Shown: piece after piece, positions 1 through 29,305 of the stretch | Position numbering within the stretch: position 1 is the first letter of the stretch | How the letters are laid out: the number at the start of each line of letters is the position of its first letter | Notes under the pieces: generated by a model | Databases searched by the model: none | What the model was told of the DNA's origin: nothing | The model's input: only the letters and a program-made list of their open reading frames with translations | Made by a program: the position numbers and the translations under genes | DNA from: a virus | Lineage: Duplodnaviria; Heunggongvirae; Uroviricota; Caudoviricetes | Reading direction: 5' to 3' (one strand) | DNA: 29,305 bases | Virus record (IMG/VR): IMGVR_UViG_2728369553_000012

Positions 1-981
1 TTATAACGTCACTCCGCCTTTTAGTGGATTCAGAGCGACGGCATTTTGCAGATAGTCAGGCGCAAGGTGCGCATAGGCCATCGTCTGCTGAATGCTCGCA
101 TGTCCCAGAATCTGTTGCAGTGCGATTATATTGCCCCCATTCATCATGAAATGGCTTGCGAATGTATGCCGCAGGATATGGGTTGCCTGATTGGGTGGTA
201 TATCAGGTTTCACTCTGCGTAAAATCCCGCAAAATTTCTCATAATCAACTTTGAATAATTTGGCGCTGGCCTCCTCTTTAACTTTTTTCTCCAGTTCCTC
301 AGAAATCGGCACGGTTCGCTTTTTACCGTTTTTGGTTTTCAGGAAGGTAACCCTGCAATTTGTAATCTGTGCTGGTTTTAGCGTGGCAACTTCCGTCCAT
401 CTTCCTCCAGTGCTCAGACATAAAAGCGCGACAAGTAAGTCATCACCAGCCAAAACATTTAACAGTTTTTCGATTTCTGCTTTTTCCAGGAACGTCATTT
501 CAGGGTTGGCCTCCGCCAGTGGCGGCAGTCCGTGAATTGGGTGTTGCCCGGAAAATTCATCCAATTGAATTAATTTTGTGAACATGCCGGATAATCGGTA
601 CATGTCACGGTTTATCGTTGCGGCACTGATACCATCACGTAGTCGCATGGAACGATAATCCATCAAAGCCCTTTTGCTCATCCTGTTCACTGGTATATCA
701 CCTATGCCGCTGATGGTTTTGAGTAGATGATTAAACTCTTTTGTTCCATGCTCGTGGTTTTGCCCGTGATATTTCCACCAGATGTCCAGCAACTCACTCA
801 AAGTCCGGCGGTCTGCTCGCTGGCCTCCCCATTCTTTCTGACTGGCATTGGCGATTGTGTATCGCTCAAATGCTAGTGCTTCAGCTTTTCTTTCGAATTT
901 CCTGCGGATGCGTTTTCCGTCGCGACCGCGAGGTCTAATGTCCACTTCATAGCGACCATCATCGAGCTTCTTAATTGCCAT
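1..981 (-). CDS. int: Phage integrase, tyrosine recombinase (P2 Int-like)
   Basis: ORF 1..1011 on the minus strand. C-terminus carries tyrosine-recombinase motifs (LRHTFAS ... LGHASIQQTMAYAH with the catalytic Tyr). The internal ATG at 981 (MAIKKLDDG...) is preceded by a GGAGGG ribosome-binding site, whereas the ATG at 1011 has none, so 981 is the preferred start. Divergent from the C repressor gene as in P2. Confidence 0.9.
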   Translation of the reverse strand: MAIKKLDDGRYEVDIRPRGRDGKRIRRKFERKAEALAFERYTIANASQKEWGGQRADRRTLSELLDIWWKYHGQNHEHGTKEFNHLLKTISGIGDIPVNRMSKRALMDYRSMRLRDGISAATINRDMYRLSGMFTKLIQLDEFSGQHPIHGLPPLAEANPEMTFLEKAEIEKLLNVLAGDDLLVALLCLSTGGRWTEVATLKPAQITNCRVTFLKTKNGKKRTVPISEELEKKVKEEASAKLFKVDYEKFCGILRRVKPDIPPNQATHILRHTFASHFMMNGGNIIALQQILGHASIQQTMAYAHLAPDYLQNAVALNPLKGGVTL

Positions 982-1050
982 AAGAAAGCCCTCCGGCGCT
1001 GTATTCACCATCTTGGTAGCAAATGGTGAAAATGTAATCTTTATATAGAG

Positions 1051-1344
1051 TTATCCAATCCTTTTCTCGGAGTGGTTGGACTCTGTTGACTCTGGCCCAA
1101 TGTGCGCGAGAGCCGGTGCGATTTGTCCTGCGTCCGGCGCGGTTTTATCTGTCATAAGCCATAAAGCATATTTTTGGAATGTGGGATGCATAGTGATTTT
1201 TAGCAAAGCTGTGCCACCGGGTTCAAAGTTTCCTCCTTCATATTTTTTAAGTGTGCTTAGCGGTAACTCTATGATTTCACAGAATTTTGATTGGCTTAGC
1301 CCTTCAGCCTCACGCAAGGCCTTAATCTTTTCGCTTAATTTCAT
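1051..1344 (-). CDS. C: Immunity repressor, P2 C-like (HTH)
   Basis: 97 aa, leftward, immediately upstream of int. N-terminal HTH-like segment and a C-terminal QIAPALAH motif that I recall from P2 C (99 aa). Position is the same as in P2. Confidence 0.75.
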   Translation of the reverse strand: MKLSEKIKALREAEGLSQSKFCEIIELPLSTLKKYEGGNFEPGGTALLKITMHPTFQKYALWLMTDKTAPDAGQIAPALAHIGPESTESNHSEKRIG

Positions 1345-1465
1345 TTGACATGGTGCCTATATAGGGACTAAATTCCCTCAAAACTGGAACCTATATAGGT
1401 TCCATTGATTTGAGAATAAACCAGCGTCTAAACGGTTTTGAGTGGTTTAGAAAGGGCTGGATCCT
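1345..1465. promoter_or_regulatory. Lysis-lysogeny switch region between C and cox with divergent promoters and palindromic operators
   Basis: TTGACA hexamer at 1345-1350 directly after the C start codon. Two copies of the palindrome CCTATATAGG at 1356-1365 and 1390-1399; the second is embedded in a perfect 18-bp palindrome GGAACCTATATAGGTTCC (1386-1403). Sits between divergently transcribed C and cox. Confidence 0.6.
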
Positions 1466-1753
1466 ATGAGGGTACCATATATGGACGCTGAAAATTATGT
1501 GATTCAGTATCCGCTTGATGCGGTTCATGTGGATAAATTTGCTGATTTATTAGGGAAGCCAAAGACAGCCGTCAGTGAAATGGTGAAGGCAAATAAATTA
1601 CCAATTATTGAATTGCGTGATCCTTGCAAACCGAAGGCTCGTGCCGGTGAAAAATGGGTTTTCATTCCTGAGTTTAATCGCGCTGTACGTGAGGCGTTTT
1701 ATAACCGACCGGTTGAACAGCGTGATGCATGGCTTTTGTGGATGGGGTTGTGA
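1466..1753 (+). CDS. cox: Cox-like excisionase / early regulator
   Basis: 95 aa, first rightward gene opposite C. Shares the pattern KLPxI..DP...RAGE.WV..P..N.....RP.E.RD.WL.W.GL with P2 Cox (91 aa) as I recall it. Confidence 0.7.
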   Translation: MRVPYMDAENYVIQYPLDAVHVDKFADLLGKPKTAVSEMVKANKLPIIELRDPCKPKARAGEKWVFIPEFNRAVREAFYNRPVEQRDAWLLWMGL

Positions 1754-1755
1754 TT

Positions 1756-1926
1756 ATGAATGAGCCGCGTTGTATTGCTCAGTTACTGCGTAACGAAAGC
1801 CCCAGGGCGATTGACTTCACCATCACCCACGGGAAGGGTCGCAAGGGAATCATTATCCGCACCAAAAAACAGAGTCCGTTAAAAAAGGCTCTGACCTTTC
1901 TGAAAAGCCGGAGGTTCTGGAAATGA
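1756..1926 (+). CDS. Small basic hypothetical protein (P2 orf78 position)
   Basis: ATG at 1756 overlaps the cox stop; 56 codons, lysine/arginine-rich; ends where the next gene starts. No recognisable motif. Confidence 0.35.
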   Translation: MNEPRCIAQLLRNESPRAIDFTITHGKGRKGIIIRTKKQSPLKKALTFLKSRRFWK

Positions 1927-2423
1927 CAGTGATGACGCTCAATCTCGTCGAAAAACAGCCAGCAACTATGCGCCGGATAATTGGTAAGCATCTGGCCGTC
2001 CCTCGCTGGCAGGATACATGTGATTATTATAATCAGATGATGGAGCGCGAACGGTTAACGGTTTGCTTTCATGCGCAGTTAAAACAGCGTCACGCAACGA
2101 TGCGTTTTGAAGAAATGAACGACGTCGAACGTGAACGGCTGGTTTGTGCAATTGATGAATTGCGTGGGGCATTCTCAAAACGCCGTCAGGTTGGCGCAAG
2201 TGAGTATGCATATATTAGTTTTTTAACAGTCAGTCAGCGTCGTACTTTATTTATGCATGCCGGATTGACTGAAAAAGAATTCAACCAGCCATACTGGCGA
2301 ATTAATGAAGAGTCATGTTACTGGCGTGATGCTTTATTCCGTGCATTACGTGAATTATTCAGCCTGTTTGAGTATGCACCGACAATTCTGACGTCGGTAA
2401 AACCAGAGCAATATCTGCATTAA
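1923..2423 (+). CDS. B: Replication protein B-like (P2 gpB position)
   Basis: 166 aa, the same length as P2 B, and in the P2 position between cox and A. Assignment rests on synteny and size, not on a recognised motif. Confidence 0.5.
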   Translation: MTVMTLNLVEKQPATMRRIIGKHLAVPRWQDTCDYYNQMMERERLTVCFHAQLKQRHATMRFEEMNDVERERLVCAIDELRGAFSKRRQVGASEYAYISFLTVSQRRTLFMHAGLTEKEFNQPYWRINEESCYWRDALFRALRELFSLFEYAPTILTSVKPEQYLH

Positions 2424-2486
2424 GTAATTAACCAGAGTTTTTAACGCACTTAATCGTGCGGGGCTTCTTTTTGCCTGGAGAAAGTC

Positions 2487-2711
2487 ATGCATACAGTTTC
2501 TGAAAATCAGTGCGGTAAATACGCATTACTGCTGCAACAGGCCAGAACCGAAGCACAGGCCGACGCTGCGACGCGCTTTTCTTCTCATCTTGACGCCATG
2601 ATTCGCCATATCACAAAGGCGGAGTTATCCCGCGTGGAGATAGTCGAGCTGCTCAGTCAGGAGTCGGAAAAATTTCACAATATCGGATTGTCTCGCGGGG
2701 AGGTGCTTTGA
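2487..2711 (+). CDS. Hypothetical early protein
   Basis: 74-codon ORF in the early rightward operon, translationally coupled to the next ORF (ATGA overlap at 2708). Confidence 0.5.
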
Positions 2712-3013
2712 TGTCCTGTTCTCATTCAGTTGTATTACTGAATAACGCCTTAAAAATCGCCGTTATGAAAAATGGCGATTTGTCTCTTATTCAACTTTGT
2801 CTTGATAAAGAAAAACGCGACATAACTGAATCTGTTATCGCGATTTATCAGAATGAATTAAACCTCCTGTCTGATGTGGTCAATTTACTTGTTAAACGCG
2901 CTGTATTTCATAAGCAAATTTCATCCGTGGATGAACTGACAAAATTAACGACAGAAATCGCCAGCTATTGCGCTGATGAATTTAAGAAGCTGAACGACAA
3001 AAGGAGCTGGTAA
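2708..3013 (+). CDS. Hypothetical protein, AT-rich insert in the early operon
   Basis: 101-codon ORF, visibly more AT-rich than the flanking early genes, with start and stop coupled to its neighbours. No recognisable domain. Confidence 0.5.
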
Positions 3014-3237
3014 TGCCGGACAACATAGATTTTATTCAGGAACAACAGGCTGAATTACTGGAGCGCCAGATTAACGCGGCAAGGGTAAAACATTGCGGTG
3101 TTTCTGCGCTGGTTTGCGAAGAGTGTGACGCGCCAATACCTGCTGCCCGTCGTGCAGCTTATCCGTCAGCCACGCGTTGTGTTTCCTGCCAGTCAGTCTT
3201 TGAAGCAAAAAACAAGCATTACCGGAGAATGGCATGA
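3013..3237 (+). CDS. TraR/DksA-family C4 zinc-finger protein
   Basis: 74 aa with CEEC-x-CVSC cysteine pairs in the C-terminal half after a helical N-terminus; typical of the phage TraR/DksA-like zinc-finger proteins found in P2-like early operons. Confidence 0.65.
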   Translation: MPDNIDFIQEQQAELLERQINAARVKHCGVSALVCEECDAPIPAARRAAYPSATRCVSCQSVFEAKNKHYRRMA

Positions 3238-3509
3238 GTATTCGTATCGAAATTGGCGAACGTTATGTCGTTACCAGTGACAGCTTTCAGTTTATTCTCC
3301 ACGAGAAAAAGAGAGCGGAAAGCGGTAAAAACGCCGGTCAGGAATGGCTGGCGGTGGTTGGTTATTACCCGAAATTAAGCCAGCTCGTTTCCGGCCTGAT
3401 GCATCACGATATTCTGACCGGAAGCGCAAAGTCTTTTGCTGATTTAAACGCGCAGGTTGAGCAACTCAGCAAGCGTTGTTCTGAGGCTTTTGGCTCATAT
3501 GGCCGTTAA
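3234..3509 (+). CDS. Hypothetical early protein
   Basis: 91-codon ORF; its stop overlaps the preferred A start. Confidence 0.5.
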   Translation: MSIRIEIGERYVVTSDSFQFILHEKKRAESGKNAGQEWLAVVGYYPKLSQLVSGLMHHDILTGSAKSFADLNAQVEQLSKRCSEAFGSYGR

Positions 3510-5775
3510 AGCCTCCGGGCGTTTTGTCCCTCCGTCAGCATTTGCCGCAGGCACCGGTAAGGCGTTTACCGGTGCTTATGCATGGAACGCGCCACGCGAG
3601 GCTGTCGGGCGCGAAAGACCTCTTACACGTGACGAGATGCGTCAGGTGCAAGGTGTTTTATCCACGATTAACCGCCTGCCTTACTTTTTGCGCTCGCTGT
3701 TTACTTCACGCTATGACTACATCCGGCGCAATAAAAGCCCGGTGCACGGGTTTTATTTCCTCACATCCACTTTTCAGCGTCGTTTATGGCCGCGCATTGA
3801 GCGTGTGAATCAGCGCCATGAAATGAACACCGACGCGTCGATGCTGTTTCTGGCAGAGCGTGACCACTATGCGCGCCTGCCGGGAATGAATGACAAGGAG
3901 CTGAAAAAGTTTGCCGCCCGTATCTCATCGCAGCTTTTCATGATGTATGAGGAACTCAGCGATGCCTGGGTGGATGCGCATGGCGAGAAAGAATCGCTGT
4001 TTACGGATGAGGCGCAGGCTCACCTCTATGGTCATGTTGCTGGCGCTGCACGTGCTTTCAATATTTCCCCTCTCTACTGGAAAAAATACCGTAAAGGACA
4101 GATGACCACGAGGCAGGCATATTCTGCCATTGCCCGTCTGTTTAACGATGAGTGGTGGACTCATCAGCTTAAAGGCCAGCGTATGCGCTGGCATGAAGCG
4201 TTACTGATAGCTGTCGGGGAGGTCAATAAAGACCGTTCTCCTTATGCCAGTAAACATGCCATTCGTGATGTGCGTGCGCGCCGCCAGGCAAATCTGGAAT
4301 TTCTTAAATCGTGTGACCTTGAAAACAGGGAAACCGGCGAGCGCATCGACCTTATCAGTAAGGTGATGGGCAGTATTTCTAATCCTGAAATTCGCCGGAT
4401 GGAGCTGATGAACACCATTGCCGGTATTGAGCGTTACGCCGCCGCAGAGGGTGATGTGGGGATGTTTATCACGCTGACCGCGCCGTCAAAGTATCACCCG
4501 GCACGTCAGGTCGGAAAAGGCGAAAGTAAAACCGTCCAGCTTAATCACGGCTGGAATGATGAGGCATTTAATCCAAAGGATGCGCAGCGATATCTCTGCC
4601 GTATCTGGAGCCTGATGCGCACGGCATTCAAGGATAATGACTTACAGGTCTACGGTTTGCGTGTCGTCGAGCCACACCACGACGGAACGCCGCACTGGCA
4701 TATGATGCTTTTTTGTAATCCACGCCAGCGTAACCAGATTATTGAAATCATGCGTCGCTATGCGCTCAAAGAGGATGGCGACGAAAGAGGAGCCGCGCGA
4801 AACCGTTTTCAGGCAAAACACCTTAACCGGGGCGGTGCTGCGGGATATATCGCGAAATACATCTCAAAAAACATCGACGGCTATGCACTGGATGGTCAGC
4901 TCGATAATGATACCGGTAGGCCGCTGAAAGATACTGCGGCGGCTGTTACCGCATGGGCATCAACGTGGCGCATCCCGCAATTTAAAACGGTTGGCCTGCC
5001 GACAATGGGAGCTTACCGTGAGCTACGTAAATTGCCTCGCGGCGTCAGCATTGCTGATGAATTTGACGAACGCGTGGAGGCTGCACGCGCCGCCGCAGAC
5101 AGTGGCGATTTTGCGCTGTATATCAGCGCGCAGGGCGGGGCAAATGTCCCGCGCGATTGTCAGACTGTCAGGGTCGCCCGTAGCCCGTCGGATGACGTTA
5201 ACGAATACGAGGAAGAAGTCGAGAGAGTGGTCGGCATTTACGCGCCGCATCTCGGCGCGCGTCATATTCATATCACCAGAACGACGGACTGGCGCATTGT
5301 GCCGAAAGTTCCGGTCGTTGAGCCTTTGACTTTAAAAAGCGGCATCGCCGCGCCTCGGAGTCCTGTCAATAACTGTGGAAAGCTCACCGGTGGTGATACT
5401 TCGTTACCGGCTCCCACACCTTCTGAGCACGCCGCAGCAGTGCTTAATCTGGTAGATGACGGTGTTATCGAATGGAGTGACCCGGAGGTCGTGATGGCGC
5501 TCAGGGGCGCATTAAAACACGGACTGAGAACACCAAATCGTCAGCAAAGAAACGGAAGCCCGTTAAAACCACATGAAATTGCACCATCGGCCAGACTGAC
5601 CCGGTCGGAAAGAATGCAAATTACCCGTATCCGCGTTGACCTCGCTCAGAACGGTATCAGGCCGCAACGATGGGAGCTTGAGGCGCTGGCGCGTGGCGCG
5701 ACCGTAAATTATGACGGGAAAAAATTCACGTATCCGGTTGCTGATGAGTGGCCGGGGTTCTCGTTACCCATTTGA
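3499..5775 (+). CDS. A: Rolling-circle replication initiator endonuclease (P2 gpA-like)
   Basis: ORF 3457..5775. HUH-type motif (GTPHWHMMLF) and a tyrosine-pair motif (AAGYIAKYISKNIDGY). Start at 3499 gives 758 aa against about 761 for P2 A; the 3457 start would overlap the previous ORF further. Confidence 0.85.
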   Translation: MAVKASGRFVPPSAFAAGTGKAFTGAYAWNAPREAVGRERPLTRDEMRQVQGVLSTINRLPYFLRSLFTSRYDYIRRNKSPVHGFYFLTSTFQRRLWPRIERVNQRHEMNTDASMLFLAERDHYARLPGMNDKELKKFAARISSQLFMMYEELSDAWVDAHGEKESLFTDEAQAHLYGHVAGAARAFNISPLYWKKYRKGQMTTRQAYSAIARLFNDEWWTHQLKGQRMRWHEALLIAVGEVNKDRSPYASKHAIRDVRARRQANLEFLKSCDLENRETGERIDLISKVMGSISNPEIRRMELMNTIAGIERYAAAEGDVGMFITLTAPSKYHPARQVGKGESKTVQLNHGWNDEAFNPKDAQRYLCRIWSLMRTAFKDNDLQVYGLRVVEPHHDGTPHWHMMLFCNPRQRNQIIEIMRRYALKEDGDERGAARNRFQAKHLNRGGAAGYIAKYISKNIDGYALDGQLDNDTGRPLKDTAAAVTAWASTWRIPQFKTVGLPTMGAYRELRKLPRGVSIADEFDERVEAARAAADSGDFALYISAQGGANVPRDCQTVRVARSPSDDVNEYEEEVERVVGIYAPHLGARHIHITRTTDWRIVPKVPVVEPLTLKSGIAAPRSPVNNCGKLTGGDTSLPAPTPSEHAAAVLNLVDDGVIEWSDPEVVMALRGALKHGLRTPNRQQRNGSPLKPHEIAPSARLTRSERMQITRIRVDLAQNGIRPQRWELEALARGATVNYDGKKFTYPVADEWPGFSLPI

Positions 5776-6035
5776 GTAAAAACACAACGTGATTTGATAT
5801 GGCATTGAATGGCTTATGCGGAGCAGTTATGGGGCAGCAGAAGGTCAATAGCATGCTGAATTAGAAGGCTAAATGCTATTGAGTGACTAGCATGTCGGTA
5901 AGGACAGCCGTTTGATCCGGGTCATAAAAGGCCATCCATTTAGTCTAATAAAATCATTGCGGGTAACCTTATGTCGACGCATAATTCGTCTTGAGCGAAG
6001 TCTTGTCAGTCTTTCATCGTATTGATGATGGGCGC

Positions 6036-6065
6036 AAAAAAACCACCCTGGCAGGTGGTTTTTTT
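6036..6065. terminator. Bidirectional rho-independent terminator
   Basis: AAAAAAACCACC-CTGGCA-GGTGGTTTTTTT: a 7-bp GC-containing stem with an A-run upstream and a T-run downstream, so it can terminate both the A transcript and the minus-strand small ORF. Confidence 0.6.
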
Positions 6066-6077
6066 GTTTGAAGCATA

Positions 6078-6191
6078 TTAAAGCATAATGCTGACATTGA
6101 TATTACTGACGTTTACTGACAAACCACTCGGACTACCGTTTGGATAGCCAAAGAGGGCCAGAACGAGAATGCAGTAATAGCATTTCTTCAT
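6078..6191 (-). CDS. Small hydrophobic peptide, 37 aa (MKKCYYCILVLALFGYPNGSPSGLSVNVSNINVSIML)
   Basis: Consensus AGGAGG 4 nt upstream of the ATG (plus-strand CCTCCT at 6196-6201). Short charged N-terminus, a 13-residue hydrophobic core and a polar tail; the stop lies 12 nt from the bidirectional terminator. I checked the translation by hand. The 88-codon version in the ORF track has no such ribosome-binding site. Confidence 0.4.
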   Translation of the reverse strand: MKKCYYCILVLALFGYPNGSPSGLSVNVSNINVSIML

Positions 6192-6669
6192 ATTGCCTCC
6201 TGTAAGTAGAGGGCAACTTCCACCGGTATATGCGCTTCTTAGGTGGAATGACTTTTGAGCGAAGTCTTGCCCTGAAATAATGCTCTGTTTAAACGCAAAG
6301 TGATTTGGCATATCACCGAACAGAGAGCCGGAAAAACACAACATATAGTATGTCGTTGTTTCTAGGCATACATTCTATGTTGTGTAACAAGGGCTTTGCA
6401 TTAAACATGTTTGAGATTTTATTGATGTAGCTCAAAGTAAAAAACAGAGACTACGGATGATAAGGTCTTGAAAGCAATGTAAATTTTTTAAAGTTGCCAA
6501 TTGCTTAAAAATGTACAGTTGCGGTATGGCGTACTTAAAAAGCTATGCATGCAACAAGTGAATGTTTTTGCATGCGTTGGGGATGTCCGTTCAGGCGGCG
6601 TGCGGTCAGGACTGGTGCGGATCCATAGTATCTATGCAACTGCATTAAAACCGCCCCGTGAAGCGGGCG

Positions 6670-6688
6670 GGCGAGGCGGGGAAAGCAC
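6670..6688. other. cos cohesive-end site
   Basis: GGCGAGGCGGGGAAAGCAC, which matches the 19-nt P2 cohesive end as I recall it, about 170 bp beyond the Q stop, as in P2. Confidence 0.55.
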
Positions 6689-6830
6689 TGCGCGCTGGCG
6701 GTGGTGCTGATTTTATTTTTTCAGCGTCTGAGCGCGTCGTGATGGCGTTTAGATTGTTCGCCGGGGCGTTGGTGTGTCTGCGGGCTGTTTTGTGCGGTGG
6801 TGAGCGTGTGAGGGCGTGATGGCGGGGTGT

Positions 6831-6852
6831 AAAAAAGCCGCCCGCAGGCGGC
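6831..6852 (-). terminator. Rho-independent terminator after Q
   Basis: GCCGCC-CGCA-GGCGGC hairpin; on the minus strand it is followed by a U-run (plus-strand A6 at 6831-6836), directly after the Q stop codon. Confidence 0.5.
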
Positions 6853-6857
6853 GATGT

Positions 6858-7892
6858 TCAGCCGTTGTCAGTGTCCAGTGAGTAGTTTTTAAAGCGGATG
6901 ACCTCCTGACCGAGCCAGCCGTTTATTTCCCGAATCCTGTCCTGTAACGGGATTAGCTCATTGCGGACAAAGACCTTTGCCACTTTCTCAATATCGCCCA
7001 GTGACCCGACGTTCTCCGGCTTGCCACCCATCAACTGAAAGGGGATGCGGTGTGCGTCCAGCAGGTCAGCGGCGCTGGCTTTTTTGATATTAAAAAAATC
7101 GTCCTTCGTCGCCACTTCACTGAGCGGGATAATTTTAATGCCGTCGGCTTTCCCCTGCGGGGCATAGAGAAACAGGTTTTTAAAGTTGTTGCGGCCTTTC
7201 GACTTCACCATGTTTTCGCGAAGCATTTCGATATCGTTGCGATCCTGCACGGCATCGGTAACGTACATGATGTATCCGGCATGTGCGCCGTTTTCGTAAT
7301 ACTTTCGGCGGAACAGCGTGGCCGACTCATTCAGCCAGGCAGAATTAAGGGCGCTGAGATATTCCGGCAGGCCGTACAACTCCTGATTAATATCCGGCTC
7401 CAGCAGGTGAAACACGGAGCCGGGTGTGAAGGCTGTCGGCTCGTTGAAGGACGGCACCCACCAGTAAACATCCTCCTCCACGCCACGGCGGGTATATTTT
7501 GCCGGTGAGGTTTCCAGTCTGATGACCTTACCGGTGGTGCTGTAACGCTTTTCCAGAAACGCATTACCGAACACCAGAAAATCCAGCACAAAACGGCTGA
7601 AATCCTGCTGGGAAAGCCACGGGTGCGGGATAAACGTTGAAGCCAGAATATTACGTTTGACGTAAATCGGTGAGCTGTGATGCACGGCAGCACGCAGGCT
7701 TTTTGCCAGACCGGTAAAGCTGACCGGCGGCTCATACCATCTGCCGTTACTGATGCACTCGACGTAATCCAGAATGTCACGGCGGTCGAGTACCGGCACC
7801 GGCTCGCCAAAGGTGAATGCTTCCATTTTCGGGGCGCTGGCGGTGATTGTTTTTGCCGCAGGTCGCGGTGTTTTCCCTTTTTTCTTGCTCAT
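6858..7892 (-). CDS. Q: Portal protein (P2 gpQ-like)
   Basis: 344 aa, the same length as P2 Q; leftward, adjacent to cos, with an ATGA overlap onto P. Confidence 0.9.
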   Translation of the reverse strand: MSKKKGKTPRPAAKTITASAPKMEAFTFGEPVPVLDRRDILDYVECISNGRWYEPPVSFTGLAKSLRAAVHHSSPIYVKRNILASTFIPHPWLSQQDFSRFVLDFLVFGNAFLEKRYSTTGKVIRLETSPAKYTRRGVEEDVYWWVPSFNEPTAFTPGSVFHLLEPDINQELYGLPEYLSALNSAWLNESATLFRRKYYENGAHAGYIMYVTDAVQDRNDIEMLRENMVKSKGRNNFKNLFLYAPQGKADGIKIIPLSEVATKDDFFNIKKASAADLLDAHRIPFQLMGGKPENVGSLGDIEKVAKVFVRNELIPLQDRIREINGWLGQEVIRFKNYSLDTDNG

Positions 7893-9664
7893 CAGTAAAA
7901 CTCCAGAATGGTGGATGTCAGCGGAGTGCTGATACCGGCGGTGAGTGGCTCATTTAACAGGGCGTGCATGGTTGCCCAGGCGAGGTCGGCGTGGCTGGCT
8001 TCCTCGCTGCGGCTGGCCTCATAGGTGGCGCTGCGTCCGCTGCTGGTCATGGTCTTGCGGATAGCCATAAACGAGCTGGTGATGTCGGTGGCGCTGACGT
8101 CATATTCCAGACAGCCACGGCGGATAACGTCTTTTGCCTTGAGCACCATTGCGGTTTTCATTTCCGGCGTGTAGCGGATATCGCGCGCGGCGGGATAGAA
8201 CGAGCGCACGAGCTGGAACACGCCGACACCGAGGCCGGTGGCATCAATACCGATGTATTCGACGTTGTATTTTTCGGTGAGTTTGCGGATGGATTCCGCC
8301 TGAGTGGCAAAGTCCATGCCTTTCCACTGGTGACGCTCAAGTATTCTGAATTTGCCACCGGCCACCACCGGCGGTGCCAGCACCACGCATCCGGCGCTGT
8401 CGCCACGGTGTGACGGGTCGTAACCAATCCATACCGGGCGGGAGCCGAACGGATTCGCGGCAAACGGCGCATAGTCTTCCCATTCTTCCAGCGTGTCGAC
8501 CATGCAGCGTTGCAGCTCCTCGAACGGGAACACCGACGCCTTGTCGTCAACAAATTCACACATGAACAGGTTTTTAAAATCGTCGGCGCTGTTTTCGCGT
8601 TTAAGCTGCTCAATGTCGAACAGCGTGCAGCCACCTTTCAGGGCGTCCTCAATGGTGACAATCTGCCGCCACTGGCCGTCCGCACAGAGAAGCCCACCGG
8701 CAAGGGCGTTATGACTGACGTCGATTTCCACGCGTTCGGCGGCGCTGGCGCGTCCCCGGTTGAACAGTTCACCCGACCAGAACGGATAGGCGTCGTGCGC
8801 CAGCGTGGACGGGGTGGAGAAATAGGTCGAGCGCAGGTGACTCTGTGAGGCCATACCTGATGCCACCTTACGCAGTACCTGAAAATTCGGGATCCAGAAA
8901 ATCTCATCGACGTACAGGTCGCCGTTATGGCTCTGCGCGGTGTTGGAGTTGGTGCCGAGAAAAATCAGTTTTGCGCCGTTATTGCCCAGGACAATCGGGT
9001 CACCGGTCAGGTCAACGTCAACCAGCCGGGCAAAGGCGATGATGTATTCGCGGAACACATACGCCTGCGTTTTACTGGCCGACAGAAAAATCTGGTTATG
9101 ACCGGTTTTCAGGGCGCGCAGCAGCGCCTCGCGGGAAAAATAAAACGTCGCGCCAATCTGGCGGGATTTCAGGATATCGCGGATGCGGTGCTCAAGCCCG
9201 GCGCGATACCAGTGCAACTGATAGTCGAAAGACTGCTCAAAGAAAATCTGCTCCAGCTTTTCGATGGCCTCGTCACTGAAAAAATTCTTTTTCGGTTTGC
9301 GACGCCCGCCTTTGTTGCGGTTAGCGACGTTCGGATTAAGGTCTGCCTCGTTGCCGGTCTGACTGTAGCGGTTGACCCGCGCCAGCCGTTCAATCTGGCG
9401 TCCCAGCAGGTCAATTTCCTTGAAGTCACCGCCGGTTTTCTGCGGTTTGATGATGAGCTGGGTCAGCCGCGCTTCCAGACTCATTTCGACACGGCTGATG
9501 GGGGCAACGCTGTCCCAGCCGTCGCGCTGTTTCCAGCTCTGCACCGTCGGGCGTTTCATCTGCAACATGGCGGCAATCTGCGGCACGGAAAACCCCTGCC
9601 AGTACAGCAGCGCCGCCTGACGACGCGGGTCGTGTAAAAGAGTGGTGTCTGTGGTGATGGTCAT
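7892..9664 (-). CDS. P: Terminase large (ATPase) subunit (P2 gpP-like)
   Basis: ORF 7892..9694; start at the internal ATG 9664 (MTITTDTTLL) gives 590 aa, the P2 P length. Leftward, divergent from O. Confidence 0.9.
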   Translation of the reverse strand: MTITTDTTLLHDPRRQAALLYWQGFSVPQIAAMLQMKRPTVQSWKQRDGWDSVAPISRVEMSLEARLTQLIIKPQKTGGDFKEIDLLGRQIERLARVNRYSQTGNEADLNPNVANRNKGGRRKPKKNFFSDEAIEKLEQIFFEQSFDYQLHWYRAGLEHRIRDILKSRQIGATFYFSREALLRALKTGHNQIFLSASKTQAYVFREYIIAFARLVDVDLTGDPIVLGNNGAKLIFLGTNSNTAQSHNGDLYVDEIFWIPNFQVLRKVASGMASQSHLRSTYFSTPSTLAHDAYPFWSGELFNRGRASAAERVEIDVSHNALAGGLLCADGQWRQIVTIEDALKGGCTLFDIEQLKRENSADDFKNLFMCEFVDDKASVFPFEELQRCMVDTLEEWEDYAPFAANPFGSRPVWIGYDPSHRGDSAGCVVLAPPVVAGGKFRILERHQWKGMDFATQAESIRKLTEKYNVEYIGIDATGLGVGVFQLVRSFYPAARDIRYTPEMKTAMVLKAKDVIRRGCLEYDVSATDITSSFMAIRKTMTSSGRSATYEASRSEEASHADLAWATMHALLNEPLTAGISTPLTSTILEFY

Positions 9665-9837
9665 GAATACCTCGCCGTGATGAATACACGGCAAGGCTAC
9701 TGAGTCGCGCCCCGCGATTCGCTAAGGTGCTGTTGTGTCAGTGATAAGCCATCCGGGACTGATGGCGGAGGATGCGCATCGTCGGGAAACTGATGCCGAC
9801 ATGTGACTCCTCTAATCACTATTCAGGACTCCTGACA

Positions 9838-10692
9838 ATGGCAAAAAAAGTCTCAAAATTCTTTCGTATCGGCGTTGAGGGTGACACCTGTGACGGGCGT
9901 GTCATCAGTGCGCAGGATATTCAGGAAATGGCCGAAACCTTTGACCCGCGTGTCTATGGTTGCCGCATTAACCTGGAACATCTGCGCGGCATCCTGCCTG
10001 ACGGTATTTTTAAGCGTTATGGCGATGTGACCGAACTGAAGGCCGAAAAGATTGACGATGATTCGGCGCTGAAAGGCAAATGGGCGCTGTTTGCGAAAAT
10101 CACCCCGACCGATGACCTTATCGCGATGAACAAGGCCGCGCAGAAGGTTTATACCTCAATGGAAATTCAGCCGAACTTTGCCAACACCGGCAAATGTTAT
10201 CTGGTGGGGCTGGCCGTCACCGATGACCCGGCAAGCCTCGGTACGGAATACCTGGAATTCTGCCGCACGGCAAAACACAACCCCCTGAACCGCTTCAAAT
10301 TAAGCCCTGAAAACCTGATTTCAGTGGCAACGCCCGTTGAGCTGGAATTTGAAGACCTGCCTGAAACCGTGTTCACCGCTCTGACCGAAAAGGTGAAATC
10401 CATTTTTGGCCGCAAACAGGCCAGCGATGACGCCCGTCTGAATGACGTGCATGAAGCGGTGACCGCTGTCGCTGAACATGTGCAGGAAAAACTGAGCGCC
10501 ACTGAGCAGCGCCTCGCTGAGATGGAAACTGCCTTTTCCGCTCTTAAGCAGGAGGTGACTGACAGGGCGGATGAAACCAGTCAGGCATTCAGCCGCCTGA
10601 AAAACAGTCTCGACAACACCGAAAGTCTGACCCAGCAGCGCCGCAGCAAGGCCACCGGCGGTGGCGGTGACGCCCTGATGACGAACTGCTGA
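9838..10692 (+). CDS. O: Capsid scaffolding protein (P2 gpO-like)
   Basis: Start at the MAKKVSKFF methionine gives 284 aa, the P2 O length; helical, acidic C-terminal half; first gene of the rightward head operon. Confidence 0.85.
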   Translation: MAKKVSKFFRIGVEGDTCDGRVISAQDIQEMAETFDPRVYGCRINLEHLRGILPDGIFKRYGDVTELKAEKIDDDSALKGKWALFAKITPTDDLIAMNKAAQKVYTSMEIQPNFANTGKCYLVGLAVTDDPASLGTEYLEFCRTAKHNPLNRFKLSPENLISVATPVELEFEDLPETVFTALTEKVKSIFGRKQASDDARLNDVHEAVTAVAEHVQEKLSATEQRLAEMETAFSALKQEVTDRADETSQAFSRLKNSLDNTESLTQQRRSKATGGGGDALMTNC

Positions 10693-10750
10693 CCGGCGTC
10701 AGCCAGTCCGGGAAAACCTTCACGATTAACCCTTAATTTCAGGAAAAACT

Positions 10751-11824
10751 ATGCGCCAGGAAACCCGCTTTAAATTTAATGCCTACCTGTCCCGTGTTGC
10801 CGAACTGAACGGCATCGACGCCGGTGATGTGTCGAAAAAATTCACCGTTGAACCGTCGGTCACCCAGACCCTGATGAACACCATGCAGGAGTCCTCTGAC
10901 TTTCTGACCCGCATCAACATTGTGCCGGTCAGCGAAATGAAAGGGGAAAAAATTGGTATTGGTGTCACCGGCTCCATCGCCAGCACCACCGACACCGCCG
11001 GTGGCACCGAGCGTCAGCCGAAGGACTTCTCGAAGCTGGCGTCAAACAAGTACGAATGCGACCAGATTAACTTCGATTTTTATATCCGCTACAAAACGCT
11101 GGACCTGTGGGCGCGTTATCAGGATTTCCAGCTCCGTGTCCGTAACGCCATTATCAAACGCCAGTCCCTTGATTTAATCATGGCCGGTTTTAACGGCGTG
11201 AGGCGTGCCGAAACCTCTGACCGCAGCAGTAACCCGATGCTGCAGGATGTGGCGGTCGGCTGGCTGCAGAAATACCGCAATGAAGCCCCGGCGCGCGTGA
11301 TGAGCAAGGTCACTGACGAGGAAGGGCACACCACCTCTGAGGTTATCCGCGTGGGTAAGGGCGGTGATTATGCCAGCCTTGACGCACTGGTGATGGATGC
11401 GACCAACAACCTGATTGAACCTTGGTATCAGGAAGACCCTGACCTTGTGGTGATTGTGGGGCGTCAGCTACTGGCGGACAAGTATTTCCCCATCGTCAAT
11501 AAGGAGCAGGACAACAGCGAAATGCTGGCCGCTGACGTCATCATCAGCCAGAAACGCATCGGTAACCTGCCGGCGGTACGCGTCCCGTACTTCCCGGCGG
11601 ATGCGATGCTCATCACGAAGCTGGAAAACCTGTCCATCTACTACATGGATGACAGCCATCGCCGCGTGATTGAGGAAAACCCGAAACTCGACCGCGTGGA
11701 GAACTACGAGTCAATGAACATTGATTACGTGGTGGAAGACTACGCCGCCGGTTGTCTGGTGGAAAAAATCAAGGTCGGTGATTTCTCCACACCGGCTAAG
11801 GCGACCGCAGAGCCGGGAGCGTAA
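10751..11824 (+). CDS. N: Major capsid protein (P2 gpN-like)
   Basis: 357 aa, the P2 N length, directly after O. Confidence 0.9.
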   Translation: MRQETRFKFNAYLSRVAELNGIDAGDVSKKFTVEPSVTQTLMNTMQESSDFLTRINIVPVSEMKGEKIGIGVTGSIASTTDTAGGTERQPKDFSKLASNKYECDQINFDFYIRYKTLDLWARYQDFQLRVRNAIIKRQSLDLIMAGFNGVRRAETSDRSSNPMLQDVAVGWLQKYRNEAPARVMSKVTDEEGHTTSEVIRVGKGGDYASLDALVMDATNNLIEPWYQEDPDLVVIVGRQLLADKYFPIVNKEQDNSEMLAADVIISQKRIGNLPAVRVPYFPADAMLITKLENLSIYYMDDSHRRVIEENPKLDRVENYESMNIDYVVEDYAAGCLVEKIKVGDFSTPAKATAEPGA

Positions 11825-11827
11825 CCG

Positions 11828-12633
11828 ATGACGAGTCCCGCACAGCGCCACATGATGCGGGTCTCGGCAGCGATGACCGCGCAGCGGGAAGCCGCCCCGC
11901 TGCGACATGCAACTGTCTATGAGCAGATGCTGGTTAAGCTCGCCGCAGACCAGCGCACACTGAAAGCGATTTATTCAAAAGAGCTTAAGGCCGCGAAAAA
12001 ACGCGAACTGCTGCCGTTCTGGTTGCCGTGGGTGAACGGCGTGCTGGAGCAGGGCAAAGGTGCACAGGATGACATTCTGATGACGGTCATGCTGTGGCGT
12101 CTGGATACCGGCGATATTGCCGGTGCGCTGGAGATTGCCCGTTATGCCCTGAAGTACGGTCTGACCATGCCGGGTAAACACCGCCGCACCCCGCCGTACA
12201 TGTTCACCGAGGAGGTGGCGCTTGCGGCCATGCGTGCTCACGCTGCCGGTGAGTCTGTGGATACCCGCCTGCTGACGGAGACCCTTGAACTGACCGCCAC
12301 GGCTGACATGCCTGATGAAGTGNNNNNNNNNNNNNNNNNNNNNNNNNNNNNNNNNNNNNNNNNNNNNNNNNNNNNNNNNNNNNNNGCGCAAAGCTGCACA
12401 AAATCACCGGTCTGTTTCTGCGTGACGGTGGTGATGCCGCCGGTGCGCTGGCTCACCTGCAACGTGCGACACAGCTCGACTGTCAGGCAGGCGTCAAAAA
12501 AGAGATTGAACGACTGGAGCGGGAGCTGAAACCGAAGCCGGAGCCGCAGCCCAAAGCGGCCACCCGTACCCCGCGTAAGACCCGGAGCGTGACACCGGCA
12601 AAACGTGGACGCCCGAAAAAGAAAGCCAGTTAA
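11828..12633 (+). CDS. M: Terminase small (endonuclease) subunit (P2 gpM-like), interrupted by an N run
   Basis: Follows N. Contains 63 N at 12323-12385, after which the frame changes; the C-terminal part ends at TAA 12631-12633 with a basic PKPEPQPKAATRTPRKTRS tail. True length unknown. Confidence 0.7.
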
Positions 12634-12732
12634 CAACCGAATGCGCCCCGCGCCAGGGCGGCACGCCGGTCAGTGAGGGTGAATCACCTGACGCTGTACC
12701 GGCGTCCACCGCCCGACTTTTCAGAGGTAGTC

Positions 12733-13242
12733 ATGATGACGCTGATTATTCCGCGAAAGGAGGCTCCCGTGTCCGGTGAGGGTACGGTGGTCATCCCGCA
12801 ACCGGCAGGCGACGAGCCGGTGATTAAAAACACGTTCTTTTTTCCCGATATCGACCCGAAGCGCGTCCGGGAACGTATGCGCCTTGAGCAGACCGTCGCC
12901 CCCGCCCGTCTGCGTGAGGCCATCAAGTCAGGCATGGCGGAGACGAATGCGGAGCTGTACGAGTACCGCGAACAGAAAATTGCCGCCGGTTTTACGCGTC
13001 TGGCGGACGTCCCGGCGGACGACATCGACGGTGAAAGCATCAAGGTTTTTTACTACGAGCGCGCCGTGTGTGCGATGGCGACCGCGTCGCTTTATGAGCG
13101 TTATCGCGGCGTGGATGCCAGTGCGAAAGGCGACAAAAAGGCCGACAGCATAGACAGCACCATTGATGAGCTGTGGCGGGATATGCGCTGGGCGGTGGCG
13201 CGTATCCAGGACAAGCCGCGCTGCATCGTGAGTCAAATCTGA
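12733..13242 (+). CDS. L: Head completion protein (P2 gpL-like)
   Basis: Start at the MMTLIIPRKE methionine with AGAGG 5 nt upstream gives 169 aa, the P2 L length. Confidence 0.85.
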   Translation: MMTLIIPRKEAPVSGEGTVVIPQPAGDEPVIKNTFFFPDIDPKRVRERMRLEQTVAPARLREAIKSGMAETNAELYEYREQKIAAGFTRLADVPADDIDGESIKVFYYERAVCAMATASLYERYRGVDASAKGDKKADSIDSTIDELWRDMRWAVARIQDKPRCIVSQI

Positions 13243-13521
13243 TGAAGACCTTTGCGCTACAGGGCGACACGCTCGACGCCATTTGTGTCCGGTATTACGG
13301 GCGCACTGAGGGCGTGGTTGAGACCGTGCTCGCCGCAAATCCGGGACTGTCTGAACTGGGTGCGGTGCTGCCACACGGCACCGCCGTCGAACTGCCCGAC
13401 GTTCAGACCGCGCCCGTGGCTGAAACNNNNNNNNNNNNNNNNNNNNNNNNNNNNNNNNNNNNNNNNNNNNNNNNNNNNNNNNNNNNNNNNNNNNNNNNNN
13501 NNTGTCAATCTGTGGGAGTAA
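13242..13521 (+). CDS. X: Tail protein X (P2 gpX-like), interrupted by an N run
   Basis: MKTFALQGDTLDAICVRYYGRTEGVVETVLAANPGL... matches P2 X (67 aa) as recalled, ending VNLWE after the N run 13427-13502. The N run is longer than the residues it replaces. Confidence 0.75.
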
Positions 13522-13524
13522 CGC

Positions 13525-13806
13525 ATGACAGCAGAAGAAAAAAGCGTCCTGTCGCTTTTCATGATTGGGGTGCTGATTGTTGTCGGCAAGGTGCTTGCCG
13601 GTGGTGAACCCATCACCCCGCGTCTGTTTATCGGGCGCATGTTGCTCGGTGGTTTTGTCTCGATGGTTGCCGGTGTTGTTCTGGTGCAGTTTCCTGACCT
13701 GTCACTGCCTGCGGTGTGCGGCATCGGCTCCATGCTGGGTATCGCCGGTTATCAGGTGATTGAGATTGCCATTCAGCGCCGTTTTAAGGGCAGGGGGAAA
13801 CCGTAA
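13525..13806 (+). CDS. Y: Holin (P2 gpY-like)
   Basis: 93 aa, the P2 Y length, with hydrophobic transmembrane segments; first gene of the lysis cassette. Confidence 0.85.
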   Translation: MTAEEKSVLSLFMIGVLIVVGKVLAGGEPITPRLFIGRMLLGGFVSMVAGVVLVQFPDLSLPAVCGIGSMLGIAGYQVIEIAIQRRFKGRGKP

Positions 13807-14303
13807 TGCCGGTAATTAACACGCACCAGAATATCGCCGCCTTTCTCGACATGCTGGCCGTGTCCGAAGGGACGGCGAATCATCCGCTGACGAAAAACCG
13901 GGGCTATGACGTGATAGTCACCGGACTGGACGGGAAGCCGGAAATTTTCACCGACTACAGTGACCACCCGTTCGCGCATGGCCGACCGGCGAAGGTGTTT
14001 AACCGTCGCGGTGAAAAATCCACGGCCTCCGGTCGCTATCAGCAGCTTTACCTGTTCTGGCCGCATTACCGCAAACAGCTTGCCCTGCCGGATTTCAGTC
14101 CGTTGTCACAGGACAGACTCGCCATTCAGTTGATCCGCGAACGCGGTGCGCTGGATGACATCCGGGCGGGGCGCATTGAGCGCGCCATTTCACGCTGTCG
14201 CAATATCTGGGCGTCCCTGCCGGGTGCCGGTTACGGTCAGCGTGAGCATTCACTGGAAAAACTGGTCACCGTCTGGCGTACCGCCGGCGGCGTACCGGCT
14301 TAA
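13806..14303 (+). CDS. K: Endolysin / lysozyme (P2 gpK-like)
   Basis: 165 aa, the P2 K length, immediately after the holin. Confidence 0.85.
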   Translation: MPVINTHQNIAAFLDMLAVSEGTANHPLTKNRGYDVIVTGLDGKPEIFTDYSDHPFAHGRPAKVFNRRGEKSTASGRYQQLYLFWPHYRKQLALPDFSPLSQDRLAIQLIRERGALDDIRAGRIERAISRCRNIWASLPGAGYGQREHSLEKLVTVWRTAGGVPA

Positions 14304-14317
14304 ACGGAGTAAACACC

Positions 14318-14797
14318 ATGAAGAAATTATCCCTTTCACTGACGCTGAACGTGTCGCTGGCGCTGATGCTGGCACTGTCCCTGATTTACCCGCAGAGCGT
14401 GGCCGTTAATTTTGTCGCCGCCTGGGCGATTATGGCGACGGTTATCTGTGTGGTTGCCGGTGGTGTCGGCGTGTATGCCACGGAGTATGTACTGGAACGC
14501 TACGGGCGGGAGCTGCCGCCGGAATCGCTGGCCGTGAAGATTGTCACGTCGCTGTTTTTGCAGCCGGTGCCGTGGCGCAGACGGGCGGCGGCTCTGGTAG
14601 TGATGGTGGCGACGTTTATCTCGCTGGTCGCTGCCGGGTGGATTTTTACTGCGCTGATTTATCTCGTGGCGTCGCNNNNNNNNNNNNNNNNNNNNNNNNN
14701 NNNNNNNNNNNNNNNNNNNNNNNNNNNNNNNNNTTTCCGGCTGATACGCACGGCCTGCCGTCAGCGTCTTGAGGGGCGGGAACTATGTCAAAGCTGA
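14318..14797 (+). CDS. lysA: Lysis timing membrane protein LysA-like, interrupted by an N run
   Basis: Multi-pass hydrophobic protein after K; 58 N at 14676-14733; stop overlaps the lysB start. Confidence 0.65.
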   Translation: MKKLSLSLTLNVSLALMLALSLIYPQSVAVNFVAAWAIMATVICVVAGGVGVYATEYVLERYGRELPPESLAVKIVTSLFLQPVPWRRRAAALVVMVATFISLVAAGWIFTALIYLVASXXXXXXXXXXXXXXXXXXXXFRLIRTACRQRLEGRELCQS

Positions 14798-15210
14798 TGA
14801 TTGCACTGGTCGTGTTGTTATCGCTGGCGGTGGCGGGGCTGTTTCTGGCGAAGCATGAAAACGCCAGACTGCGCGCCTCACTGGACAGGGCGAACAACGT
14901 CGCCAGTGAACAGCAGGCGACTATCTCCATGCTGAAAAATCAGCTTCATGTTGCCCTCTCAAGGGCAGACAAAAACGAGCTGGCGCAGGTGGCACTGCGT
15001 CAGGAACTGGAGAACGCCGCGAAGCGTGAAGCACAGCGCGAGAAAACCATCACGAGGTTACTCAATGAAAACGAAGATTTTCGCCGCTGGTATGGTGCTG
15101 ACCTGCCTGATGCTGTGCGCCGGTTGCACCAGCGCCCCGCATGCACCGACGCCAGTGATTGTCGCCAACGCCTGCCCGAAAGTGAGCCTTTGCCCGATGC
15201 CGGGCAGTGA
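14785..15210 (+). CDS. lysB: Rz-like inner-membrane spanin (P2 LysB-like)
   Basis: 141 aa with an N-terminal transmembrane helix followed by a helical, charged periplasmic domain. Confidence 0.8.
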   Translation: MSKLMIALVVLLSLAVAGLFLAKHENARLRASLDRANNVASEQQATISMLKNQLHVALSRADKNELAQVALRQELENAAKREAQREKTITRLLNENEDFRRWYGADLPDAVRRLHQRPACTDASDCRQRLPESEPLPDAGQ

Positions 15211-15355
15211 TCCGCAGACGAACGGCGATTTAAGTGCCGATATCCGGCAGCTTGAGAACGCGCTGGCACGCTGTGCCAGCCAGGTAAAAATGATTAAACA
15301 CTGTCAGGACGAAAACGATGCTCAAACCCGACAGCCTGCGCAGGGCGCTGACTGA
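15065..15355 (+). CDS. lysC: Rz1-like outer-membrane lipoprotein spanin (P2 LysC-like), embedded in lysB in another frame
   Basis: Internal start MKTKIFAAGMVLTCLMLCAGCTSAP gives a signal peptide plus lipobox (LCAGC); 96 codons overlapping the 3' part of lysB. Confidence 0.65.
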   Translation: MKTKIFAAGMVLTCLMLCAGCTSAPHAPTPVIVANACPKVSLCPMPGSDPQTNGDLSADIRQLENALARCASQVKMIKHCQDENDAQTRQPAQGAD

Positions 15356-15785
15356 TGCCGTCACGGTGCTGAAAACCAGTCCAGAGATGCTTCGGATATT
15401 CGTGGATAACGGGAGTATTGCCTCCACGCTGGCGACGTCGCTGTCGTTCGAAAAGCGTTACACGCTCAATGTGATTGTGACCGACTTTACCGGTGATTTT
15501 GACCTGCTCATCGTGCCGGTGCTGGCGTGGCTGCGGGAAAATCAGCCCGACATCATGACCACCGACGAAGGCCAGAAAAAGGGCTTCACGTTTTATGCAG
15601 ACATCAACAATGACAGCAGCTTTGATATCAGCATCAGTCTGATGCTGACCGAGCGCACGCTGGTCAGCGAGGTTGATGGTGCGCTGCATGTGAAGAATAT
15701 CCCGGAACCCCCGCCGCCGGAGCCGGTCACCCGCCCGGTGGAGCTTTATATCAATGGCGAACTGGTGAGCAAGTGGGATGAATGA
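15318..15785 (+). CDS. R: Tail completion protein (P2 gpR-like)
   Basis: 155 aa, the P2 R length, in the expected position. Confidence 0.8.
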   Translation: MLKPDSLRRALTDAVTVLKTSPEMLRIFVDNGSIASTLATSLSFEKRYTLNVIVTDFTGDFDLLIVPVLAWLRENQPDIMTTDEGQKKGFTFYADINNDSSFDISISLMLTERTLVSEVDGALHVKNIPEPPPPEPVTRPVELYINGELVSKWDE

Positions 15786-16230
15786 GTTTAAGCGTTTTGA
15801 AGACCGGCTGACCGGACTGATTGAATCGCTGTCACCGTCAGGGCGTCGGCGACTGAGTGCCGAACTGGCGAAACGTCTGCGTCAGAGTCAGCAGCGTCGG
15901 GTGATGGCACAGAAAGCCCCGGACGGCACACCCTACGCGCCACGTCAGCAGCAGAGCGCCAGAAAAAAGACCGGTCGCGTTAAGCGAAAAATGTTTGCGA
16001 AACTTATCACCAGTCGTTTTTTGCATATCCGCGCCAGCCCTGAACAGGCATCAATGGAGTTTTACGGCGGAAAGTCACCGAAAATCGCCAGTGTGCATCA
16101 GTTTGGTCTGTCGGAAGAAAACCGGAAGGACGGTAAGAAAATTGATTATCCGGCGCGTCCTCTGCTCGGCTTTACCGGTGAGGATGTGCAGATGATTGAA
16201 GAGATTATCCTGGCTCACCTCGACCGTTAG
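15778..16230 (+). CDS. S: Tail completion protein (P2 gpS-like)
   Basis: 150 aa, the P2 S length; overlaps the R stop. Confidence 0.8.
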   Translation: MNEFKRFEDRLTGLIESLSPSGRRRLSAELAKRLRQSQQRRVMAQKAPDGTPYAPRQQQSARKKTGRVKRKMFAKLITSRFLHIRASPEQASMEFYGGKSPKIASVHQFGLSEENRKDGKKIDYPARPLLGFTGEDVQMIEEIILAHLDR

Positions 16231-16296
16231 TTGTGCCATTCCAGACACCTCATCGTCACATTGCCGCCGGTATGACCCGGCGGCATCCTTCCCGTT

Positions 16297-16932
16297 ATGA
16301 ACACTCTCGCAAATATTCAGGAACTCGCGCGCGCACTGCGCAACATGATCCGCACCGGCATTATCGTCGAAACCGACCTTAACGCCGGTCGCTGCCGTGT
16401 GCAGACCGGCGGCATGTGCACCGACTGGCTTCAGTGGCTGACCCATCGCGCCGGACGTTCGCGCACATGGTGGGCACCTTCCGTGGGGGAACAGGTGCTG
16501 ATTCTGGCCGTGGGCGGTGAACTCGACACGGCGTTCGTTCTGCCGGGGATTTATTCCGGCGATAACCCCGCGCCGTCTGCGTCGGCGGATGCCCTGCATA
16601 TCCGTTTCCCTGACGGGGCGGTGATTGAATATGAACCCGAAACCAGTGCACTCACGGTAAGCGGAATTAAAACGGCCAGCGTGACGGCTTCTGATTCTGT
16701 TACTGCCACGGTACCGGTGGTCACGGTGAAATCGTCAACCCGTGTCACTCTGGACACACCGGAAGTGGTCTGCACTAACAAACTGACTACCGGCACGCTG
16801 GAAGTGCAGAAGGGCGGGACGATGCGCGGCAACATTGAACACACCGGCGGTGAACTCTCATCAAACGGTAAGGTACTGCATACCCACAAACACCCCGGCG
16901 ACAGCGGCGGCACAACCGGGAGTCCTTTATGA
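16297..16932 (+). CDS. V: Baseplate assembly / spike protein (P2 gpV-like)
   Basis: 211 aa, the P2 V length, in the expected position. Confidence 0.85.
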   Translation: MNTLANIQELARALRNMIRTGIIVETDLNAGRCRVQTGGMCTDWLQWLTHRAGRSRTWWAPSVGEQVLILAVGGELDTAFVLPGIYSGDNPAPSASADALHIRFPDGAVIEYEPETSALTVSGIKTASVTASDSVTATVPVVTVKSSTRVTLDTPEVVCTNKLTTGTLEVQKGGTMRGNIEHTGGELSSNGKVLHTHKHPGDSGGTTGSPL

Positions 16933-17276
16933 CAGCGCGTTATCTCGGAATGAATCGCAGTGATGGCCTGACGGTCACTGACCTTGAGCATATCAGCCAG
17001 AGTATCGGCGATATCCTGCGCACACCGGTCGGCTCACGGGTGATGCGTCGTGATTACGGCTCGTTGCTGGCGTCAATGATTGACCAGCCGCAGACTCCGG
17101 CGCTTGAGTTGCAGATTAAGGTCGCCTGTTACATGGCAGTGCTGAAATGGGAACCCCGCGTCACCCTGTCATCCGTCACCACGGCGCGCAGTTTTGACGG
17201 GCGAATGACGGTCACGTTAACCGGTCAGCACAACGACACCGGCCAGCCACTTTCGTTAACCATCCCTGTGAGTTGA
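16929..17276 (+). CDS. W: Baseplate wedge protein (P2 gpW-like)
   Basis: 115 aa, the P2 W length; ATGA-coupled to V. Confidence 0.85.
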   Translation: MTARYLGMNRSDGLTVTDLEHISQSIGDILRTPVGSRVMRRDYGSLLASMIDQPQTPALELQIKVACYMAVLKWEPRVTLSSVTTARSFDGRMTVTLTGQHNDTGQPLSLTIPVS

Positions 17277-17280
17277 AACC

Positions 17281-18189
17281 ATGCCGATTATCGACCTGAA
17301 CCAGCTACCCGCACCGGATGTGGTCGAGGAGCTGGACTTTGAAACCATTCTTGCCGAACGCAAGGCGACACTGATTTCCCTTTACCCGGAAGACCAGCAG
17401 GAGGCGGTCGCCCGTACCCTGACGCTGGAATCTGAGCCTCTCGTCAAACTGCTGGAGGAAAATGCTTATCGTGAGCTTATCTGGCGTCAGCGTGTGAATG
17501 AGGCCGCACGGGCGGTGATGCTGGCCTGTGCCGCCGGTAATGACCTTGATGTGATTGGTGCCAATTACAACACCACGCGCCTGACTATCACCCCGGCAGA
17601 TGATTCGACCATCCCGCCGACACCGGCAGTGATGGAGTCTGACACCGATTATCGTCTGCGTATTCAGCAGGCGTTTGAAGGTTTAAGCGTCGCCGGGTCG
17701 GTGGGTGCCTATCAGTATCATGGCCGCAGTGCCGACGGGCGTGTCGCGGATATTTCTGTCACCAGTCCGTCTCCGGCCTGCGTCACTATCTCTGTGCTGT
17801 CACGTGAAAATAACGGTGTCGCATCCGAAGACCTGCTGGCCGTGGTGCGTAACGCCCTGAATGGCGAGGACGTCAGGCCGGTGGCCGACCGCGTGACCGT
17901 GCAGTCTGCCGCCATCGTTGAATACCAGATAAACGCCACGCTTTACCTTTACCCTGGTCCCGAAAGCGAACCCATCCGCGCTGCCGCCGTGAAAAAACTG
18001 GAAGCGTATATCACGGCACAGCACCGGCTGGGGCGCGATATCCGTCTGTCTGCCATTTATGCCGCTTTGCATGTGGAAGGTGTGCAGCGTGTCGAACTGG
18101 CTGCACCGCTGGCTGACATCGTGCTCAACAGTACGCAGGCGTCTTTCTGTACCGAATACAGCGTCGTGACCGGAGGCTCGGATGAGTGA
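17281..18189 (+). CDS. J: Baseplate protein J (P2 gpJ-like)
   Basis: 302 aa, the P2 J length. Confidence 0.85.
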   Translation: MPIIDLNQLPAPDVVEELDFETILAERKATLISLYPEDQQEAVARTLTLESEPLVKLLEENAYRELIWRQRVNEAARAVMLACAAGNDLDVIGANYNTTRLTITPADDSTIPPTPAVMESDTDYRLRIQQAFEGLSVAGSVGAYQYHGRSADGRVADISVTSPSPACVTISVLSRENNGVASEDLLAVVRNALNGEDVRPVADRVTVQSAAIVEYQINATLYLYPGPESEPIRAAAVKKLEAYITAQHRLGRDIRLSAIYAALHVEGVQRVELAAPLADIVLNSTQASFCTEYSVVTGGSDE

Positions 18190-18793
18190 TTCGCGACTGC
18201 TGCCGACCGGCTCATCACTGCTTGAAGTTGCCGCCGCAAAAGCCTGTGCGGAAATTGAAAAAACGCCGGTCAGTATTCGTGAGCTGTGGAACCCGGACAC
18301 CTGCCCGGCAAATCTGCTGCCGTGGCTGGCGTGGTCATTTTCGGTTGACCGCTGGGATGATAAATGGCCGGAAGCGACAAAACGCGCTGTTATCCGCGAT
18401 GCGTATTTCATTCACTGCCATAAGGGCACTATAGGCGCAATCCGGCGTGTGGTGGAGCCGCTCGGCTATCTGATTGAGGTGAGGGAGTGGTGGCAGCTCA
18501 ACGAGGAGCCGGGGACGTTCCGTATCGTTGTTGGCGTGCTTGAGCAGGGTATTACCGAAGAAATGTATCAGGAGCTGGAGCGCCTAGTTGCTGATGCAAA
18601 ACCGGCAAGCCGCCATCTGACGGGACTGGCTATCAGTTTAAGTACAACCGGCAACATTTTTGCCGGTGCGGGATGCTATCACGGTGACGCCCTGACGGTT
18701 TATCCCTACACCCCGGAGGCCATTATTGTCGGAGGGGATTATTTCCCGGCCTCGGCCATTCATTTAATTGATAACCTGAGAGTAAACGCATGA
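18182..18793 (+). CDS. I: Baseplate protein I (P2 gpI-like)
   Basis: 203 aa between J and the tail-fibre gene, overlapping both neighbours. Longer than P2 I (176 aa as I recall). Confidence 0.75.
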
Positions 18794-19950
18794 CAGTGAA
18801 ATACTACGCCATTCTGACTAATCAGGGCGCAGCACGGCTGGCTAACGCGACGATGCTCGGCAGTAAGCTGAATCTGACGCAAATGGCCGTTGGTGATGCG
18901 AATGGTGTCTTGCCGACACCAGACCCGGCACAGACAAAACTGATTAACCAGAAACGCATCGCGCCGCTGAATCTTCTGAGTGTTGACCCGAACAACCAGA
19001 GCCAGATTATTGCGGAGCAAATCATCCCTGAGAACGAGGGCGGATTCTGGATCCGTGAGATTGGGCTTTATGATGATGAAGGCGTACTCATTGCGGTGGC
19101 GAACTGCCCGGAAACGTACAAACCGCAGTTGCAGGAAGGCAGTGGTCGTACCCAGACTATCCGCATGATTCTGGTTGTCACGAATACCGAAGCTATCACG
19201 CTGAAAATCGACCCGTCGGTGGTACTGGCGACCCGTAAATACGTGGATGATGAAGTCCTGGAATTAAGGCTGTATGTGGATGACCAGATGAGAAACCACA
19301 TTGCCGCACAGGATCCTCATACCCAGTATGCGCAGAAACATAATCCGACATTTACCGGAGAACCAAAAGCGCCGACGCCTGCCGCAGGAAATAACACCAC
19401 GCGGATTGCGACCACTGCGTTTGTTCAGGCCGCTATTACCGCTCTGATTAACGGTGCGCCAGCCACGCTGGACACACTGAAAGAAATTGCCGCAGCCATT
19501 AACAATGACCCGAAATTCAGTACCACCATTAACAATGCGCTGTCAGGTAAGCAGCCACTGGATGAGACGCTGACTCATTTGAGTGGAAAGGATGTAGCTG
19601 GTCTTCTCGCATACCTTGGTTTGGGAGAAGCGGCAAAACGGAATGTGGGAACAGGGGAAAATCAGATACCTGATATGTCATCATATGCATCAGGTTCAGG
19701 CTGGCGAAAAATGCCAGATGGTTCAATTGAACAGTGGGGACGAATTAGTTTTCCTGGTGAACACGGGCCTGTATCCGCCAATGTTTCATTCCCGATTCCA
19801 TTTACACAGACACCGGGCATTGTAATTGTGTGCGATGGTGGTTTCGGGGGCGGGAATATGTGGGGGGCGACCAACTGGAGCACTACCGGCTTCATAGCTC
19901 ACTGCAATTATGGTCTTGAAGGTGGTGCGTTTTTCGCTAAGGGCTGGTAA
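18790..19950 (+). CDS. H: Tail fibre protein: constant N-terminal part fused to a variable C-terminal cassette in the current orientation
   Basis: 386 aa, in the P2 H position but shorter than P2 H (669 aa as I recall). The inversion crossover site lies inside the gene at 19604-19629, so residues after it belong to the invertible segment. Confidence 0.8.
19604..19629. repeat. Left crossover site of the invertible tail-fibre segment (gix/pix-like)
   Basis: TTCTCGCATACCTTGGTTTGGGAGAA; its last 14 nt (19616-19629) are the exact reverse complement of 21429-21442. Confidence 0.6.
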
Positions 19951-20393
19951 TGATGAAATATCTGTACGTAAACAACCTGGCATATCCTTACGAACTTCAG
20001 TCTCTTTATGTTGAAAAAGGTGAATGGCCTGAAGAAAAAGGTGTTGATATAGACGAAGTAATTTTCAGGGAATATTTCTATGACACACCACCAGAAGGAA
20101 AATACAGATGTGTTGGAGAAGATGGACTGCCTGCATGGGCAGATATTCCTCCACCAACACGTGAAGAACAAATTGCATCAGCCGAAACTAAAAAGCAGCA
20201 ATTGATTAATCAGGCCAACGATTATATGAACAGTAGACAATGGGTTGGTAAAGCGGCTATTGGTCGTCTGAAAGGTGAGGAACTGGCGCAATATAATTTG
20301 TGGCTGGATTATCTGGACGCACTGGAGCTGGTCGATACTTCCAGTGCACCAGATATTGAATGGCCTACTCCTCCGGCAGTTCAGGCCAGATGA
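19950..20393 (+). CDS. G: Tail fibre assembly protein (expressed orientation)
   Basis: 147 aa directly after H; C-terminus LDYLDALELVDTSSAPDIEWPTPP parallels the C-terminus of the inverted-orientation paralogue. Confidence 0.8.
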   Translation: MMKYLYVNNLAYPYELQSLYVEKGEWPEEKGVDIDEVIFREYFYDTPPEGKYRCVGEDGLPAWADIPPPTREEQIASAETKKQQLINQANDYMNSRQWVGKAAIGRLKGEELAQYNLWLDYLDALELVDTSSAPDIEWPTPPAVQAR

Positions 20394-20976
20394 CATCCGG
20401 CGCGGTGCTGGTATCTGTTGCCGTCACCGCGTCAATGTAATCCAGCACCGTGTTAAGTCGGCTGGTTTCTGCCTGCGTCAGATTCCGTCCGGCCCGTAAT
20501 TTCAGTTGAATCAGACTGATGGAAGCCATTGCAGTATCAATCAGCGACTGGCGTTGTGCTTCTGCTGCATCTACTGCGGCGCTATGCTGTGCATCGGTAT
20601 CCGTCACCCATTTCTCACCATCCCATTTATCGTATGGTGTTAACGGGGCGATAGTGGTTGTATTATCAGGGTAATCACCCGGAGCTGTGATTTCTTTTGA
20701 TTCTCCTGTTTCGGTGCTAAAGACGATTTCACCGCGATGGTCTGGCACATATTCCCATGAGTTAAAATCTGCAGAACGGCAGATTGCATAACCAGCCTTA
20801 TGTGTAACTGGTGCATCTAAACAAGAACATGCCGGGATACCGACGCCAACCGTAAGATATTCAGTTGATGTGGAAATATATTCCCGCGTTTCTCCGTTGT
20901 AGTTGTAAACGGTAATGAAGCCAGCCTCTGTGGCAAATCCGTTTTCATCCAAAGTGATTTTTTTTGTGGTCATCAT
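20365..20976 (-). CDS. Alternative tail fibre assembly protein (silent orientation)
   Basis: 203 aa on the minus strand, convergent with G; C-terminus LDYIDAVTATDTSTAPDVIWPELP is paralogous to G. Start ATG overlaps the stop of the upstream minus-strand fibre cassette. Confidence 0.75.
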   Translation of the reverse strand: MMTTKKITLDENGFATEAGFITVYNYNGETREYISTSTEYLTVGVGIPACSCLDAPVTHKAGYAICRSADFNSWEYVPDHRGEIVFSTETGESKEITAPGDYPDNTTTIAPLTPYDKWDGEKWVTDTDAQHSAAVDAAEAQRQSLIDTAMASISLIQLKLRAGRNLTQAETSRLNTVLDYIDAVTATDTSTAPDVIWPELPEE

Positions 20977-21428
20977 GCTGCCCTTACAATGTAGTTAAAT
21001 GCAATGTTACGTGGCCTTGTTTCTGCTGATGTTCTTGCACTCCTGGATAAATCAAGTGTCACACCATAGTAACTAAATGCATTACCAGTTGATGGAGCGG
21101 CATATTTAACCCCAGAACTAGAACCAACATTAAAAACTCCAGATGCTGAGGAAGCTGACCCCATAGTGTTATCAATCAGAGAACCCGTAACATTTTGCAT
21201 AGCGTCAAGTTGTTCGCTTAATAAAGCGCGTCCACTATCAACATCACGCCCGTCATCCCAGCCACGAATAAATTCACCTCGTAAATCAGGCAATTTATTT
21301 GTCGGATAAGCCTTTGCCAGTTCCGGGTATTCTTCAGCAGAAAAAAACGCACCGTTGCATTTCAGCCAGCCTGTTGGCGGAGTGGTGGAAGGCCACGGAA
21401 CAGGCACGCCAACGGGTAATGCCGAACC
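20973..21428 (-). CDS. Alternative tail-fibre C-terminal receptor-binding cassette; promoterless, expressed only after inversion fuses it to H
   Basis: Minus-strand ORF reading out of the right crossover site; fibre-tip-like sequence (LPVGVPVPWP...LPDLRGEFIRGWDDGR); no independent start expected. The same organisation as the Mu G segment and P1 C segment. Confidence 0.65.
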   Translation of the reverse strand, partial: GSALPVGVPVPWPSTTPPTGWLKCNGAFFSAEEYPELAKAYPTNKLPDLRGEFIRGWDDGRDVDSGRALLSEQLDAMQNVTGSLIDNTMGSASSASGVFNVGSSSGVKYAAPSTGNAFSYYGVTLDLSRSARTSAETRPRNIAFNYIVRAA

Positions 21429-21454
21429 TTCTCCCAAACCAACGTTTAAGAAAA
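21429..21454. repeat. Right crossover site of the invertible tail-fibre segment
   Basis: TTCTCCCAAACCAACGTTTAAGAAAA, an imperfect dyad resembling Gin/Pin/Hin-family recombination sites; inverted copy of the site at 19604-19629. Confidence 0.6.
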
Positions 21455-21509
21455 TGCAGAGATTACGGCTAACTGGCATCATCCCCGGTTTTTATTCAGG
21501 GGATCCATC

Positions 21510-21692
21510 ATGCTTATTGGCTATGTCCGCGTGTCAACAAATGACCAGAATACGGAATTGCAGCGTAACGCGCTGGAGTGCGCAGGATGTGAGCTGATTT
21601 TTGATATTGGCCTGTCCACGCTCTATAAAAAATTCCCCTCATCAGCGACAAAGAATAAATTGTGTCATCCCTTAGCCAACCGGGACAAATAG
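21510..21692 (+). pseudogene. Serine DNA invertase (Gin/Pin/Cin/Hin family) remnant with an in-frame internal deletion
   Basis: MLIGYVRVSTNDQNTELQRNALECAGCELIF matches the invertase N-terminus including the catalytic Ser motif. It is then joined directly to DIGLSTLYKKFP..., which matches the extreme C-terminus of Gin (...IYDVALSTLYKKHP...). About 150 residues of the catalytic domain and HTH are missing; only 60 codons remain. Confidence 0.8.
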
Positions 21693-21751
21693 CCTGACAT
21701 CTCCGGCACAACTGAAAATATCACTCACCCATTAACCACGGAGTTAAACGG

Positions 21752-22942
21752 ATGAGTGACTATCATCACGGCGTGCAGGTGCTGGAGATTAACGACGGCA
21801 CCCGTGTCATTTCCACCGTATCCACTGCCATTGTTGGCATGGTCTGCACGGCCAGCGATGCGGATGCGGAAACCTTCCCCCTCAATAAACCGGTGCTGAT
21901 TACCAATGTGCAGAGCGCAATTGCAAAGGCCGGTAAAAAAGGCACGCTGGCGGCATCGTTGCAGGCTATCGCCGACCAGTCAAAACCGGTCACCGTTGTT
22001 GTGCGCGTGGAGGACGGCACCGGCGACGACGAAGAAACGAAACTTGCGCAGACCGTTTCCAATATCATCGGCACCACTGACGAAAACGGTCAGTACACCG
22101 GACTGAAAGCCCTGCTGGCGGCAGAGTCGGTAACCGGTGTTAAACCGCGTATTCTTGGTGTGCCGGGACTGGATACCAAAGAGGTGGCTGTAGCACTAGC
22201 ATCCGTCTGTCAGAAGCTGCGCGCTTTCGGGTATATCAGCGCATGGGGCTGTAAGACCATTTCCGAGGTGAAAGCCTACCGCCAGAATTTCAGCCAGCGT
22301 GAGCTGATGGTCATCTGGCCGGATTTCCTCGCATGGGATACGGTCACCAGTACCACCGCCACCGCGTATGCCACCGCTCGTGCGCTGGGGCTGCGCGCTA
22401 AAATCGACCAGGAGCAGGGCTGGCATAAAACGCTGTCCAACGTCGGGGTGAACGGTGTTACCGGCATCAGCGCATCTGTATTCTGGGATTTGCAGGAGTC
22501 CGGCACCGATGCTGACCTGCTTAACGAGTCAGGCGTCACTACGCTGATTCGCCGCGACGGTTTCCGCTTCTGGGGTAACCGTACCTGCTCTGATGACCCA
22601 CTGTTTCTCTTTGAAAACTACACCCGTACCGCGCAGGTGCTGGCCGACACGATAGCTGAGGCGCACATGTGGGCGGTGGACAAGCCCATCACCGCAACGC
22701 TGATTCGCGACATCGTTGACGGCATCAATGCCAAATTCCGTGAGCTGAAAACAAACGGCTATATCGTGGATGGCTCATGCTGGTTCAGCGAAGAATCCAA
22801 CGATGCGGAAACCCTCAAGGCCGGAAAACTGTATATCGACTACGACTATACACCGGTGCCTCCTCTCGAAAACCTGACCCTGCGCCAGCGTATTACCGAT
22901 AAATACCTGGCGAATCTGGTCACCTCGGTTAACAGCAATTAA
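21752..22942 (+). CDS. FI: Tail sheath protein (P2 gpFI-like)
   Basis: 396 aa, the P2 FI length, followed by the tube gene. Confidence 0.9.
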   Translation: MSDYHHGVQVLEINDGTRVISTVSTAIVGMVCTASDADAETFPLNKPVLITNVQSAIAKAGKKGTLAASLQAIADQSKPVTVVVRVEDGTGDDEETKLAQTVSNIIGTTDENGQYTGLKALLAAESVTGVKPRILGVPGLDTKEVAVALASVCQKLRAFGYISAWGCKTISEVKAYRQNFSQRELMVIWPDFLAWDTVTSTTATAYATARALGLRAKIDQEQGWHKTLSNVGVNGVTGISASVFWDLQESGTDADLLNESGVTTLIRRDGFRFWGNRTCSDDPLFLFENYTRTAQVLADTIAEAHMWAVDKPITATLIRDIVDGINAKFRELKTNGYIVDGSCWFSEESNDAETLKAGKLYIDYDYTPVPPLENLTLRQRITDKYLANLVTSVNSN

Positions 22943-22954
22943 GGAGCCTGACCG

Positions 22955-23473
22955 ATGGCAATGCCGCGCAAACTCAAGTTAATGAACGTCTTTCTGAACG
23001 GCTACAGCTATCAGGGCGTCGCGAAGTCCGTCACGCTACCAAAACTGACCCGTAAGCTCGAAAACTATCGCGGTGCGGGGATGAACGGCAGCGCACCGGT
23101 AGACCTCGGCCTTGATGACGATGCGCTGTCAATGGAGTGGTCGCTCGGTGGCTTCCCGGATTCGGTTATCTGGGAGCTTTACGCCGCAACCGGTGTGGAT
23201 GCCGTACCGATTCGTTTTGCAGGCTCTTACCAGCGCGACGATACCGGCGAAACGGTGGCCGTCGAGGTGGTCATGCGTGGACGTCAGAAAGAAATCGACA
23301 CCGGCGAGGGTAAACAGGGAGAAGACACCGAGTCGAAAATCTCCGTGGTCTGCACCTATTTCCTGCTGACGATGGACGGTAAGGAGCTGGTCGAAATTGA
23401 CACCATCAACATGATTGAGAAGGTGAACGGCGTCGACCGGCTGGAGCAACACCGCCGCAATATCGGCCTGTGA
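22955..23473 (+). CDS. FII: Tail tube protein (P2 gpFII-like)
   Basis: 172 aa, the P2 FII length. Confidence 0.9.
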   Translation: MAMPRKLKLMNVFLNGYSYQGVAKSVTLPKLTRKLENYRGAGMNGSAPVDLGLDDDALSMEWSLGGFPDSVIWELYAATGVDAVPIRFAGSYQRDDTGETVAVEVVMRGRQKEIDTGEGKQGEDTESKISVVCTYFLLTMDGKELVEIDTINMIEKVNGVDRLEQHRRNIGL

Positions 23474-23528
23474 TTTTCATCCGGTCAGCCAGGCTGACCG
23501 GTAACCCCGATTCAGAAGTGAGAAAACC

Positions 23529-23804
23529 ATGAACAAAGAAAATGTCATTACCCTGGACAATCCGGTCAAACGTGGTGAGCAGGTTATCGAACAGGTCACG
23601 CTGATGAAACCCAATGCCGGGACGCTGCGCGGTGTCAGTCTGGCTGCGGTTGCAAACTCCGAAGTCGATGCACTGATTAAAGTGCTGCCGCGCATGACGG
23701 CACCGATGCTGACCGAGCAGGAAGTCGCCGCGCTGGAACTGCCTGACCTTGTGGCGCTGGCCGGTAAGGTGGTCGGTTTTTTGTCGCCGAACTCGGTGCA
23801 GTGA
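23529..23804 (+). CDS. E: Tail assembly chaperone (P2 gpE-like)
   Basis: 91 aa, the P2 E length; contains the slippery heptamer TTTTTTG at 23777-23783 near its 3' end. Confidence 0.8.
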   Translation: MNKENVITLDNPVKRGEQVIEQVTLMKPNAGTLRGVSLAAVANSEVDALIKVLPRMTAPMLTEQEVAALELPDLVALAGKVVGFLSPNSVQ

Positions 23805-23956
23805 CGTTCCCGAAAAATCTCTCGGTCGATGACCTGATGGCGGATGTGGCAGTGATATTTCACTGGCCGCCATCAGAACTGTATCCCATGAGCCTGACCG
23901 AACTCATCACATGGCGCGAAAAGGCGCTCCGGCGAAGCGGAAACACGAATGAGTAA
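23783..23956 (+). CDS. E' extension of the -1 frameshift product E+E'
   Basis: The -1 frame is open from the slippery site to TAA at 23954-23956, overlapping the T start; this is the P2 E/E' arrangement. I traced the frame by hand. Confidence 0.6.
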   Translation, partial: VAELGAVTFPKNLSVDDLMADVAVIFHWPPSELYPMSLTELITWREKALRRSGNTNE

Positions 23957-26455
23957 CAATGTAAAATTACAGGTATTGCTCAGGGCTGTTGACCAGGCAT
24001 CCCGCCCGTTTAAATCCATCCGCACAGCGAGCAAATCGCTGTCGGGGGATATCCGGGAAACACAAAAATCACTGCGCGAGCTGAACGGTCAGGCGTCCCG
24101 TATTGAGGGATTTCGCAAGACCAGTGCACAGCTCGCCGTGACTGGTCATGCACTTGAAAAGGCACGGCAGGAGGCTGAAGCCCTTGCCACACAGTTTAAA
24201 AACACCGAACGTCCGACCCGTGCTCAGGCGAAAGTGCTGGAATCCGCAAAGCGTGCGGCGGAGGACTTACAGGCGAAATATAACCGCCTGACGGATTCCG
24301 TTAAACGCCAGCAGCGGGAACTGGCCGCTGTGGGAATTAATACCCGCAATCTTGCACATGATGAGCAGGGACTGAAAAACCGTATCAGTGAAACCACCGC
24401 ACAGCTTAACCGTCAGCGCGACGCGCTGGCGCGTGTCAGTGCGCAACAGGCAAAACTTAACGCAGTCAAACAGCGTTATCAGGCCGGAAAGGAACTGGCC
24501 GGAAATATGGCCTCGGTGGGCGCTGCCGGTGTGGGGATTGCGGCGGCGGGAACGATGGCCGGAGTTAAGCTGCTGATGCCCGGTTATGAGTTTGCGCAGA
24601 AAAACTCAGAATTGCAGGCCGTGCTCGGAGTGGCAAAAGACTCCGCCGAAATGACCGCACTACGCAAACAGGCGCGCCAGCTCGGCGACAATACCGCCGC
24701 CTCGGCGGATGATGCGGCCGGTGCACAGATAATCATCGCGAAAGCGGGTGGGGATGTTGATGCCATTCAGGCGGCAACGCCGGTCACGCTGAATATGGCG
24801 CTGGCGAACCGCCGCACGATGGAAGAAAACGCCGCCCTGCTGATGGGGATGAAATCCGCCTTTCAGCTTTCAAACGATAAGGTCGCTCATATCGGGGATG
24901 TTCTCTCCATGACGATGAACAAAACCGCCGCCGATTTTGACGGCATGAGCGATGCGCTGACCTATGCCGCACCTGTGGCAAAAAATGCCGGTGTCAGCAT
25001 TGAAGAAACCGCCGCAATGGTCGGGGCGCTGCATGATGCAAAAATCACAGGCTCAATGGCGGGGACGGGAAGCCGTGCCGTGTTAAGCCGCCTGCAGGCN
25101 NNNNNNNNNNNNNNNNNNNNNNNNNNNNNNNNNNNNNNNNNNNNNNNNNNNNNNNNNNNNCGACGGGAAAAGCATGGGATGCACTCAAAGAGCTTGGCGT
25201 GAAAACCTCAGACAGCAAGGGAAACACCCGGCCAATATTTACCATTCTGAAAGAAATGCAGGCCAGTTTTGAGAAAAACCGGCTCGGTACTGCCCAGCAG
25301 GCTGAATACATGAAAACTATTTTCGGGGAGGAGGCCAGCTCAGCCGCCGCCGTGCTGATGACTGCCGCCTCAACCGGAAAGCTGGACAAACTGACCGCTG
25401 CGTTTAAAGCCTCAGACGGGAAGACCGCCGAGCTGGTAAATATCATGCAGGACAACCTAGGCGGTGACTTTAAAGAGTTTCAGTCCGCTTATGAGGCAGT
25501 GGGGACTGACCTGTTTGACCAGCAGGAAGGCGCGCTGCGTAAGCTCACGCAGACGGCCACAAAGTATGTGTTAAAACTCGACGGCTGGATCCAGAAAAAC
25601 AAATCACTGGCGTCAACCATCGGCATCATTGCCGGTGGCGCGCTGGCGCTGACTGGCATCATCGGTGCCATTGGCCTCGTAGCCTGGCCGGTTATCACCG
25701 GCATCAATGCCATCATCGCGGCAGCAGGCGCAATGGGGGCAGTCTTCACGACGGTTGGCAGTGCTGTTATGACCGCCATCGGGGCTATTAGCTGGCCGGT
25801 TGTGGCCGTGGTGGCCGCAATTGTCACCGGGGCGTTGCTTATCCGTAAATACTGGGAGCCTGTCAGCGCATTCTTTGGCGGTGTGGTTGAAGGGCTGAAA
25901 GTGGCATTTGCGCCGGTGGGGGAACTGTTCACGCCACTTAAGCCGGTGTTTGACTGGCTGGGTGAAAAGTTACAGGCCGCGTGGCAGTGGTTTAAAAACC
26001 TGATTGCTCCGGTCAAAGCCACTCAGGACACCCTGAACAGTTGCCGTGACACGGGGGGCATGTTCGGGCAGGCACTGGCTGACGCGCTGATGCTGCCGCT
26101 TAATGCGTTCAACAAACTGCGCAGCGGTATTGACTGGGTACTGGAAAAACTCGGTGTTATCAACAAAGAGTCAGACACACTTGACCAGACCGCCGCCAGA
26201 ACTCAAGCCGCCACGTATGGCAGCGGTGGTTATATTCCGGCGACCAGCTCTTATGCAGGCTATCAGGCTTATCAGCCGGTCACGGCACCGGCTGGCCGCT
26301 CTTATGTGGACCAGAGTAAAAACGAATATCACATCAGCCTGACGGGTGGTACTGCGCCGGGGACACAGCTTGACCGCCAGTTACAGGATGCGCTCGAAAA
26401 ATACGAGCGGGATAAACGTGCGCGCGCCCGTGCCAGCATGATGCATGACGGTTAA
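23949..26455 (+). CDS. T: Tail tape measure protein (P2 gpT-like), interrupted by an N run
   Basis: Long helical, Ala/Gln-rich protein with a hydrophobic Gly/Ala-rich central segment. The N run 25100-25160 splits it into two ORFs in different frames in the track (23949..25202 and 25199..26455). Confidence 0.85.
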
Positions 26456-26469
26456 GGAGGTGACGAAAA

Positions 26470-27001
26470 ATGATGCTCGCGTTAGGTATGTTTGTTTTTA
26501 TGCGCCAGACGCTGCCACACCAGACCATGCAGCGTGAATCAGATTATCGCTGGCCGTCAAATTCCCGTATCGGTAAACGGGATGCCTACCAGTTTCTCGG
26601 TGTGGGTGAGGAAAACATGACGCTTGCCGGCGTGCTTTATCCCGAACTGACCGGCGGGAAGCNNNNNNNNNNNNNNNNNNNNNNNNNNNNNNNNNNNNNN
26701 NNNNNNNNNNNNNNNGACGATGACCACGCTCAGGCTGATGGCAGAGGAAGGCCGGGCGTGGCCGTTGCTGGATGGCACCGGCATGATTTACGGCATGTAT
26801 GTCATCAGCAGGGTGAGTGAAACAGGGAGTATTTTCTTTGCAGACGGCACACCCAGAAAAATTGATTTTACGCTGTCGCTCACCCGCGTTGATGAATCAC
26901 TGGCCGCGCTTTATGGCGATATCGGTAAACAGGCGGAATCGCTCATCGGTAAAGCTGGCAGTATGGCGACCAGATTCACGGGTATGACGGGGGCGGGATA
27001 A
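26470..27001 (+). CDS. U: Tail protein (P2 gpU-like), interrupted by an N run
   Basis: Between T and D; N run 26663-26715; stop overlaps the D start (TAATG). Confidence 0.75.
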
Positions 27002-28222
27002 TGCTGGATGCACTGACATTTGATGCAGGCAGTACGCTGACGCCGGATTACATGCTGATGCTCGACAGCAGGGATATTACCGGCAATATCAGCGACCGTC
27101 TGATGAGCATGACCCTGACGGATAACCGGGGCTTTGAGGCTGACCAGCTTGATATTGAACTGAACGATGCCGACGGGCAGGTCGGGCTGCCGGTTCGTGG
27201 CGCTGTCCTGACGGTGTATATCGGCTGGAAAGGTTTTGCCCTGGTATGCAAAGGGAAATTTACCGTTGATGAGGTTGAACACCGGGGCGCACCGGATGTG
27301 GTCACCATCCGCGCCCGGAGTGCAGATTTTCGCGGGACGCTCAATTCCCGCCGTGAAGGCTCATGGCATGACACCACGCTCGGTGCGATTGTTGAGGCGA
27401 TAGCCTCCCGTAATAAGCTGGAANNNNNNNNNNNNNNNNNNNNNNNNNNNNNNNNNNNNNNNNNNNNNNNNNNNNNNNNNNNNCAGTGTCGCGCCGTCAC
27501 TGGCAGGAATTAAAATCCCGCACATCGACCAGTCGCAGGAGTCTGATGCGAAATTCCTGACCCGTCTTGCAGAACGCAACGGCGGTGAGGTGTCGGTAAA
27601 AATGGGAAAACTGTTGTTTCTCAAAGCGGGGCAGGGGGTGACGGCCAGCGGTAAAAAAATCCCGCAGATTACCATCACCCGCAGCGACGGCGACCGCCAT
27701 CATTTTGCGATTGCTGACCGTGGAGCCTATACCGGCGTAACGGCAAAGTGGTTACACACCAAAGACCCGAAGCCACAAAAGCAGAAGGTAAAACTGAAAC
27801 GCAAAAAGAAAGAGAAACACCTGCGCGCACTGGAGCACCCGAAAGCGAAACCAGTCACGCAGAAGAAAGCGCCAAAAGTACCGGAAGCGCGCGAAGGTGA
27901 ATACATGGCAGGTGAGGCTGACAACGTTTTTGCCCTGACCACGGTATATGCCACGAAAGCGCAGGCCATGCGCGCCGCTCAGGCGAAGTGGGATAAGCTG
28001 CAACGGGGTGTTGCGGAATTCTCCATCAGTCTGGCTACTGGTCGGGCAGATATTTATACGGAAACGCCGGTCAAAGTGTCAGGCTTTAAGCGCGTCATAG
28101 ACGAGCAGGACTGGACAATCACTAAGGTGACACATTTTCTGAATAATAGCGGCTTCACGACGTCCTTAGAGCTTGAGGTCAGGCTTTCTGATGTGGAGTA
28201 CGAAACAGAAGATGATGAATGA
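27001..28222 (+). CDS. D: Tail protein D / late control gene D (P2 gpD-like), interrupted by an N run
   Basis: Last large late gene before ogr; N run 27424-27483; about 387 aa expected. Confidence 0.8.
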
Positions 28223-28304
28223 TGTTTTTTATTTTATCTGTTTGTTTTATAAGGATAAATTAACTAAAATGGCACCATCAACAAAACCGGAAGAGGTGCT
28301 CGCG

Positions 28305-28523
28305 ATGTTTCATTGTCCTTTATGCCAGCATGCCGCACATGCGCGTACAAGTCGCTATATCACTGACACGACAAAAGAGCGTTATCACCAGTGCCAGAAC
28401 GTGAATTGCAGCGCCACGTTCATCACTTATGAGTCGGTACAGCGATACATCGTGAAGCCGGGAGAAGTCCACGCCGTAAAACCGCACCCGTTGCCGTCAG
28501 GGCAGCAAATTATGTGGATGTAA
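28305..28523 (+). CDS. ogr: Late-gene transcription activator Ogr (zinc finger)
   Basis: MFHCPLCQHAAHARTSRYITDTTKERYHQCQNVNCSATFITYESVQRYIVKPGEVHAVKPHPLPSGQQIMWM: 72 aa, near-identical to P2 Ogr as I recall it, with the CxxC...CxxxxC zinc finger. AAGAGG ribosome-binding site upstream of the ATG at 28305. Confidence 0.9.
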   Translation: MFHCPLCQHAAHARTSRYITDTTKERYHQCQNVNCSATFITYESVQRYIVKPGEVHAVKPHPLPSGQQIMWM

Positions 28524-28533
28524 TTACAAACAG

Positions 28534-28565
28534 AAAGCCCCTCAGTCGAGGGGCTTTCTGTTTTG
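28534..28565 (+). terminator. Rho-independent terminator after ogr
   Basis: AGCCCCTC-AGTC-GAGGGGCT hairpin followed by TTCTGTTTT. Confidence 0.7.
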
Positions 28566-28663
28566 GGGAATATTCTTCATTAAAAGTAGTGGATCACGTT
28601 TAATAAACTATGTTTATCATATACTTAAAAGTCAATCTTTAAAGTTGGACAGGTTGGTGGAAA

Positions 28664-29305
28664 ATGGAAAAAGTTATAATTGAGCTTGATAATCGTTGGG
28701 AGTTAGCTGATTTCGCGGTCTTAACGAAAGAGTATTTGCAGCTATATGGTTTTTTTTATGGCCTAAAAGGAGGATCAAGAGGATATTCAACAATGCCTTG
28801 GGAGGGTGGGCACAGTGTGGTGAACTTTTTTAGAGGGGCTTACAGTGCGACTCCACCAGATTTACGTCCTGTAGTGAAAAAAATTCAGTATGCCTCTCCT
28901 GGCTTTATTGAATTGTCTGCTCTTATTGATATCTCTTGGCAGATTGCTGAGTTAGTTACTGCTGTTGGTGGAAGTATTCTGGCTGCCAACAAAGTTTACG
29001 ATCAGGTGATGCGTACATATCGACAAAGAGAATGGGCAAAGTTGAAATCAGAGAAGCTGCGTATACAGAATCAAATTAAAGAGATTGAACTTGTTTCTGA
29101 CGCAGTTAAATCACTTGAATCTGTGATGGCACTTAGTGAAGAACAACGTAAAAACTTGGTTCAACTATCGGGGGCAGATGAACTGGTTCAGTTAAAGATA
29201 CTTTTGGCTGTTTACCGACGGTTATCTCCTCTTGTTGAGTTGCAAAACAGCGGGAAAGCTAATTTTTCTGCTGGGAAAAATAAAAATTTAAAAGCGTCCG
29301 ATTAA
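28664..29305 (+). CDS. Hypothetical 213-aa protein, AT-rich, beyond the ogr terminator
   Basis: Complete ORF with a GGTGG ribosome-binding site; much more AT-rich than the prophage; the C-terminal half looks coiled-coil-like. No recognisable catalytic motif. Lies outside the canonical P2 gene set. Confidence 0.55.
   Translation: MEKVIIELDNRWELADFAVLTKEYLQLYGFFYGLKGGSRGYSTMPWEGGHSVVNFFRGAYSATPPDLRPVVKKIQYASPGFIELSALIDISWQIAELVTAVGGSILAANKVYDQVMRTYRQREWAKLKSEKLRIQNQIKEIELVSDAVKSLESVMALSEEQRKNLVQLSGADELVQLKILLAVYRRLSPLVELQNSGKANFSAGKNKNLKASD

Follow-up and report, generated by a model that had tools for sequence, protein, structure and literature searches.

The seemingly empty state of the P2 cos-proximal hotspot retains, on comparative evidence, a conserved and unannotated gene pair: one gene encodes a membrane-type peptide of 37 residues, and the other a small RNA (sRNA) predicted to pair with the peptide's mRNA. 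The pair lies in a 29,305-nucleotide stretch of phage DNA (IMG/VR record IMGVR_UViG_2728369553_000012; hereafter, the window), within an autonomous conserved module of ∼550 bp (5913..6465, both strands; boundaries approximate) that comprises the sRNA gene and, with a promoter region and a long 5′ UTR, the peptide gene. The extent of the module was set by homology to plasmid, phage-plasmid and metagenome copies. It probably represents a new type I toxin-antitoxin-like family, arranged much like par of pAD1. Comparative analysis supports the predicted gene pair, the pairing of its RNAs, the UTR hairpins and the coding constraint; from these, we infer transcription, the direction of regulation, toxicity and a biological role, which may be prophage or plasmid stabilization or abortive defense.

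The module occupies the interval between gpA and cos (5776..6669, no strand), which is the P2 "tin/old" slot; the P2 cos-proximal site is a defense hotspot (PMC9122126). The gene for gpA, the replication endonuclease, ends at 5775, leaving 894 bp to position 6669; a P2-type cos, ggcgaggcggggaaagcac, follows at 6671..6689 (no strand), and the portal gene Q, on the minus strand, ends at 6858. The original prediction described an AT-rich gap of about 895 bp with one well-signaled 37-codon ORF on the minus strand (6078..6191, preceded by AGGAGG and followed by a terminator) and no ORF above 40 codons with a translation signal. That description was accurate: the G+C content of the interval is 38–44% vs. 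50–60% in the flanks, and the remaining mechanical ORFs (41, 42, 69 and 88 codons) are without a conserved signal. Calling the locus "collapsed" was only half right: ∼550 bp of it form the autonomous module. The cos-proximal 135 bp (6535–6669) also occur in other P2-like phages that do not carry the module. The terminator-to-cos distance is 634 nt in the window and 19 further loci, 726–728 nt in six, ∼2260–2266 nt in three and ∼3290 nt in six. Throughout this P2 sublineage, the module directly follows gene A, and variable cargo, if any, lies between the module and cos.

The product of the ORF is MKKCYYCILVLALFGYPNGSPSGLSVNVSNINVSIML, with a basic N terminus, a hydrophobic segment at residues ∼4–16 and a polar tail with alternating hydrophobic residues. 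A Shine–Dalgarno sequence, AGGAGG (6196..6201, minus strand), stands four bases ahead of the ATG, and every variant has GGAGG, GGAGA or GGTGG there. Even at 53% DNA identity, the frame is conserved and intact; each of the 13 sequence clusters has it, with 37–39 codons. Its variable sites fall 22/13/33 over the three codon positions, an excess of third-position changes, and pN/pS was 0.07–0.50 in 36 of 36 pairs; the ORF is under purifying selection. An 88-codon extension of the same frame was rejected, as 12 of the 13 variants have in-frame stops 11–33 codons upstream and the longer frame is not conserved. The peptide consensus reads ...C-I-L-V-L-[AT]-L-F-G-Y-P-x-G-S-x-S-G-[WL]-S-V-N-V-S..., and its N-terminal hydrophobic segment resembles a signal anchor. 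The hydrophobic stretch is only ∼13 residues long and the tail is uncharged, from which most type I toxins differ. An AlphaFold2 model of the single peptide had low confidence (pLDDT 60), with its sole helix at the N terminus (residues 3–14), and was left out of our conclusions. The ORF is annotated solely in phage MET_P1_103_31. A word-index protein search gave three proteins matching the peptide, and an exhaustive HMMER search of 1.84 billion proteins gave only seven cluster representatives; every match is this ORF itself, in some cases called too long, and carries no name.

These features of the peptide bear on the strongest alternative to a toxin, namely that the ORF encodes a small membrane protein, dosed by the sRNA, that acts in exclusion or defense or modulates a membrane protein of the host, with no postsegregational killing. 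The signal-anchor-like segment and the uncharged tail of alternating polarity, unlike those of pore-forming type I toxins, favor such a protein, as does the position of the module in the P2 defense hotspot (PMC9122126). Moreover, TimP, the nearest analog in peptide style, allows growth at endogenous expression after deletion of its sRNA (PMC7667032). Like the module peptide, TimP (ryfA locus of Salmonella and E. coli) has 37–41 residues, a basic N terminus, a signal-sequence-like hydrophobic segment and a polar, Asn/Ser-rich tail; it shares C-x-C-I at residues 5–8 with some module variants and is repressed by a trans-encoded sRNA, TimR, that pairs with its 5′ UTR (PMC7667032). Homology, which C-x-C-I might suggest, was rejected: BLASTP gave no alignment, the TimP model NF040796, which gave E. 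coli TimP 86.8 bits, matched none of five variants from plasmids, genomes and metagenomes at E ≤ 10, and RyfA (RF00126) had no match even at E ≤ 10. The arrangement differs as well, TimR being divergent and upstream (as in K-12), whereas the module sRNA is downstream and convergent, with a common terminator; TimP belongs to the chromosomal core and the module to mobile elements. Against a nontoxic protein stand the long structured UTR, the sequestered Shine–Dalgarno, the dedicated sRNA and the stand-alone spread on plasmids and phages, all traits of type I toxin-antitoxin systems, and the absence of any PADLOC match. We consider this alternative unlikely and favor the type I reading.

The partner that such a system requires was overlooked in the original prediction. 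A 15-nt direct repeat together with a promoter-like site at 5957..5985 on the plus strand (−35 TTGCGG at 5957–5962, a 17-nt spacer and −10 CATAAT at 5980–5985) defines a second gene, convergent with the ORF, for a predicted sRNA of ∼75 nt (5993..6069, plus strand). From the fold, the covariation and ends placed by prediction, this antitoxin-like RNA would consist of a single-stranded 5′ seed, hairpin 1, a terminator hairpin and a U-tail. None of the 13 variants departs from the −10 CATAAT, and TTG persists in the −35, at a spacing of 17–18 nt; a consensus promoter scan flagged neither this promoter, which fell below threshold, nor that of the mRNA. The fold z-score of the sRNA is −4.66; in its consensus structure, four pairs of hairpin 1 are compensated and the terminator is invariant. 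The two RNAs would share this terminator (6035..6066, both strands), in which a CCACC/GGTGG stem is extended by A7/U7 and the sRNA loop reads CUGGCA. It is a perfect 13-nt inverted repeat (6035–6047/6054–6066) with A7 flanking it at one end and T7 at the other, so termination is possible in both directions. Across the variants, only one loop base varies.

The 15-nt repeat, TTGAGCGAAGTCTTG, is perfect and flanks the terminator and the ORF, with copy a at 5991–6005 and copy b at 6255–6269; the window holds two matches to it vs. 0.07 expected, even with two mismatches allowed. Because the 5′ end of the sRNA thus repeats a site in the 5′ UTR of the ORF and the two are read in opposite directions, both RNAs can pair. 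The seed is the core of copy a (5993..6007, plus strand), and its target lies around copy b (6257..6271, minus strand), with a duplex energy of about −29 kcal/mol. The 3′ end of the target is 62–65 nt upstream of the AUG in all variants. None of the 15 pairs is lost in any of the 11 distinct variants, such that 165 of 165 cells are paired in columns 4–18 of the helix. Four positions have changed on both sides, three in the Leclercia-type lineage (G-C to A-U, U-A to C-G and G-C to A-U) and one in L055 (C-G to U-A); these double changes come from two lineages, and independent lineages are few overall. The observed covariation was reached by 1 of 500 shuffles, and pairing is 92% in the true register vs. 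28–44% in slid registers. On this comparison, the pairing is kept through compensatory change.

A repeated 15-mer could also represent paired DNA sites for a phage or plasmid protein, with the ORF an independent small gene and no RNA–RNA pairing, as direct repeats around a gene can be operators or recombination sites. However, the module resides in unrelated replicons that have no protein in common (P2-like phages, IncF plasmids and an N15-like element), and one copy of the repeat is placed precisely at the +1 of a conserved promoter, with a covarying hairpin and then a terminator downstream. The one-sided changes in the helix are, in six of six cells, strand-specific G·U pairs, which a swap of strands would turn into A·C mismatches; this is expected of RNA pairing but not of DNA sites. 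We therefore regard protein-binding sites as very improbable and retain the paired RNAs of a type I-like module.

The peptide mRNA would begin near 6366, downstream of a −10 TAGAAT (6378..6373; the element and start span 6366..6378, minus strand) that recurs in this position as TA[AG]AAT in each of the 13 variants; the −35 (TGCAAA) is poor. Upstream of this promoter lies a further conserved block (6385..6460, no strand). The predicted 334-nt mRNA has a fold z-score of −4.41. Two hairpins on the minus strand bracket the target: the two-tier hairpin A upstream of it (6283..6325), whose helices are 92.9% and 100% paired with six pairs changed on both sides, and hairpin B between it and the ribosome-binding site (6218..6248), with five of eight pairs changed on both sides and 88.5% of cells paired. 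The earliest hint of this covariation was a change from CCACC/GGTGG to CCGCC/GGCGG. When a weak helix over the Shine–Dalgarno is included, the doubly changed pairs of the UTR number 14, of which A and B account for 11; these covariation values were reached by 0 of 500 shuffles. The Shine–Dalgarno is predicted to be mostly sequestered (mean unpaired probability, 0.31), and the helix that sequesters it is just 63% paired by column count.

Three further structural candidates were tried and rejected. In a three-way switch, sRNA binding would free an anti-Shine–Dalgarno segment; the Shine–Dalgarno was unpaired at 0.31 with the target free vs. 0.31 with it blocked (p = 0.54), and the T:X helix of this switch, which is 80% paired, has covariation equaled in 26 of 500 shuffles, a moderate support. 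A Hok-like fold-back, in which the mRNA 3′ end pairs with the Shine–Dalgarno, appears in the minimum free-energy fold of the window sequence, but the complementary 3′ sequence is absent from relatives. A degenerate second copy of the module, suggested by repeat D1 (5780–5809/6291–6320, 73% identity), had an alignment score of 25, within the shuffle range (mean 18, maximum 27).

Copies of the module span 53–100% identity and form 13 clusters. We found it in 152 of 5426 complete E. coli genomes (∼3%), on 388 large plasmids at a coverage of at least 80% (mostly Klebsiella), in 30 IMG/VR contigs and 22 metagenome contigs, and in genomes of Kluyvera, Leclercia and Citrobacter; an N15-like phage-plasmid also carries it. 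The module lies in accessory parts of mobile elements, among them the P2 hotspot, IncF plasmids (beside IS elements, CBASS and dinQ) and the N15-like phage-plasmid; one copy has an Abi_2 neighbor, and one contig carries two copies. Phage MET_P1_103_31 and an Enterobacter plasmid each have a 161-aa gene on the right side of the module; a linked gene was rejected, the two being unrelated and their equal length coincidental. For K. pneumoniae MGH 78578, dRNA-seq and RIL-seq data exist (PMC10907235), and that strain does not carry the module, which is absent from its plasmid pKPN3. The original prediction had allowed that the ORF could be a remnant of lost cargo and had named, as a finding that would count against a function, the same sequence standing as spacer in many relatives. 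The sequence does lie unannotated in many relatives, but its substitution pattern is that of coding sequence and not of spacer. A decaying remnant or a nonfunctional spacer with a chance ORF would account for the AT-rich region and for the lack of a PGAP annotation at the locus in hundreds of genomes, but is scarcely tenable given an ORF intact in all clusters with the pN/pS values above, covarying RNA helices, recurrence on plasmids and a phage-plasmid, and persistence in different mobile elements at identities as low as 53%, a divergence of homologous copies that excludes recent transfers of one sequence.

The module falls outside the families that we searched. No Rfam model matched anywhere in the window at its gathering score; at E ≤ 10, there were only subthreshold matches, most of them over the terminator hairpin, including OrzO-P (RF02083), which lay on the wrong strand, covered nothing but the terminator and scored 21 bits (gathering score, 60). 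The original prediction had not recognized the peptide, and the profile search that it proposed agrees: the window peptide matched no known toxin family, and no model at all, in Pfam or NCBIfam. Nor was there an Rfam, Pfam or NCBIfam model match to the known enterobacterial families ZorO/OrzO, TisB/IstR-1, ShoB/OhsC, DinQ/AgrB, Ibs/Sib, Ldr/Rdl and Hok/Sok. The PADLOC-DB v2 defense models gave no match for three variants at E ≤ 10, and literature searches with the peptide, seed and terminator strings returned nothing relevant.

In its layout, the module most resembles par of the Enterococcus faecalis plasmid pAD1, in which the Fst mRNA, RNA I, and the antitoxin, RNA II, are expressed from convergent promoters toward a common bidirectional terminator and share direct repeats (PMC7472228). 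Both have convergent promoters and one common bidirectional intrinsic terminator, so that the terminator stem-loops are mutually complementary; a direct repeat read in opposite directions that gives a second, 5′-proximal complementarity; and intramolecular structure over the Shine–Dalgarno of a small hydrophobic peptide (PMC7472228). In contrast to par, the module is found in enterobacterial hosts and has one repeat in place of DRa and DRb, and its target ends 62–65 nt upstream of the AUG, whereas the par repeat pairing covers the initiation region. The peptide lacks the PXXXG motif and the charged C-terminal tail of the Fst/Ldr toxins, and module and par have no sequence relationship. By the features that define type I systems in general, the module has a hydrophobic peptide gene of fewer than 60 aa (37–39 aa in 13 of 13 variants) and, in the predicted sRNA unit, an adjacent gene for a complementary small RNA; of the features of par/Fst, it appears to have the convergent promoters, the common terminator and the repeat complementarity, with a single repeat instead of two.

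The position of the target has parallels in E. coli. In TisB/IstR-1, ZorO/OrzO, ShoB/OhsC and DinQ/AgrB, a trans-type sRNA is complementary over ∼15–20 nt to the long, structured 5′ UTR of the toxin, far upstream of the ribosome-binding site, from which repression would be indirect, by standby-site occlusion or cleavage (PMC3919570). Their sRNA genes, unlike that of the module, are divergent and upstream, with no common terminator, and peptides of the TisB, ZorO, ShoB and DinQ type are unrelated to that of the module, for which NCBIfam, the source of the DinQ and Hok family names in RefSeq records, gave no match. Hok/Sok, which is used for postsegregational killing and has been reported to exclude phage T4, is likewise a peptide/antisense RNA pair on plasmids and prophages, with a weak toxin promoter and a stronger antitoxin promoter. 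However, Sok overlaps the mok/hok leader in cis, the 5′–3′ fold-back of Hok has no conserved counterpart in the module, and the Hok family had no match to the module peptide.

The suggestion that the ORF encodes a type I toxin-like peptide has thus gained support from a partner, the predicted convergent sRNA, whose 5′ end is complementary to the 5′ UTR of the ORF through a pairing kept by compensatory change. In the mechanism that we propose, a weak promoter (−10 at 6378..6373) would give a minus-strand mRNA of ∼330 nt, whose 175-nt structured 5′ UTR would present hairpin A, a half-open target site, hairpin B and then the mostly sequestered Shine–Dalgarno. A better promoter (5957–5985) would give the convergent plus-strand sRNA of ∼75 nt, both RNAs ending at one bidirectional terminator. 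They would be complementary in two regions, a cis-antisense terminator overlap of ∼31 nt and the sRNA 5′ seed against a 15–17-nt site ∼63 nt upstream of the AUG. The sRNA would silence synthesis of the peptide until the element is lost or transcription is blocked. As the target is far from the ribosome-binding site, the most likely routes are occlusion of an upstream ribosome standby or loading site, as by IstR-1 on tisB and OrzO on zorO, and cleavage triggered in the sRNA–mRNA duplex, and both may act.

A fuller scenario, which we offer tentatively as possible if rather doubtful, is that the module is a hitherto unrecognized enterobacterial type I toxin-antitoxin family that serves abortive-infection defense or addiction at the P2 cos-proximal hotspot. 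Shut-off of host transcription by an incoming phage, or loss of the prophage or plasmid, would let the short-lived sRNA decay and activate the stable, prefolded mRNA, and the signal-anchored peptide would then damage the envelope. The module would be a fixed "resident" defense or stabilizer beside swapped defense cargo and a Gram-negative counterpart of the par(pAD1) design, including terminator-loop kissing, a possibility suggested by the invariant terminator.

Surveys of P2/P4 defense hotspots rest on called genes, in which the module locus would read as an empty or small intergenic region; the terms small RNA, non-coding and type I toxin are absent from two such surveys (PMC9122126 and PMC13586616). 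Hundreds of IncF plasmids of clinical relevance, from Klebsiella and Enterobacter, carry the module, which escapes PGAP, Rfam, Pfam and NCBIfam. Should it prove to be a toxin-antitoxin pair, it would add a new determinant of plasmid or prophage stabilization, possibly of defense, and offer a clean natural case of the par-type convergent, common-terminator design outside the Firmicutes. The covarying seed–target pair is well suited to compensatory mutagenesis.

The P2-like prophage lies integrated beside cpxP and is 100% identical to E. coli MNCRE44. Its gpA gene ends at 5775 and the minus-strand portal gene Q at 6858, with the P2 cos sequence between them (6671-6689). The gpA-gpQ interval is a P2 defence hotspot that houses tin and old in P2 itself (Rousset et al., PMC9122126). 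All features of the original prediction for 5776-6669 were present: an AT-rich interval (38-44% G+C vs. 50-60% in the flanks) and a small ORF with its AGGAGG site and terminator. The ORF (6078..6191, minus strand) encodes MKKCYYCILVLALFGYPNGSPSGLSVNVSNINVSIML, with AGGAGG four bases 5′ of the ATG. Lying 3′ of it is a bidirectional terminator, a perfect 13-nt inverted repeat with A7 on one side and T7 on the other.

What had been overlooked was a predicted partner gene for a small RNA (sRNA). A repeat search of the window turned up a 15-nt sequence, TTGAGCGAAGTCTTG, repeated perfectly in direct orientation at 5991-6005 (copy a) and 6255-6269 (copy b); even when two mismatches were allowed, the 29 kb contained 2 matches, where 0.07 would be expected. 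Copy b falls within the 5′ UTR of the ORF’s minus-strand mRNA. Copy a lies beyond the terminator, immediately 3′ of TTGCGG-17 nt-CATAAT (5957-5985) and 5′ of a hairpin and the terminator; given this placement behind a promoter-like site, a plus-strand RNA running from ∼5993 to the terminator would begin with sequence complementary to the ORF’s 5′ UTR. The predicted RNA is ∼75 nt long (fold z = -4.66). Among the variants compared, neither its -10 hexamer CATAAT nor the TTG of its -35 varies, and its consensus fold consists of a single-stranded seed followed by hairpin 1, in which sequence varies by lineage, pairing is maintained, and four pairs have changed on both sides. The comparisons show a module of two predicted convergent genes with a common terminator.

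Homologues were sought with a 400-bp core of the module, and the de-duplicated copies formed 13 clusters at 97% identity, the most divergent being 53% identical to the window. The ORF is intact, at 37-39 codons, in all 13 clusters, and every variant has GGAGG, GGAGA, or GGTGG before it. Variable sites at codon positions 1/2/3 number 22/13/33, and pN/pS was 0.07-0.50 in 36 of 36 pairwise comparisons; these substitution patterns show the predicted peptide to be under protein-level selection. The intact frames and pN/pS values reject the earlier suggestion that the ORF is a remnant of lost cargo. In the predicted peptide, a basic N-terminus is followed by a ∼13-residue hydrophobic stretch, the conserved turn G-Y-P-x-G-S-x-S-G, and a tail in which hydrophobic residues alternate. 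AlphaFold2 returned only a low-confidence N-terminal helix, and a natural guess is that the predicted peptide inserts in the membrane as a signal anchor. An 88-codon upstream extension of the frame (6078-6344, minus strand) was discarded as not conserved, because relatives carry in-frame stops. Public collections list this version as an 88-aa protein (P0004), an over-extended gene call given its lack of conservation.

We joined the sRNA seed and its target in the 5′ UTR in one alignment of 11 distinct variants and counted pairs. The 15 core pairs (5993-6007 with 6271-6257) were standard pairs in 165 of 165 cells. Double-sided changes occurred at four positions, three in the Leclercia-type lineage, which has GAGCAAAGCCUUA in both copies, and the fourth independently in another variant, L055. 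One-sided changes gave G·U in six of six cells; had the RNAs come from the opposite strands, each of these would have been an A·C mismatch, and the wobbles thus support the orientation inferred for both transcripts. Overall pairing was 92%, compared with 28-44% in slid registers, and the observed covariation was reached in 1 of 500 shuffles.

The mRNA leader is structured as well. A conserved -10 hexamer, TA[AG]AAT (6378..6373), gives a predicted 5′ UTR of ∼175 nt, for which RNAalifold returned a two-tier hairpin A (6283..6325), the target (6257..6271), and hairpin B (6218..6248), all on the minus strand. By explicit count, pairing was 93% and 100% in the tiers of hairpin A and 88.5% in hairpin B. 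Together with a weak Shine-Dalgarno helix, the hairpins hold 14 double-sided pair changes (11 in A and B), and none of 500 shuffles matched the observed values for these helices. The full-length predicted mRNA has a fold z of -4.41. Predicted accessibility is low at the Shine-Dalgarno, which is largely paired (mean unpaired probability 0.31), and intermediate at the target (0.38-0.55, roughly half open). The alignments, thus, show a predicted sRNA seed that pairs with a leader site between two conserved hairpins; these structural claims rest on good covariation from a limited number of independent lineages. Further upstream, a block ∼75-90 nt 5′ of the mRNA -10 (6385-6460; plus strand, TTTGCATCAAAGATGTTT and TTTTATTGAT..AGAACAAAGTAAAAA) is conserved in all variants, and the -35 is poor; the block might bind a regulator or form another RNA element.

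We infer that the sRNA represses peptide synthesis. The target’s 3′ end lies 62-65 nt 5′ of the AUG in every variant, and from ∼63 nt away, pairing is unlikely to cover the ribosome-binding site directly. The sRNA would block an upstream standby or loading site, or the duplex would trigger cleavage, for which tisB/IstR-1 and zorO/OrzO provide the best-supported analogy. A switch in which sRNA binding frees an anti-Shine-Dalgarno segment was not supported: conservation of its pairing, the T:X helix, is moderate (80% paired; 26 of 500 shuffles reach the observed covariation), and blocking the target left predicted Shine-Dalgarno accessibility unchanged (P = 0.54).

The terminator stem and flanks are invariant among variants, with one loop base differing in one lineage. 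Such invariance in a module otherwise diverging to 53% identity suggests constraint on both predicted RNAs. By analogy with par of pAD1, the constraint could be kissing of complementary terminator loops; the sRNA loop, CUGGCA, holds a YUNR-type CUGG. The 27-nt terminator core (6037-6063) is also identical to the RNA I terminator hairpin (RF00106, 80 bits) of many small ColE1-like plasmids, such as pCRP3 (L068, NC_003114.1, 46-72), with ∼700 plasmid records at ≥95% identity; either common ancestry or convergence may account for this.

To our knowledge, a par-like design has not been described in enterobacteria. The module resembles par(pAD1)/Fst in its convergent promoters, common bidirectional terminator, direct repeats that create complementarity at the 5′ end, and (predicted here) intramolecular structure over the Shine-Dalgarno site (PMC7472228). 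In contrast to par(pAD1), it has one repeat rather than two and a target outside the initiation region, and its peptide lacks the PXXXG motif and charged tail of Fst/Ldr. TimP, a signal-sequence-like peptide of 41 aa in K-12 whose polar tail is rich in Asn and Ser, is closest in peptide style, but TimR is divergent, whereas the module’s sRNA is convergent. Moreover, the NCBIfam TimP model matched none of five plasmid, genome, and metagenome variants, and BLASTP against TimP and a search of the window for RyfA (Rfam) gave nothing. Profile searches of the peptide, proposed in the original prediction, matched no known family in Pfam or NCBIfam, and PHROGs and PADLOC likewise yielded nothing significant. 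Over the whole window no Rfam family reached threshold; at E ≤ 10, there were only subthreshold matches, most on the terminator hairpin, including RNAI and OrzO-P. An exhaustive HMMER search of 1.84 billion representatives returned only seven proteins, each of them this ORF or an over-long call of its frame. Full-text literature searches with peptide, seed, and terminator strings found nothing relevant, and the terms small RNA, non-coding, and type I toxin are absent from two P2-hotspot papers (PMC9122126 and PMC13586616). The earlier “type I toxin-like” reading is supported and, through seed-target covariation, extended by a cognate predicted sRNA. The module is best described as a putative new family within a known kind, type I toxin-antitoxin, of interest to specialists in RNA regulation, toxin-antitoxin systems, and phage defence.

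The core occurs in 152 of 5,426 complete E. coli genomes (85 at ≥99% identity, 65 at 90-95%), three sequenced P2-like phage records (two of them one genome), 30 IMG/VR contigs, 22 metagenome contigs, and three Kluyvera, Leclercia, and Citrobacter genomes. It also occurs, at ≥80% coverage and ∼74-77% identity, in 388 plasmids, mostly Klebsiella IncF but also Enterobacter and Leclercia. No RefSeq record inspected had a PGAP annotation at the site. On a Leclercia IncFII plasmid, the module follows traI/dsbA. The Klebsiella-type KPC/virulence hybrid plasmid pJ53-KPC_Vir (L004, 1-7570) carries it in a small island of defence and addiction genes: around it are a frameshifted IS110, a gene annotated as the type I toxin dinQ, and a CBASS-type operon with a SAVED effector and genes for a nucleotidyltransferase and for ThiF-family and MPN-family proteins. 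Another copy has an Abi_2 gene and a resolvase as neighbours. A linear N15-like phage-plasmid (L020, IMG/VR UViG_3300011594_000020, position 5766) carries the module as well, flanked by a 1383-aa Toprim/primase-like gene and protelomerase TelK; the module, therefore, moves between unrelated temperate-phage backbones. Metagenome contig L052 carries two diverged copies from different 97% clusters (3411-3441 and 6331-6361), 2.9 kb apart; multiple copies are common for type I toxin-antitoxin loci. Given these varied contexts, the module behaves like a self-contained component of the accessory regions of mobile elements.

Within P2-like phages, gene A is always followed directly by the module, and the terminator-to-cos distance takes four values: 634 nt in the window and at 19 further loci, 726-728 nt at 6, 2260-2266 nt at 3, and ∼3290 nt at 6. 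Swappable cargo, thus, sits between module and cos, as with the ImmA/IrrE-type peptidase (Peptidase_M78) gene of phage MET_P1_103_31, and the window is the “module only” state of the slot. In two relatives whose module is 90% identical, this extra cargo spans 3637-4122 (L001, MET_P1_103_31) and 3636-4812 (L002); it comprises one ImmA/IrrE gene and other ORFs without a Pfam match. A 10-nt perfect inverted repeat, TCAATAGCAT / ATGCTATTGA, with copies 18 nt apart (5845-5882), lies 70 nt past the gpA stop; it has no T-run and is partially conserved in P2-like relatives only. It might stabilise the end of the gpA transcript or act as an RNA element. More than 10 complete E. coli chromosome records in RefSeq (e.g., NZ_CP168035.1, NZ_CP185789.1, and NZ_CP074033.1) begin exactly at the first base of P2 gpA, with the module at record positions 2442-2842; start-fixing tools apparently take this prophage gene, which encodes a replication endonuclease, for a replicon initiator.

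Follow-up and report, generated by a model that had tools for sequence, protein, structure and literature searches.

A P2-like Escherichia coli prophage with an invertible tail-fibre cassette, a deleted invertase gene and probable inversion in trans

The tail-fibre locus and its P2-like setting

The window analysed here is a stretch of 29,305 nucleotides recorded as a tailed virus (Caudoviricetes; IMG/VR record IMGVR_UViG_2728369553_000012). The element that carries the fibre locus is a complete P2-like E. coli prophage (Peduoviridae). Its backbone follows the P2 gene order from the integrase through ogr, and the P2 hallmarks that were tested for were found (int, cox, A, Q, P, O, N, M, L, X, the lysis genes, R, S, V, W, J, I, H, G, FI, FII, E, T, U, D and ogr). 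Tail_P2_I, Baseplate_J and sheath domains were identified with Pfam. The matching prophage of E. coli MNCRE44 has a complete P2-type annotation, and the relative pro483 is classed as a Peduovirus. The genes and sites of the fibre locus are listed below.

18790 to 19950, plus strand: tail-fibre gene H as now assembled, 386 aa (open reading frame; PF12571, Phage_tail_fib, at residues 1-150 and Gp53-like_C at 307-374)
19604 to 19629: left 26-bp crossover site, TTCTCGCATACC TT GGTTTGGGAGAA
19616 to 21442: invertible segment, 1827 bp from central dinucleotide to central dinucleotide (opposite-strand alignment with MNCRE44)
19630 to 19950, plus strand: expressed variable tip, 106 aa, Gp53-like_C (Pfam; in-silico inversion)
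19950 to 20393, plus strand: tail-fibre assembly gene G, 147 aa, expressed in the window orientation (PF02413, Caudo_TAP, E = 3e-33; phrog_188)
20365 to 20976, minus strand: alternative assembly gene G', 203 aa, silent in the window orientation (PF02413, E = 1e-32; phrog_105)
20973 to 21442, minus strand: silent alternative fibre tip, 151 aa beyond the shared LGLGE (Collar domain, PF07484, E = 8e-15)
21429 to 21454: right 26-bp crossover site, TTCTCCCAAACC AA CGTTTAAGAAAA
21510 to 21692, plus strand: invertase remnant, 60 aa (PF00239; PHROG 'DNA invertase', E = 5e-23)
21528 to 21599: stretch homologous to the annotated P1 cin recombinational enhancer (gene nucleotides 19-90), kept intact (P1 annotation and alignment)
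21593 to 21604: deletion junction, the sole surviving copy of a 12-bp direct repeat, GCTGATTTTTGA (alignment)
21752 to 22942, plus strand: tail sheath gene FI, right-hand limit of the variable slot (Phage_sheath domains)

P2 itself has fun(Z) between G and FI, and in the window this slot is filled by G', the silent tip and the invertase remnant. An earlier reading of the DNA from its letters alone (the sequence-only reading) placed the segment at the P2 Z/fun position, which is reasonable. It also described a Mu/P1-style invertible segment that replaces the P2 H/G arrangement. The invertible cassette in a P2 backbone is indeed present, but H followed by G is retained, not replaced.

Gene H is constant up to position 19615 and variable after the crossover site, and the first 280 aa of the fibre are common to the current and flipped forms. 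The silent tip lacks a start of its own, the called open reading frame (20973-21482, minus strand) running to a spurious ATG at 21482. Upon inversion in silico, the silent tip joins H in frame and the fibre changes from 386 aa to 431 aa. The exact 431-aa protein was found in public records, and the MNCRE44 annotation has a CDS of matching length at the flipped fibre (WP_044343225.1). The two tips are unrelated to each other (E = 0.14 in a pairwise comparison), and each fibre form is followed by its own Caudo_TAP gene, inversion thus swapping the C-terminal part of the fibre and the assembly gene together.

The 3' ends of G and G' overlap by 29 bp. Only the C-termini of their proteins are alike (39% identity over 69 aa, E = 4e-11), in agreement with the conserved C-terminus that had been noted for these proteins of 147 and 203 aa. 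The sequence-only reading further depended on the minus-strand frames being genes and not degraded fragments; they are intact and yield the in-frame 431-aa fibre. By analogy with Mu and P1, the two fibre forms may confer different host ranges.

Crossover sites and invertase remnant

The segment lies between the arms of an inverted repeat (19604-19630 and 21428-21454) of 27 nt each, which are 81% complementary and 1797 nt apart. The perfect 14-mer TTCTCCCAAACCAA occurs just twice in the whole window, on the minus strand at 19616-19629 and on the plus strand at 21429-21442. With up to two mismatches allowed, chance would give 0.14 matches, and two matches were reached in none of 100 shuffles. 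The 14-bp inverted core repeats and the segment of about 1.8 kb were correctly recognized from the letters, down to each coordinate and length.

Both 26-bp sites are in inverted orientation, and each consists of two imperfect 12-bp half-sites around a 2-bp core. The 12-2-12 layout of the left site is that of P1 cixL, for which crossover is annotated in the central TT, and the published e14 sites are laid out in this way as well. This site is located within the fibre coding sequence, at a ...LLAYLGLGE motif. In the right site, the 16-mer CCTTCTCCCAAACCAA at 21427-21442 is identical to the published e14 P-segment site. A multi-site shufflon, with three or more sites and more than two isomers, was ruled out because the window contains only two crossover sites in all at up to two mismatches to the core. 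A scan of the window against Rfam gave no match.

Beyond the right site, a functional serine invertase gene adjoining the segment is absent and a 60-aa remnant is found instead, whereas relatives have an intact gene. This remnant at 21510-21692 had been overlooked in the sequence-only reading. It corresponds to approximately residues 1-31 joined in frame to the last 29 or so residues of a 197-aa Gin/Cin-family invertase. Alignment with intact 594-bp alleles revealed an in-frame gap of 411 bp in the window copy. The missing 137 codons encode the greater part of the catalytic domain together with a portion of the DNA-binding domain, and the PF00239 match in the remnant is confined to positions 2-42. 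In MNCRE44, the remnant is annotated by PGAP as a pseudogene. The deletion is flanked by 12-bp direct repeats in the intact alleles, and its junction occurs in 25 of 5426 complete E. coli genomes. The intact alleles of the relatives are 79% identical to P1 Cin and match Mu Gin structures with E = 1e-94; judged by these similarities they are true Gin/Cin invertases.

The retained 5' part of the gene includes the enhancer-like stretch, which is identical to P1 at 57 of 72 positions (79%) and to an intact allele at 69 of 72. The identity to the P1 annotation suggests an enhancer role for this stretch, possibly with Fis dependence. A simple search for two G-N13-C motifs gave a spacing of 49 bp, compared to 48 bp between the Fis motifs of the Hin enhancer. 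As the spacing is 49 and not 48 bp, it was dropped as evidence for an enhancer. Measured from the middle of the right site, the stretch lies at a distance of 86-158 bp; for Hin, a spacing of about 100 bp between enhancer and site is reported (PMC3798978).

Both orientations in public genomes

In the finished genome of E. coli MNCRE44, the prophage matches the window at 100% identity wherever the two align; 19616-21442 alone is inverted, and the invertase deletion is the same. The opposite-strand alignment spans 19616-21445 with one mismatch at the edge, the flanks are 100% identical on the same strand, and the segment itself is 100% identical as well. The inverted isomer, on which the proposal of an invertible segment hinged, is thus present in a finished genome. 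An exact-sequence look-up found 25 contigs that encode the 386-aa form and 24 that encode the 431-aa form, counts that may take in one strain from several archives. All five retrieved contigs with the 386-aa form that extend to the invertase have the deletion, and this cassette with an intact invertase was not found in either orientation among the 5426 complete genomes. An intact allele with 100% identical flanks is present in another genome, H86. Among the E. coli loci of this prophage type, about one in twenty lack the enzyme (25 genomes with the junction, compared to 452 in which most of the locus is matched).

The same deletion allele is found beside four cassette types (1823, 1193, 1856 and 1829 bp), each in both orientations, with a segment identity of 98.9-100% in the best pair per type. 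The 1193-bp type reveals the position of exchange: the differing inner half-sites swap ends and the outer half-sites stay put, which narrows the exchange down to the 4 bp TTGG at the central TT. Furthermore, a run of Ns in one scaffold of the same prophage coincides exactly with the stretch between the two sites, and one other assembly is chimeric; both observations fit reads of mixed orientation. Comparison of the assemblies indicates that inversion does happen, with exchange at the centre of the site.

These data can be set against other explanations of the two orientations. The window contains six N runs, indicating a scaffolded draft origin, and certain assemblies of the locus are visibly broken, so one might suspect that assembly joined the wrong ends at the inverted repeat and gave the window, or MNCRE44, a false orientation. 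We consider such an artefact extremely improbable. The repeat arms are just 14-27 nt, below any read length, the window orientation recurs in five contigs from different samples or assemblies, and the other orientation is found in a finished genome plus 24 contigs. The half-site swap in the second pair is, moreover, exactly as the chemistry predicts. The same pair bears on general recombination, either as RecA exchange at the short inverted repeats or as replacement of the cassette from a co-resident prophage that has it in the opposite orientation. Fibre modules are widely shuffled between prophages, and an ST131 prophage of the co-resident type has identical sites and an identical G protein. 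However, the 1193-bp pair exchanges within 4 bp of identity at the site centre, an interval too short for RecA, and RecA-type inversion was rejected on this ground. The window and MNCRE44 show 100% identity in the flanks, in the segment and over the aligned window, and the breakpoints fall within the 14-bp core. We regard general recombination in either form as very unlikely.

Another explanation holds that the segment is locked, the same 411-bp deletion having arisen separately in each isomer of an invertase-proficient ancestor. The 12-bp direct repeat at the deletion is a plausible slippage hotspot, and H86 demonstrates that an intact allele exists between identical flanks. Yet at least four extra identical deletions would be required, one for each cassette type seen both ways, and none of the 5426 complete genomes has a copy of the cassette with an intact invertase in either orientation. 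The isomer counts are nearly equal (25 and 24 contigs), and the assembly gap and the chimera fall exactly at the segment. We therefore regard repeated deletion in a frozen locus as rather unlikely.

Probable inversion in trans and relation to known switches

The locus is likely a Gin/Cin/Pin-family inversion switch in the fibre operon of a P2-like prophage that has lost its own invertase by deletion, leaving an orphan segment that is flipped in trans. Of the two inverted 26-bp sites, one lies within the fibre gene and the other just upstream of the invertase gene, and recombination at the central TT would flip 1.8 kb. In one orientation, the 280-aa constant part is joined to the Gp53-like tip and followed by the 147-aa chaperone; in the other, it is joined to the Collar-domain tip and followed by the 203-aa chaperone. 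The 411-bp in-frame deletion between 12-bp direct repeats has destroyed the prophage's own invertase gene, and a related serine invertase supplied by another gene in the cell would act on the segment in trans. Since both sites and the 5' enhancer-like stretch survive, the segment would remain a competent substrate. The occurrence of an identical prophage in both orientations despite the deletion of its own enzyme suggests that another invertase probably still flips the segment. We infer that inversion came after the deletion and hence acts in trans, an argument that would be weakened if the deletion, lying between direct repeats, had arisen more than once.

A chimeric query composed of an MNCRE44 tag and the missing 411-bp core matched five places, as opposed to four for the tag alone, which points to at least one further locus on the MNCRE44 chromosome that is homologous to the missing invertase core. 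The best specific candidate for the donor would be a 186-like prophage found in another ST131 strain, which has identical 26-bp sites and an intact invertase and also encodes an identical G protein. This prophage, located at asnS, was ruled out as the donor in MNCRE44, where the syntenic ompF-asnS site is empty.

Invertible fibres in P2-like prophages are already documented, and the window is of this known kind with a modest twist, the deletion of the invertase. Escherichia phage pro483, the O157:H43 T22 'P2' prophage and the prophages of EPEC E2348/69 have the same order, I-H-G / G'-tip'-invertase-FI. In P2-like relatives with an intact invertase, the left site has the same sequence as in the window and the right site shows no more than a single-base difference. 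The relatives have a full invertase of 188-197 aa, whereas the window has only the 60-aa remnant. For the EPEC P2-like prophages, inversion was demonstrated by sequencing and PCR (PMC4272514).

The Mu G segment with Gin and the P1 C segment with Cin use invertases of the same serine family, Cin being the protein to which the intact alleles of the relatives show 79% identity. Both also join a constant fibre part to alternative tips, each with its own chaperone. The 12-2-12 sites and the crossover in the central TT are shared with P1, in which the enhancer is annotated in the 5' end of the invertase gene, the part that holds the enhancer-like stretch in the window. The segments of Mu and P1 are larger (3 and 4.2 kb, compared to 1.8 kb in the window) and reside in another phage backbone. 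In P1, cin has its 3' end next to cixL, whereas the gene in the window points its 5' end towards the site, as does the invertase gene of Mu.

The P segment of e14 in K-12 (stfE-tfaE / tfaP-stfP, pinE) is also about 1.8 kb long, with two tips and two assembly genes arranged tail to tail and an invertase gene just beyond one site, and its published inversion sites hold the identical 14-bp core. It is part of a defective remnant with its own working PinE, in contrast to the complete P2-like prophage with a deleted cis invertase described here. The e14 segment is inverted not only by PinE but also by PinQ and PinR, the invertases of other prophages (PMC12529663), which is the same kind of cross-talk as proposed for the window. 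The precedent for such cross-talk, as cited in PMC12529663, is Fin of Fels-2 in Salmonella LT2, an invertase of a P2-family prophage that acts on the hin segment at another place in the genome; the fin and hin loci differ from the window in that both keep their own invertase.

The finding fits this recent picture of Pin-type invertases of different prophages acting on one another's segments; what it adds is that approximately 1 in 20 such loci lack the enzyme and are nevertheless seen in both orientations. For annotation, a short 'recombinase pseudogene' beside fibre genes should not be taken as a sign of a locked switch, and two forms of the fibre protein are valid at such loci. In the engineering of phages and tailocins, each orientation represents a defined pair of fibre and chaperone that could be fixed by removing trans-acting invertases. 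Because the enzyme alone was lost, with the sites and the enhancer region untouched and at least four cassettes still found in both orientations, one may speculate that some P2-like prophages outsource the switching of their fibres to invertases that co-resident prophages or plasmids supply, a tentative idea that we hold to be somewhat improbable. In a weaker variant of this idea, the in-frame 60-aa product may have a regulatory role of its own. If outsourcing does occur, the other mobile elements of the cell would set the switching rate and hence the mix of host ranges among the progeny.

Crossover sites and alternative fibre genes

Inverted-repeat search, ORF calls and inspection of the sites showed that the coordinates of the Mu/P1-style invertible tail-fibre segment proposed in the sequence-only reading were exact to the base. 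Within 17000-23500, the longest inverted repeat pairs 19604-19630 with 21428-21454 (27 nt, 81% complementary); in its arms two 26-bp recombination sites can be read, each with a central dinucleotide between two 12-bp half-sites:

19604-19629, left 26-bp recombination site, TTCTCGCATACC TT GGTTTGGGAGAA
21429-21454, right 26-bp recombination site, TTCTCCCAAACC AA CGTTTAAGAAAA

At either site, the inner half-site and the central dinucleotide make up the perfect 14-bp core, and no third copy of this 14-mer occurs in the window at up to two mismatches (chance expectation, 0.14 matches).

ORFs and domain matches agreed with the gene content described earlier, i.e., variable fibre tips and assembly proteins of 147 and 203 aa on opposite strands. 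The 386-aa fibre (gene H, 18790-19950, plus strand) has a P2-type N-terminal domain and a Gp53-like C-terminal tip, with the gene for the 147-aa Caudo_TAP assembly protein (G) downstream. The opposite strand of the segment encodes a 203-aa Caudo_TAP protein (G') and a Collar-domain tip without a start of its own. Sequence comparison found the two tips to be unrelated; the assembly proteins do have the conserved C-terminus ascribed to them, with likeness confined to the last ~69 residues (39% identity). In-silico inversion of 19616-21442 keeps the reading frame and gives a 431-aa fibre composed of the first 280 residues and a 151-aa Collar tip, directly followed by the 203-aa assembly gene. The shared 280 residues end in ...LLAYLGLGE, and the crossover site itself codes for part of that end. 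The convergent assembly genes share 29 bp at their 3' ends, and because they encode similar C-termini (LDYLDA / LDYIDA), the segment also contains an 18-nt inverted repeat (20303-20320 / 20429-20446, 83% complementary).

Loss of the invertase and retention of both sites and a putative enhancer

The sequence-only reading made no mention of an invertase remnant located beside the right site:

21510-21692, plus strand, 60-aa ORF starting MLIGYVRVSTNDQ

This ORF's match to the Resolvase domain stops after the first ~40 positions of the domain; PHROG 'DNA invertase' families were matched as well. In close relatives (E. coli EA2, NCTC9040 and Escherichia phage pro483), the same position is occupied by a 594-bp recombinase gene, and alignment with these alleles revealed a clean in-frame 411-bp deletion in the window between two copies of GCTGATTTTTGA, of which a single copy is left at 21593-21604. 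The intact allele is 79% identical to P1 Cin and matched Mu Gin crystal structures at E=1e-94; judged by sequence, it is a true Gin/Cin-family invertase. The remnant retains ~31 N-terminal and ~29 C-terminal residues and has thus lost the greater part of the catalytic domain along with some of the DNA-binding domain; PGAP annotates it as a pseudogene. The deletion junction was found in 25 of 5426 complete E. coli genomes, roughly 5% of the loci of this prophage type (452 genomes match most of the locus), and 434 contigs in the protein collection encode the exact 60-aa protein.

In the P1 record, the Cin enhancer is annotated at nt 19-90 of cin. Since nt 1-95 of the invertase gene are unchanged in the window, the homologous stretch 21528-21599 is intact (57/72 positions identical to P1 and 69/72 to an undeleted allele). 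Its distance to the right site, measured from the site's centre, is 86-158 bp; the spacing of the hin enhancer is about 100 bp (PMC3798978). The deletion thus took the enzyme and spared both sites and this putative enhancer.

Both orientations beside the deletion

The flipped junction was built in silico and matched to complete E. coli genomes. It was found in the finished genome of strain MNCRE44 (100% over 1130 bp, in a single piece), where the prophage is integrated between cpxP and fieF and the deleted invertase is identical, in one uninterrupted piece. BLAST of the whole window against this prophage gave 100.000% identity in every block outside the N runs, except for the segment: the match to 19616-21445 is on the opposite strand and has a single mismatch, located at the edge of the block, and the blocks overlap within the repeats only. 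The inverted isomer that had been named as the critical test therefore exists. The N runs (six, 53-76 Ns each) are located at:

12323-12385
13427-13502
14676-14733
25100-25160
26663-26715
27424-27483

In the MNCRE44 prophage, otherwise identical, each run has a counterpart of only 0-4 bases. The runs seem to be arbitrary scaffold gaps or masking rather than lost sequence; false ORFs result where they interrupt the tape-measure gene and others. Two cargo-like ORFs, both annotated 'hypothetical protein' in MNCRE44, gave no Pfam family:

1923-2423, 166 aa, after cox
28664-29305, 213 aa, after ogr at the right prophage end

The 1.08 kb at 5776-6857, flanked by the replication gene A and by the portal gene, lies where P2 carries its variable tin/old genes and is unannotated in MNCRE44. 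It contains no ORF above 88 aa and gave no Rfam match, nor did its 88-aa ORF (6078-6344) match Pfam.

Further contexts were collected from contigs fetched with the 60-aa remnant as anchor and from more complete genomes. Four cassettes (1823, 1193, 1856 and 1829 bp) lie beside the same deletion, each in both orientations; in the best pair per cassette type, segments are 98.9-100% identical and flanks near-identical. For the window's cassette, exact copies of the 386-aa and 431-aa fibres are present on 25 and 24 contigs, respectively, and the deletion occurs in all five fetched 386-aa-form contigs that extend to the invertase. Among the 5426 complete E. coli genomes, this cassette was not found with an intact invertase in either orientation. 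The simplest history would be deletion first, then repeated inversion.

Two other assemblies of the prophage are defective at the segment. In one (L030, GCA_000408365.1 KE137028.1), 850 Ns at 3569-4418 lie exactly between the crossover sites; in the other, a noisy assembly (L025, GCA_964043915.1, 2600-3181), the Collar tip appears at both ends (~97% identity). Both defects look as if reads of the two orientations had been assembled together, which is circumstantial support for mixed populations.

The 1193-bp cassette locates the exchange, as its inner half-sites are unlike (TTCTCCCAAACC vs TTCTCCAAATCC). In the flipped isomer (strain P50 and stretch L023) the inner half-sites have swapped ends and the outer ones are unmoved. 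Comparison of the junctions narrows the exchange down to TTGG, four bases that include the central TT; the cut of P1 Cin in cixL is annotated at the same place. For homologous recombination, an interval of four bases is too short. This cassette (fetched stretches L006/L012/L024 vs L011/L023) has a single assembly gene, and in one orientation none follows the expressed tip; the fibre made in that orientation would be defective unless its tip can do without a chaperone.

Possible enzyme source and relation to known systems

The P-segment sites of e14 in K-12, TTGGTTTGGGAGAAGG and CCTTCTCCCAAACCAA (PMC12529663), include the window's 14-bp core, and the right-hand 16-mer is present exactly in the window. 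Besides PinE, the invertases PinQ and PinR, encoded by other prophages, invert the e14 segment (PMC12529663); among work cited there, Fin of Fels-2 acts on the Salmonella H segment and PinE on Mu G. For MNCRE44, a query joining a strain-specific tag to the missing 411-bp core matched five places and the tag alone four. Because a longer query can only merge places, the chromosome has at least one further invertase-core homologue. It is plausible that the enzyme is supplied in trans.

E. coli ST131 strain 4224 carries, adjacent to asnS, a 186-like prophage (L032/L033, NZ_CP103592.1 3121-3154 kb) in which the 26-bp sites and the 147-aa assembly protein (WP_000978829.1) are identical to those of the window and the invertase (188 aa) is intact. 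Cargo genes of this prophage encode a DprA-like protein, a phosphoribosyltransferase and a KAP NTPase. The prophage was rejected as the source in MNCRE44, where its integration site is empty. MNCRE44 also carries a Mu-like early region at 1029-1036 kb (L034 1-5877; transposase, ExeA/MuB-like, Gam, gp16, Mor); on at least one side the region breaks off abruptly, with the chromosomal gene ycaL following at once, and neither late genes nor gin can be seen there.

Parts of the locus matched 3562 of the 5426 E. coli genomes. Its gene order, I-H-G / G'-tip'-invertase-FI, is widespread in E. coli and is also that of deposited phages such as pro483 (classified as Peduovirus) and a 'P2' from O157:H43. 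Using sequencing and PCR, Goldberg et al. demonstrated switching in culture for the fibre segments of two P2-like prophages of EPEC E2348/69, one of these segments being a three-site shufflon (PMC4272514). In phage P2, fun(Z) occupies the slot between G and FI, and the assignment of the segment to the Z/fun position was fair; H then G, however, is kept, not replaced as had been claimed.

The sites, the genes and the MNCRE44 isomer confirm the original observation and support its interpretation as an invertible segment, of a kind already known. By analogy with Mu and P1, the two fibre forms may give the alternative host ranges proposed in that reading. The locus works like Gin/Cin/Pin systems and descends from one, but lacks one of their defining features, a functional adjacent invertase; we file it as a degenerate, probably trans-dependent member. 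What is new is an invertase-deleted allele still found in both orientations, which points to cross-prophage control.

Follow-up and report, generated by a model that had tools for sequence, protein, structure and literature searches.

The prophage and its invertible tail-fibre cassette

The window, which is the whole analysed stretch of 29,305 nucleotides (IMG/VR record IMGVR_UViG_2728369553_000012), comprises a complete P2-like (Peduovirus) prophage, from the integrase through ogr. The tail-fibre gene H, as currently fused, occupies 18790..19950 on the plus strand in the ORF list and matches the Pfam families Phage_tail_fib (E=2e-62) and Gp53-like_C. Codons 1-276 of H (to 19617) are constant, and codons 277-386 form the expressed variable C-terminus. 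The tail-fibre assembly gene that partners this expressed fibre tip follows on the same strand at 19950..20393 (Pfam Caudo_TAP, E=3e-33). The minus strand carries an alternative assembly gene at 20365..20976, silent in the present orientation (Pfam Caudo_TAP, E=1.4e-32), and an alternative fibre C-terminus at 20973..21441 that is likewise silent (Pfam Collar domain, E=8e-15). In E. coli MNCRE44, this assembly gene is found on the plus strand after H, and the alternative C-terminus is joined to the constant part to make a 431-aa H. The mechanical start of the 169-aa minus-strand ORF at 20973-21482, an ATG at 21482, lies past the right crossover site; only the portion to 21441 represents the silent alternative tip, and the N-terminal 13 codons are fixed flank outside the segment.

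The cassette is bounded by two 26-bp crossover sites, both intact, inverted, and with the same central dinucleotide. The left site, TTCTCGCATACC-TT-GGTTTGGGAGAA at 19604..19629, falls inside the H ORF and was recognized as an inverted repeat that is also present in Escherichia phage pro483 and all relatives examined. The right site, TTCTCCCAAACC-AA-CGTTTAAGAAAA at 21429..21454, has a central AA/TT that matches the left site in inverted form. The inner half of the left site is identical to the e14 P-segment site TTGGTTTGGGAGAAGG (PMC12529663), and the inner half-sites of the window are the e14 P-segment inversion sites quoted in that study. Between the central dinucleotides lies an invertible fibre segment of 1,823 bp (19618..21440), delimited by its 100% reverse-complement identity to the MNCRE44 segment. 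It contains the two alternative fibre C-termini and the two assembly genes on opposite strands, and the constant N-terminal part of H remains outside. The present orientation would give a 386-aa fibre and a 147-aa assembly protein, and the flipped orientation, as in MNCRE44, would give a 431-aa fibre and a 202-aa assembly protein. Both fusion products, the constant part with either tip, are annotated in relatives.

An ORF of 60 aa at 21510-21692 on the plus strand is placed by the ORF list between the tail-fibre cassette and the tail-sheath gene FI. The latter, at 21752..22942 on the plus strand, is the first gene of the pF-driven operon (ORF list; sheath annotation in pro483 and E. coli relatives). 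The gene order of pro483 is the same as in the window (J-I-H-cassette-invertase-FI), with ~96% DNA identity around the locus, and pro483 has a 197-aa "DNA invertase" where the window carries the 60-aa remnant.

This layout resembles the G-segment/Gin system of Mu, the C-segment/Cin system of P1 and the P-segment/Pin system of e14, all of which have two 26-bp inverted crossover sites, and alternative fibre C-termini with assembly genes on opposite strands. In these systems, as in the intact relatives of the window prophage, the invertase gene adjoins the segment and has the enhancer in its 5' coding end; such enhancers carry two Fis sites ~48 bp apart and lie ~100 bp from one crossover site. 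PinE of an e14-like element is ~90% identical to the intact homologue and its inner half-sites are common with the window. Inversion of the fibre segment of a P2-like prophage has been shown in cultures by sequencing in EPEC E2348/69 (PMC4272514). The intact P2-like switches, in pro483 and the EPEC E2348/69 prophages, have a 197-aa invertase, whereas the window has the 60-aa remnant. In contrast to the Mu, P1 and e14 systems, the cis-encoded invertase of the window lacks residues 32-168, and the switch would have to rely on an enzyme made elsewhere in the cell.

Six runs of N are present in the window (12323-12385, 13427-13502, 14676-14733, 25100-25160, 26663-26715 and 27424-27483) and their lengths are not true. 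The run at 25100-25160 has 61 Ns against 2 nt in a near-identical IMG/VR contig (AC in a relative), and the run at 13427-13502 has 76 Ns where the near-identical IMG/VR contig is contiguous. Since the runs are not length-true, the appearance of the tape-measure gene as two ORFs (23949-25202 and 25199-26455) is a masking artefact.

The invertase remnant and the cis elements around the deletion

When aligned to the intact 197-aa invertase of pro483, the window is missing 411 bp, or 137 codons, and is ~96% identical to pro483 on either side of the gap. The resulting pseudogene at 21510..21692 (plus strand) fuses residues 1-31 of a Gin/Pin-type invertase to residues 169-197 (DIGLSTLYKKFP... to the stop). 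The catalytic-serine motif YVRVSTNDQ (residues 5-13) is kept and is identical to that of Gin and the intact homologues. The intact homologue comprises a Resolvase domain at 3-135 (profile positions 2-144) and HTH_7 at 138-181, and aligns to Gin over residues 1-182 with E=1.6e-93. The deletion takes residues 32-135, which are most of the catalytic domain, and residues 138-168, which are most of HTH_7. The remnant matches Pfam Resolvase (PF00239) with E=3.5e-6 and 27.6 bits (cutoff 23.3) over profile positions 2-42 of 145 only, and its HTH_7 score of 14.2 bits over profile positions 30-44 of 45 only is below the cutoff of 23.8. Against the Gin structures 4M6F and 3UJ3 (E=3e-18), the remnant is matched in two stretches, with remnant 1-37 corresponding to Gin 1-37 and remnant 26-45 to Gin 163-182; its similarity to invertases is far above chance. 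NCBIfam has no specific model for this invertase family, and all of its matches were far below cutoff. PGAP labels the same allele in 25 genomes as 'recombinase family protein, incomplete', and thus already flags it as a pseudogene.

The remnant falls short of the full resolvase-type catalytic domain of ~135 aa, which includes the oligomerisation helix E. Because of this domain loss the 60-aa product cannot recombine DNA; judged by its domain content, it cannot be a working recombinase. A tblastn search of the whole window with the intact invertase found no second invertase, so that the alternative of an intact gene lying just beyond the interval scored in the first-pass annotation finds no support in the window. 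That annotation had described an invertase gene with an in-frame internal deletion and a retained N-terminus with the catalytic serine region, and both descriptions agree with the pro483 alignment, the Pfam and Gin comparisons, and the presence of residues 1-31 with YVRVSTNDQ. It was also right that the in-frame loss is large, but the measured size is 137 codons and not the ~150 residues it gave.

The junction is explained by a perfect 11-bp direct repeat, CTGATTTTTGA, which occurs in intact relatives at nt 85-95 and again, in frame with the first copy, at nt 496-506 of the gene, encoding Leu-Ile-Phe-(Glu/Asp) at both places. In the window, a single copy survives at the deletion junction (21594..21604, plus strand, by pro483 alignment). 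No other exact direct repeat in the gene is as long, and repeats of at least 11 nt turned up in 14 of 300 shuffles. The 11-bp repeat was found in all intact P2-type alleles examined, and pinE of the e14-like element has only one copy. A deletion between the two in-frame repeats removed codons 32-168, probably through replication slippage or short-homology recombination. The earlier proposal of recombination between micro-homologies is upheld as a deletion between short direct repeats; the 'IY-D' motif that it named is the Gin version, and both motif copies read LIF(E/D) in this P2-type lineage. An assembly or sequencing artefact was rejected as the source of the junction, which is identical in 25 complete genomes, in one IMG/VR contig, and in the 989 index blocks described below.

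The retained 5' part of the gene contains a homologue of the Hin enhancer. In hin, this element is 65 bp long, has a Fis site at each end with ATTTA and TAATG in between, and lies ~100 bp from hixL (PMC3798978). With this description, the Fis cores of hin were placed at nt 25-39 and 73-87, and alignment to the hin gene sequence then positions a putative recombinational enhancer at 21531..21593 in the window by positional homology. Its putative proximal Fis core, GTGTCAACAAATGAC, lies at 21531-21545 and its putative distal core, TGCGCAGGATGTGAG, at 21579-21593. The proximal core is nearly identical to that of hin (GTGTCAACAATTGAC). The centre of the distal core is G+C-rich in the window, pinE and pro483, unlike in hin. 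The Hin-enhancer homologue is wholly within the retained 5' 95 nt of the gene (its first ~85 nt), and the surviving repeat copy starts one base after the distal core, so the entire enhancer homologue is kept with 11 nt of native flank. The suggestion made earlier that the retained 5' segment may carry the enhancer therefore appears sound, as far as homology to hin can tell. The Hin/hix/Fis enhancer of Salmonella is likewise inside the 5' coding region of the invertase; the Salmonella hin switch acts on a flagellin promoter and the window switch on a phage fibre. The centres of the crossover site and the proximal Fis core are separated by 96.5 bp in the window (21441/21442 to 21538) and by 105.5 bp in hin (record L028, 3373/3374 to 3268). 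These values are about one helical turn apart, which is consistent with a small-loop phasing constraint.

The 3' side of the deletion is followed by the predicted late promoter of the sheath operon. The late-promoter motif is TGT-N12-ACA, and that spacing was not found upstream of FI. When the features of the P2 record NC_001895 were mapped by alignment, the homologue of the pF activator-binding site fell at 21655..21683 on the plus strand, within the 3'-terminal 40 nt of the remnant ORF, and the pF-equivalent transcription start at 21726-21728. The extra C-terminal tail of P2-type invertases, TKNKLCHPLANRDK, overlaps this late promoter, and PinE has no such tail. The overlap would forbid deletions that reach the 3' end of the gene. 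One breakpoint is just beyond the putative enhancer, and the other is ~50 nt upstream of the pF activator site. From the positions of these homologues, the deletion would therefore seem to have taken out hardly more than the DNA separating two cis elements required by the phage.

The conservation of the reading frame could also mean that the 60-aa product has acquired a new function, such as interfering with or tuning co-resident invertases, and that the frame is kept for this reason. In favour of this, the frame is open behind an intact native start region, and the identical 60-aa sequence is found very widely (the 989 index blocks). However, an in-frame outcome is automatic because both repeats share codon phase, the product has only 31 catalytic-domain residues and part of the HTH and is unlikely to fold, and the enhancer and the pF promoter already account for the DNA conservation at the 5' and 3' ends. 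A new function is thus highly improbable.

Orientation of the segment beside the deletion allele

The headline of the first-pass annotation was that the fibre switch is probably locked. This is contradicted by the window prophage itself, which is found in the opposite orientation in MNCRE44 with the same invertase deletion. The 1,823-bp segment of the window is 100% identical to the reverse complement of the MNCRE44 segment, and the flanks at 18078-19630 (1,553 bp) and 21428-25099 (3,672 bp) are also 100% identical, with no differences in 5.2 kb. The near-identical contig IMGVR_UViG_2671180841_000012 is interrupted by a gap of two Ns precisely at its right crossover site (positions 8190-8215, corresponding to 21428-21536 in the window). 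The 5 nt before this gap, GGTAT, are those of the flipped junction as in MNCRE44 and not CGTTT. The gap may be the trace of mixed orientations in the sequenced culture, with 2 discriminating bases only.

Three other cassette types behave in the same way, making four in total that occur in both orientations beside the same remnant. The cassettes of L031 and NCTC10973 are 100% identical when inverted, and those of L037 and 1332KP are 98.9% identical when inverted, in each case beside the identical 60-aa ORF. The remaining type belongs to a near-clonal prophage lineage of 18 complete genomes, in which the orientations are split 12:6. Over ~7 kb its members differ by no more than two informative SNPs, a singleton SNP and a few indels. 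A SNP-defined subclade consists of E-ge-1 (orientation A), P50 (orientation B) and 23CRST051 (orientation A). Since this subclade and the remainder each hold both orientations, at least two independent flips took place after the deletion, an estimate that rests on the two informative SNPs only. Together, these comparisons show that inversion went on after the deletion, as read from the genomes compared.

The precision of the exchange points to a serine invertase. In the 18-genome lineage the inner half-sites differ (TTCTCCCAAACC versus TTCTCCAAATCC), the change in sequence identity is confined to 4 bp around the central TT/AA, and the 1,189 bp of the interior match perfectly as reverse complement. 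Exchange within 4 bp at the central dinucleotide is the signature of a serine invertase and not of homologous recombination or RecA. Homologous recombination between inverted repeats was considered as the cause of the flips and rejected, given that the perfect inverted repeat in the window is 15 nt and only 4 bp are common at the exchange point in the 18-genome lineage. Replacement of a cassette from a flipped donor by homologous recombination could mimic inversion, but it would need many coincident events.

Two further observations concern individual genomes of the comparison. In NRZ95651, an IS21-family ISEc12 is inserted just after the sheath gene (L018 4834 onward), which makes this prophage copy defective. 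GYB01 has several frameshifts in H, FI and E that look like long-read indel errors.

A locked switch, with the fibre frozen at the time of deletion and the orientation differences arising from something other than ongoing inversion, would fit the clear inability of the remnant to catalyse recombination and the lack of another invertase in the window. In a host without a compatible invertase, the segment would indeed be fixed. A complete pinE knockout in K-12 is also reported to lock the P segment (PMC12529663). Nevertheless, that knockout loses the enhancer-bearing 5' end, whereas the natural deletion keeps it, and the locked state in K-12 would fit the loss of the enhancer along with the gene. 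The occurrence of four cassette types in both orientations beside the same deletion allele, the two or more flips behind the 12:6 split of a near-clonal lineage, the exchange exactly at the site centre, and the retention of the cis sites and the enhancer homologue all argue against a frozen fibre, and this explanation is unlikely. The headline is wrong because the data support the exception that the annotation itself named, which is action in trans.

The deletion allele is not confined to the window. Among 5,426 complete E. coli genomes, 25 contain a 43-mer able to match only the junction; the same junction is found in one IMG/VR contig, and 989 index blocks of public assemblies hold exactly the 60-aa product. 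This invertase type occurs in about 400 genomes, and the gene is intact in nearly all of them. The remnant haplotypes of six other E. coli strains have 0-2 differences from the window per ~314 positions outside the inner half-site, while over the same positions the LD27-1 remnant has 4 and pro483 has 13. The closest intact allele is 98.1% identical over 401 nt. An intact-invertase version was found among the 5,426 complete genomes neither for the 18-genome lineage nor for the window/MNCRE44 prophage. Because the remnant haplotypes are near-uniform compared with the intact alleles, they favour a single origin or very few origins, after which the allele spread and cassettes were exchanged. The LD27-1 remnant, with its 4 SNPs, may represent an independent deletion event.

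The same data bear on the alternative that the 11-bp repeat is a slippage hotspot at which intact, flipping prophages repeatedly lose the same 411 bp, so that no later inversion is needed. The repeat is well suited for this role as the longest exact direct repeat and one present in all intact P2-type alleles examined, the LD27-1 remnant haplotype is somewhat divergent, and about 400 genomes with nearly all genes intact are available as possible sources. On the other hand, apart from LD27-1 there is essentially one haplotype across the cassette backgrounds, unlike the intact alleles, and the 18-genome lineage and the window/MNCRE44 prophage lack an intact counterpart in the 5,426 complete genomes. 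Recurrent deletion would also require the identical event to have happened independently at least five times in backgrounds otherwise lacking SNPs, and it is quite improbable as the source of both orientations.

Candidate trans-acting invertases and the meaning of a probably borrowed enzyme

The locus is most likely (a probability of roughly 0.8) a non-autonomous tail-fibre switch of a P2-like prophage that is driven in trans by co-resident Pin-family invertases. The two crossover sites survived the deletion, as did, by hin homology, the Fis-dependent enhancer and, by P2 annotation, the late promoter, so that all parts required in cis are kept. The segment would still be inverted by Hin-family invertases from other resident elements, and the candidate donors are a second P2-like prophage, e14 Pin, PinQ/PinR and P1-type Cin. 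That the enzyme is borrowed, and which enzyme acts, is inferred. The first-pass annotation had mentioned a host or co-resident invertase acting in trans as a caveat to its headline; this caveat now appears to be the main story.

Loci similar to the deleted catalytic core were counted by a search with a lineage-specific tape-measure tag plus the deleted 411-bp core, from which a tag-only search was subtracted. Each of the 18 lineage chromosomes has 1-2 extra core-matching places, and MNCRE44 and SRY149 have 2 each. These places are DNA matches, mostly counted uninspected, and could be pseudogenes. In AF51, one extra place was inspected directly and belongs to a second P2-like prophage, whose 197-aa invertase is intact. 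PinQ and PinR are 38% identical to PinE and too divergent for the DNA core search, which makes the donor count conservative. PinE, PinQ and PinR all invert the e14 P segment (PMC12529663), and the e14 P-segment sites share the inner half-sites of the window.

The relationship with e14 extends to the cassettes. The 1.2-kb cassette of the 18-genome lineage (AR_0137, L003 2173-3361) is ~98% identical to an e14-like P segment (EC7, L027 2500-3720). It has the same inner half-sites, and its assembly protein WP_047149170.1 is identical to that of the EC7 e14-like element, where it is found next to pinE. Related cassettes are present on P1-like plasmids. Judged by these identities, unrelated types of prophage seem to swap fibre cassettes via common crossover sites and flanks.

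The deletion allele is a decayed member of a well-known class, and cross-complementation among these invertases is classical. Pin of e14 was reportedly found by Plasterk et al. in 1983 to complement Mu gin mutants. As far as it is cited in PMC4272514, Fin of Fels-2 acts on the Salmonella H segment (Kutsukake 2006). In the cases of PinQ/PinR (from Qin and Rac) on e14, of Fin, and of Pin on gin, a segment is flipped by the invertase of another element, as is proposed for the window. However, those cases involve laboratory mutants or redundancy with the cognate enzyme present. In contrast, the window has a natural, widespread allele that has lost the cognate enzyme altogether and has kept the sites and the enhancer homologue. 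What is less expected, therefore, is a widespread natural allele that would run its switch entirely on a borrowed enzyme.

A further step would be to regard the deletion not as mere decay but as a successful non-autonomous invertible element, in which selection maintains the sites, the enhancer and the late promoter that overlaps the gene. This proposal is doubtful. If it is true, fibre switching would be set by whichever other prophage invertases are present or induced in the host, such as PinQ/PinR, for which induction upon phage attack has been reported. The breakpoint positions would then reflect the survivorship of the only kind of deletion that is compatible with a viable and still-switchable phage, and the allele would be the inversion counterpart of a non-autonomous transposon.

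Inversion of the tail fibre determines which hosts are open to a temperate phage after induction. The annotation "invertase pseudogene" does not mean a dead switch, as the cis elements can persist and be driven by the enzymes of unrelated prophages. Orphan switches of this kind will escape pipelines that call phase-variable loci by "inverted repeats plus adjacent recombinase". The allele also provides a natural contrast to engineered knockouts, in that a segment whose 5' enhancer is spared would stay switchable, while full removal of pinE in K-12 is reported to leave the e14 segment locked. At 25 of 5,426 genomes, clinical carbapenem-resistant isolates included, it is common enough to be tested directly. 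If the switch does run on borrowed enzymes, host range would be a property of the whole prophage community of the cell and not of one phage.

Follow-up and report, generated by a model that had tools for sequence, protein, structure and literature searches.

A low-GC gene at the end of a P2-like prophage

The window, by which we mean the whole 29,305-nucleotide stretch of DNA that was analyzed, is a provirus call trimmed at gene boundaries: its first base is that of the int stop codon on the minus strand, and its end is the stop codon of the open reading frame (ORF) studied here. Owing to this trimming, both attachment (att) sites fall just outside the window. The features on which the analysis turns are listed in Table 1.

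Table 1 Features at the two ends of the window and within the studied coding sequence (window coordinates).
Feature	Position	Strand	Description
int, integrase of the P2-like prophage	1..981	-	327-aa translation; the window begins on the int stop codon
ogr, late-gene activator, last canonical P2 gene	28305..28523	+	Called ogrK in a record with 100% identity; shares 97-99% identity with ogr of P2 and relatives
Rho-independent terminator of ogr / F operon	28533..28564	+	GAAAGCCCCTC-AGTC-GAGGGGCTTTC then TGTTTT; aligns with the annotated terminator of P2
Low-GC cassette (moron), 753 bp	28562..29305	+	Right boundary about 11 nt outside the window, immediately ahead of the Int P-arm; absent from sister prophage and P2
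AT-rich leader	28565..28663	+	No strong promoter consensus; GGTGG at 28656-28660 is the likely ribosome-binding site
Studied CDS	28664..29305	+	213 aa, WP_000416606.1, annotated 'hypothetical protein'; stand-alone homolog of the PD-T4-10B C-terminal module
Alpha/beta core, codons 1-87	28664..28924	+	Most invariant motifs: LDxRW, YxQLYG, PWxGGxSxVNFF, IQYASPGFIEL (AlphaFold and conservation)
Helical half, codons 88-195	28925..29248	+	50-residue helix 105-154; last helix with LKILLxxYRR (K178, R185, R186)
Hairpin 5' arm (AGCGTCCG) and loop start	29293..29305		8-bp perfect hairpin over the stop codon; 3' arm just past the window end

The original prediction for this locus, made from the sequence alone, had described a complete, AT-rich ORF of 213 aa with its own ribosome-binding site, and this description was matched exactly. 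The ORF runs from an ATG at 28664 to a TAA at 29303-29305, the final three bases of the window. Its GC content is 39.9% (31.8% at third codon positions) and that of the whole cassette 38.4%, against 53.6% in the remaining 28.5 kb, and its ATG is preceded, at a spacing of 3 nt, by a GGTGG motif. The further suggestion that the upstream region could hold a promoter found no support: a standard consensus scan of the 100-bp leader returned no sigma-70 promoter on the plus strand with at least 9 of 12 matches, and the best site in a relaxed scan reached 8 of 12, with none convincing. Since the leader contains no convincing promoter, expression of the ORF in the lysogen is putative.

When the ORF was compared with its Kosakonia and Enterobacter orthologs, pN was 0.12-0.26 and pS was saturated at 0.76-0.85, for a pN/pS of about 0.16-0.31. 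The ORF is a real gene under purifying selection and no chance reading frame. It is present at full length and at least 99% identity in 160 of 5426 complete E. coli genomes (2.9%), where it is always annotated as 'hypothetical protein'.

The gene lies inside the excisable prophage

Over its tested end the window is 100% identical to the complete genome of E. coli MNCRE44, in which the prophage sits between cpxP and fieF. The window start corresponds to position 10340 of locus record L002 from this strain, the end of the int CDS, and attL and cpxP lie about 120-190 bp to its left, outside the window. The cpxP terminator serves as the att core: its 47 bp, GACACCATCCCTGTCTTCCCCCACATGATGTGGGGGTTTTTTTTATC, occur as a perfect direct repeat. 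One copy directly follows cpxP (L002 10177-10223); the other (L001 13189-13235) lies 83 bp 3' of the studied ORF, which ends at L001 13106, and 78 bp 5' of fieF, so that the prophage measures about 29.2 kb between cores. Beyond the window end, the MNCRE44 genome continues with the P-arm, attR and the host genes fieF and pfkA. The interval between the ORF and the right core consists of CGATGTGGACGCTATGTGGACAG followed by an A/T-rich stretch and aligns with the annotated Int P-arm and IHF site of P2. At empty cpxP-fieF sites, the match to the query starts at the first base of the 47-bp core and the ORF is missing. Because the cores flank the ORF, the P-arm lies between the ORF and the right core, and empty sites lack the ORF, we place the gene inside the excisable prophage.

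These results bear on several parts of the original prediction. Its expectation that ogr closes the P2 gene set and is directly followed by the attachment site agrees with the annotated P2 record, in which the Int P-arm begins 4 bp past the ogr terminator. It had considered the ORF to be prophage-end cargo, the first gene of an adjacent island or a host-flank gene, and had proposed that mapping the attachment core would tell inside from outside. The core maps downstream of the ORF with the P-arm in between, and empty sites lack the ORF, which selects the first of these options. The next features are the P-arm, attR, fieF and pfkA, not an island, and a host-flank gene is contradicted by the position of the core and the absence of the ORF from empty cpxP-fieF sites. 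The arrangement that it had named as speaking against cargo, a core between ogr and the ORF together with the ORF being a host core gene, is not what the locus contains, since the core lies 3' of the ORF.

For the same reasons we consider it extremely improbable that the ORF is a non-functional remnant, a host-flank gene or a relic of a neighboring island captured by an imprecise prophage call. The window boundary is indeed an artifact of gene-boundary trimming and the gene is the last before host DNA, but the att core and P-arm lie beyond it, it is missing from empty sites and from a sister prophage, its frame is full-length in 160 of 160 genomes under strong purifying selection, and the same arrangement occurs in three genera. 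Mapping of the att sites and selection together led us to rule out this reading. More generally, where provirus callers trim at gene boundaries, the status of the last gene may be ambiguous until the att sites are mapped.

A moron between the ogr terminator and the Int P-arm

In the sister prophage of strain 2014EL-1345-2, which occupies the same cpxP-fieF site, the ogr terminator runs straight into the same P-arm, and the ogr-to-fieF span is 542 bp compared with 1295 bp where the ORF is present. As both the sister prophage and P2 pass directly from the ogr terminator to the P-arm, the ORF lies within a 753-bp insertion, the left boundary of which is the ogr terminator. The cassette shows two hallmarks of morons: presence or absence at a fixed point between collinear relatives (a 753-bp indel relative to the sister prophage and P2) and a distinct base composition (38.4% for the cassette and 39.9% for the ORF vs 53.6%). 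We classify it, from its sequence context, as a moron of a P2-like temperate phage inserted between the ogr terminator and the Int P-arm of attP, and this location predicts that it is excised, packaged and transferred with the phage.

The order ogr-ORF-attR recurs in Salmonella, in a chromosomal fragment deposited as a plasmid, and in Kosakonia arachidis, with 81% identity at the protein level and different flanking non-coding DNA. A plasmid-borne copy was considered and rejected, the sole 100% plasmid match being a mis-assigned chromosomal fragment with the order ogr-ORF-fieF. By a rough estimate from an evenly spaced genome sample, 500-600 genomes carry an ORF-less P2-like prophage at the cpxP-fieF site and 159 an ORF-bearing one. 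No cultured-phage genome in INPHARED encodes the protein. In some E. coli strains IS150 lies between ogr and the ORF. The record of Salmonella phage STYP1 has its last base exactly before the ATG of the ORF.

Published cargo hotspots of P2-like phages are GpA-GpQ, the fun locus in the tail genes, int-att and int-primase, with int-att a minor one (PMC13586616), and none of the published maps names the ogr side of attP. The GpA-GpQ slot of the prophage studied here is nearly empty, which leaves the cassette as its only obvious cargo. A general hotspot at the ogr-att junction was not supported, as P2, three prophages at other att sites and the sister prophage, a small sample, were all empty there.

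The protein corresponds to the C-terminal module of PD-T4-10B

PD-T4-10 was recovered by functional selection in E. coli ECOR65 by Vassallo et al. 2022 (Nat Microbiol, PMC9519451). Both PADLOC and DefenseFinder list it as a system. It consists of two overlapping ORFs without predicted function, RCO36089.1 and RCO36088.1 in ECOR65, and protects E. coli by abortive infection against T-even phages; PD-T4-10B is toxic, and PD-T4-10A neutralizes it and cannot be deleted (PMC9519451). DUF6575 was the sole domain that Vassallo et al. recognized in the system.

The PADLOC model PD-T4-10_B (PDLC04024) matched residues 3-201 of the studied protein at model positions 139-346 of 353 (E=1.3e-34). The first search collected 118 homologs, and an exhaustive profile search expanded the family to 790 clusters at 50% identity with two architectures: domain-only proteins of ~205-245 aa, which are the majority among the best 150 family matches, and proteins of ~320-400 aa that carry the domain at their C-terminus. 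These long forms align with the PADLOC B model along its entire length, and their extra N-terminal part is Pfam DUF6575 (PF20215). When the two families were aligned with hhalign, the whole short family fell on columns 138-352 of the long family (probability 100%, E=3.2e-53). At the level of sequence, the studied protein is thus the end-to-end counterpart of the C-terminal module of PD-T4-10B, that is, of its C-terminal two-thirds of roughly 210 residues.

Pfam detected no DUF6575 in the studied protein, the alignment of which begins at model position 139, and an N-terminal extension is impossible because the DNA upstream is the ogr terminator. Pfam, PHROGs and NCBIfam returned no significant family for the protein, and the PDB yielded no match to profiles of either the short or the long families. 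As DUF6575 and PD-T4-10A, two defining features, are both absent, the gene does not fall within the PD-T4-10 system as defined.

The antitoxin accompanies DUF6575 and not the C-terminal module

We analyzed the neighborhoods of family members at 51 genome loci from very diverse bacteria, more than 40 of which encode short forms and four long forms. All four long forms have an abutting or overlapping upstream ORF of 114-147 aa, and two of these ORFs (L058 and L060) were identified by PADLOC as PD-T4-10_A with E-values of 1e-39 and 1e-43. An HMM built from the ORFs upstream of long forms, and validated on these two, matched upstream of the long forms at L054, L056, L058, L060 and L088. It also matched upstream of a DUF6575 protein with another C-terminus at L067 and L068; for this 406-aa protein, the C-terminal part of which is unrelated, the overlapping A-like ORF 5' of the gene had scored E=4e-16 before it joined the model. 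No A-like ORF was found in a six-frame translation of the window, in its flanks, in L001, or at the 40-plus short-form loci, where the best E-value was above 1.

DUF6575 itself occurs alone or with other C-termini. Since A accompanies DUF6575 proteins even when their C-terminus differs, A and DUF6575 appear to form a constant pair behind which the C-terminal part is exchangeable. In the sequences compared here, A always occurs with DUF6575-containing proteins and the short form always occurs alone, and the studied ORF is, by this comparison, the exchangeable C-terminal module living on its own, without DUF6575 and without PD-T4-10A.

Conserved motifs and predicted structure

When 37 short and 23 long forms were aligned together, residues Y28, G49, S78, P79 and G80 were invariant, and W12, G48, S51, Y76, K/R178 and R185 were at least 93% conserved. 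The set kept in both architectures therefore comprises Y28, GG-S, YASPG, K/R178 and R185. A confident AlphaFold model of the studied protein computed with the family alignment (pLDDT 87, pTM 0.60) predicts helices at residues 88-103, 105-154, 159-169 and 173-195, in agreement with the helical C-terminal half expected from the sequence. No solved relative of the predicted fold was found. Between them, the alpha/beta core and the last helix may form a small pocket for ligand binding or catalysis, as the invariant constellation of Ser, Gly, Tyr, Lys and Arg residues suggests, and the long helices hint at oligomerization. A membrane protein was considered and dropped because the most hydrophobic 19-mer on the Kyte-Doolittle scale scores only 1.35; the protein is predicted to be soluble, with no transmembrane segment.

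Short forms are mobile single genes

The original prediction had also envisaged a multi-gene system continuing past the window edge and had proposed inspecting the next few kb for partner genes. This idea was not borne out: the P-arm, attR, fieF and pfkA follow the ORF, and when all neighboring ORFs at the 51 loci were clustered, no family recurred around short forms, the maximum being 3 of 51 loci and never adjacent. Judged as a type II toxin-antitoxin system, the locus has no protein antitoxin gene beside the ORF; no neighbor is conserved across the 51 loci, and single-gene cassettes exist. One of these is in Vibrio, where a short form is bracketed by VCR-type attC repeats, which identify it as a one-gene integron cassette; the ORF takes up 630 of about 793 bp.

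An antitoxin could nevertheless be concealed. The 753-bp cassette might hold a toxic module together with an antisense or leader RNA or a mini-ORF as antitoxin, and would then be mainly an addiction or stabilization module, with or without an abortive-infection side effect. The parent protein, PD-T4-10B, is a validated toxin (PMC9519451), and the minus strand offers promoter-like sites in the leader (L001 12444-12408), small antisense ORFs of 39 aa at 28674-28793 and 35 aa at 28885-28992, and the hairpin over the stop codon, which in E. coli is followed by a T-run on the minus strand only and is terminator-like in that direction (L001 13115-13094). The Kosakonia ortholog has a canonical terminator 3' of the gene and no ogr terminator 5' of it. 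We regard such a cryptic pair as distinctly improbable, however, given that the promoter-like sites face away from the ORF and do not exceed the number in shuffled sequence (4 found vs 2.5 +/- 1.6 expected), that the DNA upstream of the gene is not conserved among the E. coli, Kosakonia and Enterobacter orthologs, that the Vibrio cassette has almost no spare room, and that a conserved small neighbor was not found at the 51 loci.

Several short forms adjoin genes of phage or defense character. In a Pseudomonas prophage lineage the short form adjoins a CI-type repressor, and a DUF4917/SIR2-like gene, the PADLOC defense candidate PDC-S21 (E=1e-95), starts about 27 bp after it. On the viral contig L083 a short form has on one side a Drt8 reverse-transcriptase defense gene (E=2e-141) and on the other, about 900 bp away, a pair made up of a DUF6575 protein and a weakly A-like partner. 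IMG/VR contributed 18 viral contigs with relatives, including a full pair of A and long B on a P2-like contig (L088). Other short forms, at several chromosomal loci (L010, L014), lie among ordinary metabolic and housekeeping genes.

The last group is what would be expected if the ORF were lysogenic-conversion or housekeeping-type cargo with a role in stress, the envelope or nucleic-acid metabolism, and if PD-T4-10B had merely recruited its domain. The empty results from Pfam, PHROGs and NCBIfam and a fold that gives no readable biochemical function would suit this explanation as well. We nonetheless consider it unlikely, since the only experimentally characterized relative is a defense toxin (PMC9519451), carriage by prophages, integron cassettes and defense-gene neighborhoods is repeated, the gene is patchily distributed (in 2.9% of E. 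coli genomes, and on the prophage in every case), and the composition is low-GC and foreign.

A candidate single-gene anti-phage effector

The reading that we favor, with a probability of roughly 0.55, is that the ORF, as a single gene, encodes an anti-phage effector and, like the P2 genes tin, old and fun, shields the lysogen. Four lines of evidence point to it: the exchangeable slot, the active-site-like motifs that are invariant in both architectures, the mobility as a single gene and the defense-gene neighbors. Under this proposal, the domain would occupy a swappable effector slot behind a constant control pair of A and DUF6575, and the stand-alone protein would be a self-contained abortive-infection or exclusion-type effector expressed from the lysogen. 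Low expression or auto-inhibition might keep it harmless without an antitoxin, and infection by an unrelated lytic phage, for which the T-even phages are the obvious candidates, would activate it or make it relevant.

Several considerations weigh against an effector. A free toxin domain without an antitoxin would need a safety mechanism. The support from defense neighborhoods is guilt by association from a handful of loci, and the several chromosomal copies amid housekeeping genes count against it. Above all, the co-occurrence of A with DUF6575 would fit equally well an arrangement in which toxicity resides in DUF6575 and sensing or regulation in the C-terminal module; the stand-alone module would then be no effector.

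This last arrangement leads to a different role for the phage-borne gene, in which A neutralizes a DUF6575 toxin and the free module, as a sensor, regulator or decoy, has an anti-defense function; as a decoy it would act as a dominant negative, poisoning PD-T4-10-type complexes or soaking up their trigger to the benefit of the P2-like phage or its lysogen. The strict association of A with DUF6575 rather than with the C-terminal module, and the occurrence of DUF6575 alone or with other C-termini, are what a toxin-antitoxin core of A and DUF6575 would produce. A non-toxic free module would be easily tolerated without an antitoxin, long predicted helices would suit hetero-oligomerization, and the L083 short form does lie close to an A and DUF6575 pair. 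Phage-sensing domains, however, normally diversify fast, and the active-site-like motifs of this module are invariant from Escherichia to Acidobacteria and Spirochaetes. Most short forms, moreover, have no long form nearby, whether in the genome or at the locus, integron cassettes and lone chromosomal copies are odd homes for an anti-defense gene, and the only phages that PD-T4-10 is known to act against are T-even phages, not P2-like ones (PMC9519451). On balance we find an anti-defense role quite unlikely.

If the single-gene effector is the correct reading, it could extend to the family as a whole: the C-terminal module of PD-T4-10B may be an autonomous immune protein, and its stand-alone relatives a one-gene defense family of ~215 aa without DUF6575 or antitoxin. 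We advance this broader proposal tentatively and put its chances somewhat short of even. Were it true, the family would span hundreds of clusters at 50% identity, from Proteobacteria to Acidobacteria and Spirochaetes, on prophages and integron cassettes, and would be invisible to current defense finders, which demand both A and B. PD-T4-10 would then be an effector under a modular switch of A and DUF6575 able to drive other C-terminal effectors, and P2-like phages would have, at the ogr-attP junction, one more cargo slot that has yet to be listed.

The natural short form, a gene of ~640 bp, provides a simple handle on which part of PD-T4-10 kills and which controls. This question can be tested directly because the C-terminal module exists independently in nature, A tracks DUF6575, and A and DUF6575 also occur with other C-termini. 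Defense-annotation pipelines skip the gene, which about 3% of complete E. coli genomes carry, among them those of clinical ST131-type and carbapenem-resistant isolates.

Comparison with known systems

Cargo at the end of the prophage map has a precedent in the P2-like phage phiCTX, which carries the ctx cytotoxin gene beside attP. Like phiCTX ctx and the cargo of the minor int-att hotspot, the cassette studied here lies beside att at the end of the prophage map and would be mobilized with the phage. The int-att hotspot is on the integrase side of att (PMC13586616), whereas the cassette is on the ogr side.

PD-T4-10 is the closest known system in sequence, sharing with the studied ORF the C-terminal roughly 210 residues and the invariant motifs. 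The two also share a setting, as many systems from the PD-T4-10 screen reside on P2-like prophages and a long form with A is present on the P2-like viral contig L088. In contrast, PD-T4-10 has the DUF6575 N-domain, an overlapping upstream A and a two-gene operon, all three of which the cassette lacks, and the ORF is at the ogr-attP junction while the two published P2 hotspots are elsewhere.

A functional parallel may be the P2 exclusion morons old, tin and Z/fun, single genes of foreign composition that are dispensable for phage growth and thought to protect the lysogen. P2 Tin excludes T-even phages, the phage group on which PD-T4-10 acts. The studied ORF is likewise a single gene of foreign composition on a P2-type prophage, but it follows ogr beside attP instead of occupying GpA-GpQ or the fun locus in the tail genes, and its product is related to Old, Tin and Fun neither in sequence nor in fold.

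CapRel, a fused toxin-antitoxin, is a single-chain, self-regulated abortive-infection protein. It is not homologous to the studied protein, the self-regulation of which is hypothetical. As an analogy, CapRel nevertheless provides a precedent for one-gene defense without a separate antitoxin, and the same logic is what we propose for the ORF at the ogr-attP junction.

Record boundaries and sequence gaps

Position 1 of the window coincides exactly with the int stop codon and position 29305 with the end of the stop codon of the AT-rich ORF; the window is a provirus call cut back to gene boundaries. The two att cores fall 20-190 bp beyond its ends, as do the Int arm sites, which read TGTGGAC-N4-TGTGGACA on either side. 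Six N runs interrupt the window, breaking ORF calls at each site, and one of them falls in gene D, shortly upstream of the ORF. The affected genes are intact in the identical E. coli MNCRE44 record.

Salmonella phage STYP1 (KX833211/NC_073747) matches the window up through the leader of the cassette, the low-GC insertion that carries the ORF. This 28.9-kb deposit ends exactly on the last base ahead of the ORF ATG, so the depositor's prophage boundary removed the ORF. NZ_CP092913.1, held in PLSDB as a linear 80-kb Salmonella "plasmid", carries fieF, pfkA, sbp, and cdh plus a P2-like prophage end, and is evidently a chromosomal contig wrongly labelled as a plasmid. In a subset of strains, including E. 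coli GZ04-0083, an IS150 element has inserted after the ogr terminator and ahead of the ORF, disrupting or replacing the ORF leader; judging from the difference between two genome searches, up to ~74 of the 159 ORF-bearing genomes may be affected.

Coordinates of features in the window and in related records
Feature	Position	Strand	Remarks
N runs (n = 6)	12323-12385, 13427-13502, 14676-14733, 25100-25160, 26663-26715, 27424-27483		53-76 nt each
A-Q hotspot	5776-6857		
88-aa ORF	6078-6344	minus	35-44% GC stretch
Reversed tail-fibre-assembly gene, gp53-like fragment, truncated recombinase pseudogene	~20470-21430 (MNCRE44 record 4416811-4417763)		downstream of tail-fibre genes
Perfect 8-bp hairpin, AGCGTCCG-ATTAAA-CGGACGCT	29293-29305 plus ~10 nt beyond (MNCRE44 ORF/fieF-side locus L001, 13094-13115)		across ORF stop codon
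STYP1 match	STYP1 28486-28946		
IS150	L009 3605-4974		E. coli GZ04-0083
A-like gene + DUF6575	L067/L068 2007-3227; L083 1758-3535		

Relatives of the ORF and its domain partners

Among relatives of the ORF, Pseudomonas prophages (L080, L081, L085, and L005/L016) encode a DUF4917/SIR2-like gene ~27 bp after the short form, the stand-alone PD-T4-10B C-terminal module. This gene corresponds to the PADLOC candidate PDC-S21, a CI-type repressor lies alongside, and in that prophage lineage the short form and the DUF4917/SIR2-like gene may constitute a two-gene unit. In other loci, a gene resembling the antitoxin gene PD-T4-10A accompanies DUF6575, the N-terminal domain of PD-T4-10B long forms, joined to C-terminal parts unrelated to PD-T4-10B, one of which bears weak similarity to restriction-enzyme-like and DUF7226-like sequences. 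These sequence arrangements suggest that A + DUF6575-X systems form a modular family wider than PD-T4-10.

Comparison with the Kosakonia orthologue and with P2

The hairpin spanning the ORF stop codon has a T-run on the minus strand only; in the circular phage, it would block int-direction transcripts from entering the ORF antisense. The Kosakonia orthologue instead has a canonical plus-strand terminator at this place. The classical P2 defence hotspot between replication gene A and portal gene Q spans only ~1.1 kb in this prophage, and contains no annotated genes and a single ORF. The segment downstream of the tail-fibre genes looks like a remnant of an invertible host-range segment, at the position that Z/fun occupies in P2.
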